Below, in pieces: positions 1 through 64,000 of a DNA stretch of 64,000 nucleotides. This DNA is from an uncultured delta proteobacterium (GTDB lineage: Bacteria; Desulfobacterota; Binatia; Binatales; Binataceae), in contig CAWCDG010000004.1 of the NCBI GenBank assembly GCA_963794325.1, forward strand, positions 1,376,001 through 1,440,000, given 5' to 3'. Position 1 is the first letter of the stretch. Every line of letters starts with the position of its first letter. The position numbers and the translations under genes were made by a program. The notes under the pieces are model-generated. The model had not been told where the DNA came from and ran no database searches. It was given only the letters and a program-made list of their open reading frames with translations.

Positions 1-2
1 TC

Positions 3-359
3 GACGCGGCGCTTTTGTTCTTCAATGCTGATTACTTCAAAAAGCGCGTGCGTGAGGTAATAGCTCTGTCCGTTCATTCGCTGCACCTTTTTGTCTTCGA
101 TATGGAGGCGATCAATGTAATCGACATGACCGGTCTGGAGGCGTTGGAGGAGATTCGGTCAGAGCTAGCCACAAAAGGAATTGCGCTCTCAGTTGCACGA
201 GCGAAGATCCAGATTCGGGAAAAGCTGAGCCGCTCGGGTTTCGAGGAGCGATTTGGCGTCGCGAACTTTCATCCGTCAGTGCGAAGCGCGGTTCAGTCCG
301 GATTGAATTCACTCGCAGGGATGAGCGAGAGCCACCCGCAGGAAGCGGGCTCCAACTGA
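3..359 (+). CDS. C-terminal STAS domain of a SulP-family anion transporter (5'-truncated by window edge)
   Basis: LFFNADYF...FDMEAINVIDMTGLEALEEIRSEL...FHPSVRSAV is the typical STAS signature. Confidence 0.8.
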   Translation, partial: DAALLFFNADYFKKRVREVIALSVHSLHLFVFDMEAINVIDMTGLEALEEIRSELATKGIALSVARAKIQIREKLSRSGFEERFGVANFHPSVRSAVQSGLNSLAGMSESHPQEAGSN

Positions 360-436
360 AGGTGAATTCGCATGACTAGCTTCTCAATTAGTGCTGTTTG
401 CGACATTTGTTGCTCGGAAGCCGGCCGAGGAGTTTC

Positions 437-1045
437 ATGTCATATCGACGAACAATGTTGAAGCATTCTGTTTCGGTGAGCTTTCTCTTCCTCTTTCTAA
501 TGAGTAGCGGTTTTGCGTGGGGTCAAGCGTTGCCGCGCGATGAGCAACAATTTTGCAGCGCCTTTCCAACTTTTCGAGAAGCGCTGAAACAAGCTCACGC
601 GAACTCAGCGCGCGATTCGCCTCATCAGCAGCGGCAACTGAGACAAGCTGTGTCCGCTGCAGCAAAAGACTTTAAGCGAAGTGCCGGGTGGAAGAGTTCC
701 AGTCAGCCAGCGAAGGGATGGGTTGGTGACTTGCACTCAATTGCTGAAACCACCGCCTGGGGCCATCACGTGGGCGCTTCCGTAAAGCTGCCGTGCGGAG
801 ATGTCATTGTCGGAGTTCCCGAGTTGGCTGTCCGCCGGTGGTCTGTATCAAGCGTTGATCCGATAGCGACGAGTTGCGCCCCAGCGGATCCATACATTGC
901 CTCGGATGTATCTTCTTTTGCAAATCTCAGCAGACTCAGCGTCGGGCAGAGAGTCACCTTCGCCGGTCGATTTTGTGCGATTCCCGATTCCGTGAATGAC
1001 GACGTGATCTACTTTGTCTTTTCGAAAATGTCTCCAATTCGGTAG
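437..1045 (+). CDS. hypothetical secreted protein
   Basis: GAGGAG RBS at 427-432, signal-peptide-like N-terminus (..SSGFAWG-QA), no recognised domain. Confidence 0.5.
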   Translation: MSYRRTMLKHSVSVSFLFLFLMSSGFAWGQALPRDEQQFCSAFPTFREALKQAHANSARDSPHQQRQLRQAVSAAAKDFKRSAGWKSSSQPAKGWVGDLHSIAETTAWGHHVGASVKLPCGDVIVGVPELAVRRWSVSSVDPIATSCAPADPYIASDVSSFANLSRLSVGQRVTFAGRFCAIPDSVNDDVIYFVFSKMSPIR

Positions 1046-1421
1046 CCTGTGCGGCGATCCCGCGAGTGTTGGAATGCTCCTTTGACCAACGCTGTTGGCA
1101 TTGGGCTACAACCTGCTCGAACAATGGATCGCGCGGATCTCGAGGACGTAGCGCCGCTGATTGCACAGAAGGCTTTATGTGCCGAGTCTGGCTCTGAGCA
1201 CTAACTGGCACAACTGGACCTAGGTCCTACAGACAAAGGTCGTAGGACCTTCTTCCCATACGACGAAGCGTATCGGACTTTGGTCCGATTTACGCGAGAG
1301 CCAAACCGAAGCAAGCTAGGTCGCAAGCAGATGTTAAAACTACCAACAGGGTAGAGAGTTTCTCCAATGGTCCAAGCTAACATCGGGATAAAGAGACTCA
1401 ACAGCGCAAACGGAGAAGAAG

Positions 1422-1958
1422 ATGAATAAGAAAGTGCGAGGAATGGTAGTAGCAGTCGGATTTGTGGTGGCACTGGCCACGGGTGCTTCGTCGGCTTGGA
1501 GCCAGGAGGCAGCCAGCGGCGGCGGCGGCGGAGCTGCCGTTCGCGCAGGCTACCTGACCTGTCACGTCGATGCCGGATGGGGATTTATTTTTGGTTCCTC
1601 GCGCAAATTGGATTGCGCCTATGCGCTGCAGCCTGGATATACGGAGTATTACCTCGGCTCGATAACTAAATTTGGCGCCGACATTGGCTACCTGCAGTCG
1701 GGCGTAATCATATGGGCGGTTCTGGCTCCAACTACAAACCTTGGCCAAGGCGCACTAGCGGGCCACTACGGCGGAGCGACGGCTAGTGCAGCACTCGGAG
1801 TTGGAGCTGGTGCGAACGTTCTGGTCGGTGGCTTCAAAAGCTCGATCGCGTTGCAGCCCGTCTCGATCGAGGGACAGAACGGCTTGAACGTAGCTGCCGG
1901 CGTTGCGTCCATGAACCTGACCTTCAACAAAGAGAAGCCGGCGAAAAGTACTCCTTAA
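1422..1958 (+). CDS. DUF992 family secreted protein
   Basis: signal peptide; GYLTCHVDAGWGFIFGSS..LDC, GVGAGANVLVGG..SIALQPVSIEGQ.GLNVAAGV pattern. Confidence 0.8.
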   Translation: MNKKVRGMVVAVGFVVALATGASSAWSQEAASGGGGGAAVRAGYLTCHVDAGWGFIFGSSRKLDCAYALQPGYTEYYLGSITKFGADIGYLQSGVIIWAVLAPTTNLGQGALAGHYGGATASAALGVGAGANVLVGGFKSSIALQPVSIEGQNGLNVAAGVASMNLTFNKEKPAKSTP

Positions 1959-2301
1959 GTCGGTCTTAGATCGGCCCGAAATAGAAGCAAGGTATAGCTA
2001 TAGCTACCTTATGCTTTCGACGAAGCGGGCCGGCAATGTGAAATTTCATGACCTCGAGGGAGGTCAACGCAAGCTTGGCGCCAGTACAATTTCGGCGATG
2101 GAGCCCAGCGGCGTCGGACGAAATGCAAAAGGCTCGACGCAGAATCGACGCATGGAACCGATGCTGGCCGGTTCGGGCAACTGTACTAAGCGCCCTCACT
2201 GTCAATGGGAGAGCCAAAGTACATCAACAGGCTGGAGTATGAGTCCAATTTCTTTGCCGCGCTGAAATTTGTGGCCAAACCGTAAATGGAGCAGGACTCG
2301 T

Positions 2302-2393
2302 TGGCGGAGAGGGGGGGATTCGAACCCCCGAGACCCTTTCGAGTCTACACGCGTTCCAGGCGTGCGCCTTAAACCGGGCTCGGCCACCTCTCC
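2302..2393 (-). tRNA. tRNA-Ser(GGA)
   Basis: reverse complement GGAGAGGTGGCCGAG...CACGC CTGGAAC GCGTG...long variable arm...GGTTCGAATCC...CTCTCCGCCA. Confidence 0.97.
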
Positions 2394-2534
2394 GCGCGCG
2401 CTTGCGATTATGCATCACCCAAACCCGCGGGGCCAGTTGATCACCAGCGGACGCGCTTGATTGCGCCGCACCCGCCAACTAAGAACTCATGAGGAGCCAG
2501 TCGCACAGGCTGCTCACTACTGGAGAACGTTTCT

Positions 2535-3536
2535 ATGCTGCATACCCCGATATGCGACTACTTTGGAATCAAATATCCGATTCTGCTCGCCGGCATGGGC
2601 GGAGTCGCGATGCACAAGCTGGTCGCCGCGGTTTCCAACGCCGGTGGCCTCGGTGTCATCGGCGCCGCGTCGCTGAGCCCCGACGATCTGCGCACGGAAA
2701 TCCGCAAGACTCGCGATCTGACCGATAAGCCGTTCGCCGTCGATTTACTCGCGCCGATTCCAGATATGATGCGCCCGCACGTGCCCGTGATGATCGAAGA
2801 AAAAGTCAAAGTCTTCGTCGCCGGACTCTCGGTACCGCAGGAATTCGTCAAAGTGATGCACGACAACGGGATGAAGATCGTCGTGATGTGCGGCAAGGTG
2901 CATCACGGCGTCAAGTCGCAGGATGCCGGCGCCGACGTGGTCGTCGCGCAGGGCACCGAGGCCGGCGGACATACCGGCGAGATCGGGATGCTCTCGCTGG
3001 TGCCGCAAATGATCGACGCGGTGAAGCTGCCGGTGCTGGCGGCAGGAGGAATCGCGGACGGACGACAAATCGCGGCGGCGCTCACAGTCGGAGCGCAGGG
3101 CGTCGTGATCGGTACGCGGTTTATCGCGACCCCCGAAGCGCAGGCCGCGCAGGGCTATCGCGAGGCGATCGTCAAAGCGCACGAGGATTCCACCTTGCGC
3201 ACGCGCGCATACACCGGCAAGACCTGTCGCGTCATCCGCACCGAGTATGCGCTCGAATGGGAGAAGGACCCGTCGAAGATTCAACCGTTCCCAATGCAGG
3301 CGCAGATTTCGTCGCGCAACGGCGTGATGAACTACACGGGACGCGGCGGCGCCGACGTCGATCCAAATCGCACTTTCATGCCGACCGGACAGGGCGCCGG
3401 ACTGATCCACGAGATCAAGCCGGCCGCCGAAGTGTTCGCCGACCTGCTGCGCGAGACTGAGGCGGCGCTGCAGAAGGCACAGCAATTGATGTCGGGCGAC
3501 CCCGTGCGCCAGCATTCCGCGGCACCGCCGCGCTAG
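2535..3536 (+). CDS. nitronate monooxygenase / FabK-like FMN-dependent oxidoreductase
   Basis: PILLAGMGG, VSNAGGLG, AQGTEAGGHTG, LAAGGIADGR, GTRF motifs. Confidence 0.9.
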   Translation: MLHTPICDYFGIKYPILLAGMGGVAMHKLVAAVSNAGGLGVIGAASLSPDDLRTEIRKTRDLTDKPFAVDLLAPIPDMMRPHVPVMIEEKVKVFVAGLSVPQEFVKVMHDNGMKIVVMCGKVHHGVKSQDAGADVVVAQGTEAGGHTGEIGMLSLVPQMIDAVKLPVLAAGGIADGRQIAAALTVGAQGVVIGTRFIATPEAQAAQGYREAIVKAHEDSTLRTRAYTGKTCRVIRTEYALEWEKDPSKIQPFPMQAQISSRNGVMNYTGRGGADVDPNRTFMPTGQGAGLIHEIKPAAEVFADLLRETEAALQKAQQLMSGDPVRQHSAAPPR

Positions 3537-3580
3537 CAGTAACACGCAACCGCTTGGTTTCCTTCGCCCGTCCTCTTATT

Positions 3581-3746
3581 CCCTCGCCCCACGTGGGGAG
3601 AGGGTTAGGGTGAGGGACAACTGTGCGGCGCGATTGTCTGATGCGCCGCACATTCTGACGCGGTCGCAAAATTTAGGAATTTTTCGGTCCCTCACCCGCC
3701 GCGCGCGGAAGCACGCCGGCGGGGCCTCCCCCTCGTGGGGCGAGGC
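3581..3746. repeat. inverted pair of REP-like palindromic units (CCCTCACCC.../GGGAGAGGG family)
   Basis: CCCTCGCCCCACGTGGGGAGAGGGTTAGGGTGAGGG (3581-3616) facing GTCCCTCACCC...CCTCCCCTCGTGGGGCGAGG, between convergent genes; related unit at 29355-29413. Confidence 0.6.
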
Positions 3747-3756
3747 AAATTAGCGA

Positions 3757-4410
3757 TCACACGCCGCGCGGGATGCCGGGCCAGATCTGCTTATGCATTT
3801 GCAATTGCATCCGCGCCGGCAATCGATCCTCGAGTATCCACGACGCGAGCGCTGCCGGCTCCATTTGCCCGAATACTGGACTCAACAGTAACGCGCCCGC
3901 GCGTCGCGCGAGGTCGCGCGTGATGATCGCATCGCGCGCCCATTCGTAATCTGCGCGATCCGCGACTACAAATTTGATTTCGTCGCGCATTGTCAGATGG
4001 TCGAGATTGCTCCACAGGTTCTTTTCGCATTCGCCGCTGCCCGGACATTTGAGGTCCATGATCTTGATGACGCGTGGATCGAGCCGGCCGACGTCAACCG
4101 CTCCCGACGTTTCGATCATCACGGTTGCGCCCGTTTCAAGCATCGCCTCAGTCAGCGGATACACGCCTTCCTGCAGCAGCGGTTCGCCTCCCGTCACCTC
4201 GACCAGGTCGCATCGGTAGCCGCTGATAATTTCGGCAACCTCGGCAATCGGCATTCGCTTGCCTTCGTAGAATGCGTACTCGGTGTCGCACCATTTGCAT
4301 CGCAGGTTGCATCCGGTGAGCCGCACGAAAACGCACGGACGGCCCGCGTGCGTGGATTCGCCCTGGATGCTGTAAAAAATCTCGTTGATGTGGAGGCGTT
4401 CGGAAATCAT
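3757..4410 (-). CDS. queE: 7-carboxy-7-deazaguanine synthase (radical SAM)
   Basis: INEIFYSIQGES, FVRLTGCNLRCKWCDT, TGGEPLLQ, QLQMHKQIW. Confidence 0.93.
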   Translation of the reverse strand: MISERLHINEIFYSIQGESTHAGRPCVFVRLTGCNLRCKWCDTEYAFYEGKRMPIAEVAEIISGYRCDLVEVTGGEPLLQEGVYPLTEAMLETGATVMIETSGAVDVGRLDPRVIKIMDLKCPGSGECEKNLWSNLDHLTMRDEIKFVVADRADYEWARDAIITRDLARRAGALLLSPVFGQMEPAALASWILEDRLPARMQLQMHKQIWPGIPRGV

Positions 4411-5597
4411 TGTTTTCGGGAAAATGTTTCCGACGTTCGTGCAGCGTCGCGCGCTTCCTCGATCACGACGCGCAACGCCACGTCATGCTCAGCCGCGATT
4501 CGCCGGCAGTCATCATATTCAGGCGAGATGGTCGTCGGCGCGCCGCCATTTGCGCTCGATATCTTGACGCGAACCTTGCCCCATCGCGTCTCGACCTCGC
4601 GAATCTCGCGACGCAATTTCAGCCGCTCGACAGCGTGAAACCGCAATCCGATAGTCGAAGTTTCCGCAAAAATAATCTCCGCCAGCGCGTCGCGATTCGC
4701 GGCTTCTGCGATCACGCCCAACGTCACCGCGGGCCGGCTCTTCTTCATCATCGTCGGCGTGAGCGTTACGTCGCGGGCACCCGCGTCGAACAGGCGCTGC
4801 ATCAGATGATCGTAGATTTGCGGACTAAGGTCGTCGATATTCGCGGAGATCTCGATCATCTCGTCGCTGTCGAGCGCGATGCGCTCGCGCCCGAGCATCA
4901 GGCGCAGCACGTTGGGGCGATCTTCAAGCTCGCGCGAGCCCGCGCCGTAGCCGATTTTCTCGACTTCAAACGCGAGCGGCATTGCTGCGGGACGCGCGAG
5001 CGCTCGAATCACCGCAGCGCCCGTCGGCGTGACCATCTCGTGCGCGCCATCGCCGATTTTGAGAGGGAAACCCTTGAGCAGTTCCGCAGTAGCCGGTGCG
5101 GGTACTGGAATAACGCCGTGTTGCGAGCGCGCGAATCCGTTGCCCGTCGGGAGCGGCGACACGATCACGTCGCCGACGCCGAGATGCTCGAGGCCCCATG
5201 CCGTGCCGACTATATCAATGATCGAATCGACCGCGCCGACTTCGTGAAAGTGAACGCGGTCGGGTGTCGTGTTGTGAATCTTCGCCTCGGCTTGCGCGAG
5301 CACTTCGAAGATCGAAATTGCACGACTCCTGACCGAAGCGGCGAGCTGCGATGCGTCTATCAGCGCACGGATCTCACCGAAGTGACGCTCGGTTTGTGGC
5401 TCCGTCACCTCGACATCGAACTTGAGCGCTGAAATTCCACTCAAAATTTTTCGCCGCGTCGACAGACGATAACCCGCAATCGGCATCGACTTGATCGCGT
5501 GCTCGAACTCGCCAAACTCAGCGCCGCAATCGAGGATTGCGCCGACGATCATATCGCCGCTCAGGCCCGAGAACGCGTCGAAGTAAGCTGTTTTCAT
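4407..5597 (-). CDS. larC: nickel pincer cofactor biosynthesis protein LarC
   Basis: AYFDAFSGLSGDM, VHFHEVGAVDSIIDI, HGVIPVPAPAT, TPTGAA, MKKSRP, ETSTIGLR, PEYDDC; start taken at ATG 5597. Confidence 0.92.
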   Translation of the reverse strand: MKTAYFDAFSGLSGDMIVGAILDCGAEFGEFEHAIKSMPIAGYRLSTRRKILSGISALKFDVEVTEPQTERHFGEIRALIDASQLAASVRSRAISIFEVLAQAEAKIHNTTPDRVHFHEVGAVDSIIDIVGTAWGLEHLGVGDVIVSPLPTGNGFARSQHGVIPVPAPATAELLKGFPLKIGDGAHEMVTPTGAAVIRALARPAAMPLAFEVEKIGYGAGSRELEDRPNVLRLMLGRERIALDSDEMIEISANIDDLSPQIYDHLMQRLFDAGARDVTLTPTMMKKSRPAVTLGVIAEAANRDALAEIIFAETSTIGLRFHAVERLKLRREIREVETRWGKVRVKISSANGGAPTTISPEYDDCRRIAAEHDVALRVVIEEARDAARTSETFSRKQ

Positions 5598-5667
5598 CGC
5601 GCAATCTTTACATGGTAGCAGGGCGTCTATAGAATCAAAAACTCGGTTCGCAGCGGATTGTTCAACC

Positions 5668-6027
5668 GTGAGGCAAAGAGACCTCAAGCTCTTTCGAAAA
5701 CTGCTCGAAGGCCGCAAACGCGACATTCTCCAGGAAGCGGAGCGCGCTGTCGGCACCATGAATCACGAGTCGGACGAGGCCCCGGCCGATCCGACCGATC
5801 GCGCCGCGCTCGAATCGGATCGCAATTTCCTGCTGCGGATGCGCGATCGCGAGCGCAAGCTGCTCACCAAGATCAGCGAGGCGTTCGAGCGAATCGACGA
5901 CGGCTCCTACGGGCGATGCGAGGAGTGCGGCGGCGAAATCGGAATCGAGCGGCTGAGGGCGCGCCCCGTCACCACCCTTTGCATCGCATGCAAGTCCGCG
6001 CAGGAAGTTCGCGAGTCGAAAATCTGA
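5668..6027 (+). CDS. dksA: RNA polymerase-binding protein DksA
   Basis: DPTDRAALE coiled-coil tip, RDRERKLL.KI, YGRCEECG..IG.ERL.ARP...LCI.CK zinc finger. Confidence 0.92.
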   Translation: MRQRDLKLFRKLLEGRKRDILQEAERAVGTMNHESDEAPADPTDRAALESDRNFLLRMRDRERKLLTKISEAFERIDDGSYGRCEECGGEIGIERLRARPVTTLCIACKSAQEVRESKI

Positions 6028-6057
6028 CATACCTGCAACCCGGAAAATCGCACTGCT

Positions 6058-6924
6058 ATGAAAGTTAGAAAAGCGGTCATCCTCGCGGCCGGCATGGGCA
6101 CCCGGATGCTCCCGTCGTCGAAGGTGATCCCCAAAGAAATTTTGCCGGTGGTTGATACGCCGGCAATCCAGGTCGTTATCGAAGAGGCGATCGCGTCGGG
6201 CATCTCCGAGATCGTGATTGTGATTAGCCCCGGCAAGACCACGGTCGTCGAACACTTCAAGCCGAACATCGAGCTCGAGCGCCATCTCGAAGAGCGCGGC
6301 AAACGCGACCTCCTGGAACTCATCCGGCAGACCAACCATCCCGCAAAGATCATCGTCGCCGAACAGCGGCATCCGCTTGGCCTCGGCCATGCGGTGTTGC
6401 AAGCGCGCGAGGCGGTCGGCGATGAACCATTTGCCGTGATGCTCCCCGACGACATTTTCGATTGCCCGCGGCCATGCCTGCGCCAGCTGCTCGACGTAGC
6501 CGAGACGCGCGACGCGCCGGTGGTCGCGCTGCTCAAGGTCGCGCGCAGCGAGATCTCGAAGTACGGGATCGTCGATGCGAAAGCCGTCGGCGAGCGGACT
6601 TACGAGCTGCGCGGAATGGTCGAGAAGCCGGCGCCCGAAAAAGCGCCGAGCGAATTCGCGATCATGGGACGATATGTACTAACGCCCGACATTTTCGAAT
6701 TGCTCGCGGCGGGCAAGCCGGGCGCCGGCGGCGAAATCCAGTTGACCGACGCGCTGATGGCGCTGACCGCGCGCCGCAAGATTTACGGCTACGAGTTCGA
6801 GGGCATCCGCTACGATCTGGGAGATCGCGTCGGCTTCATCTCGGCGCAAATCGGCTTCGGGTTGAAGCGGCCTGATCTCGCCGACCGGTTGCGAGCGTAT
6901 CTGAAGTCGGTTATCTCACAATAG
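6058..6924 (+). CDS. galU: UTP--glucose-1-phosphate uridylyltransferase
   Basis: KAVILAAGMGTRMLP..K.IPKEILP, LGLGHAV, VEKP, GAGGEIQLTDAL. Confidence 0.95.
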   Translation: MKVRKAVILAAGMGTRMLPSSKVIPKEILPVVDTPAIQVVIEEAIASGISEIVIVISPGKTTVVEHFKPNIELERHLEERGKRDLLELIRQTNHPAKIIVAEQRHPLGLGHAVLQAREAVGDEPFAVMLPDDIFDCPRPCLRQLLDVAETRDAPVVALLKVARSEISKYGIVDAKAVGERTYELRGMVEKPAPEKAPSEFAIMGRYVLTPDIFELLAAGKPGAGGEIQLTDALMALTARRKIYGYEFEGIRYDLGDRVGFISAQIGFGLKRPDLADRLRAYLKSVISQ

Positions 6925-6946
6925 TAACCGCGTCTCGCCACAGGAT

Positions 6947-7019
6947 GGGGCAGTAGCTCAGCTGGGAGAGCACTACGTTCGCAACGTAGGGGTCGAGGGT
7001 TCAAATCCCTTCTGCTCCA
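6947..7019 (+). tRNA. tRNA-Ala(CGC), CCA not encoded
   Basis: GGGGCAGTAGCTCAGCTGGGAGAGC, CTACG-TTCGCAA-CGTAG anticodon arm, GGTTCAAATCC T-arm, G3:U70 pair. Confidence 0.95.
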
Positions 7020-7205
7020 CATTTCAGTCTCCAGATTTTTGGAGATGTCAGAGAATCGATCGAAATCCGCGCGAGTGCGCGCGATTCGTGATCGCGCGCG
7101 GACCCAGAGAGCGCTTGGGTCGGAGCAAATCGCCAGAATCGGGCAAAACCTATCCGGGCGCGATTTTGCCAGGTCCGCGGATCATCGCTTTAGATTCACC
7201 TGCCT
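6991..7205 (+). repeat. tRNA-Ala 3' end plus ~190 bp downstream element, copy 1
   Basis: aligns with 15398-15610; 31 nt identical core GCCAGAATCGGGCAAAACCTATCCGGGCGCG (7132-7162 and 15538-15568). Confidence 0.85.
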
Positions 7206-7284
7206 CACTTTCCACACGCAGCAAATGAATCCGCCGGGGCGATTGCAGGAAGCCTTAGTGCGCAGCGACATTCCGGGCTAGCGA

Positions 7285-8169
7285 TCAATTTGCGCGGAGC
7301 CGCTTACTCAGCAAGTAGTGAGTGTGGCCGACCGGATGATCCTCGAGCGTGCCGAACACAGTATAGCCGAGTTTTTCGTAGAACGGCCGCGCCTGGAAGC
7401 TCGCCGTATCCAAGTGAGCGCCTGTGCAGCCGCGTTCGATCGCGTGCTGCTCGGCGGCAGCTAGCATTCGCTGACCGTTATCCTGCCCGCGAAGAGGTCG
7501 ATCGACCCAGAGGACGTCGAGGAAGTACCAGTCACCCCAGATGTTGCCGAGCGCGCCGCCGACAATCTCGCCATCGTCGTTTTGCAGGAAGAAGTGTGCC
7601 GCTGACCACATCTCTTCCGGCAGACCGATTGCCGCGATCGCGTGCGTTCGGACACCGCGGTGAACTATCTCTTGAACTTCCTTCGATGCATATGGTTCGA
7701 AGGTGATTGCCGCGTCCGGGGACGGACGAAGCAAATTTGCTTCCGAGTACCATTTGCTCATGTGGAATCGATCGTGGCCTTTGATCGGATGATCGTTGAG
7801 CGCCCCGTAGACGCGATAGCCGAGTTTTTCGTATAGCGGCCGTGCCTCGAAGCTGCCGGTCTGGAGAAACGAGGCCACGCATCCTTTCAATCGCGCGTAC
7901 TCTTCGGCCGCTGCTATCAACTGGATTCCGAGCCCGCGCCCGCGCAGAGCTCGTTCAACCCACAGCGATCCGACGTGCAGCCATTGCCCCCAGAGGCTGC
8001 CATAGAGGCCGCCCCGCACGTGGTTCCCCGCTTCCCTGATTACGAAACAGACCGGGTAATATTCGACGATACCGGTGGCCGTGGTGTTATGGCGTTCCAG
8101 CCCGCGCCCGACGATTTCGAACCACTCTTTCGGCGGATTCGCGTTCACGATTACCTTGGGCGGATTCAT
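7285..8169 (-). CDS. tandem double GNAT N-acetyltransferase
   Basis: two homologous halves, each with LWV...RG...G and SF.ARP.YEKLGY.V.G.L.DHP..H. Confidence 0.88.
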   Translation of the reverse strand: MNPPKVIVNANPPKEWFEIVGRGLERHNTTATGIVEYYPVCFVIREAGNHVRGGLYGSLWGQWLHVGSLWVERALRGRGLGIQLIAAAEEYARLKGCVASFLQTGSFEARPLYEKLGYRVYGALNDHPIKGHDRFHMSKWYSEANLLRPSPDAAITFEPYASKEVQEIVHRGVRTHAIAAIGLPEEMWSAAHFFLQNDDGEIVGGALGNIWGDWYFLDVLWVDRPLRGQDNGQRMLAAAEQHAIERGCTGAHLDTASFQARPFYEKLGYTVFGTLEDHPVGHTHYLLSKRLRAN

Positions 8170-8341
8170 GAAAGCCCTCCTTGCGCGATTTGTGGGATGA
8201 TGAACCGGCGATTCTAGCGCTTTCGGGCGGGCAGAACATGCTGCGGATTCGCATCGAGACCAGGATCCAACCCTGAGATTTTCGTCATGACAACAATCTC
8301 AGGCTCGGCTGGCGGTTGGCGGTATCAATCGGCCGATGCTG

Positions 8342-9259
8342 CTACGCGAATGCCAGATCGGCGAGCCAATCGCGGAATTGATCGATCCAGCGGTCGGACG
8401 GCATTCCCTGCTTCGCCATGCCGAACCCGTGGTTGCCGCGCCGGTAGATGTGCAGTTCAGCTGAACGTCCGGCGTCGGTCCAGTCGGAATAGAGACCCTC
8501 GACAACGCGATACAGCAGGACATCGTTCTGGGCGATGCAGGTGAACAGCGGCGGCGCATCCTTAGGTACGGGCCTTCCCAACGTTTCGCCGCCATAGATC
8601 GCCGCGATAAAGGCGAGCGCTGCAGCGCGTGGATCGACCGCCATATCGACCACCAGAAACGCGCCAGCCGAGAATCCAATCATGCCGACCTTGGCCGGAT
8701 CGACGTCCCATTCCCTGGCACGCTCGCGCACGATTGCGATCGCGCGGCGCCCGTCATCGGCGGCGGCCGCACGCGCATCGCTGAACGATTTGGCCGGCAC
8801 GATGTCGCTCATGGCGCGGAAGGCAGTCTTTCCTTTGCGGGTCGAGTCGATCCGCGCAAAGAGCTGCGTCATCTCGGCGTCGTAGTCCGCTTGCGCCGCG
8901 GGCGTGGCTCGCACGCGATATTTCAGAAGAAACGCTGTATAGCCATGCGCCGCGAGCCAGTGCGCGACATCGACCCCTTCGTGCTCCCATGCCAGGATGC
9001 GCCAGCCGCCACCCGGGCACACGATCACGCCGATGCCGTTCGGCTTGCCGTTCGTGGGCCTATAAACGGTGAGTGTCGGATCGGACACATTGCGAAGCAT
9101 CGCCGCGTCGCCCACGGTGCCCACTGGTCCGCGGAACTCTCCCTCAGCGCCCACACCCTCCAGCTTCGTCGGTGGTCCATCGGGCCAGAGGCGGATGATG
9201 TCTCCGGGCAGCGACGTCACGGGCTTCAATCCAATTTGAAAATTCCTCTCGTAGCTCAT
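8342..9259 (-). CDS. alpha/beta hydrolase (esterase/xylan esterase-like)
   Basis: NVSDPTLTVY, VIVCPGGGW, LKYR, GFSAG nucleophile elbow, GNHGFG. Confidence 0.88.
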   Translation of the reverse strand: MSYERNFQIGLKPVTSLPGDIIRLWPDGPPTKLEGVGAEGEFRGPVGTVGDAAMLRNVSDPTLTVYRPTNGKPNGIGVIVCPGGGWRILAWEHEGVDVAHWLAAHGYTAFLLKYRVRATPAAQADYDAEMTQLFARIDSTRKGKTAFRAMSDIVPAKSFSDARAAAADDGRRAIAIVRERAREWDVDPAKVGMIGFSAGAFLVVDMAVDPRAAALAFIAAIYGGETLGRPVPKDAPPLFTCIAQNDVLLYRVVEGLYSDWTDAGRSAELHIYRRGNHGFGMAKQGMPSDRWIDQFRDWLADLAFA

Positions 9260-9530
9260 TTTCTGTCGCAACCTCTACCTTGCAGCTTGAGTACGCGGAG
9301 TATGGCCCATCCTCAAAAAAAGGAAAGACGAGTAGCAACTCCGCAGTGCTACAAGCACAGTTTGATTTGCCGAACGTGGCGGCCTGGCCGAGAGTGCATC
9401 GCTAGGCGCGATCGTGTCCCATCTGCCAATTCAGCTCTTGGCGCGATTTACCTGGGTCCGCGTATCATCGCCTTTGGATTCGCCTCACCCTCGTAACTGT
9501 ATTCCGCGGACCAAAGGCGCTCGGAGGTCG

Positions 9531-12500
9531 CTACTTGTCGCGGCCTTTTAGCGAAACCACGCCGCCGCGCGGCTTAACGGACTCGGCATTGGTGGTCACC
9601 GTAAGGGTCCCTGCATCGGGAGGTCGTCTCCCAGTGCTGCCTTCTGGAATTGGCGCAAACTTTATCCGGACTTTGCAGGACATTCCCGGTGCAAGCGATT
9701 CCCCTTCCGCGCACCTGTTCGGAGCGGTTCCATCGGTTGAAAAATTGCCGCCATTGATTGCGATGCTCACGATCAAGATTGGTAGCTTGTTCGATTTCTT
9801 CGCCTTGACCTTCACCGACCGTTCAGTCGTCGAACCAGCCGAATGCTTGCCAAACGAAACCTTGCTCGGCACGATCGCGAGCGTATCGGGAACTGGCGTC
9901 GCCGTAGAGTGCCGTGGCGGTCGGACTCATTGTCGCGGTCGGAGTAATCGTTGCTGTCGGGGTCGGACTGATTGTCGGTGTCGGGATCGGCCCCGGAATC
10001 AGGTCAAGTTCGGCGACAAAGGCGTTGGCACCCGAACTCCGGAGCGGCAGATGGCGTTGTTGACTGTCTGGAAGGCGCCCGGGGTAGTGGGGAAGTCGCC
10101 GGAAAAGGCAGTACCGGTCACATATGCATCGCCTGCGGAACCGACCGCGATGCTGTGACCTAGTCGCCGCCTAATCCGGATGGGCCACTGCTGCCACCCA
10201 GATAGGTCGAATAGACCAGCGATGCGCTGCCAGACGCCGATGGATTCAGCTTGGCCACGAAGGCGTTTGGTCGCCGTTCGTGACCGCATTGTTGGCAGTT
10301 TGGAACGCGCCCGGCGTGGTGGGAAACGGGATGCACGTGCCGGTTCCAACTCCAGTGCAACAAGGGGCAGGGTTTATTTCGATGCATTGGGCATTCGAGG
10401 TTGAAAGGGTGAGTCCGGTCACATAAGCGTCGCCTGCGGAGTCGATGGCGATGCCAGAGCTGTAGTCAGCCTCCGCTTCCGCCCAGATAAGTCGAGTAAA
10501 CCAGCGCCGAGCCAGCGGCATTCAGTTCTGTCACGAAGGCGTTGCCGAAACTGAGGGTTCGAATATGCATTGTTAACGGCTTGGAACGCGCCCGGCGGTG
10601 GTGGGAAAAGGGATGCAGGTGCCGGTTCCCGGCCCGGTGCAACACGCCTCGTACAAGCCACTGCTGGTCACACCACTGCCGCCGCAATTTGCGTTGGAGA
10701 TAGAATAAGCAGTGCCTGTCACATAAGCGCGCCTTCGGAATCGACCGCGATGCCAGTGGCCCTGTCGCCGAAGCTTTCGACGCCAGGGTAATTGATGCCG
10801 CCGCCGCCGAGATAGGTCGAATAGACGAGCGATGCGACGCCCGCCGCCGACGGATTAAGTTTCGCCACGAAGGAGTTGACGGCGCCCGCCGCGCCATTGT
10901 TCACGGTCTGGAAGGCGCCTGAAGTGATGGGGAAGTCAGCTCCAGCTACTCCCGGTACGTAAGCGTTGCCGGCGGAATCGACCGCGATGCCGGCGGCGCC
11001 GGCACCCTCCGCTCCCGCCTAGATAGGTCGAATAGAGCAAGGACGCTGCTCCCGACGCGGATGGATCCAGCTTTGCCATGAAGACGTTAATGCCTCCTGG
11101 GGCGTTGTTAATGGTCTGGTACGCTCCAGGTGTGGTGGGAAACGGGATGCAGGTGCCGGTTCCGGGCCCGGTGCAGCAATCGAAGGGTACCCCGTCACCG
11201 CCGCAGCTCGAGTTGGTGATCGCCAGCGTGCTGCCCGTTACATAGGCGTCGCCGGAGGCATCGACGGCGATGCCGTACAGCTCACCTAATGCGTAAAAGA
11301 TTTATCCACCCTGATATCCACCCAAATAGGTGGAATACAGCAGCGAGGAGCCGGTTGGATTCAGCACCGTTACGAAGGCGTTGCTGCCGACGAGGGTGCC
11401 TGCGGAATTGTTAACGGTCTGGAACGCGCCCGAGGTGGTGGGAAAGTCGGTCGAGTCTGTCGTTCCCGTCACATAAGCATCGCCGGAGGAGTCGACCGCG
11501 ATGGCCCCGCCCTGGTCGGCGTCGCTCCCGCCCAGGTAGGTTGAGTACACCAGCGACGCTTCGCCCGACGCCGACGGATTCAACTTCGCCACAAAGGCGG
11601 TGTAGTTGGGGTTCGGTACGGCTGTCTGGAATGCGCCCGAGGTGGTGGGGAAGTCGGCTGAAAAAGCGGTCCCCGTCACATAGGCGTTGCCGCCGGAATC
11701 GACCGCGATCCCAAGCCCTTGGTCAGTCTGGTTCCCGCCCAGGTAGGTCGAATATACCAGCCCCGGATCGATGTAGAGCGCGCGATGGCGATCGTAGTTC
11801 GCCAACTCGAAGCCGATCGCATCCTTGCCACGCATGACGACGCGCCCCTGGAGCTTCTCGCGCTTGCGATCGCGCTCCTGGTAGATCGCGGGGAGATGCT
11901 GGACGAGTTGGCCGCCATCCGGGAGCGTCGCAACCAGATCGCTCTGCGCCCTTTAGCAGCAGCTTTTTCGCTCCTTCAAAACGCAAGGTGATCGCCTTCG
12001 GGTCCGTTCCCGGCGCCACGATAAAGTCGTATTCAAGTTGGCCTTGACCTGTGCCGTAGTAAACAACGTCAATCCCTGGATAAACATCGCGATAGCGGAC
12101 CCGCGCGTAGGTCGGGATGTTCGTGCGCCATTTTTTCGGATCGTTGCCGATGAAATAGTTGGTCTTGCCCAGCAGTTGCTCGAGGCCTTCGAACTTCGCG
12201 TGAGGGTTCCCGCCAACCAACTTGATGCGCACCACTTGTGTTTCGACCGGCTCGGGCTTTGCCCCGCGCTTTCCTGTCAGCGTCCCGGTCGGGGCTCCGT
12301 TGCTCTCCTTGCGAAGCGCAAGGACCGCTCCCGACTGGGTGAGAAACAGCGCGTAACCGGGGCGGCGCGAGAGGAATTTTACACGCTCATCGGTCTGGCC
12401 CTCATTCAGTTCAAAACTGAGCGGAACCTTATCGTAGAGATTCACCGGGCGAAGCCTGGCGTTGGGGACTGCTTTATGTTCGGCTGTCGCCGCGCCGCTA

Positions 12501-12586
12501 GACCGCGGCGCTGAGGCAATCGCGAGCATGCTAGCGCCCGACAGAGCTAGCGCAGCAATTGCCGCTCTTCTCACCCCTTGAAACAT
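9531..12586 (-). pseudogene. secreted SBBP beta-propeller repeat protein with Pro/Thr linker and C-terminal Ig-like domain, multiply frameshifted
   Basis: [59 protein letters not shown] and repeated IAVDS.G.AYVTG...DFPTT units scattered over all three minus frames. Confidence 0.85.
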
Positions 12587-12740
12587 CCTGCTTCGCCGAC
12601 AAAATCAGGCGATTAGATCGGCTGGATCACCCCCTGTTCGAGCGGAGCATGGCAAACGATAGGCTCGAGCGCAAACCTGGTTCCGTCGCAGGCACGTTTG
12701 GGTTTCTGGGTCCTATGAATGGATCGACGTGCGTCCGGAA

Positions 12741-12785
12741 CGGCTGATGCTACTACGCGAATGCCAGATCTGCGAGCCAATCGCG
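12741..12785 (-). repeat. orphan copy of the last codons and stop of the 8342-9259 hydrolase gene
   Basis: 42/45 identical to 8330-8374 (encodes RDWLADLAFA*). Confidence 0.85.
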
Positions 12786-12976
12786 TTGGCTCGTCGAGAG
12801 ATTGGCGCGCAGCGCGTCCGTTCCCTTAAGAAGGGGAATCGGGAAGGAAGCGCCAAGTGGCGTCGCCCCGGAGCGCGCGCAAGCCTGGATAAAAATCCGG
12901 CTGGCGAGAGCACCATAGCCAGCCCGTAGGCTCACGCCCATAGAGCGTCAGCCAAGGTCTATTTCTTTCTACTGAA

Positions 12977-13315
12977 TCAATGCAGTCCAGACGGCGTCAC
13001 TACTGCTGCATCAACATCGCTTTGTGGAACATCTTCACCCTTCTTAAGTTTGGCCATCAAGCCATTGATCTGTTTGATTTGGCGATCCAAATCAGCCTGC
13101 GCATGAGGGTCTTGTGAAGAGTGCTTGCGCATTGTCCGAAAGCGTTTCTTGGCGTCTGCCAGCGTTTTCATGGCTGAGTCCTTGTCTGCCATCTGGGTGC
13201 TCGCGGAGCTGCTCGCCGCTGCCTCTGGAGCGGGTTGCGCAAATGACACTCCGAATTGGATGGGAATGATCGTCCCTGCCATTACTATCAACGCTACAAT
13301 CGCGGGCTTCCGCAT
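12977..13315 (-). CDS. hypothetical secreted helical protein
   Basis: AGAGGAG RBS before ATG 13315; signal peptide MRKPAIVALIV...SFA-Q. Confidence 0.6.
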   Translation of the reverse strand: MRKPAIVALIVMAGTIIPIQFGVSFAQPAPEAAASSSASTQMADKDSAMKTLADAKKRFRTMRKHSSQDPHAQADLDRQIKQINGLMAKLKKGEDVPQSDVDAAVVTPSGLH

Positions 13316-13496
13316 GGTCTCCTCTCTGGGGGCAGATTTTTGAGTTCGTCTGTTCTGCCAAACGAACGTTACCAAGGCATTAACAGATGATAGAGCCAGG
13401 ATTAAATGCGCTACTCACGCGAGTCGATTTGCGTCTCGCCTATACTCCGAAAGAATCCATGGGCCACTACGCAACGGGCACCGGCTTGTTTCGTCC

Positions 13497-15038
13497 CTAG
13501 GATTGCAGCTTTGCAGTCCGCTGCTCGACAAAGCGAGCGAGCTTCTGGTTCCAGCTCGAAAGCGCCGGCCAGAGTCCTGCGTATATCTCGCCCAGTTCCG
13601 CGTAGGCCGCCTTCTCCTTCGGCCTCGGTTCGAAGGTCCGAGCGATGTGGCCGGCCATGGCGGCCGATGCCTCGGTAAAGCTCCGGAACCAGCCGCATCC
13701 CGTGGCGGCCGCCATTGCCGCGCCGAGAGAGGACGCCTCCTTGCTCGCCGAGCGATGGACGGGAACGCCCACGGCATCGGCCAGGATCTGCATCCACAGA
13801 TCCGATGCCGTGCCGCCGCCCACCGCGACATAGTGGTCGATCGTCTGTCCGCAGCCAGTTTGCAGGCGCTTCGACGCCAGCGCCTGCTCGAGCACTACGC
13901 CCTCCAGCAGAGCGCGATAGAGATCGCCGCGCCGGGTCGATCCCGACAGACCGGCGATCACGCCCCGGGCCGACGCATCCCAGTAGGGGGTCATGCATCC
14001 CTCCCAGTAGGGGACAAGCATGACTCCGTTGGCGCCGATCGGCGAGGCACTGGCTTCGGCCTCGAGAGCGGTCAGCGCCTCGAGCTCTCGCTTAGGGTCG
14101 AGGCCCAGCAGATCGCGCAACAGCCAGTCGACCAGGAAGGTGCCGGAGCGCAGGCAGGTCTCGACGATATAGCCTCGATCGGCGACCGCCGTCTCGGTTC
14201 GGAACGCGGCGTCGAAGGCATAGCGCTCGGAATAGCTTCCTGAGACGACTGCGGTGCCGAGGTTGATATAGGCGCGGCCGGATCGCAGGACATCGACGCC
14301 GGTACCCGCGCACTGTCCGTCGCCGCCACCGGCGAATATCGGCGTACCGGCCGGAAGGCCGGTCGCCTGCGCACTGGCTTCGGTAACGGTTCCGATGAAC
14401 GCGCCGGGTCGCACCAGCGGCAGCATCTTGTCGATCGGGACTCCCGCCGCCGCGAGAATCTCCTGCGACCAGACCAGGCGCTCCATGTCGAGCACGCCCA
14501 GCGGGTCAGCCGAGGCGGTCGAGGTTGTCCACCGGCCGGTGAGCCGGAAGCAAAGATAGCCATGGACTTCGGCGACATAGGCGGCGCGATCCAGGAGATG
14601 CGGCTCGTTCTCGCGCAGCCAGACCATCCGGTATAGGCATGGCGTGATGTCGACCGGCTTGCCGGAGATCGCGTGGATCTTCTCGGCGCCGAAGCTCGCC
14701 CCGAATCGGCGCATTTGGTCCATTGCCCGCTCGTCGAGCCAAACGATGGCCGGACGGATCGGCTCGCCATGCTCGCCAAAGAGGCCGAAGGTCTCGCGCT
14801 GGTTCGAAATTGCCACGCCCGCGATGCGCGCCGGATCGACCTTTGCCGTGAGATCGCGCAGCGCCACAGAGGTCGAGCGCCACCAGTCTTCGGGGTCCTG
14901 TTCGAAATAGCGCGGGCGAGGCTGGGCGAGCGGGATTGCGGCACGCCCTTCAGCCACCGGCGCGCCGGTCCGATCCCAGGCGATCGCCTTGGTGGCTGTG
15001 GTCGAGGAATCGATTCCGATAACAAGGTTGCGCTGCAT
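13497..15038 (-). CDS. FGGY-family carbohydrate kinase (xylulokinase-like)
   Basis: IGIDSSTTATKA, EQDPEDWW, ISNQRET, AIVWLDERA, GGGDGQCA, GGG..SDLWMQI.AD. Confidence 0.92.
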   Translation of the reverse strand: MQRNLVIGIDSSTTATKAIAWDRTGAPVAEGRAAIPLAQPRPRYFEQDPEDWWRSTSVALRDLTAKVDPARIAGVAISNQRETFGLFGEHGEPIRPAIVWLDERAMDQMRRFGASFGAEKIHAISGKPVDITPCLYRMVWLRENEPHLLDRAAYVAEVHGYLCFRLTGRWTTSTASADPLGVLDMERLVWSQEILAAAGVPIDKMLPLVRPGAFIGTVTEASAQATGLPAGTPIFAGGGDGQCAGTGVDVLRSGRAYINLGTAVVSGSYSERYAFDAAFRTETAVADRGYIVETCLRSGTFLVDWLLRDLLGLDPKRELEALTALEAEASASPIGANGVMLVPYWEGCMTPYWDASARGVIAGLSGSTRRGDLYRALLEGVVLEQALASKRLQTGCGQTIDHYVAVGGGTASDLWMQILADAVGVPVHRSASKEASSLGAAMAAATGCGWFRSFTEASAAMAGHIARTFEPRPKEKAAYAELGEIYAGLWPALSSWNQKLARFVEQRTAKLQS

Positions 15039-15397
15039 GCAAGAGCTCAGTAACCGGAACGGAGACGCACGTGCGCCTCCGTTTGCATGGATGAAGGAAT
15101 CTTACAGAAGACCGGCATCTTTCGTCTTGGCGTCGATCATCTTCGCCACGCGTCCACGCACTTTATCGCATCGCCGCCGTAGTTCGGGCCGGTCAGCGAC
15201 TTGCCCGACGCAGGGGGAGAGAACTGTGCGAGAACAGGTCTATGCCAGCGGTAGCGGTCACAGCAAGAGCTTCGGACTTCAGCCCCAGTCTGCTTCGCAC
15301 TGGCGGATACTTGCTTCTCTCCAGCACGGCTACTTTAGTCTTCAGGAAATTTGTCGCCCAATCCGCGGACAATTTTTCTATGAAAAGGCGAAATGGA

Positions 15398-15610
15398 GGT
15401 CGACAGTTCAAATCCGCTCTGCTCGAAATTTAGTCTCTCGGTTTTGGGACATCTCGGAGAATAGATCGAAAATCGCGCGTGCGCGCGCGATTCGCGATCA
15501 GGGGCGGGCCCGGACAATGCCTTTGGCGACGCGGATAGCCAGAATCGGGCAAAACCTATCCGGGCGCGGTTTGCTAGCTCGGCGAATTGTCGCCTTACAT
15601 CCGCATGCCT
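15398..15610 (+). repeat. degenerate tRNA-Ala 3' fragment (att-like) plus ~190 bp element, copy 2
   Basis: GGTCGACAGTTCAAATCCGCTCTGCTC versus tRNA GGTCGAGGGTTCAAATCCCTTCTGCTC; homology to 7020-7205 continues downstream. Confidence 0.8.
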
Positions 15611-15696
15611 ATCGGCGGTGAACAAACTCGGATAACTGATAGGTTGTAGCGAAGCCGGGCCTTTATGACTTAGTTCGTCCGGGGCCGAAGCCCTCA

Positions 15697-15993
15697 ATGA
15701 AGAGACGCATCGATGGGCGTACCGCCAAAGGCGTGCGGATCAGGCAACAGGTCCGCGAGCGAATTCTGACCGCGTACATAGAACTGATCCGCGAGGGGGT
15801 TCCGTCGCAGACCGCTCGGGCAACCGCGACGCGAGGCTGTTTGCGCAGGTCGACTTTGTTTACACCACGGTGTTCCTGGGCAGCTCGGCTCTGGTCAATC
15901 AGGATCTGGCCGATCTCGGCGCGGATCTACCGAGCGGCGCAGCAAGAACATTTCAACTGCGGCGCGTGTCGTCTGCACCACGAGCCGCACTAA
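15697..15993 (+). pseudogene. truncated TetR-like regulator N-terminus
   Basis: RIDGRTAKG...RERILTAYIELIREG.PS.TAR resembles the start of a TetR HTH, then degenerates. Confidence 0.5.
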
Positions 15994-16174
15994 GTTCCAA
16001 CCTGCATTCAGGCCACCTTGAGTTGCGTTTTCGCCATTTTTAAACTGACGCGACTCGAGATGGCATCGCCCTGATAGCATCTTCGTGTGCGACTCTCCCG
16101 CGAGGGCATAAGTCGTCAGTCTCCCGAATTGAAGCTCTGATAGCGCTCTCGCGTCCTATCTATAGGAGACGAAG

Positions 16175-16474
16175 ATGAAAACAAATATTGCGATGGGACT
16201 GGGTGGTCTCGCAGCAATTGTGCTCGACTACGTCATTGTAGCATCGATCGTCGGTACGTTGCTGCTCACGCGATGGCTCGGAGTCGGCTGGATGCTGGAC
16301 GTTCTGACCGTGTTCCTCATCAGCTGCATGATAGTTGCCTGGTTCTACGGAAAACGATTCAGCGCATTCTTGAATCGTCGAGATGACGAGCTGCCAAATT
16401 CGGTCGTTGTCGGGCATTCGGTCCCGCGCAGATCGATCGAGGGCGAAAGATCGCGAGGATTGGGTTCTCGCTGA
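16175..16474 (+). CDS. small membrane hypothetical protein
   Basis: AGGAG RBS upstream, two hydrophobic segments. Confidence 0.55.
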   Translation: MKTNIAMGLGGLAAIVLDYVIVASIVGTLLLTRWLGVGWMLDVLTVFLISCMIVAWFYGKRFSAFLNRRDDELPNSVVVGHSVPRRSIEGERSRGLGSR

Positions 16475-16897
16475 ACCATCACAGCTGAAGACGCCGCCGT
16501 CATTTTCGATGAGAACACTCAGTTCGCTGAGACGCGTCGCATTTCGGCAGCAGGAATAGAAACGCAGACCCCGCTGGGAGCATTACGGCTATCAGCCGGA
16601 AGAAATCGCTGTACGCCATCGTTGTCGCCTGTCGTTTGACACTCTGTTTGAGCATCGCCAGATACGACAGTCGGCCCGGCGTACAGCGAAACTCTTCAGG
16701 GGAGAGAGTCAGACCGCCGCAACCCTCGCCTGTTTGGTTTGGGTTGTCTAACCGTGAGCCTCGAGGGTTATCTGCTCACGGGACGCCACGGGCTCAACCT
16801 CCGGCCGCCATCACGTCACCGACGGTATCGTCCGTCGGGCGGAAGTGCCCACCCAGTCTGCAAGGCAAAATCGCGAGGCGACCGAAGACAGTTAGAA

Positions 16898-17467
16898 TCA
16901 GCTCGCGATCTTTTCCTGGTAGACCAGAATCTCGACCCGCCGATTACTACGCCGACCGTCCCGTGTGCTGTTGTCGGCGACCGGCTTGCTCGCGCCGTAC
17001 GAGACTACGCGAACCTGCGTCGGGTCGAGGCCCTTCGAGCCGACCAGATATCCGGCGACGCTCGTCGCGCGCCGCTGTCCGAGCTCGTAGTTGTAGTCCT
17101 CATGGCCCACGCTGTCAGTATACCCGGCGATCACGAAGACGCGCTGCGACGCCGCCGACGCGGGGGCGGTTGTCGATCCCTCCATATCTCCGACGAATGC
17201 ATCGATCTCGCGCTTGGCGTTCGCGCTCAAGGCAGCTGATCCGGTCTTGAAGGTCGGCCCCTGGCTCGAATCCAAGACCAGCTTTCGCTCGAGGTGGAGA
17301 TTGTTCATTTGGCTTTCGAGCTGTTCTTGCTGGCCGGTGATGGGTTTCAGCTGATCTCCGACCCACGAGCGAGTGGCAAGGCATCCACTGGTGGTGAGAA
17401 GCAAACCCGCCCCGATGAAGGCTCCGGCTCCGATTCGGACAGCGTCCGATAAATGTATGATTCGCAC
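16898..17467 (-). CDS. OmpA-family (OmpA-C peptidoglycan-binding) lipoprotein
   Basis: lipobox TSGC, F..GSAAL, GYTDSVG..YN..LGQRRA..V, SYG...PVADN....GR..NRRVEI. Confidence 0.92.
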   Translation of the reverse strand: MRIIHLSDAVRIGAGAFIGAGLLLTTSGCLATRSWVGDQLKPITGQQEQLESQMNNLHLERKLVLDSSQGPTFKTGSAALSANAKREIDAFVGDMEGSTTAPASAASQRVFVIAGYTDSVGHEDYNYELGQRRATSVAGYLVGSKGLDPTQVRVVSYGASKPVADNSTRDGRRSNRRVEILVYQEKIAS

Positions 17468-17592
17468 AATAAATCCTCCGTGCTTGAACCAATCTAACCA
17501 TTATTTTCCAACCAGTTGATTTTTGGGTCAAGTTCACTAAGCAGGGCATGGTCAACGTGATTTCATCTTCGGCCGACGACAGTCCTGCAAGC

Positions 17593-18588
17593 CTACTGAA
17601 AGCGCGAACGATCGTGCGGGGCGTTGAAATCGAGCGCGGGGCCCTTGGGGACGATCCGGGTTGGGTTGATGGCTGCATGGCTGGCGTAATAGTGGCGCTT
17701 GATTTGCGCGAGATTGACGGTCTCGGCGACGCCCCCGACCTGGTAGAGGTCGCGCAGATAGTTCCATAGATTTGGATAGTCGACGACGCGCCGCAGATTG
17801 CATTTGAAGTGACCGTTGTAGACGGCGTCGAAGCGAACGAGGGTGGTGAACAGGCGCCAATCGGCTTCGGTCATGCGCGAGCCGGCTATGTAGCGCGTAT
17901 GCGCCAAGCGCTGTTCGAGTTGGTCGAGTGCGGCGAATAGAGAATCGAAGGCGGCTTCGTACGCCGACTGAGTGGTCGCGAAGCCACATCGATAAACGCC
18001 GTTGTTGACGTTGGGATAAACCAGCGCGTTGATACGATCGATCTCGTCGCGCAAATCCTTGGGATAGAAGTCGAGTGAAGCATCGCCGAATTCGTCGAAT
18101 GCGCTGTTGAGCATCCGTATGATCTCCGACGATTCATTGTTGACGATCGTGGCACGCTTGCTGTCCCACAAGACGGGTACCGTGACTCGTCCCGAAAATC
18201 GCGGATTCGCACGGAGATAGATCTCGTAAAGATAACGCGATCCGAAAAGATGGTCGCGGGTCGATCCGGGAAATAGCGAACCGTCCGGGGCCGCGAACGC
18301 CCATCCGTTTTCACCCATGAAAGGATCGACGATCGAGACAGAGATTGTCGATTCGAGCCGTTTCAGCCGGCGAAAGATCAGCGTGCGATGAGCCCATGGG
18401 CATGCAAGTGAAACGTAAAGATGGTAGCGGACGGGCTCGGCGCGAAACGCGCCTTTGCCGGATGGACCCGGCGCGCCGTCAGGTGTCACCCAGTTTCGGA
18501 AAACCGATTCTCCGCGGACGAACTCGCCGCCGCTGCTTTCGGTGTCGTACCACTGATCCTTCCAGACGCCATCGACTAACAGTCCCAT
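17593..18588 (-). CDS. yqjG: glutathionyl-hydroquinone reductase (omega/Xi-class GST)
   Basis: MGLLVDGVW, RYHLYVSLACPWAHR, VTVPVLWD, IVNNESSEI, NNGVYRCGFA, GHFKCN. Confidence 0.9.
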   Translation of the reverse strand: MGLLVDGVWKDQWYDTESSGGEFVRGESVFRNWVTPDGAPGPSGKGAFRAEPVRYHLYVSLACPWAHRTLIFRRLKRLESTISVSIVDPFMGENGWAFAAPDGSLFPGSTRDHLFGSRYLYEIYLRANPRFSGRVTVPVLWDSKRATIVNNESSEIIRMLNSAFDEFGDASLDFYPKDLRDEIDRINALVYPNVNNGVYRCGFATTQSAYEAAFDSLFAALDQLEQRLAHTRYIAGSRMTEADWRLFTTLVRFDAVYNGHFKCNLRRVVDYPNLWNYLRDLYQVGGVAETVNLAQIKRHYYASHAAINPTRIVPKGPALDFNAPHDRSRFQ

Positions 18589-18629
18589 TAGGAAGCTCCA
18601 AGGTCTGGGATGCGTCCAGCGTAACAGCT

Positions 18630-19280
18630 TTATTCGATCGCTGTGAGATCGGTCCAAAGTTGACTCAGCGCAACGCTGACCGAATCGGCCCTGAGCGCGA
18701 TCAATCGCGCATCCTCGCGAAGGGTCTCAGCGAGCGCCAGAAGTCGTGGATGTTGGCTTTCGTACTTCGCGACGACACTTCCACTCGGCTTATGCTCCAG
18801 AAACCAAAGAAGGGGAAGCAATTCACAGAAGACGGAAACGGCGCCGTCGAGTGGTCCGCGCCGTACAGGCCAACGGCTTGCGATGAATTCATTGAGTTCC
18901 GTGAGCCTGGATATTCCGTCCCAGAGCCGGTCCCTTGCTGCAAAAGCAACGTTCCCGACGTTGCTCGTGATAATGGCCATGGAACAGAGCGGGCAGGGTT
19001 CGAGCGTGGTCCACAGAGTGTGGCGTCGATAGTCGCCCGGCCCCAATTGCCCCAGGACATCAAGCTCGGCGTGGGCGATGGGTGTCGATCGGAGCCTGCC
19101 TGGGGGTGCTTCCGCGTCCGACGCGCGATTTCGTCCAACCGCCACAACACGTCCGAGAGGATCAGTTAGAACCGCGCCAACTCCTACGTTGCCGCCGACG
19201 TAAGCCTCCCACGCGAGTGTGACTGCCGTCTGCCACGGCTCTTCCAGCGATAACCAGTAGTCGTTTGCGATCACGATCAA
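18630..19280 (-). CDS. nucleoside deaminase (TadA/CDA-like zinc deaminase)
   Basis: VGAVL, HAE, TTLEPCPLC motifs. Confidence 0.88.
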   Translation of the reverse strand: MIVIANDYWLSLEEPWQTAVTLAWEAYVGGNVGVGAVLTDPLGRVVAVGRNRASDAEAPPGRLRSTPIAHAELDVLGQLGPGDYRRHTLWTTLEPCPLCSMAIITSNVGNVAFAARDRLWDGISRLTELNEFIASRWPVRRGPLDGAVSVFCELLPLLWFLEHKPSGSVVAKYESQHPRLLALAETLREDARLIALRADSVSVALSQLWTDLTAIE

Positions 19281-19339
19281 CCAGCCCTTTCCATCACTTT
19301 ACCGAGCAGCCGCGCGGACCGTCTAGGATTTCGGTGTCC

Positions 19340-19984
19340 TCACCGCGCTCCAATCAGGTCTGAGACCCGGTCATGTACGAAATCGCGCCAGGATTTGTCC
19401 CCAATGAGATTGGGTAGCAACGTATCCATGTGCAGCAGGCCCATGATGAATATGCAGAACAGGCGCGCGGCGAAGTCGGGATTGAGCTTTGGATCAAGCT
19501 TGCCATCGCGTTGAGCCATCGAGATCGCATCGCCGATATGCCGGATCGCAGCTTCGTCTGACAGCGCTAACACGCGCCGGACGCCGCGATCTCTGCTCGC
19601 GGCTGCATGAACTTCGATCGACAGCTGACGAACCAGTTTCAATGCCGGTTCGGTGTACACCGATGCAAGACGCGGCAACTCTCCGGCCGCCCCGCTTGTA
19701 GCGTTTTGAATGAACAGCGGGGTCGACTCGAACGATCGCTTCACCACTTCGAGCAGCAGTTCGCCCTTACTCTTGAAATGCTTGTAGATGGCGCCGGCGG
19801 TGATACCGCTGGACCGGGCAATCGCCGGCATCGAGGAGCCCTCGAAGCCATGCTCGGCGAACAGCGTCGCGGCCGCGCTGAGGATTCGTTCGCGTGTCGA
19901 TTCGACCGGCTTCGCGCCGCGCCGTATCTTCTTCGCGGTGCTCGCCCTTTTTTTTGTGTGTGGCTTTATTCGTTTTCGAATCAT
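19340..19984 (-). CDS. TetR/AcrR family transcriptional regulator
   Basis: TRERILSAAATLFAEHGFEGSSMPAIARSSGITAGAIYKHFKSKGELL. Confidence 0.93.
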   Translation of the reverse strand: MIRKRIKPHTKKRASTAKKIRRGAKPVESTRERILSAAATLFAEHGFEGSSMPAIARSSGITAGAIYKHFKSKGELLLEVVKRSFESTPLFIQNATSGAAGELPRLASVYTEPALKLVRQLSIEVHAAASRDRGVRRVLALSDEAAIRHIGDAISMAQRDGKLDPKLNPDFAARLFCIFIMGLLHMDTLLPNLIGDKSWRDFVHDRVSDLIGAR

Positions 19985-20038
19985 CGAGAATTTCGCGGCC
20001 TTGCTCGGGCCGCTATACTCATGATGGCGCAGTTGCGG

Positions 20039-20093
20039 TTGACAAGTAAACGGTCATTTACTAACTTTGTTGTCTGGTAAACGGTCGTTTACC
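20039..20093 (+). promoter_or_regulatory. sigma70-like promoter with two palindromic TetR-type operators
   Basis: TTGACA(20039-44)-17 bp-TAACTT(20062-67); palindromes AGTAAACGGTCATTTACT (20045-62) and GGTAAACGGTCGTTTACC (20076-93). Confidence 0.8.
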
Positions 20094-20137
20094 TATAGAC
20101 CCGGGCTGCACTGAACTTCAGAAGTGAATCCATATAG

Positions 20138-21547
20138 ATGAAGGCGAATCATGCTGTTGTGATCGGCGGAGGCATCGGCGGGATGTGCGCGGCACGCCTG
20201 CTGTCCGATCACTTCGAGCGCGTTACCCTGATTGAGCGCGACGAGCTCCCCGAAGGCGCGGCGCATCGCAAGGGCGTGCCGCAGAGCCGTCACCCGCATG
20301 GACTACTCGATCGCGGACGTCGCGAATTGAGCGCGCTGTTTCCGGGTCTCGATGCTTCTATCCGTCAACGCGGCGGCCTCGATATGGACGCCGGGCTCGA
20401 GCTCGCCACCTTGAATCCTGAAGGATGGGCCACCCGTCGCCGCACCGGACATCAGATGTTGTTCGCGAGCCGTCTGCTGATCGAGTCGGTGATTCGCGAT
20501 CGTGTGAAGAACCTTCCTCGCGTCAAATTTGTCGAGGGCACCGAAGTCAATTCGCTGTTGTTCACGTCTGGTGATTCGCCGCGCGTGACGGGCGTCGAAG
20601 CCAGGAAGATTGCCGACGGCTCTTTGGATCGCATTGATGCTGACCTGGTGGTTGATTGCAGCGGCCGCAGTTCGCGCGCGTCGCAATGGCTGACCAGTCT
20701 TGGCTATCCCGAAGTCGAGCTCGAAGTGGTTGACGCGCAGGCCGGCTACAGCACTTGCTGGTACCAGGCGCCGCCGGCGAATCAGCGTCCCGCCAACTGG
20801 TGGTGGAAGGGAATCTTTCTGAGTCCATCCGCCAAGCCGACCCGCGACGAGGATTATTACGTCGCATTGATTCTGCCGATCGAAGGCGACCGCTTTCTGC
20901 TGACGCTGGCTTCGTGGGGCGACCGTCAGCTGCCCGCCGATCATGAATCGTTCGCGGCGCTATGCGGCAGGTTGCGCTCACCAATAGTGGCGGAGGCGCT
21001 CGCAATTTCGAAACCGATCTCGCCGATTTTCCATCGCAAGGGAATGCAGAATATCTGGAAGCATTTCGAAAAATGGCGCGGACCGGCCGGTTTCGTCGCG
21101 ATGGCCGACGCGGTCTGCGCGTTCAATCCGGTTTACGCGCAGGGCATGACCAGCGCCTCGGTATGTTCCCAGGTGCTCGGGACGCTGGTCGCCGAGATGG
21201 ATCCAACCGACGCGAATTTCCCGGCGGAGTTTTTCAAGCGTCAAGCTGAATTCGTGCGGCAGCCATGGAGTCTGTCGGTCGCGCGCGATCGGCAGGCCCT
21301 TGGACAATCGGATAGCTCCGACGGCGCGATGGCCGGTGAGGCGTGGGAACGCATTCTGCGAGAAGGAGCCGGCGTCCCGGTGATCGCGGAGGCGCTCTTC
21401 AACGTCATCAATCTCAACCGTCCGCCGGAATCGCTGGCGACCGATTCCGAATTTCTTGCCGCAGTGAACAAAATCATGCAGCAGCCTAAGCCTTCGATCG
21501 AAGCCGCGGATCTGCCGCCATATCCGCCGGCTGCGATTGCCGACTGA
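20138..21547 (+). CDS. FAD-dependent oxidoreductase/monooxygenase
   Basis: HAVVIGGGIGG, ERDELP...RKGVPQ..H.H, ADLVVDCSGRSS, DAVCAFNPVYAQGMT. Confidence 0.88.
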   Translation: MKANHAVVIGGGIGGMCAARLLSDHFERVTLIERDELPEGAAHRKGVPQSRHPHGLLDRGRRELSALFPGLDASIRQRGGLDMDAGLELATLNPEGWATRRRTGHQMLFASRLLIESVIRDRVKNLPRVKFVEGTEVNSLLFTSGDSPRVTGVEARKIADGSLDRIDADLVVDCSGRSSRASQWLTSLGYPEVELEVVDAQAGYSTCWYQAPPANQRPANWWWKGIFLSPSAKPTRDEDYYVALILPIEGDRFLLTLASWGDRQLPADHESFAALCGRLRSPIVAEALAISKPISPIFHRKGMQNIWKHFEKWRGPAGFVAMADAVCAFNPVYAQGMTSASVCSQVLGTLVAEMDPTDANFPAEFFKRQAEFVRQPWSLSVARDRQALGQSDSSDGAMAGEAWERILREGAGVPVIAEALFNVINLNRPPESLATDSEFLAAVNKIMQQPKPSIEAADLPPYPPAAIAD

Positions 21548-21572
21548 AAATAGAATTTCCATTGAGGTTCAT

Positions 21573-22754
21573 ATGACATCAGCTATTCGACCAAACCGCC
21601 TGCGCGCCGGAATCTTTCTCGCGCCGTTTCATCCTGTCGATGAAGACCCAACCCTCGCGATCCGGCGCGATATCGATCTGATCGAGCATCTCGATCGCAT
21701 CGGCTTCGACGAGGCATGGATCGGTGAGCATCATTCAGCCGGATACGAAATCATAGCGTCGCCGGAACTGATGATCGCCGCGGTTGCCGAGCGTACTCAA
21801 CGGATTCGGCTTGGTACCGGCGTTATCTCGCTGCCGTACCATCATCCGTTGATGGTCGCGAATCGTATCGTGCAACTCGATCACATGACGCGTGGACGAG
21901 CGATGTTCGGAATCGGGCCGGGCTTGCTGCCGTCGGACGCGGAGATGTTGGGGGTGCCGGTCTCGAAGCAGCGCGACCGGATGGCCGAGTCGCTCGACGT
22001 CATTCTGAGGCTGATCGCCGGTGAGACTGTGACCGAGAAAACCGAATGGTACACGCTGAAGGAAGCGCGCTGTCAGCTCCTTCCTTATACGCGTCCCCGC
22101 CCGGAGTTTGCGGTCGCGAGCACTTTCACGCCGTCGGGCGGTAAGCTGGCCGGACGCTATGCGGCCGGGATGCTATGCGTGGCAGCCTCGCAACAGGCGG
22201 GCTATGACGTGCTCGGCACTAACTGGCAGATAGCCTGTGACATCGCGCGTGAAAATGGGCGCACGATGGATCGCTCGGTGCTCCGGCTGGTCGCGCCGAT
22301 GCATATCGCCGAGAGCCGCGATCAGGCGATGCGCGAAATCAAGTACGGACTGGACAAGTGGCTCGCATATTTTACCGCGATCAATCCAACCGCCACTGGC
22401 GACGACCTGGGTGCGAAGAGTCCGGCCGATGCGATGGTCGAGTCGGGGCGCGCGGTTATCGGCACGCCGGACGATGCGATCGCGATGCTCGAGCGGTTGG
22501 AGAAACAGTCGGGCGGGTTCGGCTGCATCCTCATGCTCGCTCATAACTGGGCAAACTTCGACGCGACGAAGCGATCCTATGAACTGTTCGCGCGGCATGT
22601 CCTGCCGCATTTCAACGGATCCAATATCGCGCGCGACGCTTCGCTGAATTGGGTCCGCGACAACGGCAAGGAACTGATGGGCAAAGCGATGTCCGCCGCC
22701 GCCGAGACAGTGCAAAAGCATTTTGCAGAGGTCGCCGCGAAGCAGAAGAATTAG
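21573..22754 (+). CDS. luciferase-like (LLM) flavin monooxygenase, limonene 1,2-monooxygenase-like
   Basis: GIFLAPFHP, GFDEAWIGEHHSAG.E.IASPE, LGTGVISLPYHHP, LDHMTRGRAMFG.GPG.LPSDA. Confidence 0.88.
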   Translation: MTSAIRPNRLRAGIFLAPFHPVDEDPTLAIRRDIDLIEHLDRIGFDEAWIGEHHSAGYEIIASPELMIAAVAERTQRIRLGTGVISLPYHHPLMVANRIVQLDHMTRGRAMFGIGPGLLPSDAEMLGVPVSKQRDRMAESLDVILRLIAGETVTEKTEWYTLKEARCQLLPYTRPRPEFAVASTFTPSGGKLAGRYAAGMLCVAASQQAGYDVLGTNWQIACDIARENGRTMDRSVLRLVAPMHIAESRDQAMREIKYGLDKWLAYFTAINPTATGDDLGAKSPADAMVESGRAVIGTPDDAIAMLERLEKQSGGFGCILMLAHNWANFDATKRSYELFARHVLPHFNGSNIARDASLNWVRDNGKELMGKAMSAAAETVQKHFAEVAAKQKN

Positions 22755-22823
22755 TCACTTACTATTTGAATAGATGGTCTCTAAAAGGTCCCTTGCCTTC
22801 CCGCCGCTGGGATGATGCGAAAG

Positions 22824-22862
22824 AACCTAACCCCTAACCCCTTCCCGAGCGGGAAGGGGAAC
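22824..22862. repeat. 39-bp REP-like element AACCTAACCCCTAACCCCTTCCCGAGCGGGAAGGGGAAC, copy 1
   Basis: identical to 46582-46620 and 50592-50630; contains hairpin CCCCTTCCC-GAGC-GGGAAGGGG. Confidence 0.9.
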
Positions 22863-22869
22863 TGGATTT

Positions 22870-23487
22870 TTAGGGCGAAATAATCCGGCGGAACGTCAAG
22901 TTAATCCGTGGCCCGCATGGACGCGACTCCTTCGCGATTCCATGAGTCCAATATCGCTGAGTCTCACCCTTCATCAGCAGAAGACTCCCCGACGCAAGTC
23001 TCACGCGGACAGGTTTGAGAAGCTTATTTATCTTATGCTTTGTAACAAACGTACGCTCTTCACCAAGACTTAGCGACGCGATTGTAGGTCTCACGCCTAG
23101 CTCTGGTTCATTATCGCTATGGAACCCCATGCTGTCTCGATTGTCGCGGTAATAGTTGAGCAGCACGCTGTTGAAGGATGCCGCGGTTACAGCTTCCACC
23201 CGCCTCTTTATGTCGAGCAATAGATCCGACCATGGCATAGGACTCAGGGTAATGCCTGAGTAGGTATAGTCGGCGTCTCGATCTCCATACCATGCAGTTA
23301 GGCGGGGCTGCGGATGGATTTTGCCCCACACCAGAATATTTTCCTGGCGCCACGGTATCTCGGCGATCATCTGATCCAGAATCGCATCATCATCGCGCCC
23401 CAGCTCGAGGTGGCCCAGGTAGTATACTTCCGCGTCCGCGATCGGAATTCGTTCGAGACGATCTGTCGCTTCAAACAGGTTCGGCAT
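22870..23487 (-). CDS. AlkB-family 2OG-Fe(II) dioxygenase (ALKBH2/3-like)
   Basis: QPRLTAWYGD, FNSVLLNYYRD..DSMGFHSD.E, IASLSLG..R.F, W.H.I, RINLTFR. Confidence 0.9.
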   Translation of the reverse strand: MPNLFEATDRLERIPIADAEVYYLGHLELGRDDDAILDQMIAEIPWRQENILVWGKIHPQPRLTAWYGDRDADYTYSGITLSPMPWSDLLLDIKRRVEAVTAASFNSVLLNYYRDNRDSMGFHSDNEPELGVRPTIASLSLGEERTFVTKHKINKLLKPVRVRLASGSLLLMKGETQRYWTHGIAKESRPCGPRINLTFRRIISP

Positions 23488-23609
23488 TGGCTTCCTCAGC
23501 GACAATTAGCGACCGCGTTCATAGTATCCGAAAGACGTCCCAATATGGATCGTTGCCTCCCGTCAAGCGCATGGTGTAAAAGCTCTGTGGGGAATCGGGG
23601 AGTACAAAT

Positions 23610-23759
23610 ATGAGTGATTGGAAGAAGCCAGAGTTCGTGGAGATCCGGATGGACGCGGAAATCAACTGCTACAGCTCTGCGCTCGCCGACGATCCCCGGC
23701 GAGTGCTGAAGCAGCCGGTGGTTCGCGACGACGGGTCGGAAACCAGCCAGGAATCCTAA
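23610..23759 (+). CDS. pqqA: PQQ precursor peptide PqqA (49 aa; not in ORF track)
   Basis: MSDWKKPEFVEIRMDAEINCYSSAL... has W.KP.F and the E-x3-Y motif; GGGGAG RBS; lies directly upstream of pqqB. Confidence 0.9.
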   Translation: MSDWKKPEFVEIRMDAEINCYSSALADDPRRVLKQPVVRDDGSETSQES

Positions 23760-23771
23760 GACCCGGCCGTC

Positions 23772-24671
23772 GTGCGGGTCCATATCCTTGGTTCCGCTGC
23801 CGGAGGTGGGTTCCCGCAGTGGAACTGCAACTGCGTGAATTGTCGCGGGCTGCGGACTGGGTCGATTCGCGCGAAGGCGCGGACCCAATGCTCGGTCGCG
23901 GTCAGCGCGGACGGCTCGCGATGGGCGCTCCTGAACGCGAGCCCCGATCTTCGCACGCAATTTTTTTCATTTCCCGAACTACAGCCAAAGGGCAACGTCA
24001 GAGAATCGCCGATCGAAGCAGTCCTGCTTTCCGACGCCGAGCTTGATCACATTACGGGCCTGCTCTCTTTGCGCGAATCGCAGCCGATCCGGTTGTATTG
24101 CACCCCACAAGTTTTCGATTGGGTGTTCGCATCGAACCCAATTTTCAGCGCGTTGATTCGGTCCGAAAGATTCACAGTGATGCAGGTTGAAGATCGCAAA
24201 GTCGAGGCCCTCGGAGGCGGTCTCGGCTTCGAGGCGATCTCAGTGACCGGCAAAGTTCCGACCTATGTGACAAATCCGCCAACCAATTGCACCGGCGCCG
24301 TTGTCGCATACAAGCTCATCGATTCTCGCGCCGGCTCGTCGCTTCTTTATGTGCCGGCGATCAAAGAGGTCCACGAGGCGGCTCTCGCTGCCGCCGCCGA
24401 TTGCGACTGTCTTATGTTCGACGGCAGCTTCTGGACAGACGACGAAATGGAGCTCCGTGGAACCGGTGCGCGGACCGCCTTGTCGATGGGGCACATACCC
24501 ATTTCTGGACCCCATGGCAGCCTCGCGCGGCTCAGCGATCTTCGAATCAGAAAAATCTATACTCACATCAACAACACCAATCCGATCCTTGATGAAAATT
24601 CGCCGGAACGCCGCGAGGTCGAAAGCGCAGGATGGGAGATCGCTGAAGACGGCATGGATTTTACAGTCTGA
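23772..24671 (+). CDS. pqqB: PQQ biosynthesis protein B
   Basis: LGSAAGGGFPQWNCNC..C, RTQ.S.AVS, LNASPDLR, LRE, MGH, HINNTNPIL. Confidence 0.95.
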   Translation: MRVHILGSAAGGGFPQWNCNCVNCRGLRTGSIRAKARTQCSVAVSADGSRWALLNASPDLRTQFFSFPELQPKGNVRESPIEAVLLSDAELDHITGLLSLRESQPIRLYCTPQVFDWVFASNPIFSALIRSERFTVMQVEDRKVEALGGGLGFEAISVTGKVPTYVTNPPTNCTGAVVAYKLIDSRAGSSLLYVPAIKEVHEAALAAAADCDCLMFDGSFWTDDEMELRGTGARTALSMGHIPISGPHGSLARLSDLRIRKIYTHINNTNPILDENSPERREVESAGWEIAEDGMDFTV

Positions 24672-24689
24672 CAATCATGTGTGAACGAT

Positions 24690-25430
24690 ATGGCAGAGGG
24701 TAAACCCGACTCCCCTGAAAAATTTGTCGCGCGGCTGCGGGCGATCGGCGAAGCGGCCTATCACGACAAGCACCCGTTTCACATTCTGATGCATCAGGGG
24801 AAACTGACCAAGCGCCAAATTCAGGCGTGGATCGAAAATCGTTTTTACTATCAGTGGACGATTCCCAAAAAGGACGCGCTGATCCTGGCCAAGGCGGACG
24901 ACCCGGAATTCCGCCGCGCATGGATCACTCGAATTATCGATCACGATGGGACGGCTGACGGCGAAGGCGGAATTCGCAAGTGGTACAAATTGTCGGAGGC
25001 TGCGGGGCTCGACGTTACCGACGTCGCGAGTTTGCGCTACGTGCTGCCGGGTGTGCGATTCGCGGTGGACGCGTACCTGCATCTGTGCGCATTGCGTCCG
25101 CTTACCGAGGCCGTTGCGTCGTCGCTGACCGAATTGTTCGCGCCCACGCTCATGGCGGATCGGATCGCGGTGCTCGAGAAACTCTATCCGTGGCTGGACA
25201 GCCGCGGCCTGGAATATTTTCGCGGACGCCTCGTGCAGGCGCCGCGCGACTCGGACTACGGCCTGCAATACGTCGTCGCGCACTGCACCACTCGCGAGTC
25301 GCAGGATCGCGCCGCCGACGCGCTCACGCTCAAGTGCCACATTCTGTGGGGTCTCCTCGACGCCATCCACTACGCATACGTTTCGCCCGGATATTTACCG
25401 CCGCTATGGCACGACACGCGGAAACTTTGA
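24690..25430 (+). CDS. pqqC: pyrroloquinoline-quinone synthase
   Basis: YHDKHPFH, NRFYYQ..IP.KDA, RIIDHDG, RFAVDAY, ASSLTELFAP, KC.ILW..LDA. Confidence 0.95.
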   Translation: MAEGKPDSPEKFVARLRAIGEAAYHDKHPFHILMHQGKLTKRQIQAWIENRFYYQWTIPKKDALILAKADDPEFRRAWITRIIDHDGTADGEGGIRKWYKLSEAAGLDVTDVASLRYVLPGVRFAVDAYLHLCALRPLTEAVASSLTELFAPTLMADRIAVLEKLYPWLDSRGLEYFRGRLVQAPRDSDYGLQYVVAHCTTRESQDRAADALTLKCHILWGLLDAIHYAYVSPGYLPPLWHDTRKL

Positions 25431-25705
25431 TGAGCGCCGATGAGGTATGGCGGCCGCGATTGGCCTCGCGTGCGCGGCTCAAGTTCGATCCCATCGCCAA
25501 ACAGGAAATGCTTCTGTTTCCCGAAGCGGCGCTGGCGCTCAACGAAACCGGCGCCGCGATTGTGCGGCTGTGCGATGGCACTCGTTCGGTAAACGAAATC
25601 GTCGATCAGTTGTCGAAAATATATCGCGACGCGGACCGCGATGCGCTCATGCGCGAAGTGATGGACTTTCTCGAAACGATTCGCGCGCGCAGGTTGCTCC
25701 AATGA
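25430..25705 (+). CDS. pqqD: PqqA-binding chaperone PqqD
   Basis: RPRL....RL.FD....MLLFPE.AL.LNETGAAIVRLCDG. Confidence 0.92.
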   Translation: MSADEVWRPRLASRARLKFDPIAKQEMLLFPEAALALNETGAAIVRLCDGTRSVNEIVDQLSKIYRDADRDALMREVMDFLETIRARRLLQ

Positions 25706-26790
25706 CTCCGGCGCCGCGCCCCTACACTCTCGTCGCGGAGCTGACCTATCGATGCCCGCTGCGATGCGTGTACTGTTCCAATCCCGTCGATTTCCATCGC
25801 TCGCGTAACGAACTATCGACCGCCGAGTGGCGGCGGACTTTTTCGCAAGCCGCCGAACTTGGCGTCATGCAGTTGCATCTCTCGGGCGGCGAGCCCGTGC
25901 TGCGCGCCGATCTTGTCGAATTGATTCAGCACGCGCGCGCGAATGATCTCTATACCAACCTGATAACCGGAGGGACGCTGCTCGACGAACCCAAGCTGCG
26001 GTGCTTTCGCAAGGCGGGTCTCGACCATATTCAACTGAGTATCCAGGGCGCCGCGCGCGCAAGCGCCGAGATAATCGCCGGAGTCCGCTCGCATCAAAAG
26101 AAACTCGAGGTCGCAGAGCTCATTCGCAAAGTCGGATTTCCGCTGACCCTCAACGTCGTGATCCATCGGCTGAACATTGCCGAGCTGCCCGAACTCATCG
26201 CGCTCGCACTGGAGCTGGGCAGTGATCGTCTTGAGCTGGCCAATACCCAATTCTATGCGTGGGCAGCTGAGAATCGTCGAGCACTGATGCCGACGCGCGA
26301 GCAATACGATCGCGCAGAGGAAATCGCGCGTGAGGCGATCGTGAAATATCGCGGCACGCTCGAAATCGCTTTCGTGCAGAACGACTATCTCTCGGGCGAG
26401 CCCAAGCCATGCATGGGCGGATGGGGCCGCAGCTACATGTGCATCAATCCGGCCGGCGAAGTGATGCCGTGTCACGCCGCCTCAGTGATTCCGGGACTGC
26501 GCTTCGAATCGGTGCGCGAAAGTACCTTGGAAAAGATCTGGCGCGATTCGCCTGCTATGAATGCGTTTCGCGGCGACGACTGGATGATGGAACCGTGCCG
26601 CAGTTGCGTCCGCAAGGAAATCGATTTCGGCGGATGCCGATGCCAGGCCTTCATGCTGGCCGGAAACGCCGCCGAGGCCGACCCGATCTGCCGCCTGTCA
26701 CCGCATCACGGAATCGTCGAGTCGATGCGAAATGAATCCGGATCAAACGCGACTCTGATTTATCGAGAGGTGAAGACCACGCGACCTTAG
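25702..26790 (+). CDS. pqqE: PqqA peptide cyclase (radical SAM/SPASM)
   Basis: AELTYRCPLRCVYCSNP, SGGEP, LELAN.Q.Y.WA, PK.CMGGWG, PCH, C.SC....DFGGCRCQA; ATG 25702 overlaps the pqqD stop. Confidence 0.95.
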   Translation: MTPAPRPYTLVAELTYRCPLRCVYCSNPVDFHRSRNELSTAEWRRTFSQAAELGVMQLHLSGGEPVLRADLVELIQHARANDLYTNLITGGTLLDEPKLRCFRKAGLDHIQLSIQGAARASAEIIAGVRSHQKKLEVAELIRKVGFPLTLNVVIHRLNIAELPELIALALELGSDRLELANTQFYAWAAENRRALMPTREQYDRAEEIAREAIVKYRGTLEIAFVQNDYLSGEPKPCMGGWGRSYMCINPAGEVMPCHAASVIPGLRFESVRESTLEKIWRDSPAMNAFRGDDWMMEPCRSCVRKEIDFGGCRCQAFMLAGNAAEADPICRLSPHHGIVESMRNESGSNATLIYREVKTTRP

Positions 26791-28199
26791 CGCCACGCCG
26801 GAGGATCGCTGCCGAGCGGCGCGGGCGGGAGATCCCATCGCGGCGGCGTTTCCGACATCCGCGCGATCGGACCGAGACGCGTCAGAGGTCCCCAGGCGGT
26901 ATCCATCTCGATGATCCACGGAGCGATCGACGCGATGTCGAATCCGCCCGGCTTGTCATCCGATGCAGTGCGCGGCAACGACATGATCCACATCGCCGTG
27001 CGCGCCAGCGATACCCGGACGTGCCAACTGCCGCCTTCAGTAGCGCGCCGCGCGAGCGCGCCCATCACGCCGAGCGCTCCGAGATAGCCGGTCGTATAGT
27101 CGTTGATCGCGGCGGGCACCAGTGCGGGATGCTCGTCGCCGGCGTGCTCGAGCGCCATGCCTGTGACGGTCTGCGCGAGTTGTTCCCATCCGGGACGGCC
27201 CGCAAACGGACCTTCGTGTCCGTAGCAGTCGATCGATACCGCGATGATGCCGGGCCGCATCTGCGCCAATTCTTTCGGGCCAAAGCCGCGCCGCGCGAGA
27301 GCGCCGGGACGATATCCTTGCGAGAATACGTGCGCATCGCGCACCAGCGCGCGCAATCGCTCAATGTCTTCGTTGCGATCGAGATCGAGAAAGCATGAAC
27401 GCTTGCCGGGATTGGTGTCGATGACGAAAGGCTCGATTGACGGGAGCTTGGGACTTCGCACGTGCAGTACTTCGGCGCCGTGCTCCGCCAGGGTTCGCGC
27501 GCAAGTCGGTCCGGCCAGCACGCGGGTGAGATCGAGAACGCGCACGCCTGAAAGCGGGCGAGCACCACGCTCGTCACTGCGCGGTCCGGGGAGTGGCTCA
27601 CGGTCGGCGTCGCCGAGGCGAATAATCTCGACCAGCGGTACTCGCGCGAGCGCGATGCCCTGCGGATGCGCGCGCCATTCGTCGGCGCTGCGTAACTTCG
27701 CACCACATACGCCACGGTCGGCGAGCGCATCTTCGAGCGGCTGCGCGTCCCACGATGCGACGGCATTTGCGATCGCGCCGGCGTCATCGTCGCATTTCAA
27801 AAGCGCGAGCGTGCCTTCGCGCGAACTGAATCCGCCATGCAGATGTATCCATCGCCCATCGCGCGCTCGATAAAGCGCGGTCGTCGGCTGCGGGCTCCGG
27901 TCGAACGAACTGCCCGAACATCGTTGGTAGAGGAACGACACGAGCGACGCCGCCGCGGCGCGCACGTCCACCTCGATACGCTGCGGACGCCCGCCGCGCG
28001 CGCACCACAAGTCGGCTGCGGCGGTCGCATTCGCAGCGAGCACCGCGGCGGCAGCTTCGCCGGCGCGAAATCGAGTGGCGATAATCGGATCGTGTCCGAT
28101 GATTCGAAGTTCGTGTTTATTCGAGATGTTCGCCCGTCCAAGCGAGGCAAGCAGATCGCGCGTCCACGCGAGAGGTTCTACCGCTGAAGAGGTTGCCAC
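26787..28199 (-). CDS. CaiB/BaiF family III CoA transferase (two-domain type)
   Basis: PLSGVRVLDLTRVLAGP..ARTLAEHGAEV, GKRS..LDL, FSQGYRPG, DY.TGYL. Confidence 0.9.
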   Translation of the reverse strand: MATSSAVEPLAWTRDLLASLGRANISNKHELRIIGHDPIIATRFRAGEAAAAVLAANATAAADLWCARGGRPQRIEVDVRAAAASLVSFLYQRCSGSSFDRSPQPTTALYRARDGRWIHLHGGFSSREGTLALLKCDDDAGAIANAVASWDAQPLEDALADRGVCGAKLRSADEWRAHPQGIALARVPLVEIIRLGDADREPLPGPRSDERGARPLSGVRVLDLTRVLAGPTCARTLAEHGAEVLHVRSPKLPSIEPFVIDTNPGKRSCFLDLDRNEDIERLRALVRDAHVFSQGYRPGALARRGFGPKELAQMRPGIIAVSIDCYGHEGPFAGRPGWEQLAQTVTGMALEHAGDEHPALVPAAINDYTTGYLGALGVMGALARRATEGGSWHVRVSLARTAMWIMSLPRTASDDKPGGFDIASIAPWIIEMDTAWGPLTRLGPIARMSETPPRWDLPPAPLGSDPPAWR

Positions 28200-28312
28200 G
28201 CGCCGAAGTTAGCATTCGATCGAACGGATCGGGAAACTGTTGCCGACTCCGATTTCGGGAAGTTTGCCGAATGCCGGCACACCGTGATTGAATCCGGTTC
28301 GAGGACGGCATC

Positions 28313-29198
28313 ATGAAATCGGAAATCGAATTGCGCGACCACGTGTTCGTCGGTCCGTTGCGGCGATCGGTTAATAACGCCAGCAGAGTAGTGGGGAGCA
28401 TCCACGACGATGCGACGGCGACCAAGCTCGGGTTTCGTGGCGGCACGGTTGCCGGATCGATCCATCTGGAGTTGTTTCCGCCGCTCATGCTGAAAGCGTT
28501 CGGCAAGCGATGGTTTGAGCGTGGCAACTATCTCGATGTACTTCCTCAACGCGACGACTGACCGCGAGGCGGTGCGCGCGTTCGTCAAAGAGCCGCATCC
28601 CGATGCGACTAACGCGCAGGTCGAGATCTGGATCGAGCGCGATGATGGGATGCGCGTCGCGGAAGGCACTGCTTCGGTCGGAAGTCCCGAGGAGCCGAGC
28701 GCGCTGCTGCGGCGTCCACTCGATCGATTCGACCCTGGTGAGTTGCGGATTCTCGGCGGGTTTAAGGTTGACGATCAGTTCGAAGAGTGCGACGCGTTCC
28801 TGACGAAAGACGCGATGGCCGAGCGGATGAAGGTCATCACCGAGCCGATGGAGTGGTACGCGAAGCCTTCGCCGTGGGGTGGCTCGATCGCAACTCCGGC
28901 CGCGATGGTGCAACTACTCTACTCACAATCGATAGCAACTCTTCGCGGGAAGCTAGGTCAGGCGGTAGGACTGTTCGGCGCGATCGAGCTGCGAAATATC
29001 AACGGTCCGGTCTTCGCCGAACATCCGTATCGCGTAGGCGGGAGTATCGTGGCGCTGGGTCAGAGTCCCAAGACTGAATATATGTGGTTCGAGACGGCGC
29101 TGAATGAGAACGACGGCAAGCGAATCGCCGAGATGAGAATGCTGCTGCGCTTCATGAAGGCGTCGTCACCGAAGTACAACGACGCGCCCGCGAACTGA
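28313..29198 (+). pseudogene. double hot-dog-fold (MaoC-like) hypothetical protein with a single frameshift near 28526
   Basis: GSIHDDATATKLGFRGGTVAGSIHL in ORF 28313-28561 continues as ISMYFLNATTD in ORF 28515-29198 if one A of GGCAACT is removed. Confidence 0.65.
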
Positions 29199-29227
29199 TC
29201 GAGGGAAGGGTAAATCGCTTGATTTAA

Positions 29228-29280
29228 TGCGGAACCCGCCATGGGTTCCGCACCTCCTTGGGCAGGGGTGACCCCTGCAC
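29228..29280. repeat. double-hairpin element, copy 1 (related to 47631-47680)
   Basis: TGCGGAACCC-GCCAT-GGGTTCCGCA and GCAGGGG-TGA-CCCCTGC. Confidence 0.7.
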
Positions 29281-29513
29281 CCGGTAATAATCGCAAAATG
29301 GCGAGGACGCCATTTTGCTCTCAGGTTCTTTTGGGGGTGGGCGGCGGGAATTTACCTCGCCCGTTCCTTTACGGGAGAGGCGGCCAGCGGGCGCAGCCGC
29401 CGGTAGGTGAGGGTTCTGGGCCAGATCACAAAACCTGGCCGACTCAGTTTTTGTGTCATTCAGATCTGAATGACGCGGGGACAGGGAGAGGGGGGAGACA
29501 CGCGTAGGATTTC

Positions 29514-31832
29514 TTAGTCGAGCGGCGGATCGAATGCGCTGATGGGCGGCGGCGCGCCGATAAACTTCTCGACTTCGACTAGGGTGGTCTGGGCGCTTGG
29601 GCCTTGGGCGAGGCGCGAGGTGCCTTTGTCGAGCGTCAGCACGTTCGGGTTGCCGTGTTTGTCGAGACTGGCGATGGTGCCCGGTTCGACTGGGTCGTAC
29701 CACGCGCCGGTTGAGATTTGGATTACGCCGGGGCGAATGTCGTCGGTGAGGACTGCGCCAGCGAGGATCGCGCCGCGATCGTTGAAGACCCGGACGACCT
29801 CGCCGTCGCGAATTGCGCGCGCGGCCGCATCGCCGCGGTTCATTCGCATCGGCTCGCGTCCCGCGACTTTGCTTTTCTGGCTGACGCGCGCCATGTCCAT
29901 CTGGCCGTGCAATCGCGTGCTCGGTTGGGTGGTCAGAAGATGCAACGGGTACTTGCGCGCCGCATCACTGCCCAGCCACTCGGCGGGTTCGAGCCAGGTC
30001 GGATGTCCGGGACAATCGTCGTAGCGGTAGCTCGCAATTTTCTCCGAAAAAATCTCGATTCGGCCTGACGGCGTCGGCAGCGGGTTAGCGTCGGGATTCA
30101 TCCTGAATTCTTCGAAGAGTATGTGCGGCGTCGAGGCTTCGGGAATTTCGAGATAGCCGCGGCTCCAGAACTCGTCGAAGTCGGGCCACTGCGCGACGTG
30201 ACGATTCGCGTGCTCGCGCGCCGCTTCGTATATATGACGCACCCATTGCATCGTGGTGCGGCCTTCGGTGAATGACTCGCGAGTGCCGAAGCGATCGCTG
30301 AGATCGCTGAAAATTGCAAAGTCGTCGCGCGCCTGGCCGACCGGTGCGATCGCCTGTTTCATCCCGATGATGAATCGGTCGCGTGCGCTGGCGCCGACGT
30401 CGTCGCGCTCGAGGGTCGTGGTGGTCGGCAGCACGATGTCGGCATGGCGCGCGGTCGAGGTCCACCACGGATCGTGGACGACGATGGTCGAAGGGCGCCG
30501 CCACGCGCGAATCAGGCGGTTGAGATCCTGATGATGATGAAATGGATTGCCGCCGCACCAATAGACGAAATCGATGTCGGGATAACTGAGGTCCTGCCCG
30601 TTGTACTGGAACGGTTGATTCGGGTTGAGCAACAGGTCGGCGATTCGAGCGACCGGGATGAAGCTGCGAACCGGATTGCGGCCGGCTGACAGCGTCGGGA
30701 CCGGCATTTCCGGCAGCAGACTCGCGAGGCCCTCCATGCTGCCGTAGCCGAAGCCGAAGCCTCCGCCCGGCAGACCGACCTGGCCGAGCACACTGGCGAG
30801 TGCGATCGCCGCCCAGATCGGCTGCTCACCGTGGTCGCCGCGCTGCAGAGACCAATTGACGTTGATGAAGGTCCGCGACGCGGCCATCTTGCGCGCGAGG
30901 GCGCGAATCTTGTCAGCCGGAATTTCGCTCAAATCGGCGGCCCACTCGGCAGACTTCGCGACACCGTCTTCGGCGCCGAGAAGATAGTCGCGGAAGCGAC
31001 TGAAACCGGTGCAGTAGCGCGCAAGGAAATCCGCGTCGTGCAGTCCCTCGACGATGAGAGTGTGCGCGAGCGCGAGCATCAGCGCGGTGTCGCTATGCGG
31101 GCGCGGCGCGATCCATTCAGCGCCGAGGAACGGCGCGGCGTCGTCGCGCATCGGGCTGATGTTGCAAAACTCGACGCCGGCGGCCTTCGCCTGCTCGAGC
31201 CAGCCGCGGGTCGTATGCTCGCCGACACCGCCGGGAGTGACTTGTGTGTTGCGCGTAGGAATCCCGCCGAACATCACGACCAGGTCCGCGTGATCGACGA
31301 TGCTCTTCCAGCTGGTGCCGGGACCGTTCATCGCATGAAGGCTGCCGAGCACGTTCTTCACGAGCACGGCGCCGGCCGCGTTGCTGTAAGTGTCGCGCGC
31401 GCCGGTGAATCCGCCGATGCCGCCGAGGAAGCGTTGCAGTTGCGTGCGCGCATGATGGAAGCGGCCGGCGCTGGCCCATCCGTAGGAGCCCGCGTAGATG
31501 GCCTGATTGCCGCGATCGCGAATCACGCGCTTGAGTTCATCCGCGATCAAATCGAGCGCGCGTTCCCACGTAACCGGGACATAGCGATCCGACCCGCGAC
31601 GATCGCGCGCGCGGCCGGGGCCATGCTCGAGCCATCCTGCGCGCACCGCGGGTTGCGCGATGCGGCTGGAATGGTGCAGCGCGTCGGGAATCGAGGACAG
31701 CAGCGGCGAAGGATCGGGATCGCGAGCGAAGGGGCGCGCTTCGGTGACGCGTCCGTCGAGGATGACTGGCTCGAAGGTGCCCCAATGCGAATGGTTGAGG
31801 GCTGGCGGCGAGCCAGCAATTTTCTCAGACAT
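29514..31832 (-). CDS. molybdopterin oxidoreductase, BisC/TorA/DMSO reductase family (no Tat signal seen)
   Basis: SHWG, RIAQPAVRAGWL, RGSDRYVPVTW, GSYGWASAGRFHHA, GG.PFHHHQDLN, ADIVLP.TT.LER.D, HGNPNVLT.DKGTSRLAQG. Confidence 0.9.
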   Translation of the reverse strand: MSEKIAGSPPALNHSHWGTFEPVILDGRVTEARPFARDPDPSPLLSSIPDALHHSSRIAQPAVRAGWLEHGPGRARDRRGSDRYVPVTWERALDLIADELKRVIRDRGNQAIYAGSYGWASAGRFHHARTQLQRFLGGIGGFTGARDTYSNAAGAVLVKNVLGSLHAMNGPGTSWKSIVDHADLVVMFGGIPTRNTQVTPGGVGEHTTRGWLEQAKAAGVEFCNISPMRDDAAPFLGAEWIAPRPHSDTALMLALAHTLIVEGLHDADFLARYCTGFSRFRDYLLGAEDGVAKSAEWAADLSEIPADKIRALARKMAASRTFINVNWSLQRGDHGEQPIWAAIALASVLGQVGLPGGGFGFGYGSMEGLASLLPEMPVPTLSAGRNPVRSFIPVARIADLLLNPNQPFQYNGQDLSYPDIDFVYWCGGNPFHHHQDLNRLIRAWRRPSTIVVHDPWWTSTARHADIVLPTTTTLERDDVGASARDRFIIGMKQAIAPVGQARDDFAIFSDLSDRFGTRESFTEGRTTMQWVRHIYEAAREHANRHVAQWPDFDEFWSRGYLEIPEASTPHILFEEFRMNPDANPLPTPSGRIEIFSEKIASYRYDDCPGHPTWLEPAEWLGSDAARKYPLHLLTTQPSTRLHGQMDMARVSQKSKVAGREPMRMNRGDAAARAIRDGEVVRVFNDRGAILAGAVLTDDIRPGVIQISTGAWYDPVEPGTIASLDKHGNPNVLTLDKGTSRLAQGPSAQTTLVEVEKFIGAPPPISAFDPPLD

Positions 31833-31850
31833 CCTGCTCACGCATCGAGA

Positions 31851-32807
<957 letters not shown>

Positions 32808-32956
32808 CGGTGGCCTCCCGCTTTTGAAGTCGTCCAACTATATTACCTGTTAAATCGGACAAAAGACGATTGAAAGCAACAGCTTGGGAGTGACGGTCGA
32901 ATCAGCGCCTCGTGGTCATCCCCTGGGAAATAGTTCTCGGGAAGCGTCTGTAAAAG

Positions 32957-33337
32957 CTATCGGCGCGAGCGGCGTCTTTGTGGAGTACGCCTAATGCTTG
33001 CCAGGGCTCCTACCACGATGACCACTACGCCAACTAGTCCGAACGCTGCCCACCATTGAAGGAATATTCCAAGGAATAGGACCAGTCCGGTCAGGATAAA
33101 GGCAGCACCGATCACTCTCGCAAATATCCAGACCACGGTTGCGTAAGTGTTTGCGGCGGCGGAATCGAGAAACGCCATCACGTTGTCTTCGAACTCATGC
33201 AGCTCAGCAGTAACTATGCCCTCGACCAGACGCGCGAGAAGCTTGGGCCATTCGGTGTCTGAACTCGGGGCTTTGCTCGCGACTGCTGGGGACTCGGCGG
33301 TGGGCGGCGGTCCTTTCGAGCGATCTTTCGGTGACAT
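32957..33337 (-). CDS. holin-like / YqjE-like two-TM membrane protein
   Basis: WP.LL.R.V....AE helix followed by two TM segments; resembles 54408-54758. Confidence 0.5.
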   Translation of the reverse strand: MSPKDRSKGPPPTAESPAVASKAPSSDTEWPKLLARLVEGIVTAELHEFEDNVMAFLDSAAANTYATVVWIFARVIGAAFILTGLVLFLGIFLQWWAAFGLVGVVVIVVGALASIRRTPQRRRSRR

Positions 33338-33344
33338 AGCTACC

Positions 33345-34121
33345 TCACTCCGACATGGTTGATAGCAATCGCTGAATCGGCTCCTGGCTGACTGTTATAA
33401 GACCGCGGTCTGGCTGGTTCAGGTCCAAGGTAGCAAAAATGATGAAGCTGACGACCAGGATGAAGCATACAGTGCCGGCCATATCGGCTTCGTTCGCCGC
33501 TCCCTGTTCCCTGCCTACCAGCATCGCAGAACTGGAGGCGGACAGGAGCAGCAGGATTACGATGCTCGCCGGCAGCCTGTCCTTGAGTGCCGCGAGGCGT
33601 GCAATATGGTTGCTGCTTACAGCATTGAGAGTATTGGTGAGTGAGACTGCGATAGGTGTTCCATTCTCGAGCGCTTGAGATACCAGCTCAACCATTTGAT
33701 TGTGCATCTGCTGGAATTGAACGATTGCGTTTTCGAAACGGGTCTCGTCATAACGGTGCTTGGGAAGGTCTGCACGCAGCGACGTGTAATCGTGGATAAC
33801 AGTCCGCAGTTTGGTTCGCACCGGTTCTTTGAGCAGGCTGGCGCAAGTGTAGAAGTCGCCGATGGCGTTGGCGTCGCTCACGACCATCATGCGCCGCTGG
33901 TCGTGCTTGCCAAGCGCCGTTGAGAACGTGAACGCGAGCAGCAATCCAAGCACCGCGAGACTCGCGTCCGCGAATTTTGAAACGGCAGCTTTGCCCTGCG
34001 GCTGCAATTCCAACCGCAGATTGCGTCCTCGCCAGCGTCCCGCGAGCCAGGCGCCGACCATCGCCAACGCGACCATCGACGCGACTGCCCAGGCATCAGT
34101 GTCGGTAAAGATCTGTCCCAT
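33345..34121 (-). CDS. DUF4239 / bestrophin-like membrane protein
   Basis: LGLLLAFTFS.A....D.RR..VV.DANAIG and DL.QP.RGLI.VSQ.P. Confidence 0.75.
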   Translation of the reverse strand: MGQIFTDTDAWAVASMVALAMVGAWLAGRWRGRNLRLELQPQGKAAVSKFADASLAVLGLLLAFTFSTALGKHDQRRMMVVSDANAIGDFYTCASLLKEPVRTKLRTVIHDYTSLRADLPKHRYDETRFENAIVQFQQMHNQMVELVSQALENGTPIAVSLTNTLNAVSSNHIARLAALKDRLPASIVILLLLSASSSAMLVGREQGAANEADMAGTVCFILVVSFIIFATLDLNQPDRGLITVSQEPIQRLLSTMSE

Positions 34122-34214
34122 GACTAAGCGCAGACAATATAGATGTCGGCGGCCTTTCGCCAATCTTTCACCGCTTCGATCTTTATTCTGAGGACCGACC
34201 CGGAGCGTTCAATT

Positions 34215-34937
34215 TTATCCGCGCAGGAAGTGGGTGATTAGAAAGATCGTGAGCATTCCCATGCAGGTGGCGACGCCTACCAGTGGTGAGTCGTGTTCGC
34301 GCGCTTCCGGCAGTAGATCCGATGCGCCGATATAAAGAAATGAGCCTGCGAAGAATGCGAGCATCACCGGCAGGAGTCCTCCTCTCAAATTGAACATCAG
34401 CGTCGAGGCCGCACCGAGAACCGGCGCCGCCATGTCGATCATCAGCCAGAAGATGGCGTCCCGGCGCGATTTCCCATGGGCCAGAACTACCGTCACCGTG
34501 TTCAGCCCGTCGCTGAAGTCATGCGCGATGATTCCGAAGGCAATCAGGAGCCCGACCTGGACGCTGGTCTGAAAGCCAACGCCGATTGCAACTCCGTCGA
34601 GGAAACTATGGAAGGCGAGACCCGCCGCGGACATCGCGCCCAGCTCCGCCTCATGAGCTTCGGCGAGGTGCGGGTGTTCGCGAGCGCGATGCATCGCGGT
34701 GTAGCGCTCGAGTCCGAAGAAACAGAGGAATCCGAGCGCGGTGATCGGCATGTACGAGGCGCCGTGGTCGAAGGCAAAGACTTCCGGCAGAATGTCGAAC
34801 AGAGCGACGGCCAGGACGGCGCCCGAGCTGAAGCCGAGCAGCAGATGAAGCCGGTCGCGCAGGCGGATCGCCGCGGTCCCGCCCAAGCCGGTCGAGAGAA
34901 GGGTTACCAGGGCAAGTAGAATCGGGGCGTATCGCAT
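34215..34937 (-). CDS. ZIP family metal transporter
   Basis: LGFSSGAVL.VA.FD.LPE, HSFLDG.AIG, IAHDFSDG, AGSFLYI.ASDLLPEA. Confidence 0.9.
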   Translation of the reverse strand: MRYAPILLALVTLLSTGLGGTAAIRLRDRLHLLLGFSSGAVLAVALFDILPEVFAFDHGASYMPITALGFLCFFGLERYTAMHRAREHPHLAEAHEAELGAMSAAGLAFHSFLDGVAIGVGFQTSVQVGLLIAFGIIAHDFSDGLNTVTVVLAHGKSRRDAIFWLMIDMAAPVLGAASTLMFNLRGGLLPVMLAFFAGSFLYIGASDLLPEAREHDSPLVGVATCMGMLTIFLITHFLRG

Positions 34938-35016
34938 GGCTGGATTTTGCTCAGATAGAGGCGGTCAAATTCAACCTGGTGCCGGGAACCAGACGCGGGG
35001 CTTCGGCGTTGCTAAT

Positions 35017-35673
35017 ATGATGAATATGGAAACGCGAGCGAAATGGATACTGGCGCTCTCTCTAACTGTTGCAGTGCTATTCGGCATGAAGCCGATCGAC
35101 GCCTTCGCGCAAGCCGCTAGCGGCGACAAGGCCACTGCGGTCTTTTCGGGCGGATGTTTCTGGGGCGTCGATGGCGTCTTCAAGCATGTGAAGGGCGTGA
35201 GCAAGGTCGTCTCAGGATACGCGGGCGGAGCGGCGAACACCGCGCAGTACGAGACGGTCAGCACGGGAACGACCGGACATGCCGAATCGGTAAAGGTCAC
35301 GTACGATCCGTCGAAGGTCTCATACGACGATCTGCTGAAGGTTTTCTTCTTCGTCGCGCACGATCCGACTGAGCTGAACCGGCAGGGTCCGGATACGGGG
35401 ACTCAGTATCGATCGTCGATCTTCTACGAAAACGAAGCTCAGAAGAAGATGGCGGATGACTACATCGCGGATCTCGATCAGAAGCACGCATTCTCCAAGC
35501 CGATCGTGACCAAGGTGGTTCCGTTGACGGGGTTCTATCCGGCGGAAGCCTATCATCAGAACTACCTGGAGCTGCATCCCGATCAGCCCTACATCGTCTT
35601 CAATGATTTGCCGAAACTGGAGCAGTTTCAGAAAGACTTACCCGGGCTGTACCAGCAGCAGGCTGCGAAGTAG
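35017..35673 (+). CDS. msrA: peptide methionine sulfoxide reductase A, exported form
   Basis: GGCFWG, VSGYAGG, GHAESV, HDPT.LNRQGPD.GTQYRS, FYPAEAYHQNY; N-terminal signal peptide. Confidence 0.93.
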   Translation: MMNMETRAKWILALSLTVAVLFGMKPIDAFAQAASGDKATAVFSGGCFWGVDGVFKHVKGVSKVVSGYAGGAANTAQYETVSTGTTGHAESVKVTYDPSKVSYDDLLKVFFFVAHDPTELNRQGPDTGTQYRSSIFYENEAQKKMADDYIADLDQKHAFSKPIVTKVVPLTGFYPAEAYHQNYLELHPDQPYIVFNDLPKLEQFQKDLPGLYQQQAAK

Positions 35674-35674
35674 C

Positions 35675-37504
35675 TCACCCGGCCGCCGCGCGACGCTGCT
35701 CGATCTTGCGCATCTCTTCGGCGCGTGAGCGGGCCTGATCCGCGGCGCGTACCGCTGAGTCCGACGCGTGATAGAGCTCGAGGTCGGCGTCGAACTCGCC
35801 ATCTACGACCGGGCTGAGGGCTACATCCATATAGTGCTTCGAAGCCGGGTCGTTCTCGATTCTCTTTCGCAGGCGTTCCAGGCGCCAGAAGAACCATGCT
35901 CCCGGCAGATAGGTCGTTAGTGTCTCGCGCGCGCGCCGCGCGAAGAACGTGAGCGGGTTCTCGCGAGGATAACCGGGACGGCGCTGGGTGCGCGGCTTGC
36001 GGCGGATAATCCCGCCTTGCAGCGGATGCACATGCTCGAAGGCGTGACTGCCGTAGAAGTAGAAAATCATCGAGGTCATCCGCCGCGAGCGCATCCCACT
36101 GGCGACGGCTCGCTTGATCAACGTCTCGATGTGCGACGGCGAATAGTACAGGTGCCACGCGCGTTGATAGATATCCTGCCATTCGGAAGCACTCATCCGC
36201 GGATGGTCGGCGGCCGCATGCTCGGCGTCATACTTGTTGGTGTCGGCTTCCATCCGCTCGCCGCGCAGGTACATTTCCTGGTGGTCCTTCGAGCCGGGCA
36301 GCGGCGTCAGCATGAAGAATTCCATGATGTCGATCGGGAGTTCGCGCTGGATGATCGCGATGTCGCGCGCGATGCTATCCGGCGTATCCGACGGGAAGCC
36401 GAGGATGTAGCCGGCATAGGTCAGCACCTTGGCGCGCTTCCATGCCTGGAGCATCTTGCGGTATTCGGTAATTCGATTCTGACCCTTCGACGCGCCCTTC
36501 AGGCTGTCGGGATTGATGTTCTCGAGGCCGATAAAAACTTTCTTGCAGCCTGCGCGCACCGACTTCTCGACGAAGTTCGGAATTTTGTGGCACATGGTAT
36601 CGACCTGCATGATGATGTTGATCTTCAGGCGGTCGCGGCGCTTGAGTTCGATGATACGGTCGAGGATCGATTCCCAATTCTTGTTGCGCGCGAAGTTGTC
36701 GTCGGTGATGAAGAAGCTCTTCACGCCCTGCGCTGCATGCGCGCGAATCAATAGCTCGATATCGTCGGCGCTGCGATAGCGCGACTTGCGCCCCTGCACA
36801 TTTATGATCGTACAGAAGCTGCAACTGAACGGGCATCCGCGGCCGGCGTCGAAGCATCCGAGCGCGCCGGCGTAGCGCTTGACGTATTTCATGGGAAGGA
36901 ACGGCAGCGGCTCGCCGTCCATCGCGGGCAAATCCGCCATGAAGTTATAAACCGGGGGCAGACGATTCTCGAATGCCGCGAGCAGCAGCTCGTCGAGCCG
37001 GCGTTCGGCTTCACCGGCGAACAGCGTGATTCCAAGCGCGAGCGCGTCCTTCATCTCGGGCGGCATCTCAGGCAGCATCGCGAGACATCCGCTGACGTGG
37101 AATCCGCCGATAGCGACCTGGATTCCCGCCGCGCGCAGCTCGCGCGCGATATCGACAGCGCGTGCGAACTGGTTAGTCTGCACACCGACCAGCAATACGA
37201 CGCCGCGATTCGAATTGCGCTTGAACCGCCGAACTACCTCACCCACCGGGACTTTCTTGTTGGTCTCATCGTGTGCTTCAATCTCGAGATCGATGCCGTC
37301 GCCGAGGATGTGCCGCGTTTGCGCATCGAGCGCGAGGCCGTAGAGATTCGACAGCGAGCTCGACGGCACAAATCCGCGCCACCACTGAATCAGGTAGCCG
37401 TCGTCGTCGTAATGCGAAGGTTTGATGAGATCGACGAGAAATTTGGCGCGGTTTGGTTGGTTCACAGTCTTGTCGGGGGACTTTCGACTCAACTCTATCC
37501 GCAA
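35675..37504 (-). CDS. cobalamin-binding (class B-like) radical SAM protein
   Basis: GGFHVSG in the N-terminal domain, GRGCPFSCSFC, TDDNF, FIGLE, LTPLPGS. Confidence 0.88.
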   Translation of the reverse strand: MRIELSRKSPDKTVNQPNRAKFLVDLIKPSHYDDDGYLIQWWRGFVPSSSLSNLYGLALDAQTRHILGDGIDLEIEAHDETNKKVPVGEVVRRFKRNSNRGVVLLVGVQTNQFARAVDIARELRAAGIQVAIGGFHVSGCLAMLPEMPPEMKDALALGITLFAGEAERRLDELLLAAFENRLPPVYNFMADLPAMDGEPLPFLPMKYVKRYAGALGCFDAGRGCPFSCSFCTIINVQGRKSRYRSADDIELLIRAHAAQGVKSFFITDDNFARNKNWESILDRIIELKRRDRLKINIIMQVDTMCHKIPNFVEKSVRAGCKKVFIGLENINPDSLKGASKGQNRITEYRKMLQAWKRAKVLTYAGYILGFPSDTPDSIARDIAIIQRELPIDIMEFFMLTPLPGSKDHQEMYLRGERMEADTNKYDAEHAAADHPRMSASEWQDIYQRAWHLYYSPSHIETLIKRAVASGMRSRRMTSMIFYFYGSHAFEHVHPLQGGIIRRKPRTQRRPGYPRENPLTFFARRARETLTTYLPGAWFFWRLERLRKRIENDPASKHYMDVALSPVVDGEFDADLELYHASDSAVRAADQARSRAEEMRKIEQRRAAAG

Positions 37505-37720
37505 TCGGAGTTGTTGGCTACCGATTTAATTTGCTGCCTGTTGATATCGATTCTCAAGGGACTGAGTCTTCGAATTCCGGGGACTGGCCAGGTCGACAGT
37601 AAAGAGTAGGTATTGCGCTGACCCTCGTAAGCGTGCACACCTATCTAAGGACGTTAATCATAACGTAACCATAAAGAAGGACGCGGATTGCGAACTGCAA
37701 GCGCGCCGAAGGAGCAACCC

Positions 37721-37966
37721 TTGGACCTGGATAAATTGGTGTCAGACTTGGCGAAGGAAAGAGACAGGCTCGGCCGGGCGATCAGCGCGCTAATGGGATC
37801 GGCCAGCGCGGCCTTGTCAGGCGGTGGCAGGAAGAAGCGAGTCGGCAGGCCTAAGGGGACCACGACCAAGAAGCGCAAGCGCGGGGGCCTGACGCCCGAG
37901 GGCCGTAAGCGGCTTTCAATTGCGATGAAGAAGCGCTGGGCAGAGCGTAGGAAGAAGGGCGCTTAG
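37721..37966 (+). CDS. small basic putative DNA-binding protein
   Basis: AAGGAG RBS then TTG; coiled-coil N-terminus, GRP hook-like motif and GLTPEGRKRLS.AMKKRWA tail. Confidence 0.7.
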   Translation: MDLDKLVSDLAKERDRLGRAISALMGSASAALSGGGRKKRVGRPKGTTTKKRKRGGLTPEGRKRLSIAMKKRWAERRKKGA

Positions 37967-38079
37967 CGCCCCGCTCGAATCCTAAGCGCAAAAAGAAGGT
38001 GGCACAGGCTTCAGCCTGTGATTCAGACCCGCGCTGTACGCGCGAGTCTGGAGACGCCTATCGGCAGAAGGGGATTCCG

Positions 38080-38526
38080 ATGCGGCCGGCTTTTCTCGTA
38101 CTGACGATCGCTATCGTAGCGCTCGCGGGATGCTCCGGCGTCGACCAGGATGTCGCACACCTCCAGCAGGAGCAGGATGCGATCAGTGCCGCGACCAAGA
38201 AGATAAAGGTCGTCGCACGCGCCAACGTCAAGGGCAACCCGCAGTACACGATGCTAGGTCACGTGGAGGGCTACTGCTTCAACCTCCCGAATTCGACGGG
38301 TGGCCAGGTCATCCATGGCGACGGACTTAAAGCGGCGGCGTATCGCAAGTACGGGAATCAGGTTGATGCGATCGTGAACACCACGGTGTGGTTCGTTTCG
38401 GATGACGATTACGGTGCGTTCGAGCCTTACACGGAGGGCGGATACTTCGAATGCGCCGGCACTGCGGTCCACTTCACCAATCAACCAACTCCCTCAGCAT
38501 CACCTGGCCCATGGCCTACAAGTTGA
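38080..38526 (+). CDS. hypothetical lipoprotein
   Basis: lipobox ALAGC; C-terminal C.GTAV.F. Confidence 0.65.
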   Translation: MRPAFLVLTIAIVALAGCSGVDQDVAHLQQEQDAISAATKKIKVVARANVKGNPQYTMLGHVEGYCFNLPNSTGGQVIHGDGLKAAAYRKYGNQVDAIVNTTVWFVSDDDYGAFEPYTEGGYFECAGTAVHFTNQPTPSASPGPWPTS

Positions 38527-38577
38527 CCCGTAACTTGCTTACTCAAGCGAGGTAGTCAAGGAAGTGCCACTACGGCT

Positions 38578-38961
38578 TTACGTCGGTGGCATCTGGTTGT
38601 GTCGGAAAGCTTCCAGCGCGGCGCGGACCCGCTCGGTTTCCGCGATCATCGAATCGAGCGCCGGTTGGAGATCGATTGTTGGTTCGTGCCTCGCTCGATC
38701 TTCTAGATCTTGAGATAGCTCTAGCAGGCGCGCCGCACCGAAGTGACCGCAGCTACCCTTGATCGCATGTGCAGTCGCCGCAACTCCGGCGCGATCACCA
38801 TCGTTCATTTGCAATCCGATTGTGCGCACACGTTCGCTCAAGTCGGCGAGAAAGACCCTGATGATCTCGGCGACAAATTGATCGCCCATTTCATCGCCTT
38901 CAGCGAGTTGGGAAATTGAGCGCATATCGATCGTCGGCATGTCCGCGGTTTCGGTGCCCAT
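38578..38961 (-). CDS. stand-alone Hpt (histidine phosphotransfer) protein
   Basis: AHAIKGSCGHFGA.RL..L...LE. Confidence 0.88.
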   Translation of the reverse strand: MGTETADMPTIDMRSISQLAEGDEMGDQFVAEIIRVFLADLSERVRTIGLQMNDGDRAGVAATAHAIKGSCGHFGAARLLELSQDLEDRARHEPTIDLQPALDSMIAETERVRAALEAFRHNQMPPT

Positions 38962-39140
38962 TGGATTTAACAATCCAAGTTGTGTGCCGCCGCGACCGAT
39001 CCAAGTTCGACCCGCGACCGACTCCGCCGATGATTTTCTGCGCTACGCAGTCGCACGCTTTATGAGCCATTGAAAGCCTTGGACGTCGATGCGATTCCGA
39101 CGGTCCAGCTTTTTCGAATCGTCAGAATCGCATCGCGGTG

Positions 39141-40370
39141 TCATTTGTTTGGCGCATCGCCGCTCGAATTGCCGGCGCCCGCCATCTCGATGCGCAAGTG
39201 GCTGACCTCGTCCTGCCACTTGTCGCCGAATACCAGGACCATCACCTGCTGATTGACGTCAGTGTCGTGGCTGAGGCTGCGGATTGAACCGCCGCCGGTG
39301 GCCGCGAGCACCTTGTATGCGGCCTGCGCCTGCTTTTCGAACTCGGGAAGCGGACCGATCTCCGCATCTGTTGGCACTTGGCCATGTACTCTCATCCAGA
39401 ATGATCGCATGTAGCGTTCATGCTCCTCCTGCTGGACGTCGACGGCGCTCAGCGTGCCGTTGTTGCGTCTGAAGTCCCTGATGAGCGCGAGCAGCGGTGC
39501 GAAATCCTGCGCCTCGGGAGGGGAGTCGCCGATCAGCACGATCACTTTGCGCGCATAGGGCTTCCAATCCATTTTGGTGATCGCAGCCTGGACCGCGCCG
39601 AGGGTGTTCTCCTGCCATTCGCCGCCACCCTTTGCCTGAATCGAGCCGAGAAAGGTTTGCAGCTTTGCGGTCGAGAGGGTCAGCGGCTGCATGTCGACGG
39701 GCTCGCCTTTGCCGCCGAACACGACGACGCCGATGCGCGCGATCGGAACCAACTGACGAACTCTGATCGCGAGGCGCGTCATCCGCGCCTTCACGTCAGC
39801 AATCACGAAGTCCATCGACTTGGTGCCGTCGATCACCAGCACGATGTCGAGACCGTTGTGGCGCAGCCCGGTGATGAACCACGGAAAGCTTCCACCGCCA
39901 TCGCCGCCGGGTCCTGGATGGAGATTCAGGTAAGCACCCAGGTGACGATCGAGATCGATTCCAGTGTCGGATGGCGTGGCGGCGATCTCGTTGGAGTTCG
40001 CGCCGAGCACTTTGTTGACGTCCACCACCGGCGGCGAATCGTCGGGGAATTTGGTCTTGAGCTCCGGCATAGGAGTGTCGGGAAATTCCAGGGGCTCGAG
40101 GCTTTCGGGCGGGTGGATGGAACCTGCATCTATCTTGAGGATCAGCAGTTCGCGGGCGCGGGTATCATGGACGGCGATGATGAGTGCGAGAAGAATCGCG
40201 AGATGGATCGCGATCGAAATCGAAAATGGGCCGCCGGCCAAGCGGGCCGCGTTGCGAAGCTGCGCAGGCATCGAGGCGGCGAGCGGAGTGCCGCGAATCC
40301 GGCTCCATGCAAAGGCGACTAGTAGAATCGAGCTCGAGACGGCGAGGCAGACAACCAGGATCGCAATCAT
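39141..40370 (-). CDS. membrane-anchored vWA domain protein (paralogue of 41100-42497)
   Basis: two N-terminal hydrophobic segments, GLDIVLVIDGTKSM MIDAS-like motif, GGGEW.E.T, KVIVLIGDSPP. Confidence 0.85.
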   Translation of the reverse strand: MIAILVVCLAVSSSILLVAFAWSRIRGTPLAASMPAQLRNAARLAGGPFSISIAIHLAILLALIIAVHDTRARELLILKIDAGSIHPPESLEPLEFPDTPMPELKTKFPDDSPPVVDVNKVLGANSNEIAATPSDTGIDLDRHLGAYLNLHPGPGGDGGGSFPWFITGLRHNGLDIVLVIDGTKSMDFVIADVKARMTRLAIRVRQLVPIARIGVVVFGGKGEPVDMQPLTLSTAKLQTFLGSIQAKGGGEWQENTLGAVQAAITKMDWKPYARKVIVLIGDSPPEAQDFAPLLALIRDFRRNNGTLSAVDVQQEEHERYMRSFWMRVHGQVPTDAEIGPLPEFEKQAQAAYKVLAATGGGSIRSLSHDTDVNQQVMVLVFGDKWQDEVSHLRIEMAGAGNSSGDAPNK

Positions 40371-40468
40371 CGCATCCTCCTTCGCGCCAACTCTGGCCCG
40401 AGCGTTGGCGTCTCCTTAAACTAAGATCGGAGGAGGAGCGATTCTCTTGCGACTGGGTAGCTTGGAGC

Positions 40469-41041
40469 CTAGAAAGGCACCAATGGCACCAGCATCGGTG
40501 TCCGGCGTGCATAGCCGGCATAGGCGTTCTCGCCCAGGGCTGCGCGCAAGAAGCGTTCCTCTCGTCGCGCTTTAATGTAAAAGGCCACGGTTAGAATGGG
40601 GACGCTTACCAGCGCGAATGCGGTTCCTTTCCAAATCGCGGTTGCTAACGCGGCAAAGATCAGGCCCGAATAGATCGGATGGCGCACGAGCCGATAAGGC
40701 CCCGTGTCGACGATATGGTGACCGGCTTTCTTCACCACCCAGTCCGACCAAAGACGGCCCAGGTGAATGCGCGCCCACCAGGTGAACAAGAGTCCGGCAG
40801 CCGCCACCGCAACCAAAATCCAGTTCATCGCATTGCTAAAATGCCAAAGCTGCGTTTGCGCGTCGTAACGGCTCGGTGGAAATGCAAACAGCAAGATCAA
40901 GCTGCCGTAAAAGAGCACCCGGAAAAAAAGCTCGGGCCCGATAGCGTCCCTCTTTTCGGTACGGTTGGACCAAAGCTTCGCGACGGTCCACGACAACAGC
41001 CACACGGCCCAGATCGCGTAAATCGTATATTCCGGCGTCGT
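40469..41041 (-). CDS. isoprenylcysteine carboxyl methyltransferase family protein (apparent ACG start)
   Basis: WARIHLGRLWS, H.IVDTGPYRLVRHPIYSG, EERFL...LG..AY..Y; GAGGAG RBS 8 nt before ACG at 41041. Confidence 0.85.
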   Translation of the reverse strand, partial: TTPEYTIYAIWAVWLLSWTVAKLWSNRTEKRDAIGPELFFRVLFYGSLILLFAFPPSRYDAQTQLWHFSNAMNWILVAVAAAGLLFTWWARIHLGRLWSDWVVKKAGHHIVDTGPYRLVRHPIYSGLIFAALATAIWKGTAFALVSVPILTVAFYIKARREERFLRAALGENAYAGYARRTPMLVPLVPF

Positions 41042-41099
41042 CGAAATTTCTCCTCAGTCCGGCTGCTCGATTCCAACCCTACGTCGTCGGATTCAATCA

Positions 41100-42497
41100 C
41101 TAGTGGCTTGGGCTACTGCTATTAAGCCCGCGGCCGAAAGCAGACACCTGCGACTGCCACTGGTCGCCGAAGGCGAGGATAAGGACCTGCTGGTTGATGT
41201 GCGCGTCCTTGGTCAGCGACTTCATCGAGCCGCCACCCGCTGCCGCGAGCACTTTGTACGCCGCTTGAGTCTGCCGATAGAACGCCGGCAACGGCGAGAT
41301 CTTCGGCGGCTCCTCGCGATGCACCTTCAGCCAGAACTCGCGCTCGAACCGCTCGTGCTCTTCAGCCGCGACGTCCACCGTGTTGAAAGTCCCGTTGTTG
41401 GATTTGAATTGGCGTATCAGCGCGAGCAGCGGTGCGAAGTCCTCGGTGCGCGGGGGCGAATCGCCGACCAGCACCACGACCTTCTTGGCGTACGGCTTCC
41501 AGTCCATCTTGTTGATTCCGGTCTGGACCGCGCCCAGCGTGTCCTCTTCCCATTCGCCGCCGCCCATCGCCTGGATGCCGTTTAGGAATTCGCTGAGCTT
41601 CTGCGGCGACAGCGTCAGCGGCTGGATATTCATCTTCTCGCCCTTGCCGCCGAACACGATTATTCCGATTCGCGCAATCGGCACCAGCCGGTGAATCGAC
41701 TGAACGAGTTGCTCCATCTTGGCTTTGACGTCGTCGATGATCAGTTTCATCGAGCCGGTGCCGTCGATTACCAGCACCACGTCGAGGCCTTTACGCCGCA
41801 GCTCGCCGATGAAGCCGCCGAAGCCCGAGCCGATGCCGTGGCCGTAGCCTGAGCCCATGCCGCCGCCACGGCCGATACCGATACCGCCGCCGCCGGCTGC
41901 GCGCACGTAGTCATTGGCGAGACCGACTGCCTGCGAGGTGTCGACCGCGGTCGGCTGTTCCATCTGTTGCGGCGCCGAGTCGGGCATCGGCACTTCGGGC
42001 ATATCGAGATCCTGCATCTCGTTGCCGCCGCCACCGCCGCCGCCCGCCTCGAGATTCACCATGATCAATTCGCGGCCACGCTGCTCGTGGATTGTGATGA
42101 TCAGGATGAGCAGCAGCGCGACATGAAGCGCGACCGAGAGCGGGAACGGACCGATCAGGAATCGAATCGCGGCGCGGACTGACGGCCAGAAACCGCCGGC
42201 CTCCTCGCGAGCCTGGTCGGCGTCAAATGTTTCGACGGCCGGCGCGGGGGCCAGCGTCGCGCCGAGTGCGCCTGAACGCGCGAGCGCGGCTAGCTGGCGC
42301 TGACAGATCGCGCATCCGGCGAAATGCGAATTCCATTGGGCGCGCTCATCGGGCGCGAGCGTGTTCTCGGCGAATGCGGCGAGCAGATCGGCGTCGGGGC
42401 ATCCGGCGCCTGAGTTATCGAGGCCGGCCGCGAGACTCGTGCGAATCATCGCGTTAAGGCGTTTGTCGTTATCCTGATTCTTCTCGTCGGGCATCAT
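41100..42497 (-). CDS. zinc-finger anti-sigma-like domain - TM - Gly-rich linker - vWA fusion protein
   Basis: CPDADLLAAF.E..L...ER....HFAGCAICQ (ZAS HxxxCxxC), SVALHVALLLIL TM, DVVLVIDGTGSM; ATGA overlap with the sigma stop. Confidence 0.85.
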   Translation of the reverse strand: MMPDEKNQDNDKRLNAMIRTSLAAGLDNSGAGCPDADLLAAFAENTLAPDERAQWNSHFAGCAICQRQLAALARSGALGATLAPAPAVETFDADQAREEAGGFWPSVRAAIRFLIGPFPLSVALHVALLLILIITIHEQRGRELIMVNLEAGGGGGGGNEMQDLDMPEVPMPDSAPQQMEQPTAVDTSQAVGLANDYVRAAGGGGIGIGRGGGMGSGYGHGIGSGFGGFIGELRRKGLDVVLVIDGTGSMKLIIDDVKAKMEQLVQSIHRLVPIARIGIIVFGGKGEKMNIQPLTLSPQKLSEFLNGIQAMGGGEWEEDTLGAVQTGINKMDWKPYAKKVVVLVGDSPPRTEDFAPLLALIRQFKSNNGTFNTVDVAAEEHERFEREFWLKVHREEPPKISPLPAFYRQTQAAYKVLAAAGGGSMKSLTKDAHINQQVLILAFGDQWQSQVSAFGRGLNSSSPSH

Positions 42498-43381
42498 TTC
42501 CCCAGCGCGAGCATGCGGCCGAGGTCGAACGGCCAGTCGCTTGTCGCATACTCGAAACATTGGTCGATTTGATCGTCACTGAAATGATAATCGCGGCGCA
42601 GCGTGCGCGTGACGCGGTCGCGGATTGCGCTTCTGGCGCGGGCCAGGTTGCGCGACGCGCTCGACTCGTGCTCGCCGAGCAGAGCCGCGGTCTGCGCGAG
42701 TGTCAGGTCTTGCACATAGTAATACGAGAGTCGCAGGCGGTCGTCGGGCGACAGTTCATTGAGAGCGGCACGTATCGAGCGCTCGAGCGCTGCCAGCAGC
42801 TTTGCGCGATCGGGGTCGGGCGAATCAGTCCCGTTGACGGTCAGGCCGGGGTTGCCGTCGCGCTGGTCGTCGAGCGGTTCCATTCGGCGCGTCGCGCGCC
42901 ATCGATCGGCTTCGAGACGAGTGACGACTACTCGCATCCAGGACATCAGCGAGCTGCGGCCGCCGTAGTGTTCAAGGGGAGAGCGGCGATCGCTGGTGGC
43001 GCCACGCAGACCGTAAAGATCGGCCCAGAGAGAATCGGCGATCTCGCTCGCGTGCGTGGAATTGCCGAGTACCGCGCGCGCGAACGCATCGACGGGCGCA
43101 CGATAGGTCGTTACGAGATGACGCCATGCGTCGGCGTCGCCGTCGCGGCATCCGATGGCTAGTGCGAGGTCAATTGCATGCAGAGAATTGAGGAAGCGGG
43201 TGCCTTCAGCGCGGGCGAGAGTGATCGTATCGGCACCGAAGCGGCGCTCGAAACTTCGCCACAAGGCACTGGCGAAAGATAATCGTGAGACGTGCCAGGT
43301 CGCGGCGTTGCTGGCGGAATAGAGGCGATCGATTGTGTCGCGGTAATTTTTCGAGAACTGTTCCAGCGACGTGGCCGCCAT
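42494..43381 (-). CDS. ECF-type sigma-70 factor with N-terminal extension
   Basis: DLALAIGC..GD..AW, Y.GRSSL.SW.RVV (region 2), L...DRL.L.YYY..DLTL.Q.A.LLG.HES..SR.L.RAR (region 4). Confidence 0.85.
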   Translation of the reverse strand: MAATSLEQFSKNYRDTIDRLYSASNAATWHVSRLSFASALWRSFERRFGADTITLARAEGTRFLNSLHAIDLALAIGCRDGDADAWRHLVTTYRAPVDAFARAVLGNSTHASEIADSLWADLYGLRGATSDRRSPLEHYGGRSSLMSWMRVVVTRLEADRWRATRRMEPLDDQRDGNPGLTVNGTDSPDPDRAKLLAALERSIRAALNELSPDDRLRLSYYYVQDLTLAQTAALLGEHESSASRNLARARSAIRDRVTRTLRRDYHFSDDQIDQCFEYATSDWPFDLGRMLALGK

Positions 43382-43548
43382 GATTTCTATACTGAGCTTG
43401 GGTCATCGCGAATCTCAACCTCAGAGTCGGGCGAGTATGCAGAGCTCGTTTGTGACTGTCGCGTGCTCTGAGGCTGCGAGAGAATCGCCGGCTGAAGCCG
43501 GTGCCACTTCAGGCAACTATTGGGTTAATATGACCGGCGTCGCCGCAA

Positions 43549-45642
43549 ATGAAGACCCCGCGTCAGTATTTGTCCGAGCGGTATCCGTGGCTGAACCTTG
43601 CCGATTCACTCGCGGTTGCGATTGTACTGGTGCTGGCGATCGTCGCGATCTGGCCGCGCTCGCGGCTGGTGAGCGAGCTGGTCCGGGTGACCGCGATTCC
43701 GGGATTGATTGCCGCGACGGTGTGGGCGTTCACGTTTTGGCATCGAGCCCGTATCCAGATCGGACGGCTGAAGCTTCGCTACAAGTCGGTGAGGCGAATC
43801 GCGGGGATCGCCGCGACGTTATGCCTGCCGTTTCTGCTCTTGCAGCAGGTATCAATCTATCTTCAGGGCCCGAATATCCTTCGCGAGCTTCCGCCGGAAG
43901 TCGCGGAGGCGAGGGCTCCGTACCCGGACGTCGAAAAATGGCGCATCCGCGTCGTCTTTGCGATCGCGCATCTCGTAGGCGACAAAGGGCAGCAGCTTGA
44001 AGGACGCCTGCGCGACGCGCTGTCGAATATCGATCCGAGATTGCACATCACGCCGATTATTCTGAATTCTACGATTGCGGTTTCCGGCCGTCCGCAGGGT
44101 ATCGCTCATCTCGATGCGCTCAACTCGGTGACGAACGTGCGCGTGGAGGCGTTGATCTGGGGCGGGGCAACCGGAGGATCGCCTCCGGCGGTTGGGCCGC
44201 TCTATGAAACGAAATTCGGATCCGATCCCCAATTCGGCGGCGTGTATCTCCCATCGGACTTCAAGCTGCCGGAGTTGCCGCCGGACGATCTGGTCAAGGT
44301 GATTCGCTTGATCGTAGCAGCGCAAAGCGCGGACTCTATGAGCGAGTGGATGTTCAAATTTGGCGATGCCCTTGAACCGGCAATTCGCGAGACTCGCACG
44401 CTCGCCGACGATCCCCGAAGGAGCGGCGCGTGGACGGCCGACGCACGCGCGCGCGTGAATCTGGCGATCGGTATCGCAAGCCGAATCTCAGGTGTCGAAC
44501 TCAAGTCTGAAGATTCGTTGAGTAGCGCCATCACTTACCTTCGGCGAGCACAGGAAGATTGGACGCGAGAACGCGATCCGCTGGAGTGGGCGATGGCGCA
44601 GCTCAACCTGGGCACGGCGCTGAATCAAATTTCATCTCTCAATCATAAACGGGCGCCTTTGCAGGAGGCTGCGGCCGCGTACAAGAATGCGTTAGCGGTG
44701 TACCAAGCGCGTTCCGATTCGCTCGACGCGGCAACGGTGCAGCTCCAGCTGGGAAATACGTTCCAGCAAATTGCAAATCATGAAGCGGGAAATGACAGTC
44801 TGCATCAGGCGGCGGACTATAGTCGCGCCGCAGTGAAAGGCTTCGACGTGAAGTTCTACCCGATGAGCTGGGCGGCGGCTCAAACACAGCTGGGATCTGT
44901 GCTTAGTGCGCTGGCGGATCGCGAGGATAACGCAGGTGGTTACGAGAACGCGATTGCGGCTTTTAGAGAGGCGCTAAAGGTTTACACAAAGCAATCGGAT
45001 CCGATGCGCTGGGCAGACGCTCAAAATCAACTCGCGGAGGCCCTCCAGTTACTCGGCGGGGCTCGCTCGAATGTCGAAGATCTTAGAGAGTCGGTCGCCA
45101 TCAGCAGGCAGGTACTGGATGGTTTTCCGCGCGATTGGGATCGACAGCGCTGGGCGGGTACTCAGGCTGTCTTTGGCAACGAACTACTGAGTCTCAACGA
45201 TCTCCAACCCAACCCGAGCTATCCGCAAGAAGCTGTAAAAGCATTTCGCGCCAGCCTCGAAGAGCAGTCGCGCGACCGCGATCCGATCGCGTGGGCGACG
45301 TTGAAAGCCTCGCTCGGCAATGCGCTCGACGAGATGGGGGAAAGCAACAACGAGTCCTGGTGCTTCCAGCAGGCGATTCAGGATTACAACGATGCGCTCG
45401 AGGTATTCAAACCCGACCGCGATCCAATCCAATGGGCGCGAGCGAAGAGCGATCTCGGGGACGCATTGTCAGGACTCGGCATGCGCGGACCAGGAGTCAC
45501 ATACCTGAAAGAGGCAGTCGATAACTATCATCAGGCCCTGACCGTGTTAACCAAGGACAAGTTACCGGGCGACTGGAAGAAGACACAAAATAATCTTGAA
45601 ATCGCGCTCGACGCACTACGTCAGCGGGGCTGGAATGGCTGA
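43549..45642 (+). CDS. membrane-anchored TPR repeat protein
   Basis: three N-terminal TM segments, then repeats of DP..WA..Q.NLG.AL......A...Y..AL. Confidence 0.85.
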   Translation: MKTPRQYLSERYPWLNLADSLAVAIVLVLAIVAIWPRSRLVSELVRVTAIPGLIAATVWAFTFWHRARIQIGRLKLRYKSVRRIAGIAATLCLPFLLLQQVSIYLQGPNILRELPPEVAEARAPYPDVEKWRIRVVFAIAHLVGDKGQQLEGRLRDALSNIDPRLHITPIILNSTIAVSGRPQGIAHLDALNSVTNVRVEALIWGGATGGSPPAVGPLYETKFGSDPQFGGVYLPSDFKLPELPPDDLVKVIRLIVAAQSADSMSEWMFKFGDALEPAIRETRTLADDPRRSGAWTADARARVNLAIGIASRISGVELKSEDSLSSAITYLRRAQEDWTRERDPLEWAMAQLNLGTALNQISSLNHKRAPLQEAAAAYKNALAVYQARSDSLDAATVQLQLGNTFQQIANHEAGNDSLHQAADYSRAAVKGFDVKFYPMSWAAAQTQLGSVLSALADREDNAGGYENAIAAFREALKVYTKQSDPMRWADAQNQLAEALQLLGGARSNVEDLRESVAISRQVLDGFPRDWDRQRWAGTQAVFGNELLSLNDLQPNPSYPQEAVKAFRASLEEQSRDRDPIAWATLKASLGNALDEMGESNNESWCFQQAIQDYNDALEVFKPDRDPIQWARAKSDLGDALSGLGMRGPGVTYLKEAVDNYHQALTVLTKDKLPGDWKKTQNNLEIALDALRQRGWNG

Positions 45643-45646
45643 CGTT

Positions 45647-46471
45647 TCACTGTCGGGCGGCGGTGATCGATTGGGCGCCGACTTCATCCTTAGGCTGGTC
45701 CAGGACGATCGCCTTATAGGCTAGTGCGGGGCCGGCGAGGGCGGTGGTCGTCAGCGCGATCAGCAGCATGTCGATGCATCCGCGGAACGCCTCGATTACG
45801 CCGGGCGGATGGTAGCCCATGTACCATTCGAACGCCTCCCGGATGATCCAGTAGGGCAGGAACGTGAGGACGAGAATTGCCGCGAGCCGCTCGATATTCC
45901 CGGCGGTCTGCTTCCACGCCTCGCGGATGCCGGCGTACCGGCCGATCGCAATCGCAGGAAAAACGAAAGCCAATCGGACGTATCCGATCGCATAAAGGCC
46001 AAGTCCGAGCATCATCACCGATCCTCCGAACAGCGAGATCTGGTTGTCAAAGTTTCGCTGGCCATAGCGGAGGAGGACGAACGGCAGGCCGACGAGAACC
46101 AGCAGCGCCGCCATCATGACGGTGACTGCCAGCAGATAAAGCCATTGCGTTCGCGAGTAGGAAAACTGTGGATGGTTCATCACCGCGCCGCGGCCTTTGA
46201 TTGCGAGCTTGGTCCATGCCACGGAGAACGGCGTGAACAGAATGAAATGCGCGATCGTCATCATAGCGCCGGTCACCTCTTTGGAAACGTCCTGACGCAG
46301 GAGGACATAGCAGACGAGATCGATGGCCAGGATAGCGGCAAACGGAATCCATGCGAATTTCAGTAATTCGGGGAGACAGAACAATGGCATCAGGAGGGAT
46401 TCCTTAACGATCGAAAAGACCGGAAGTTCGACCACCAGGAATCGGCGCTGTCCAGTTGTCTGCACGTTCAC
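45647..46471 (-). CDS. multi-pass membrane hypothetical protein
   Basis: about six hydrophobic segments, RL.FVFPAIA...I..AW..T.GN; start uncertain. Confidence 0.65.
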   Translation of the reverse strand: MNVQTTGQRRFLVVELPVFSIVKESLLMPLFCLPELLKFAWIPFAAILAIDLVCYVLLRQDVSKEVTGAMMTIAHFILFTPFSVAWTKLAIKGRGAVMNHPQFSYSRTQWLYLLAVTVMMAALLVLVGLPFVLLRYGQRNFDNQISLFGGSVMMLGLGLYAIGYVRLAFVFPAIAIGRYAGIREAWKQTAGNIERLAAILVLTFLPYWIIREAFEWYMGYHPPGVIEAFRGCIDMLLIALTTTALAGPALAYKAIVLDQPKDEVGAQSITAARQ

Positions 46472-46581
46472 GCGTTTAACACTCAACGTGGACAGAGTCG
46501 AATGGGTAAACTCTGGCAGTCTGGAGTTGCGGCGTCGCAAGGCGGGGGCGAAGTTGTGCGGGCATCGTGGATGATGCGAAG

Positions 46582-46620
46582 AACCTAACCCCTAACCCCT
46601 TCCCGAGCGGGAAGGGGAAC
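46582..46620. repeat. 39-bp REP-like element, copy 2
   Basis: identical to 22824-22862, shared flank GGATGATGCGAA; degenerate partial unit follows at ~46636-46662. Confidence 0.9.
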
Positions 46621-46692
46621 TGGAGTGATGGGAGTAACTCCTTCCCGAGCGAGAAAGGGAGCTGGACGCGAAGTGGATTCGCAGATTGCCGG

Positions 46693-47589
46693 CTACTGGA
46701 GGATTTTCTTGAGGCTAGTCGGCAGGGGGCTTTGGAAATTCATTGAGGTGCCGGAGACTGGGTGGCGGAAGGTTAGTTCGCATGAGTGGAGTGCCAGGCG
46801 GCCGGCGGGGTCGGTCGACGCGCCGTATTTGCGATCGCCGACTACAGGATGACCGAAGGCGGATAGCTGGACGCGGATCTGGTTTTTGCGGCCGGTTTCC
46901 AGGGTCAACTCGAGCATCGCGTTGTCGCGGCCTTTTCGCAGGACGCGGTAGTGAGTGATGGCCAGTTCGCCGCCGCGATCGACGCGATGCATCCTGAGTG
47001 ACTTGCTCTCGACGAGATTGTCGCGGAGGGTGCCGTCGGCCTTCGAGGGGATGCCTTCGACGACGGCCAGGTACTTCTTGGTGACGCTTTTCCAGTTCTC
47101 TTGAAGGGCAGCCTGTACTGCGTGGCTTCTTGCGAAGAGCATCAGGCCGGAGGTTTCGCGATCGAGTCGATGCACGATGAAGGCTTGCTGCGACGGCGAG
47201 CCGGTGACCGCCTTCAGATGGTCGTTGAGGATTCGATGCGCGGTGCGTTCTTTCTCGGCCTCCGAGCCCATTGAAAGAAGACCCGCCGCTTTGTCGACCA
47301 CGACGAGGTCATCGTCGAGATGGATGATTTTCAAGCCCTGGCGATCGAGCGATGGCGCAGGAACCTGCTTACCCGTCACAATCGTCACGACGTCGCCCGG
47401 TTGCAACTGCGTGTCGTGCTTGACGGTAGTCATTCGCGAGACGGTTACGGCGCGGAAGCGTAAGAGATCCTTGGCCGCTTTGCGCGAGAGTCCCAGCGGA
47501 AGAGTCATCAGATAGGGCAGCAGCTCGCATCGCGACGAGACGCTGAATTTGTGGTCACGCGCCGGCATTGCGGTAGTATGGTCGCCCAC
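46693..47589 (-). CDS. RluA-family pseudouridine synthase
   Basis: VVVDKAAGLLS, VHRLDRETSGL, KKYLAVVEG, AITHY, LETGRKNQIRV, GD.KYG, LALH. Confidence 0.93.
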   Translation of the reverse strand: MGDHTTAMPARDHKFSVSSRCELLPYLMTLPLGLSRKAAKDLLRFRAVTVSRMTTVKHDTQLQPGDVVTIVTGKQVPAPSLDRQGLKIIHLDDDLVVVDKAAGLLSMGSEAEKERTAHRILNDHLKAVTGSPSQQAFIVHRLDRETSGLMLFARSHAVQAALQENWKSVTKKYLAVVEGIPSKADGTLRDNLVESKSLRMHRVDRGGELAITHYRVLRKGRDNAMLELTLETGRKNQIRVQLSAFGHPVVGDRKYGASTDPAGRLALHSCELTFRHPVSGTSMNFQSPLPTSLKKILQ

Positions 47590-47630
47590 AATCGATGAAG
47601 CGGCAAGAACAACACGATCACTTAATTGGA

Positions 47631-47680
47631 TGTGAAACCGCCGTGGGTTTCATGCTTTCCTGGGCAGGGTAACCCTGCAC
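47631..47680. repeat. double-hairpin element, copy 2
   Basis: TGTGAAACC-GCCGTG-GGTTTCATG and GCAGGG-TAA-CCCTGC; covaries with 29228-29280. Confidence 0.65.
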
Positions 47681-47779
47681 TTTAGAATTAAGGAAGTGAA
47701 TAGTACACTGAGTAATCGACAAATACTCACTTGATTCGTTCTGGTGGGAACCTTGTTGAGACTATTCGGATAATTCAAA

Positions 47780-47809
47780 TTGACACTCCGCAATTACTAA
47801 CCATATTAT
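47780..47809 (+). promoter_or_regulatory. sigma70-like promoter upstream of leader motif copy 1
   Basis: TTGACA (47780-85), 18 bp, TATTAT (47804-09). Confidence 0.6.
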
Positions 47810-47814
47810 CCAAT

Positions 47815-47906
47815 AGCCGGGATCGATATAGATTTGAGTCCGGCTTTGATCCAGCCCGACGGTGGCCTTTCCGCTCGCCTTTGACCACGGTTCGCTAGAC
47901 CATCGT
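47815..47906 (+). ncRNA. candidate structured cis-regulatory leader RNA, copy 1
   Basis: about 10 differences from 50815-50907, last 40 nt identical; stem changes in hairpin 1 preserve pairing. Confidence 0.6.
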
Positions 47907-47942
47907 AGATAGTGTGCGTTTCAAGGCTGGAGGAGGTTCTTC

Positions 47943-48266
47943 ATGGAATTCTCTGCTAGACGTGGCGTCTCGCGAGTCAGCATTTTGTGCGGATTCGTGA
48001 CCATGGATCTTTACTGGCTGTACCTGATTTGTATATCGCACGTGATGAATCCAGTGAGTGTTTTTGTCGTGGACCTGACCGGGCGGCATTTGCAGCCGGG
48101 GCAGATCGGAAGTCTCACGACGACGTTGGCCTGGAGCGAAGTGCGGTTAGCGGTCGTAGCGTCTTTGATCGTATTCGGGCTGGCCACGTTGATCGCGGAT
48201 GCGGGCATGAAGATGTTTGCGAGCCCGGATTCCGACCGTCTCTCATTGGCAACGACCATCGCATGA
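47943..48266 (+). CDS. hypothetical membrane protein
   Basis: strong GGAGGAGG RBS 6 nt before ATG; two hydrophobic segments. Confidence 0.55.
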   Translation: MEFSARRGVSRVSILCGFVTMDLYWLYLICISHVMNPVSVFVVDLTGRHLQPGQIGSLTTTLAWSEVRLAVVASLIVFGLATLIADAGMKMFASPDSDRLSLATTIA

Positions 48267-48326
48267 GCGAGCACGAATCCACGGGGATTTGATCATTCTT
48301 AACGAAAATCGGACTCGAGAAAAAAA

Positions 48327-48551
48327 ATGAAACCTATAGTAATGATTGGCGCGATCGTCGCGCTGCTTGGGCTTCTGGCGCTTGCTTTGCCGGAGTTCAC
48401 CACCAATCAGACGAAGAACGTTGCAACGCTGGGCGATCTCAAGATCCAGGCGAACGAGCAGACCTCGCATGTAATCCCGCCTATTCTCGGAGGCGCTGCG
48501 TTGATCGTGGGGTTGGTTATGGTGACGGGCGGCCTTTACCAGAAACGCTAG
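48327..48551 (+). CDS. small membrane protein (DUF3185-like)
   Basis: TM - FTT.....A.LG.LKI...E.....IPP.LGG.AL..G - TM. Confidence 0.7.
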   Translation: MKPIVMIGAIVALLGLLALALPEFTTNQTKNVATLGDLKIQANEQTSHVIPPILGGAALIVGLVMVTGGLYQKR

Positions 48552-48627
48552 TCGTCAGTCGCAGCCGAAATACTCACTTGACTACTCAGTCGAACATTCA
48601 CGGCCAATTGTTGACTCGAGAACAACC

Positions 48628-50460
48628 GTGGAAAAACTCTCGACAGCCCCGCTAATTGCAGAGCACGAGCAGGATGAACGCCCGAGCGGCCTGAGTTCCG
48701 CGGGACCGGTTGTCGCGATAATCCTCGCGACGGTGGTGCTCTCTTACGCCAAAGAAATTTTGATGCCGTTGACGATGGCTGCCCTGCTGGCGGTCATCTT
48801 CAGTCCGATTGCCACGCGGCTCGATCGTTTTGTGGGGAGCTTCGTCAGCGCCGCGCTGGTGGTGGTGACTACGGTTACGATTGTTGCTGGGATTGGATAT
48901 TTCGTAACGGTCGAGCTTACCTCGGTCGCCGTGCAGGTCACCGACTATACCGACAATATCGCCACCAAGCTGACCGCATTGAAGGGTAGTACGCCCGAGT
49001 GGATGCTGCGGGTGCAGGACGGGATCAAAGACGTCGAGCAGCAGATCAACGAAATGACGCCGCGAGCGAACCGCGCGAAACCGGCCAAAGTGGTTCAGGT
49101 ACCGGCGGTTCAGTCAGACCTTGAGCAGGCGGTGAAGCCGGCCGTCCCAATATTGTCGGGACTGTTTGAAGGGCTGCTGATCGTAGTGCTGATGTTCTTT
49201 CTGCTGTATGGCAGAAATGACTTGCGCGATCGGCTGGTGCGGCTTGCGGCACGCGGCCGGATTACGCTTTCGGCCGAGGCGATTGGGACTGCGGGCGAAG
49301 CGGTGGGTCATTACCTGTTGCTATTCGCTCTGACTAATCTCGGATACGGAGTAGCTATCGGACTGACTATCTGGGCGATTGGGTTGCCGAACCCGATTCT
49401 GTGGGGAGCGCTGGCGGCGCTCTTTCGTTTCGTGCCCTACGTTGGGGTTCCGATTGCCGCTCTACTCCCGATGTGTGTGGCCTTCGCGGTTTTCCCCGGA
49501 TGGAGCAAGTCGGTCGAGGTGTTCGCCGCATTTGTCATTTTCGATCAAATAGTGAGCTACCTGGTCGAGCCTTTCCTGATCGGCCGCGGAGTTGGATTGT
49601 CGCCGCTGGGCCTGTTGTTCTCCGCGATGTTCTGGGGATGGCTGTGGGGGCTTCCGGGACTGCTGCTCGCCACCTCATTGACCGCATGCCTTAAGGTCGC
49701 TGGAGACTATATTCCGGCACTCGGCTTTTTCGCCGTGCTGTTTGGAGATGATAGCGCCCGCGAGGACTATCACGACTACTACCGCAGCCTGCTCGAGCTC
49801 GATCAGACGAGTGCGCGCACTATCGCGGTCAGGTACTGCGACAAAAATGGGCTCGAGCCGACCTTCGACGACGTACTGGTCCCGGCGGTCGTTCTGGCCG
49901 GCGAGGAGCGCTTCGAAAATCATATCAGCGAGGAGAATCAGAAGCTGATTTTCGACACGACTGTCGCGCTGGTGAAGGAACTTGGCGATCGGTTCAACAA
50001 ACCCCGGTACAGAGGCCGGCTCCGAATCGTGGGTATCGTGCCGCCCGGCGAGGTTCACAGCCTGGGGCTGCTGATGCTGCTGGAACTGCTCCGGCGGACG
50101 GGAATCGCGGCAAATTTTTTCGGCATGGATAAATCGCCGGCAGAAATTTGCGCCTTTGTGAATCAATACGGACCTGACATGGTTTTTGTTTCCTGCACCA
50201 CGACAGAATGTATGCCCGCCGCGGTCGAACTGGTGCGCGTGCTGGTCGCGCAGTCGCCGCACCTGACCATCATCGGCGGCGGAGCGGCCGCGCTGGTGCA
50301 TCGCGCGGAACTGCTCGAGGCTGGCGCCACGGAAATCTGCGGCAGCAGGGGCGAAGTACGACACGCGGTACGACTGTACGCACTCAGACGCTCGGTTTCG
50401 CGGTCATCGCAGATCGGTGTCGCCCGCCCTGGAGTCGGCGCTCAGACTACAAATAGCTAG
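48628..50460 (+). CDS. AI-2E family transporter with C-terminal cobalamin-binding-like domain
   Basis: LRDRL.RL, YL....L.N...G, GLPN..LWG.LA...RFVPYVG, EP.L.G..VGLSP, FWGWLWG..GLLLA; C-terminus PPGEVHSLG...SCT...IIGGG. Confidence 0.88.
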   Translation: MEKLSTAPLIAEHEQDERPSGLSSAGPVVAIILATVVLSYAKEILMPLTMAALLAVIFSPIATRLDRFVGSFVSAALVVVTTVTIVAGIGYFVTVELTSVAVQVTDYTDNIATKLTALKGSTPEWMLRVQDGIKDVEQQINEMTPRANRAKPAKVVQVPAVQSDLEQAVKPAVPILSGLFEGLLIVVLMFFLLYGRNDLRDRLVRLAARGRITLSAEAIGTAGEAVGHYLLLFALTNLGYGVAIGLTIWAIGLPNPILWGALAALFRFVPYVGVPIAALLPMCVAFAVFPGWSKSVEVFAAFVIFDQIVSYLVEPFLIGRGVGLSPLGLLFSAMFWGWLWGLPGLLLATSLTACLKVAGDYIPALGFFAVLFGDDSAREDYHDYYRSLLELDQTSARTIAVRYCDKNGLEPTFDDVLVPAVVLAGEERFENHISEENQKLIFDTTVALVKELGDRFNKPRYRGRLRIVGIVPPGEVHSLGLLMLLELLRRTGIAANFFGMDKSPAEICAFVNQYGPDMVFVSCTTTECMPAAVELVRVLVAQSPHLTIIGGGAAALVHRAELLEAGATEICGSRGEVRHAVRLYALRRSVSRSSQIGVARPGVGAQTTNS

Positions 50461-50591
50461 TTGTTTCAGTATTAAGGCTTTTTCAGTATTAAGGCCGCGC
50501 TCCGTTGTCGCGCGCGGACTGAGAGAGCAATCGCGCGCTCTCGAGGGAATGGCGACCGGATTTAGGTCGGGAGGTTTAGGTCATTAACGGA

Positions 50592-50630
50592 AACCTAACC
50601 CCTAACCCCTTCCCGAGCGGGAAGGGGAAC
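50592..50630. repeat. 39-bp REP-like element, copy 3
   Basis: identical to 22824-22862 and 46582-46620. Confidence 0.9.
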
Positions 50631-50814
50631 AAGATTAGGAGGAGAACCCTTCCCCTGGAACGGGAACCGGAATGGATAGTCGATAAATGACTAATGGATT
50701 GAGTATGTATATTGTGCCTCCGATTAGTATTTGTATTGTTCCTCCAAGCACCTTAACTAGTACTCACATAGTAAATCTAGTCGCATTCTGAAATTAGGGT
50801 GATTACTATCTACT

Positions 50815-50907
50815 TGTCGGAATCGATATACGGTTCGAGTCCGACTCTGATCCAGCCCGACAGTGGTCTTTCCGCTCGCCTTTGACCACGGTTCGCTAGA
50901 CCATCGT
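50815..50907 (+). ncRNA. candidate structured cis-regulatory leader RNA, copy 2
   Basis: homologous to 47815-47906; preceded by TACTAT (50804-09) at the same spacing as the -10 box of copy 1. Confidence 0.6.
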
Positions 50908-50975
50908 CAAATCGACATTACCAAGGCTCGAGGAGGTCCACGCGAGACGTCACAGTCTCACGGAATTTTCCGCCC

Positions 50976-52250
50976 ATGAAGATAAACTTGAAAAATAAAT
51001 TGAGGAAGACGATTGCCCTGTCGGGCGCGATCGTGGCGTTTTCGATCGCGGCGCCGTCGTTCGCGCAATACGATAACGGCCCCGGCCCTGGCTATGACAG
51101 TCCCGGCTACGGCAGCCCAGACTACAACAGCGCGGGCTACAACGACGAAGGCTACAACAACCCAGGCTACCAAGGCGCCGGCTACTACGGCCCGGGATAT
51201 TACGGTGGACCCGGACAAGAGGGATGGGGCGCCTACGATAGTGGTCGCACCTGGCGAGGCGCGCGATGGTGGCATCGGCACGACATCATGTGGTTCTACC
51301 GGCATCATCCGGAATGGGCCGTGATGGACGCGTTGTGGCAAAACCAGGATGGCGACTACGACAATGACAACGTCTGGCACGACGCCTACTGGTGGCATCA
51401 GAACAACCCGGATTACTTCTACGCCAATCATCCAAACTGGATTTCATGGGATCCGAGCTGGCGTAACTCGGACGGCGCGTACGACGGGCAGCACAACTGG
51501 CATTATGGCCAGTGGTGGTACAACCAGAATCCCAACTGGGTTTCCGCCAATCATCCCAACTGGCTCAGCGAGCATCGCAACTGGGCGAGTCATACTGAAG
51601 TGCAAGACCATCGGGCCGTGATGCGGACCGAGAACGAGGGTAATGAGCGCTCTCGCCAGCAGGCGGCAGTTCAGCAGAACCGCGTGAATGAAGGCGCGGC
51701 AATTAATCAGCGCAATGAGGCGACTCGTAACGAGCAGGCCTCACGTGAGCAGCAGAACCAGCAAAATCGCGCGAATGAGAGGGCGGCGACCAATCAGCGC
51801 AACGAGCAGACTCGTGTGAATGATCGGGCGGCGACCAATCAGCGCAATGAGCAGACGCGCATGAATGAGCGAGCCGCAACCAATCAGCGCAACGACGCGA
51901 ATCGCAACGAGCAGGCGTCGCGTGAGCAGCGGCAAAATCAGGCTACGCGGAACGAGCAGCAAGCTAATCGCAACCAGCAGCAGGCGACCCACAATCAGGA
52001 GCGCGCTGCGCAGAACGAGCAGCGGGCGACTCGCAACGAGCAGCAGGCGACGCATCAGCAGCAGGAACGTCCGCAGCAGGCGCAGCGTCAGCAGCAGGAG
52101 CGTCCGCAGCAAGCGCAGCATCAGCAGCAGGAACGTCCGCAGCAGGCTCAGCATCAGGAGCACCAGGCCTCGCATCAGCAGCAGTCGTCGAACCATCAGG
52201 GCGGTGGACATCAGGGCGGCGAGGGCGCAGTCCGCGAAGCAAAGAAATAG
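50976..52250 (+). CDS. secreted repeat protein (Gly/Tyr repeats, 3x 41-aa Trp/His repeats, Gln/Arg/Asn-rich tail)
   Basis: signal peptide ..APSFA-Q; repeats start at 51225, 51348 and 51471. Confidence 0.8.
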   Translation: MKINLKNKLRKTIALSGAIVAFSIAAPSFAQYDNGPGPGYDSPGYGSPDYNSAGYNDEGYNNPGYQGAGYYGPGYYGGPGQEGWGAYDSGRTWRGARWWHRHDIMWFYRHHPEWAVMDALWQNQDGDYDNDNVWHDAYWWHQNNPDYFYANHPNWISWDPSWRNSDGAYDGQHNWHYGQWWYNQNPNWVSANHPNWLSEHRNWASHTEVQDHRAVMRTENEGNERSRQQAAVQQNRVNEGAAINQRNEATRNEQASREQQNQQNRANERAATNQRNEQTRVNDRAATNQRNEQTRMNERAATNQRNDANRNEQASREQRQNQATRNEQQANRNQQQATHNQERAAQNEQRATRNEQQATHQQQERPQQAQRQQQERPQQAQHQQQERPQQAQHQEHQASHQQQSSNHQGGGHQGGEGAVREAKK

Positions 52251-52256
52251 TTGAAG

Positions 52257-52288
52257 GCGCGATACGCCCTAAACAGGGCGTATCGCGC
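52257..52288 (+). terminator. perfect 14-bp stem-loop after 50976-52250 (terminator or stability hairpin; no U-tract)
   Basis: GCGCGATACGCCCT-AAAC-AGGGCGTATCGCGC. Confidence 0.55.
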
Positions 52289-52340
52289 AGTACTCACGAA
52301 ACGAAACTAACAAGCAGGAATCTGAGGGAGAACCAAACAA

Positions 52341-52631
52341 ATGAATTCAATCCAACGAATTGCTATCAGTGTCGTAGGCGTTGCGGCCTTGGCTTGGGTT
52401 GCCGGATGCGGCACCAGCACCAAGGAAGTCGATTCCACCACTTATGTTCCCGCCGCCGCGCCGGCTCAGGTCGTCGTGCAGGCTCCGCCGGTAGTAGTCA
52501 CACCTCCGACTACCACCACCAGCACCTCGAGCGACCGGTCGAGCAATTCAACTGACTCAGGCAGCGCAGGCACAGTGGATAGCTCGAGTTCCCATCACAG
52601 CGAATCCACCAGCGTGACTCCAAGCAACTAA
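52341..52631 (+). CDS. small Ser/Thr-rich lipoprotein
   Basis: GGGAG RBS, lipobox VAGC, low-complexity tail. Confidence 0.7.
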   Translation: MNSIQRIAISVVGVAALAWVAGCGTSTKEVDSTTYVPAAAPAQVVVQAPPVVVTPPTTTTSTSSDRSSNSTDSGSAGTVDSSSSHHSESTSVTPSN

Positions 52632-52655
52632 TCCGCAGCTCGGGAGAATTGCGTG

Positions 52656-53057
52656 ATGCGAAACAAAGCCAATCGAAAAGTAAGAGTCGTGCGAGCACTC
52701 GCGATCGCTCTGGTGATCGGCACCGGACTGCTTGCCTCCAATGCGCGCTCCGAGCCGGCTACTACCGACTCTTCGAACTCTGTGTCCCACGAGAACGACA
52801 GCGTGAACGTCAAGTCGGAGCATCGATACAATTCGCCGGCTGAACGCGCGAACGACGCCCTGCTGATCACCGAGGTCAAGAGCGCGCTTGCCCATGACGG
52901 AGTCAGCGACGGTTATCCGGTTGCTGTCGATTGCGATCACGGCAAGATCCTGTTGAGCGGTGTAGTCAAGTCGGCCCGGGACGCAAAGCATGCCGGCGAT
53001 ATTGCGGCAGCGGCAGAAGGCGTCACCGGGGTGAACGATCAATTAACGTGGCATTAG
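52656..53057 (+). CDS. BON (OsmY-like) domain protein
   Basis: signal peptide; NDALLITEVKSAL......VAVD...G.I.LSG.V.S.....A..IA....GV.GV.DQL. Confidence 0.85.
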   Translation: MRNKANRKVRVVRALAIALVIGTGLLASNARSEPATTDSSNSVSHENDSVNVKSEHRYNSPAERANDALLITEVKSALAHDGVSDGYPVAVDCDHGKILLSGVVKSARDAKHAGDIAAAAEGVTGVNDQLTWH

Positions 53058-53093
53058 CAGGGCGCCAACCTAGCCAGGGAGCCAACGAAACCG

Positions 53094-53246
53094 ATGTTAT
53101 TGATTCTGATCATACTACTGATTCTATTCGCCGGCGGCGGCGGTTACCGAACCTATCATCACGGCTCCAGAGATCCGGGCGGCTTGCTGATGCTGATACT
53201 CATGGTCGTGTTGATTGTATGGCTAATCAACGGCGGGCTGGTCTGA
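53094..53246 (+). CDS. small membrane protein, DUF3309-like (50 aa; not in ORF track)
   Basis: MLLILIILLILFAGGGGYRTYHHGSRDPGGLLMLILMVVLIVWLINGGLV. Confidence 0.7.
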   Translation: MLLILIILLILFAGGGGYRTYHHGSRDPGGLLMLILMVVLIVWLINGGLV

Positions 53247-53272
53247 CAGATGAAAGTAGATAGGAGAACACC

Positions 53273-53422
53273 ATGTTACTATTAATCATTGTCATAGTTT
53301 TGTTGTTCGGCGGCGGCGGCGGCTACTACGGCTATACCAACTATGGCGCCACCGGAGGCTTAGTGCCTCTGCTGCTCGTGGTGTTAGTGGTCTGGCTGCT
53401 AATCGGTCGCGGCGGTATTTGA
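53273..53422 (+). CDS. small membrane protein, DUF3309-like (49 aa; not in ORF track)
   Basis: AGGAG RBS; MLLLIIVIVLLFGGGGGYYGYTNYGATGGLVPLLLVVLVVWLLIGRGGI. Confidence 0.78.
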   Translation: MLLLIIVIVLLFGGGGGYYGYTNYGATGGLVPLLLVVLVVWLLIGRGGI

Positions 53423-53547
53423 CGATTGTCGGGCATCAGGTAGACGCCGGCGTTGCTCGGTGCCCGCCATCTTTTTCCGCGTTCAATTGTTCAACTGAGT
53501 AAACAAACAGCCGTACATCGTAACTCGCGAGCTCTGAGGTAATTGAG

Positions 53548-53787
53548 ATGACATTGGAAGATACCGCAAATTCTACCGTCCGCAACGCAATGGATCAGGG
53601 CCGCCAAGCGGCAGACAAAGCCAGCCAGGCAATGAAAGACGGCTACGATGCGGCGCAGCAATACGTCAAGGATAAGGGATTTGAGATGGACCTGCGCGAG
53701 CTCGTGCGTCGCGAGCCGTGGTTCGCAATCGCAGCCGCGTTTGCGGTGGGCTACGTCGTTGCGCAGATCGTTCGGCGCGTCTCCTGA
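53548..53787 (+). CDS. ElaB/YqjD/DUF883-like tail-anchored protein
   Basis: charged helix, then VRREPWFAIAAAFAVGYVVA..RR. Confidence 0.75.
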   Translation: MTLEDTANSTVRNAMDQGRQAADKASQAMKDGYDAAQQYVKDKGFEMDLRELVRREPWFAIAAAFAVGYVVAQIVRRVS

Positions 53788-53801
53788 GCGGGTCGCAGGC
53801 G

Positions 53802-54143
53802 GTGAATAACTCAGCAGATGCCACCTTGGCCGATAACTATGAGCGGCGGCGCCGGCGCGATCGGAACATCGGCGAATATGTAAGAGAAGAACCGTTGACC
53901 TCGCTGGCCATAGCCGGTGGCGTCGGATTCATTCTCGGCGGAGGCGCCAACAGCCGCATCGGGCTCGCACTCATATCTATAGCAGCGCGAATCGCGATGC
54001 GCGGAGCCGCCACCACCTTCATCATGGGCCTGGTCACCGGTAATCACGACAGCCAAAGAGCGGCTCACTCAACAACCCGCGGCGGAAGCTATCGCAATGG
54101 ACACTATGACAACGCAAGAACAGATCACCGCGATTCAGACTGA
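53802..54143 (+). CDS. DUF883-like membrane-anchored hypothetical protein
   Basis: YVREEPLTSLAIAGGVGFILGGG. Confidence 0.6.
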   Translation: MNNSADATLADNYERRRRRDRNIGEYVREEPLTSLAIAGGVGFILGGGANSRIGLALISIAARIAMRGAATTFIMGLVTGNHDSQRAAHSTTRGGSYRNGHYDNARTDHRDSD

Positions 54144-54390
54144 GCGCGACGACGCGCGGCAAAACCTGCGCGACACGTTGACCGAGGTCAACGACAAAGT
54201 TGAACGCACCGAAGACGGGATGCGTCCCGACCACGTCATCGAGAGTCATCCGGTCGGAGCCTCGCTGATCGCTGGAGCGTTAGGCTTTCTGTTCGGATCG
54301 ATCGTGACCAGCCGCGGCGCCGGTCCGATCGTGATCGCAGCATTGCTCGGCGTCGCTCTCTCAAAACACGGCTCAAACGACGAGAGTTGA
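54097..54390 (+). CDS. DUF3618/DUF883-like protein
   Basis: I..ERDDARQNL.DTL.E...K....RP...IESHPVGASLIAGALGFL. Confidence 0.6.
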   Translation: MDTMTTQEQITAIQTERDDARQNLRDTLTEVNDKVERTEDGMRPDHVIESHPVGASLIAGALGFLFGSIVTSRGAGPIVIAALLGVALSKHGSNDES

Positions 54391-54407
54391 AGCCGCAGGC
54401 TGATCGC

Positions 54408-54758
54408 ATGACAGAAAAACAGCCGCATCACGCTAACGGTTCGCCGGAGACCTTGCAGGATTGGCCGACGCTGATGGGCCGGGCAGTGGACGACGTCACG
54501 CGCATCCTGCAGTCCGAGGCTCACATGCTGGAGACCAGCATGAGCGCGGCGCTAGCTGCGCGACTAGCCGATGCAACCGCCAAACTCACTGTACTAGCAG
54601 TGATGCTTTGCGGCGGAGTATGCATGCTGTGCGCCGGAATACTGCTGATCCATGAATGGCTGCCGCTATGGCAGGCCTTCGGACTCTCGGGCGCAATTAT
54701 CCTGATAATCGGCGTCGCGATTTACGCAATCGGGAGACCTGCCGGCGACACTGCCTGA
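54408..54758 (+). CDS. holin-like / YqjE-like two-TM membrane protein
   Basis: L..AVDDVTRILQSEA helix, two TM segments, LPLWQAF. Confidence 0.6.
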   Translation: MTEKQPHHANGSPETLQDWPTLMGRAVDDVTRILQSEAHMLETSMSAALAARLADATAKLTVLAVMLCGGVCMLCAGILLIHEWLPLWQAFGLSGAIILIIGVAIYAIGRPAGDTA

Positions 54759-54838
54759 AAGGTCTCGCGCGCGATTGCAACTCCCACTGGGCTCGCCGGT
54801 CCTTATGACGGCGGGCCTCTTCATGTTAATCACGATCG

Positions 54839-56203
54839 ATGATCGCGGCGGTTCAAAACTTCGTGAGTCAGGCCGGTCCCTGGTCGCTGATCGTAGTCTT
54901 TGTCGCGATCATGCTCGAGTCGTCGGCGGGTTTGGGTTTGATCTTTCCCGGCGAGGCGATGGCGGTGGTTGCGGGCGCGATGGCGTCCGACGGGTTCTTT
55001 TCGCCGTGGACTGCATTCGCAGTGGTCGCGTCGGGCGCAGTGATTGGCGACCTGACCGGCTATACGATCGGTCATACCAAAGGACAGGCCGTGCTGAACC
55101 GGTTTCCGATCGTGCGACGGCAGTATGAAAAGCATCGCGAGCGTCTCAAGTACTACTTCGAGCATTTCGGCGGCGCGACGGTATTTCTCGGACGTTTCGT
55201 CGCGGTGGGGCGCGCTTTCGTGCCCTTCACCGCGGGCCTGTCCGGGATGCGAATCCGAAAATTCGTGCCGACGTCGGTACTGGCGGGATCGGTGTGGTCA
55301 TCGGTTACGGTAGGCCTCGGCTATACGCTGGGTTCCAACTGGAGCCTCATCGAGAAGTGGCTGAAGTCGCTGAGCGCCGGAATCGTCGTGCTCGCGGTAC
55401 TGACCGGTTTGATGGTCGCGGCGTGGCGGTCGGTCTCCCGCCGACAGACTCAGATCGCGGCCGCATGGAACCGGTACCTTACCGAGCGCTACGGCTTCGA
55501 TCTGACGCCGTTCGTGGATTTCGTCCGCACGCGGTTCTCGCCGCGCAGCTACCTTGGACTCCATCTGACGGTTGGGGTGATCGCGGTGACGGCGCTGGCG
55601 TGGCTGTTCGGCGGCATCGTCGACATTATCTCTGACCAGGGACCGCTTGGCGGGCTGGACCGGAGCGTCGCGCTATTCGTCGCCGCCCAGCGGACTTCGG
55701 CGCTGGATTCGGCGGTAAGTGTGATCGCGATGCTCGCCAATCCGATCTGGCTGCTGCTTATCGTTGGGGTTGGAGCGATTAGCTATGCGCGTCGGCGCGA
55801 GGCAGGCCTGTCTATCATGGCGTTGCTGTTTCTTGCTGGTGCATACGGACTCGCCTTCGGCTTGCAGGTGATATTTGCGAAGCACGCGGCTCATCAACCC
55901 GAGCTGGTGCTGGTTAACGGATTCGCGGGCTTTCCCAGCGCCGCGCTAACCGCGTCGACGGCGGGCTACGGGATGCTCGCCTACCTGCTCGCGGCCGAGA
56001 CACAAAGCTGGCGGCTCCAAACGCTCAGCGTCGCGGCGGCGGTCTATATTATCGCGCTGATCGGTTTCGCGGGGATCTACTCGGGAGTTGCGCTGAGCGC
56101 GATCATCGGGGGATTTGCGTTGGGCGGATGCTGGCTGGCGATCTGCGTGACCGGAAGCCGAACCTATAGCCGATTGCGCAGCACGAGCATCAAAGCCGCC
56201 TGA
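54839..56203 (+). CDS. DedA family protein fused to a degenerate PAP2-like domain
   Basis: LESS..LG..FPGE, GA..GD..GY..G, F.GRF...GRAFVPF.AG.SGM; C-terminal FPSA where PAP2 has FPSGH. Confidence 0.85.
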   Translation: MIAAVQNFVSQAGPWSLIVVFVAIMLESSAGLGLIFPGEAMAVVAGAMASDGFFSPWTAFAVVASGAVIGDLTGYTIGHTKGQAVLNRFPIVRRQYEKHRERLKYYFEHFGGATVFLGRFVAVGRAFVPFTAGLSGMRIRKFVPTSVLAGSVWSSVTVGLGYTLGSNWSLIEKWLKSLSAGIVVLAVLTGLMVAAWRSVSRRQTQIAAAWNRYLTERYGFDLTPFVDFVRTRFSPRSYLGLHLTVGVIAVTALAWLFGGIVDIISDQGPLGGLDRSVALFVAAQRTSALDSAVSVIAMLANPIWLLLIVGVGAISYARRREAGLSIMALLFLAGAYGLAFGLQVIFAKHAAHQPELVLVNGFAGFPSAALTASTAGYGMLAYLLAAETQSWRLQTLSVAAAVYIIALIGFAGIYSGVALSAIIGGFALGGCWLAICVTGSRTYSRLRSTSIKAA

Positions 56204-56499
56204 CGATCTGGTCCGTATAGCACCAATTCGAATAGCCACTTTTTTGTCATCGCTATCCTTGAGTGGCAATACTTTGACATCTCATTCTGTAGTGTCGGAT
56301 CGACTTACTATTATCTTCCGTTTGCTCTGAAGGCGATCGTGAGCTTCTGACTAGTACGCTCGATCTTCTGAGCGGTTATTCGCGTAACCGAAGTCGAAAA
56401 TTTTTCCAAGGTACGAATCTTGCCTTTACCGTTATTGGCGGAGTCGCTCCGAGCGCGGAAGTTGTTCTTCTGCGCGGCCTCGTTTCGTCAAAGGGGAAT

Positions 56500-56811
56500 T
56501 TGAAGCAAGTGAACATGCAAAGGGAGGGAGGCATCCGGACTGAGTCGAGCTCACCGATGCCGGGCAGTTTCAGTCGGTCGCGACGGTTCGCGTCAACTCG
56601 GAGTTTAGATCCCGATTTGCAATTCGACAGCTACCTGCTGGCGATGTGCAGTCTCATGTTCATGGTCGTGCTGGTGGTCGGCGCGGCCGGATACGCCAGT
56701 ATGCAGGGCATTTTGTCGCCGGCCACGAGAACTGCGAAGGCTGCGCGCCTCGATCAATTCAGTCAATACACAACGCCGCGAAACACTTCGAGCTTCGTCA
56801 TACGCAAGTAG
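56500..56811 (+). CDS. hypothetical single-TM protein
   Basis: one hydrophobic segment; start uncertain. Confidence 0.35.
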   Translation: MKQVNMQREGGIRTESSSPMPGSFSRSRRFASTRSLDPDLQFDSYLLAMCSLMFMVVLVVGAAGYASMQGILSPATRTAKAARLDQFSQYTTPRNTSSFVIRK

Positions 56812-56828
56812 ACAAGGAAATGATTGCC

Positions 56829-59372
56829 ATGTCCTCCACCAAAAAAATTACGACGATAGTCAAGTATCTTGTAACCAGGTTCACGCTTGCAGCAGGTGTA
56901 GTAATCCTAGGTATGGCCGGAACCGCGGCGGCTTCGCACAAGCCAAAGCCGACAGTTGTTTCCACCGATCCAGCCGACGACGCCACCAACGTGCCCATCA
57001 ATACTACCGTCACAGTATACTTCAGCCTGCCGATAAACTGCGCAACGATTAACCGACAGACATTCGAACTCAAGGCCTTGAGGCACATGCCCGTAATAGC
57101 CAGAGGCATTAGTTGCAGCGGTAGTAGCGCGACCTTTACCCCCTCGAGCGATCTTGCGATCAACACCAGGTATCAGGTCGTGTTCCACGCCCGAATCTTG
57201 GCGCTTAATGGCAGGGCGCTGTGGGCCAACGGATTCGGTTTCGACTTCACCACCGGTCCGAACACCGAACCTCCGGCTACCGCGACCCCAACCGCGACTG
57301 CCACCGACACCGCCACTCCTACGGCCACCGCAACTGCCACCTCGACTGCAACTGACACGGCTACCGCCACCGCAACGGCCACGGCGACAGCCACTGCAAC
57401 TGACACGCCGACAGCCACCGCAACTAACACGGCTACTGCCACTGCGACTGACACGGCTACCGCTACGGCGACCGACACGGCAACGGCCACTGCAACCGAT
57501 ACGGCTACCGCGACGGCGACCGACACGGCAACGGCCACTGCAACTGATACAGCCACTGCCACCGCGACTGACACCGCAACGGCCACTGCAACCGATACAG
57601 CGACGGCCACCGCGACCGACACGGCTACGGCCACTGCAACTGACACGGCTACCGCGACGGCAACTGATACAGCGACAGCCACGGCAACCGACACCGCCAC
57701 AGCCACCTCAACTGCAACCGCGACGCCTACGGCGACTGCCACTGCACTTGCACCGACAGTATTTGCCTCGGCGCCTGCAATCGTCGGCTGCGGCGGACAG
57801 GGAATGGGGACCAATCAGACGATCACCGCGACCTTCAGTGAGCCGATGCTTGCGGCAACGATTATCGCGCCAGGAACCTTCACCGTGACCGGGCCGGGCA
57901 TTACCCCCGTTACGGGAAGCGTCACCTATGATGCGACCAACAACATCGCGACGTTTGCTCCGACCGGCGGTGTCTTCGCAACCGGCGTCACCTTTACCGC
58001 CACGATCACGACTGCGGCCGAGAGCGTGGGATTGTTACCGCTGGCGAGCAACTACGTGTGGACCTTTACGACTGGCGCGGGCCCTGACACGACTCCGCCT
58101 TTGGTAAGCGCCACCAATCCCGCTGACAGCGCCTCCAGCGTGGGCATCAACCAGAATATTGTCGCTACTTTCGACAAAGGGATGGACTCGACGACTCTTA
58201 CCCCAACGACATTCACCTTGATGGGGCCAGGGGTGACTCCTGTTCCGGGTACTGTGACCTACTCTACTATCGGCGACACTGCGACTTTCACGCCAGGTAG
58301 TCCACTCCTGACCAGCACTACCTATACTGCGACTATCACGACCGGGGTTACAGACCTATCCGGTAACGCGCTCGCAAATAACTTTGTCTGGACCTTTATG
58401 ACCGGGCTCACCACAGATGCCAGCGCGCCGACAGTCACTTCGACCAACCCGGCGGATCTTGCCACTGGGGTGGGCATCGACGCTTCGGTCAACGCAACCT
58501 TTGACAAGGCGATGGACGTTTCCACCTTGAACCCCCAAACCTTTACGTTGACAGGGCCTGGTGCGACGGTTGTAGTCGGGAAAGTCTCCTATGACGTTGC
58601 CGACATGATAGTAACGTTCACTCCGACCAGCATGCTTGCGGCCAGCACCTCCTTCACCGCCATGATCGCTGGAGCCAAGGATCTCGCAGGCAATGCGCTC
58701 GCGACGACTGTGTGGTCCTTCTCTACAGGCTCGACCACTACTGGGCAGGTGGCGGTGAACCTGGGATCGGCTTCCAGTTATGCGATTCTGGCCGCCACTA
58801 CCGTTACTGCCCCGGGCGCGATTGTAGTTAATGGAGATCTTGGTTTGTGGCCCGGTACCTCGGTAACAGGCTTTCCGCCGGCAACCGTGCTCGGGACCAT
58901 CAACATCAACAATCCTGCCTCAATGGCAGCACAGGCTGACCTGCTGACCGCGTACAATTATTTGAAGAACACGGTGCCGCCGGGAGCCACTAAGACCGGG
59001 AACATAGGCGGCACCACGCTCGCCCCCGGGGTTTACACTGCGCCGTCGACGTCGTTGGCGGTATCGTCGGGCAACCTGACCCTGGACGCGCAAGGAGACA
59101 CGAATGCGGTCTGGATCTTCCAGATTGGCTCGACTCTCGACGTCACGCCGGGCCTGCAGGTTATCCTGGCCAACGGCGCTCAGGCATCCAATGTCTTCTG
59201 GCAGGTTGGTAGTTCGGCCACGATCGACACTACCGCCGTCATGCAGGGAAACATATTGGCCTTTACCTCGGTCACGGTGAATGGCGGAGCAACGTTGAAT
59301 GGCAGAGCTCAGGCGCTGAACGGGGCTGTCACGGCAGGCGGCAGTGGCGCGTCATTGCCCGGATGTCAGTGA
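56829..59372 (+). CDS. secreted ice-binding protein (C-terminal DUF3494) with four bacterial Ig-like domains and a Thr/Ala repeat
   Basis: signal peptide; P.V..T.PAD.A..V.....A.F...M Ig units; VNLGSASSYAILA..TVT...V.GDLG..PGT.VTGF, LAPGVY, LTLDAQGD.NAVWIFQIGS.L, L.NGAQA.NVFWQVGSSAT, GNILA..S.T...GA.LNGRA.A..GAVT. Confidence 0.9.
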   Translation: MSSTKKITTIVKYLVTRFTLAAGVVILGMAGTAAASHKPKPTVVSTDPADDATNVPINTTVTVYFSLPINCATINRQTFELKALRHMPVIARGISCSGSSATFTPSSDLAINTRYQVVFHARILALNGRALWANGFGFDFTTGPNTEPPATATPTATATDTATPTATATATSTATDTATATATATATATATDTPTATATNTATATATDTATATATDTATATATDTATATATDTATATATDTATATATDTATATATDTATATATDTATATATDTATATATDTATATATDTATATSTATATPTATATALAPTVFASAPAIVGCGGQGMGTNQTITATFSEPMLAATIIAPGTFTVTGPGITPVTGSVTYDATNNIATFAPTGGVFATGVTFTATITTAAESVGLLPLASNYVWTFTTGAGPDTTPPLVSATNPADSASSVGINQNIVATFDKGMDSTTLTPTTFTLMGPGVTPVPGTVTYSTIGDTATFTPGSPLLTSTTYTATITTGVTDLSGNALANNFVWTFMTGLTTDASAPTVTSTNPADLATGVGIDASVNATFDKAMDVSTLNPQTFTLTGPGATVVVGKVSYDVADMIVTFTPTSMLAASTSFTAMIAGAKDLAGNALATTVWSFSTGSTTTGQVAVNLGSASSYAILAATTVTAPGAIVVNGDLGLWPGTSVTGFPPATVLGTININNPASMAAQADLLTAYNYLKNTVPPGATKTGNIGGTTLAPGVYTAPSTSLAVSSGNLTLDAQGDTNAVWIFQIGSTLDVTPGLQVILANGAQASNVFWQVGSSATIDTTAVMQGNILAFTSVTVNGGATLNGRAQALNGAVTAGGSGASLPGCQ
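57276..57746 (+). repeat. coding tandem repeat, (TA)n with 11 perfect TATATATD octapeptides (57429-57692)
   Basis: translation of the repeat; synonymous codons differ between units. Confidence 0.92.
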
Positions 59373-59571
59373 TGCAGAACTTGCGCTAAGACGACACTCT
59401 CAAGCGGGGCTCCGGCGCCCCGCTTGAGAATCGCTTCAACTTCGAAATTAAGGTGCTCTGGCGCAATGCCGGAGCACTTTTTCTTTCGCTATGGAAACAC
59501 CCGGGGGGATTGCCGAATGCGATTTGCTGTACTAACGACGAGTCTGCAATCTCGTGCGTTGGGGTTTGGCG

Positions 59572-60783
59572 ATGCAAAACGGAATCTTGTCGGGAATCAG
59601 GGTGATCGATTGTGGAACGTATATCGCGGGGCCGGCCTCGGCCACGGTGATGTCGGATTTCGGCGCGGAGGTGTTCAAAATCGAACGCCCCGATGGAGGA
59701 GATCTGTGGCGTCTGTTTCCACATCTAGCCGGCTCGGCGAAGTCCAGACTGAATTGGGCGTGGGTACTCACCGGCCGCAACAAGAAAAGCGTCGCACTCG
59801 ACCTCGGGAGTCCGGAAGGTTACGAGGCGCTGATGCGGCTGGTCAAAACTGCCGACGTTTTCGTCACCAACTATCAGACTCAACTGCTGACGAAGTTTCA
59901 TCTGAACTGGGACGATTTGCGCCCGGTTAATGAGCGGCTGATTTTCGCGCATCTCACCGGCTACGGCGAAAAAGGCGACGATGCTGACTTGCCCGCGTTC
60001 GATGCGCTGGCTTACTGGGCGCGTTCGGGTCTGATGACCGGCGTGACGGGGCGCGATGGGACGCCGTCTGGGCCGCGGCCGGGAATCGGAGACCATCCGA
60101 CGGCGATGGCGATGTTTGGCGCGATCATGCTCGGGCTCTACAACCGCGAGCGCACCGGACGCGGATCGAAAGTAGGCACGTCGTTGATGGCGAGCGGCGC
60201 CTGGGCGCATAGCTGCGATTTGCAGGCGCAAATGCTTGGCGCCACCTTTCCCAAACCGGCGGGTCTCACTCCGATAAATCCGCTATCCGCGGGATACATC
60301 ACGCGCGATGGGAAAGTGTTCCTGTTGGTTCAGCTCGATCCTGAGCACGAGTTCCCGCGGCTGTGCAAAATGTTCGAGGCGCCCGAGATGGCGACCGATC
60401 CGATGTTCGCGACCGACGCCGCCCGCACCGAGCACGCCGCCGAACTGTCGGCAATTTTGCAATCGCAATTCGAGTCGAAGGACCTGTCGGAGTGGCGCGC
60501 GCTGTTCAAGCAGTACGACATCAAATGGTCGGCGCTGCCGATGCTCGCAGACGTCGTGAACGATCCGCAGATGCGCGCCTCGGGCGCCTTCATCGAGCTC
60601 GACTGGCCGGGCCATGGCAAGATCGAGACGATCAACAGTCCGGTCTTTGTTGCGGGCGCCGAAAAGCGCAAGCCCGAACCGGCCCCCGAGGTAGGAGCGA
60701 ATACGCGCGAGGTCCTGCGCACGCTCGGTTATAGCGACGCCGCGATCGACGACCTGGTCAAGCGGCGGATCGCGGCAGGTTAA
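59572..60783 (+). CDS. CaiB/BaiF family III CoA transferase
   Basis: LSGIRVID...IAGP.....SDFGAEV.KIE.P.GGD, RNKKSVALDL, ADVFVTN, TGYG.KG, GD. Confidence 0.92.
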   Translation: MQNGILSGIRVIDCGTYIAGPASATVMSDFGAEVFKIERPDGGDLWRLFPHLAGSAKSRLNWAWVLTGRNKKSVALDLGSPEGYEALMRLVKTADVFVTNYQTQLLTKFHLNWDDLRPVNERLIFAHLTGYGEKGDDADLPAFDALAYWARSGLMTGVTGRDGTPSGPRPGIGDHPTAMAMFGAIMLGLYNRERTGRGSKVGTSLMASGAWAHSCDLQAQMLGATFPKPAGLTPINPLSAGYITRDGKVFLLVQLDPEHEFPRLCKMFEAPEMATDPMFATDAARTEHAAELSAILQSQFESKDLSEWRALFKQYDIKWSALPMLADVVNDPQMRASGAFIELDWPGHGKIETINSPVFVAGAEKRKPEPAPEVGANTREVLRTLGYSDAAIDDLVKRRIAAG

Positions 60784-60786
60784 TTG

Positions 60787-61653
60787 CTAGGCGCCGATTG
60801 TCTTCTGCAACCAGCTCACGAGATCGCGCATCACTTCGTCGCGGTTGGTTTCGTTCAGCATCTCGTGGCGGCCTTCTGGATAGTATTTCTCGCTGACGTT
60901 TGCGATTCCGGCGGCGCGATAGCGATCGGCCAGCGGCTTCAGCCATTCGAGGTTGTGATTAATCGGGTCCTTGTCGCCGGCGAAAATGTAGATTGGAAGG
61001 TCCTTGCGAATTTGCCCCAGTGCCGCCGGATCGATCAGCCGAATCGCAGAAGCGGTCATCGTCGCCATCGCTTTCTTGTTGATTCCAAATCCGCAAAGCG
61101 GGTCCGCTTCGTACGCATCCACCGCCGCGGGATCGCGGCTCAACCAATCGTGTTGGGTTCGCGCAGGCTCGAACGAGCGGTTGAACGCGGTGAGGTCGGC
61201 GTCCTGCGACGGATCGATCGACAGCTTGTCCACCGCCGCCGAACCCGACAGAACGAGGCCAGCGATCACCGCGCTGTTGTCGAGCACGTAATTCTGCGCC
61301 GCGAACGATCCCATGCTGTGGCCGAGCAGGATCACCGGCAGGCGTCCTTCGCGGGTGCGCGCGAGGCGGGTGAGCGTCACCATGTCGGCGACCAATCCGT
61401 TCCATCCGGCACTGCCAAAGTCGCCGAGCGACTCGCGGCCCTTCACGCTGCGTCCGTGCCCGCGATGGTCGTTGGCGTAAACGTGAAAGCCAGCCTGGTT
61501 GAGAAACTCCGCGACGTGGGCGTAGCGGAGCGAATGCTCGCCCATGCCGTGCGCGATCTGAACGATTGCGGCGGCCTTTCCGGGAGCGCGCCATCGATAG
61601 TAGGCAATCTCGGTTCCATCTTCGCTGTTGAAAGAAAAATCTTCGCGTCTCAT
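60787..61653 (-). CDS. alpha/beta hydrolase (lysophospholipase-like)
   Basis: QIAHGMGEH..RY, DHRGHG, GHSMG, WLSRD, RHEMLNE.NR. Confidence 0.9.
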   Translation of the reverse strand: MRREDFSFNSEDGTEIAYYRWRAPGKAAAIVQIAHGMGEHSLRYAHVAEFLNQAGFHVYANDHRGHGRSVKGRESLGDFGSAGWNGLVADMVTLTRLARTREGRLPVILLGHSMGSFAAQNYVLDNSAVIAGLVLSGSAAVDKLSIDPSQDADLTAFNRSFEPARTQHDWLSRDPAAVDAYEADPLCGFGINKKAMATMTASAIRLIDPAALGQIRKDLPIYIFAGDKDPINHNLEWLKPLADRYRAAGIANVSEKYYPEGRHEMLNETNRDEVMRDLVSWLQKTIGA

Positions 61654-61795
61654 GCGGGTGCACCTCCCGGCTCTCGAATCCTGGGAACCGAATACTACAA
61701 ATTGAATAGCCCCGTCGATTCCCTTTTGACGTTATGTGCTACGGCGCGGTAGCTTTCAGTTGGATTAACCCGAAACTTATTGGTCCAGGAGTGAT

Positions 61796-62188
61796 GTGAT
61801 GAAAGATCCGGCATACGACGCGGGATTGGCCGTTCGGCGTCGCGTCCTGGGCGACGCGCATGTTAAGCGCTCAATGGAAAACGCGACCAGCTTTGACGAA
61901 GACTTTCAGAATCTCGTCACGCGCCACGCGTGGGGCGACATCTGGACGCGGCCCGGCCTCGACCATCGAACGCGCAGCCTCATCACGATCGCGCTGCTGG
62001 CTGCCGGCGGCCGCAATGAAGAGTTAAATCTTCACATTCGCGCCACTCGCAACACGGGCGCTACGCCAGACGAGGTGAAGGAAGTTCTGCTGCAGGTCGC
62101 GGTCTATGCCGGTGTGCCTGCGGCGAACTCCGCGTTCCGAATCGCAAAGTCGGCGTTCGAGGAAATGGCGAAAGAGGACGCCCGATGA
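61796..62188 (+). CDS. pcaC: 4-carboxymuconolactone decarboxylase
   Basis: G.AVRR.VLGDAHV, FQ..VTR.AWG.IW.RPGL...RS.IT.A.L, AVYAGVPAAN. Confidence 0.93.
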   Translation: MMKDPAYDAGLAVRRRVLGDAHVKRSMENATSFDEDFQNLVTRHAWGDIWTRPGLDHRTRSLITIALLAAGGRNEELNLHIRATRNTGATPDEVKEVLLQVAVYAGVPAANSAFRIAKSAFEEMAKEDAR

Positions 62189-62889
62189 GATCGCCCGCGG
62201 GCTATCGTCGCGAAACGTCGGGAGATCACCCGCCGTACGATTGTCCTGCTTACGCGAGCACCCACAAGCGAGCGCCGCGAAATGCGCCGGTAAGGATCGA
62301 ACACACGCTTTCGGAAATCACCGGACCCAGGTTTGCGCGCGAGATGATCGCATCTGGCGAAAACGATCTCACGCATTTCAATGGCGGTGAAGCTCTCGGC
62401 GAGCGAATCATCGTAACCGGACGCGTCCTCGATGAAGATGGCGGCGCGATTCCGTACACTATAGTCGAAATCTGGCAGGCGAATGCCGCGGGCCGCTACG
62501 CTCACGCAGACGACCGGCACGACGCGCCGCTTGATCCGCACTTCGCCGGCATCGGAAGAGTGATTACCGACGAGCAGGGCGCGTATCGCTTCATGACGGT
62601 CAAGCCGGGCGCGTATCCGTGGCGCAATCATCACAATGCGTGGCGGCCGAATCACATTCACTTCAGCCTGTTCGGGCCGAGTTTCGCCACTCGCCTCATT
62701 ACTCAGATGTATTTTCCCGGTGATCCGCTTCTAGCTATCGACCCGATCTTCAACAGTGTCCCGGATCCTTCGGCGCGCGAACGGCTGATAGCTACATTTG
62801 ATATTGAAGTTACTATTCCCGAATACGCACTCGGTTATAGATTCGATTTTGTATTGCGCGGTTCCGACGCGATACCAACCTCGCACTGA
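62185..62889 (+). CDS. pcaH: protocatechuate 3,4-dioxygenase beta subunit
   Basis: SEITGP, GERI.V.GRVLD, EIWQANA.GRY.H, KPG.YPWRNH.NAWRP.HIHFS. Confidence 0.95.
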   Translation: MRSPAGYRRETSGDHPPYDCPAYASTHKRAPRNAPVRIEHTLSEITGPRFAREMIASGENDLTHFNGGEALGERIIVTGRVLDEDGGAIPYTIVEIWQANAAGRYAHADDRHDAPLDPHFAGIGRVITDEQGAYRFMTVKPGAYPWRNHHNAWRPNHIHFSLFGPSFATRLITQMYFPGDPLLAIDPIFNSVPDPSARERLIATFDIEVTIPEYALGYRFDFVLRGSDAIPTSH

Positions 62890-62891
62890 AA

Positions 62892-63464
62892 ATGAGCCCG
62901 CGGCAAACCCCATCGCAAACCGTCGGTCCGTTCTTCAAGCCTGCGCTGGTTCGACCTGGAAGTGAATCGATGGTCACGTCCAAGTCTCGCGGCGAGCGCA
63001 TCACGATTGAGGGCCGCATTCTCGACGGCGACGGCGCGCCGGTTAGCGACGCGATGATCGAGCTCTGGCAGGCAAACGCCGACGGCCGCTATGACCATCC
63101 CGACGACTCGCAGGAAAAGCTGATCGATCCCGAATTCCACGGGTTCGGCCGAGCTGCGACTGACGAGCGCGGGTGCTTTCGCTTTTACACGATCAAGCCG
63201 GGCGCTGTTCCGGGCCCGGGCAGTCTGCTTCAAGCGCCGCACATCAACGTATCTATTTTCGCGCGCGGCCTTTTGAAGCGGCTGGTCACTCGAATCTACT
63301 TTCCCGGCGAGCAACAGAACGCCAGCGACGCTGTGTTGAACACTCTCTCGCGCGAGCGACGTGCGACACTGGTCGCTCGAATCGAGAACGCTGAGCGGCC
63401 GAACGTGTTGCGATTCGATATCGCGCTGCAGGGAGAGAACGAGACAGTGTTCTTCGACGTATGA
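62892..63464 (+). CDS. pcaG: protocatechuate 3,4-dioxygenase alpha subunit
   Basis: TPSQTVGPF, QAPHINV.IFARGLL..L.TRIYF, FDI.LQGE.ETVFFD. Confidence 0.95.
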   Translation: MSPRQTPSQTVGPFFKPALVRPGSESMVTSKSRGERITIEGRILDGDGAPVSDAMIELWQANADGRYDHPDDSQEKLIDPEFHGFGRAATDERGCFRFYTIKPGAVPGPGSLLQAPHINVSIFARGLLKRLVTRIYFPGEQQNASDAVLNTLSRERRATLVARIENAERPNVLRFDIALQGENETVFFDV

Positions 63465-64000
63465 GCATTCATCCCGCAGACTCTCAAATTTTCGGCGCGC
63501 TGTACGGCACCGATGAAACGCGCGAGCTGTTCTCCGATCGCGCTCATCTGCAATTCATGCTCGACGTCGAGGCTGCGTTGGCCCGCGCGGAAGCGAAACT
63601 CGGCTTGGTGCCCGCGGATGTTGCCGACGCGATCGGCCGCGCGGCCCGAGTCGAGAACTTGCGGCTTGATTATATCGCAGACAGCACCCGCCTCGTCGGT
63701 TATCCGGTGGTCGCCGTGGTCAAAGAGCTGGGCCGAATCGCGGGCGATGAGGCCGCGCGCTACATCCATCTTGGCGCCACCACTCAGGATATTCTCGACA
63801 CCGCGCTCGTTCTGCAGTTACAGCGCGCGTTTGCGATCATGCGTCGCGATCTGATCGCGATCGCGCGCGCGCTCGCAGAGCGCGCGGTCAAGTTTCGCGA
63901 CACGCCGATTGCGGGCCGGACCCATCTGCAGCACGCCGTCCCGACAACGTTCGGTCTCAAGTGCGCCACATGGGCGTCGCCGTTAGTCACTCACGTCGAG
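63461..64000 (+). CDS. pcaB: 3-carboxy-cis,cis-muconate cycloisomerase (3'-truncated by window edge)
   Basis: open frame from ATG 63461: LFSD..HLQ.MLDVEAALARA, HLGATTQDILDT, AGRTHLQHA.PTTFG.K; pca operon context. Confidence 0.85.
   Translation, partial: MSIHPADSQIFGALYGTDETRELFSDRAHLQFMLDVEAALARAEAKLGLVPADVADAIGRAARVENLRLDYIADSTRLVGYPVVAVVKELGRIAGDEAARYIHLGATTQDILDTALVLQLQRAFAIMRRDLIAIARALAERAVKFRDTPIAGRTHLQHAVPTTFGLKCATWASPLVTHVE

Follow-up and report, generated by a model that had tools for sequence, protein, structure and literature searches.

The window analysed here, a stretch of 64,000 nt from a genome of the family Binataceae, contains two closely similar segments on its forward strand, each lying directly upstream of a protein-coding gene. 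Members of this family abound in soils and are represented by metagenome-assembled genomes only; to our knowledge nothing is known about their gene regulation. The features referred to below are the following (SD, Shine-Dalgarno sequence; CM, covariance model).

47780..47809, + strand: promoter-like site of copy 1, TTGACA (47780-47785), an 18-nt spacer and TATTAT (47804-47809); 11/12 matches
47815..47942, + strand: leader copy 1, from the predicted +1 to the base preceding the ATG; CM score 131.6 bits
47816..47844, + strand: P1, the 5'-terminal hairpin of copy 1; both-sided pair changes
47847..47856, + strand: block A of copy 1, UGAUCCAGCC, 5' strand of the lower stem P2a; from the alignment
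47862..47888, + strand: P2c hairpin of copy 1, GUGGCC, 15-nt loop, GACCAC; from pair counts
47868-47882, + strand: P2c loop of copy 1, CUUUCCGCUCGCCUU(U), holding the anti-SD and GCCUU
47894..47902, + strand: block C of copy 1, GCUAGACCA, 3' strand of P2a; from pair counts
47905..47922, + strand: spacer of copy 1, free sequence
47923..47936, + strand: block D of copy 1, AAGGC and GAGGAGG (SD)
47943..48266, + strand: gene behind copy 1, a 107-aa predicted membrane protein of no known family
50804..50809, + strand: -10-like hexamer TACTAT of copy 2
50815..50975, + strand: leader copy 2; CM score 147.8 bits
50816..50845, + strand: P1 of copy 2
50848..50903, + strand: P2 of copy 2, with block A (50848-50857), P2c (50863-50889), its loop (50869-50883) and block C (50895-50903)
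50923..50936, + strand: block D of copy 2, AAGGCUCGAGGAGG
50941..50962, + strand: extra hairpin of copy 2 between block D and the ATG, with a GAGAC/GUCUC core (50944-50959)
50976..52250, + strand: gene behind copy 2, a 424-aa secreted Gly/Tyr-rich protein of no known family

Both copies lie where an earlier note on this DNA had placed them (47815-47906 and 50815-50907). Their alignment contains 10 differences, including one 1-nt indel, where about 10 had been claimed, and the final 40 nt are identical. In a BLAST search of its own genome copy 1 retrieved copy 2 with 85% identity over 120 nt (E = 2.7e-29), a likeness far above chance. The block described as re-conserved beyond a divergent spacer was recovered in both copies (AAGGCTGGAGGAGG at 47923-47936 and AAGGCTCGAGGAGG at 50923-50936). 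The two window copies are thus real, but the 92 nt assigned to the unit are too short, as the conserved unit reaches the SD block and measures ~122 nt. Across 99 copies, identity amounted to 78-85% in the blocks, compared to 36% in the spacer, 32% in the 40 nt upstream and 49% at third codon positions of the peptide genes described below. Among the aligned copies displayed, the spacer varied little in length.

The leader is duplicated as the earlier note had it, though with 9 full copies in its own genome rather than 2. A search extended to relatives, as proposed in that note, revealed a family of leaders, each ~130 nt long, in the genome, the genus and 17 genera, with ~360 matches in 151 genomes, of which 111 were taken into the pair counts and 99 into the sampled-copy statistics. 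Within the genus the leader was present in 42 of 47 genomes (1-13 per genome), and within Binataceae 89 of 151 genomes, drawn from 17 of 29 genera, had it; a search of 106 genomes from 18 other families of the class found no copy. In other species of the genus the two window copies likewise occur together, no more than a few kb from each other (both were found in the relative L021), which indicates that the copies are old and held by selection. The statement that the leader belongs to no known family was borne out: a scan of the window at Rfam 15 gathering thresholds returned only two tRNAs elsewhere, and the leaders gave no match when the interval 47000-51500 was scanned at E≤10 or when 20 further copies were scanned at E≤1. 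In the portions of the literature records available, no match joined Binatota with a riboswitch, the taxon papers among the matches listed being ecological or genomic. Five public sequencing runs contained the stretch, all recorded as DNA (a kind marked as guessed), with no RNA run among them. The two segments are copies of an undescribed, strongly conserved, folded cis-acting 5' leader RNA.

In both window copies a -10-like hexamer is located 5 nt before the leader start, TATTAT at 47804-47809 and TACTAT at 50804-50809, as had been noticed before. Of 99 copies, 77 have a TAnnnT hexamer upstream, and in 59 its distance from P1 is the one seen in copy 1. With P1 sitting right after the hexamer, the +1 proposed at the leader start is plausible, and the sequence suggests that transcription starts at P1. 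The leader is joined to at least two kinds of upstream region; a TGGC..TTGCA element upstream of the peptide genes was considered as a sigma-54 site and discarded, since by our own count its spacing is wrong. A same-strand ORF start within ~90 nt of block D was identified by script for 98 of 99 copies, several of these ORFs being short or doubtful.

Tabulation of the downstream genes yielded stress and envelope genes, including, as the earlier note had guessed, one RRM gene. Single-linkage BLAST clustering of the downstream proteins merged the low-complexity Gly/Tyr proteins (cluster of 43), and protein classes were counted by motif tallies instead. The genes behind leaders include those for 23-aa hydrophobic peptides, Gly/Tyr-rich secreted proteins, Gly-zipper lipoproteins, and BON, OmpA and RRM proteins. 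Hydrophobic ORFs of 21-23 aa followed 25 of 99 leaders, and nine ORFs behind leaders were related to the copy 1 gene, which in the window is followed by a 74-aa ORF and an AI-2E-type transporter gene. When 40 representative products were compared with Pfam, 11 matched at E up to 0.01; of the families matched, Gly-zipper, OmpA, RRM, BON and DUF3309 are neither enzymes nor carriers. An AurF-like di-iron protein was the one enzyme recognized, and the products revealed no gene set sharing a metabolite.

The three hairpin 1 differences said to keep pairing between the window copies are real, and in the larger alignment both hairpins, P1 and P2, covary. In P1, both-sided changes were observed at 6/6 outer and 3/4 inner pairs. 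Altogether 92.4% of cells could pair, compared to 28-45% after sliding the partners, and 18 pairs with changes on both sides contrasted with 9.0 +/- 1.5 in shuffles (0/500 reached 18); because the alignment used (A4) was built on a model that already held P1 and P2c, the counts for these two stems lean towards them. Many G.U pairs were compatible with this strand alone. Pair 52-76 in P2c (UA 84, CG 24; n = 111) was the only strong canonical signal in a mutual information analysis of all column pairs; the other top-ranking pairs were non-canonical and tracked gene or paralogue subfamilies. For P2a, pairs 42-85 (AU 101, GU 5, GC 3) and 44-83 (CG 101, UG 8, UA 1) receive support from few cells (3 GC, 1 UA), and violations occur, such as A.C at 42-85 in the copy L289. 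P1 and P2c are covarying stems, and P2a covaries weakly. The folding energy of single sequences was ordinary in comparison to shuffles (z = -0.18 for copy 1 and -1.20 for copy 2). When P2c was forced in copy 2, RNAfold itself drew P2a together with P2c.

One structural claim of the earlier note was not supported, namely that GUGGYC switches between the proximal GACCAC and a distal GACCAUCGU. Where position 52 changes from U to C, the proximal partner changes from A to G while the distal partner stays A, leaving C.A at the distal pair 52-91 in 25 of 111 copies, so that this alternative is not conserved. The distal GA(CCA) pairs with UGAUCCAGCC instead, making the lower stem P2a. Two further structures were rejected. 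For a helix of block A with block D (CCAGCC/GGCUKG), position pair 42-116 is A.C in 35 of 110 copies and 41-117 is almost never paired. A tRNA-like P1 was considered as copy 2 has GGUUCGAGUCC followed by ...UCCA; the form seen most often, however, is GGAUUCGAG or GGAAUCGAG, and no match to the tRNA model was obtained there.

The complementarity of the P2 loop to the invariant AAGGC block and the SD, also put forward in the earlier note, is present throughout the family. GCCUU and AAGGC were pairable in 99.1% of cells and the anti-SD/SD stem in 90.6%, and RNAfold assigned the GCCUU/AAGGC helix a mean probability of 0.46-0.57 over 99 copies. Because compensatory changes are lacking in this pairing (stem a does not vary, and in stem b only one of the two sides changes), it is proposed from complementarity and energy; being invariant, it lies outside the reach of covariation. 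With either P2c or the loop-D pairing forced in RNAfold, the mean energy difference between the two folds was 3.2 kcal/mol (sd 6.1), and in 79 of 109 copies the fold that blocks the SD had the lower energy. These models suggest that the loop pairs with the SD and that the leader may switch.

Block D is the ribosome-binding site in most copies. As had been pointed out for copy 2, the ATG (50976) lies 39 nt past the block, with the GAGAC/GTCTC hairpin (50944-50959) in between. This extra hairpin is confined to the leaders of Gly/Tyr-rich-protein genes, where its 5 pairs were kept in 22 orthologous leaders aligned, with one-sided changes. In these genes the SD-like block is too distant from the ATG for normal SD action; in the 22 aligned leaders block D is kept despite an ATG ~52 nt away, which argues that it serves the RNA fold and not the ribosome alone. 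A second anti-SD-like run was found just inside 37 of 55 coding regions, compared to a background of 9%, and could by itself block the SD.

We propose that the leader acts as a translational switch between two folds, to which we assign a probability of about one half. The leader, ~120-160 nt in length and transcribed from its own promoter, would place P1 at the very 5' end of the mRNA, where it probably also protects this end. P1 would be followed by a long irregular hairpin, with UGAUCCAGCC and GCUAGACCA forming the lower stem P2a, GYGGYC and GRCCRC forming the upper stem P2c, and a 15-nt loop bearing the anti-SD run CUUCC and GCCUU; a spacer of free sequence would then lead to AAGGC..GAGGAGG. 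In the first fold, the loop and the 5' strand of P2c would pair with AAGGC and the SD, blocking initiation, while in the second the complete P2 hairpin would withhold the anti-SD. A factor stabilizing P2, be it a small ligand or ion, an RNA-binding protein or a physical cue, may choose between the folds. The leader probably controls translation of the downstream genes, and would place lineage-specific envelope and stress genes under one post-transcriptional control.

What that factor might be, and whether any switching occurs, can be weighed against known systems. The leader may be a true riboswitch, in which the P2 junction and loop form the aptamer for a stress-linked small molecule or ion (a second messenger, a cation, or pH) whose binding would lock P2 and expose or mask the SD. 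Near-invariant junction and loop bases across 17 genera (UGAUCCAGCC, CUCGCCUU and GCUAGACCA), many copies per genome ahead of unrelated genes, competing folds close in mean predicted energy and a pseudoknot-like architecture involving the SD would fit such a reading. The SAM-II, preQ1-II and guanidine-III riboswitches block the SD through a pseudoknot, and share with the leader a hairpin loop complementary to the ribosome-binding site, conserved unpaired bases and an action on translation (proposed here) with no terminator. Unlike them, the leader is larger, has an extra 5' hairpin and a lower stem and matches no Rfam class, and its genes serve stress and the envelope rather than metabolism. 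Its restriction to one family (0/106 genomes of 18 sister families), together with the near lack of enzymes and transporters downstream, which removes any ligand hint, is untypical of a metabolite riboswitch, and we regard the riboswitch reading as tentative. Equally tentative is regulation by a lineage-specific RNA-binding protein that would recognize the single-stranded blocks or the repeated GACCA and repress or activate translation of the regulon. A range restricted to one family fits co-evolution with such a factor, and sequence is conserved rather than structure. Gly-rich RRM proteins are among the candidates, with five RRM genes in the genome and one relative whose RRM gene carries the leader itself (L126). 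However, an RRM gene followed only 1 of 99 sampled leaders, and the RRM genes of the own genome bear a different leader. As in CsrA/RsmA-controlled leaders, the commonest P1 loop, AUAGGA, contains a GGA and a second lies in the SD, but neither window copy has a GGA in its P1 loop, and control by CsrA was rejected as the genome (85% complete) had no PF02599 match.

A physical sensor of temperature or osmolarity, with an SD-blocking helix that melts or forms with conditions, appears improbable. As in ROSE and fourU thermometers, the SD of a stress-gene 5' UTR is predicted to pair with a U- and G.U-rich helix (at 58-123, UG outnumbers every other pair), local SD/AUG hairpins involving a CCUC run in the coding region are frequent, and the regulon, with its BON, Gly-zipper, DUF3309 and RRM genes, resembles a response to desiccation, osmotic stress or cold. 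Against this, the Rfam scans, which included ROSE (RF00435) and other thermometer families, gave no match at E up to 10 in the window or 1 in the further copies, the pairing is long-range, no heat-shock, chaperone or Csp genes were seen behind 99 sampled leaders, and the predicted energy gap is equal at 20 and 37 C. Known RNA thermometers moreover conserve structure, rather than ~100 bases of sequence as the leader does. The cspA-type 5' UTRs with their 'cold box' are similarly long leaders from the +1 (here predicted), common to several paralogous or co-regulated stress genes and governing translation and stability (here proposed) through alternative folds, but they have no sequence likeness to the leader. 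The type I toxin mRNAs hok, tisB and zorO encode very hydrophobic peptides behind a folded, SD-occluding leader, as for the 21-23-aa peptides (25/99) here; unlike them, the same leader also precedes large secreted proteins. A simple genome search found no antisense partner outside coding sequence, and a trans-acting antisense RNA was rejected, since the only exact antisense match to the loop, 13 nt long, lies inside a coding region. Unlikely, too, is a constitutive cassette in which a stabilizing 5' hairpin and a translation-enhancing or standby leader are reused for highly expressed envelope genes with no switching. In its favour are a hairpin exactly at the predicted +1, as in known mRNA stabilizers such as the ompA 5' UTR, a P1-only variant ahead of a DUF3309 gene (L140) and the combination with at least two kinds of upstream region, yet a stabilizer would have no use for ~90 more near-invariant bases or for a loop that can pair with the SD of the same leader. 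The view that the copies are a functionless mobile or selfish element (a REP- or MITE-like repeat), or stem from a recent duplication, can be practically dismissed: copies are multiple and sometimes clustered, but the orientation check suggested in the earlier note found all sampled copies on the same strand as the downstream gene, at a constant distance from its start and from the -10 hexamer, with unrelated flanks, and the window pair is also present in other species of the genus.

We regard the leader as an RNA motif that is itself new but belongs to a known kind, and as a good candidate for an orphan riboswitch or a protein-binding leader. More speculatively, and in our view rather unlikely, it would represent a sensory RNA of a new class, namely a riboswitch that responds to a stress signal such as a second messenger, an ion or protons and governs a lineage-specific envelope or desiccation regulon, including the conserved 23-aa membrane peptide, in uncultured Binataceae. 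The sensor would then include the invariant junction bases together with a C.A mismatch conserved in P2c. The several hundred natural variants make the motif suited to covariation analysis and to culture-free probing in vitro. If a ligand or protein partner is found, the leader would define a new class of riboregulator tied to stress rather than to metabolism. For the Binataceae, it groups small envelope and stress proteins, most of them without annotation, into one coherent regulon, and thereby gives these proteins a first functional context.

The earlier note had described two leader stretches in the window, each with a -10-like hexamer 5 nt ahead of it and each followed, past a divergent spacer, by a block that is conserved again. 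All of these elements were found as described. Alignment counted 10 differing positions and a shared final 40 nt, in line with the claim.

47815-47906: leader, copy 1
50815-50907: leader, copy 2
47804-47809, + strand: -10-like hexamer TATTAT, copy 1 (from sequence)
50804-50809, + strand: -10-like hexamer TACTAT, copy 2 (from sequence)
47923-47936, + strand: block D, copy 1 (consensus AAGGCU(G/C)GAGGAGG)
50923-50936, + strand: block D, copy 2 (same consensus)

By BLAST against the window's own genome, copy 2 was matched by copy 1 at 85% identity over 120 nt (E 2.7e-29). The promoter-like site of copy 1 is complete (TTGACA-18-TATTAT, 11/12 matches), the predicted +1 of the leader lying just 3' of the -10-like hexamer, and no intrinsic terminator-like site was found inside either leader. 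Among the public sequencing runs listed as containing the stretch, none is of RNA. A perfect GC-rich hairpin (CCCCTTCCC GAGC GGGAAGGGG) without a T run, at 50606-50627 and 3' of a transporter gene, may mark the end of the copy-1 operon. The gene at 48628-50460 encodes a 610-aa fusion of an AI-2E-family transporter domain with a B12-binding domain at the C-terminus, a combination that is not known to have been described. Rfam also placed tRNA genes at 2305-2393 (-) and 6947-7019 (+).

BLAST detected four leader copies in the window's own genome, and a profile made from 34 copies detected nine full copies across five contigs plus one truncated copy. The latter (locus L140, 97-250; contig C5, 36815) consists only of the 5'-terminal hairpin P1 and block A, UUGAUCCAGC, followed by unrelated sequence and a Shine-Dalgarno (SD) sequence ahead of a gene for a 65-aa DUF3309 protein; P1 may thus be a separable module. 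The search of relatives that the note had proposed was run with R1, a covariance model of the leader, and found it in 42/47 genomes of the genus (1-13 matches per positive genome, ~207 in total). In an even draw at order level, in which all 151 genomes came from a single family, it was present in 89/151 genomes and 17/29 genera (~361 matches); these tallies alone take in the unpublished genomes G087, G088 and G024, and without them the counts are 86/148 genomes and 16/29 genera, G087 being the sole leader-positive genome in its genus. No leader was found in 106 genomes from 18 other families of the class, and a phylum-wide search of 150 genomes from ~75 families gave a single weak match (E 4.6e-4, 21 bits). 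Pattern scanning of named genome records listed 80 loci; the model confirmed 15 of them (E 2.4e-26 or better), matched two more in part at ~20 bits and did not match the others. The confirmed loci are labelled Candidatus Binataceae (3), Candidatus Binatus soli (1), uncultured delta proteobacterium (7), uncultured proteobacterium (2), Thermodesulfobacteriota (1) and Terriglobales (1), which points to Binataceae, an uncultured soil lineage, as the leader-bearing family.

Gene context was tabulated for 99 distinct copies from 45 genomes, a non-random sample of top-scoring matches and hand-picked ones from other genera. A TAnnnT hexamer lies 8-16 nt ahead of the first P1 G in 77/99 copies (exactly at -12 in 59/99), TTGAC occurs at -39 to -35 in 42/99, and by script a same-strand ORF, in several cases short or doubtful, starts within ~90 nt of block D in 98/99. 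In 55 copies the ATG follows AAGGC by 16-24 nt, i.e. 5-9 nt past GGAGG. Leaders are frequently clustered within a few kb, and such recurrence might be that of a mobile repeat, a reading contradicted by their position and orientation relative to genes. The window's pair itself recurs, a few kb or less apart, in other species of the genus (locus L021 holds both copies); their likeness is therefore ancient rather than recent, and selection has kept it. Most copies before peptide genes are preceded by a second, distinct conserved upstream region, so that the leader goes together with promoter regions of at least two kinds. In the 60 nt upstream of such leaders (for example L116, L089, L093 and L004) the arrangement RAACCAAAT..N..TGGCYTTTGCAT..ATGTAGTGT replaces the TTGACA type and may bind a regulator or another sigma factor; a sigma-54 site was rejected, as the spacing does not fit.

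Identity is high in the leader elements and low in the spacer and in the region upstream.

Mean pairwise identity among 99 copies
P1: 78%
Linker and block A (5' strand of lower stem P2a): 81%
Upper stem P2c and its 15-nt loop: 85%
Block C (3' strand of P2a): 84%
Block D: 83%
Spacer: 36%
40 nt upstream of the leader: 32%
Peptide gene, third codon positions: 49%

P1 is a two-part hairpin with both-sided changes in 6/6 outer and 3/4 inner pairs. In the alignment of 111 copies, P2c (GYGGYC/GRCCRC) covaries at positions 52-76 (UA 84, CG 24, UG 2 of 111), with single replacements by A-U and C-G at 51-77 and 55-73. P2a pairs block A, UCCAGC, with block C, GCUAGA; pair 42-85 is AU in 101 copies, GU in 5 and GC in 3, pair 44-83 is CG in 101, UG in 8 and UA in 1, and violations amount to one A.C and one C.U. 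When copy 2 was folded with P2c forced, RNAfold gave the identical P2a and P2c stem. Over the whole model, in an alignment fitted to a model already containing P1 and P2c, 92.4% of cells pair versus 28-45% with slid partners, and both-sided changes, a count inflated by related copies, occur in 18 pairs versus 9.0 +/- 1.5 in shuffles. The numerous G.U pairs are compatible with the given strand only; single-sequence folding energies are ordinary (z -0.18 for copy 1, -1.20 for copy 2). Inside P2c, a C.A mismatch at 55/73 (window 47866/47884 in copy 1, 50867/50885 in copy 2) is the commonest state (70/111; U-A 32/111; A73 106/111), and this C.A, retained with G-C pairs on both sides, could be a protonatable A+.C wobble.

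The downstream products, tabulated as the note had suggested, look stress- or envelope-like and include an RRM protein. A hydrophobic peptide of 21-23 aa (MYLPISLGGIVVIVLVLWLLGVV type), whose codon positions 1 and 2 are more conserved than position 3, follows 25/99 leaders; a secreted Gly/Tyr-rich protein of ~300-420 aa follows 24/99 (including window copy 2), a membrane protein of ~100-160 aa 9/99 (including copy 1), a secreted protein with an FSNNYPWFN motif 6/99, Gly-zipper lipoproteins at least 4/99, and a 125-aa protein sharing a WGDYD..WW motif with the Gly/Tyr-rich protein 3/99. OmpA-C, BON, RRM, AurF-like, Thivi_2564 and His/Gly-rich proteins follow one or two leaders each. Pfam matched 11/40 representative products (E up to 0.01) and NCBIfam 1/17. 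Directly 3' of the copy-2 gene, a run of small genes (window 52341-54758) includes a 96-aa lipoprotein, a BON protein (the only Pfam-confirmed domain there), a 123-aa membrane protein and, by eye, two DUF3309-like ORFs of 49-50 aa and two DUF883/ElaB-like ORFs. Judged from domain names, the leader-linked genes resemble a regulon for envelope, osmotic or desiccation stress. Two of the own genome's five Gly-rich RRM genes share another long, conserved leader (..TTGYCTTTCTCT..GAGCTTCCCGGCAAA..AGGAG), which may represent a second undescribed family:

L260 ~1240-1500 (own genome, contig C4): leader upstream of the RRM gene at 84589
L262 (own genome, contig C7): leader upstream of the RRM gene at 193436

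The earlier note had proposed a translational switch in which GUGGYC pairs with either a proximal GACCAC or a distal GACCA. This particular pair of alternatives is not supported: the proximal partner, the 3' strand of P2c, follows the U-to-C change at position 52, whereas the distal one ignores it (C.A in 25/111) and fits better as a component of P2a. Competing folds are retained, with loop-block D pairing set against P2. The P2c loop and block D are complementary: 99.1% of cells pair at GCCUU/AAGGC, both sides of which are invariant, and 90.6% at CUUCC/GGAGG and its neighbours, where changes are one-sided only. In H-type pseudoknot geometry, a closed P2c leaves a 15-nt loop unable to pair with block D over 11 or more bases, which on geometric grounds argues for two exclusive folds. 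In one the P2 hairpin would be complete; in the other the loop and the P2c 5' strand would pair with AAGGC and the SD, which would be blocked. When each was forced, the two lay on average 3.2 kcal/mol apart (sd 6.1), with the SD-blocking one lower in 79/109 copies and an unchanged result at 20 C; unconstrained folding gave mean probabilities of 0.46-0.57 for the GCCUU/AAGGC helix and 0.16-0.23 for P2c. In the 22 aligned leaders of Gly/Tyr-rich protein genes, block D lies ~52 nt 5' of the ATG with a conserved hairpin between; kept despite this distance, it therefore has a role in the RNA fold besides that of an SD. The conserved unit seems to reach a few codons into the coding region, because a CCUC, CUCC or CUUCC run occurs in codons 2-7 of 37/55 normally spaced leaders versus 9% of random windows, and because many unrelated secreted products have in common the N-terminus MG(H/R)(S/P)RFxPxRN and its underlying bases (first 10-12 codons; for example L003 1609-1645, L077, L099 and L127). 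A hairpin formed locally by the SD and AUG may offer a third way of pairing.

Among other identities, a CsrA-controlled leader was rejected, as no CsrA gene was found in the own genome (85% complete); a simple search of the genome yielded no antisense partner of the leader, and no leader peptide was seen by eye in the commonest leader sequence. Rfam scans of the two window leaders and of 20 further copies gave no match on any of them, which speaks against membership of an Rfam family and bears out the earlier note, and a literature search returned no publication linking this bacterial lineage with riboswitches. The motif is real, undescribed, family-restricted and under strong selection, and belongs to a known kind of element, the structured cis-regulatory leaders. 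Most likely it controls translation of a stress regulon through competing pairings of its anti-SD loop, the candidate triggers being a physical cue, a protein or a ligand, and it is a good orphan candidate for experimental work.
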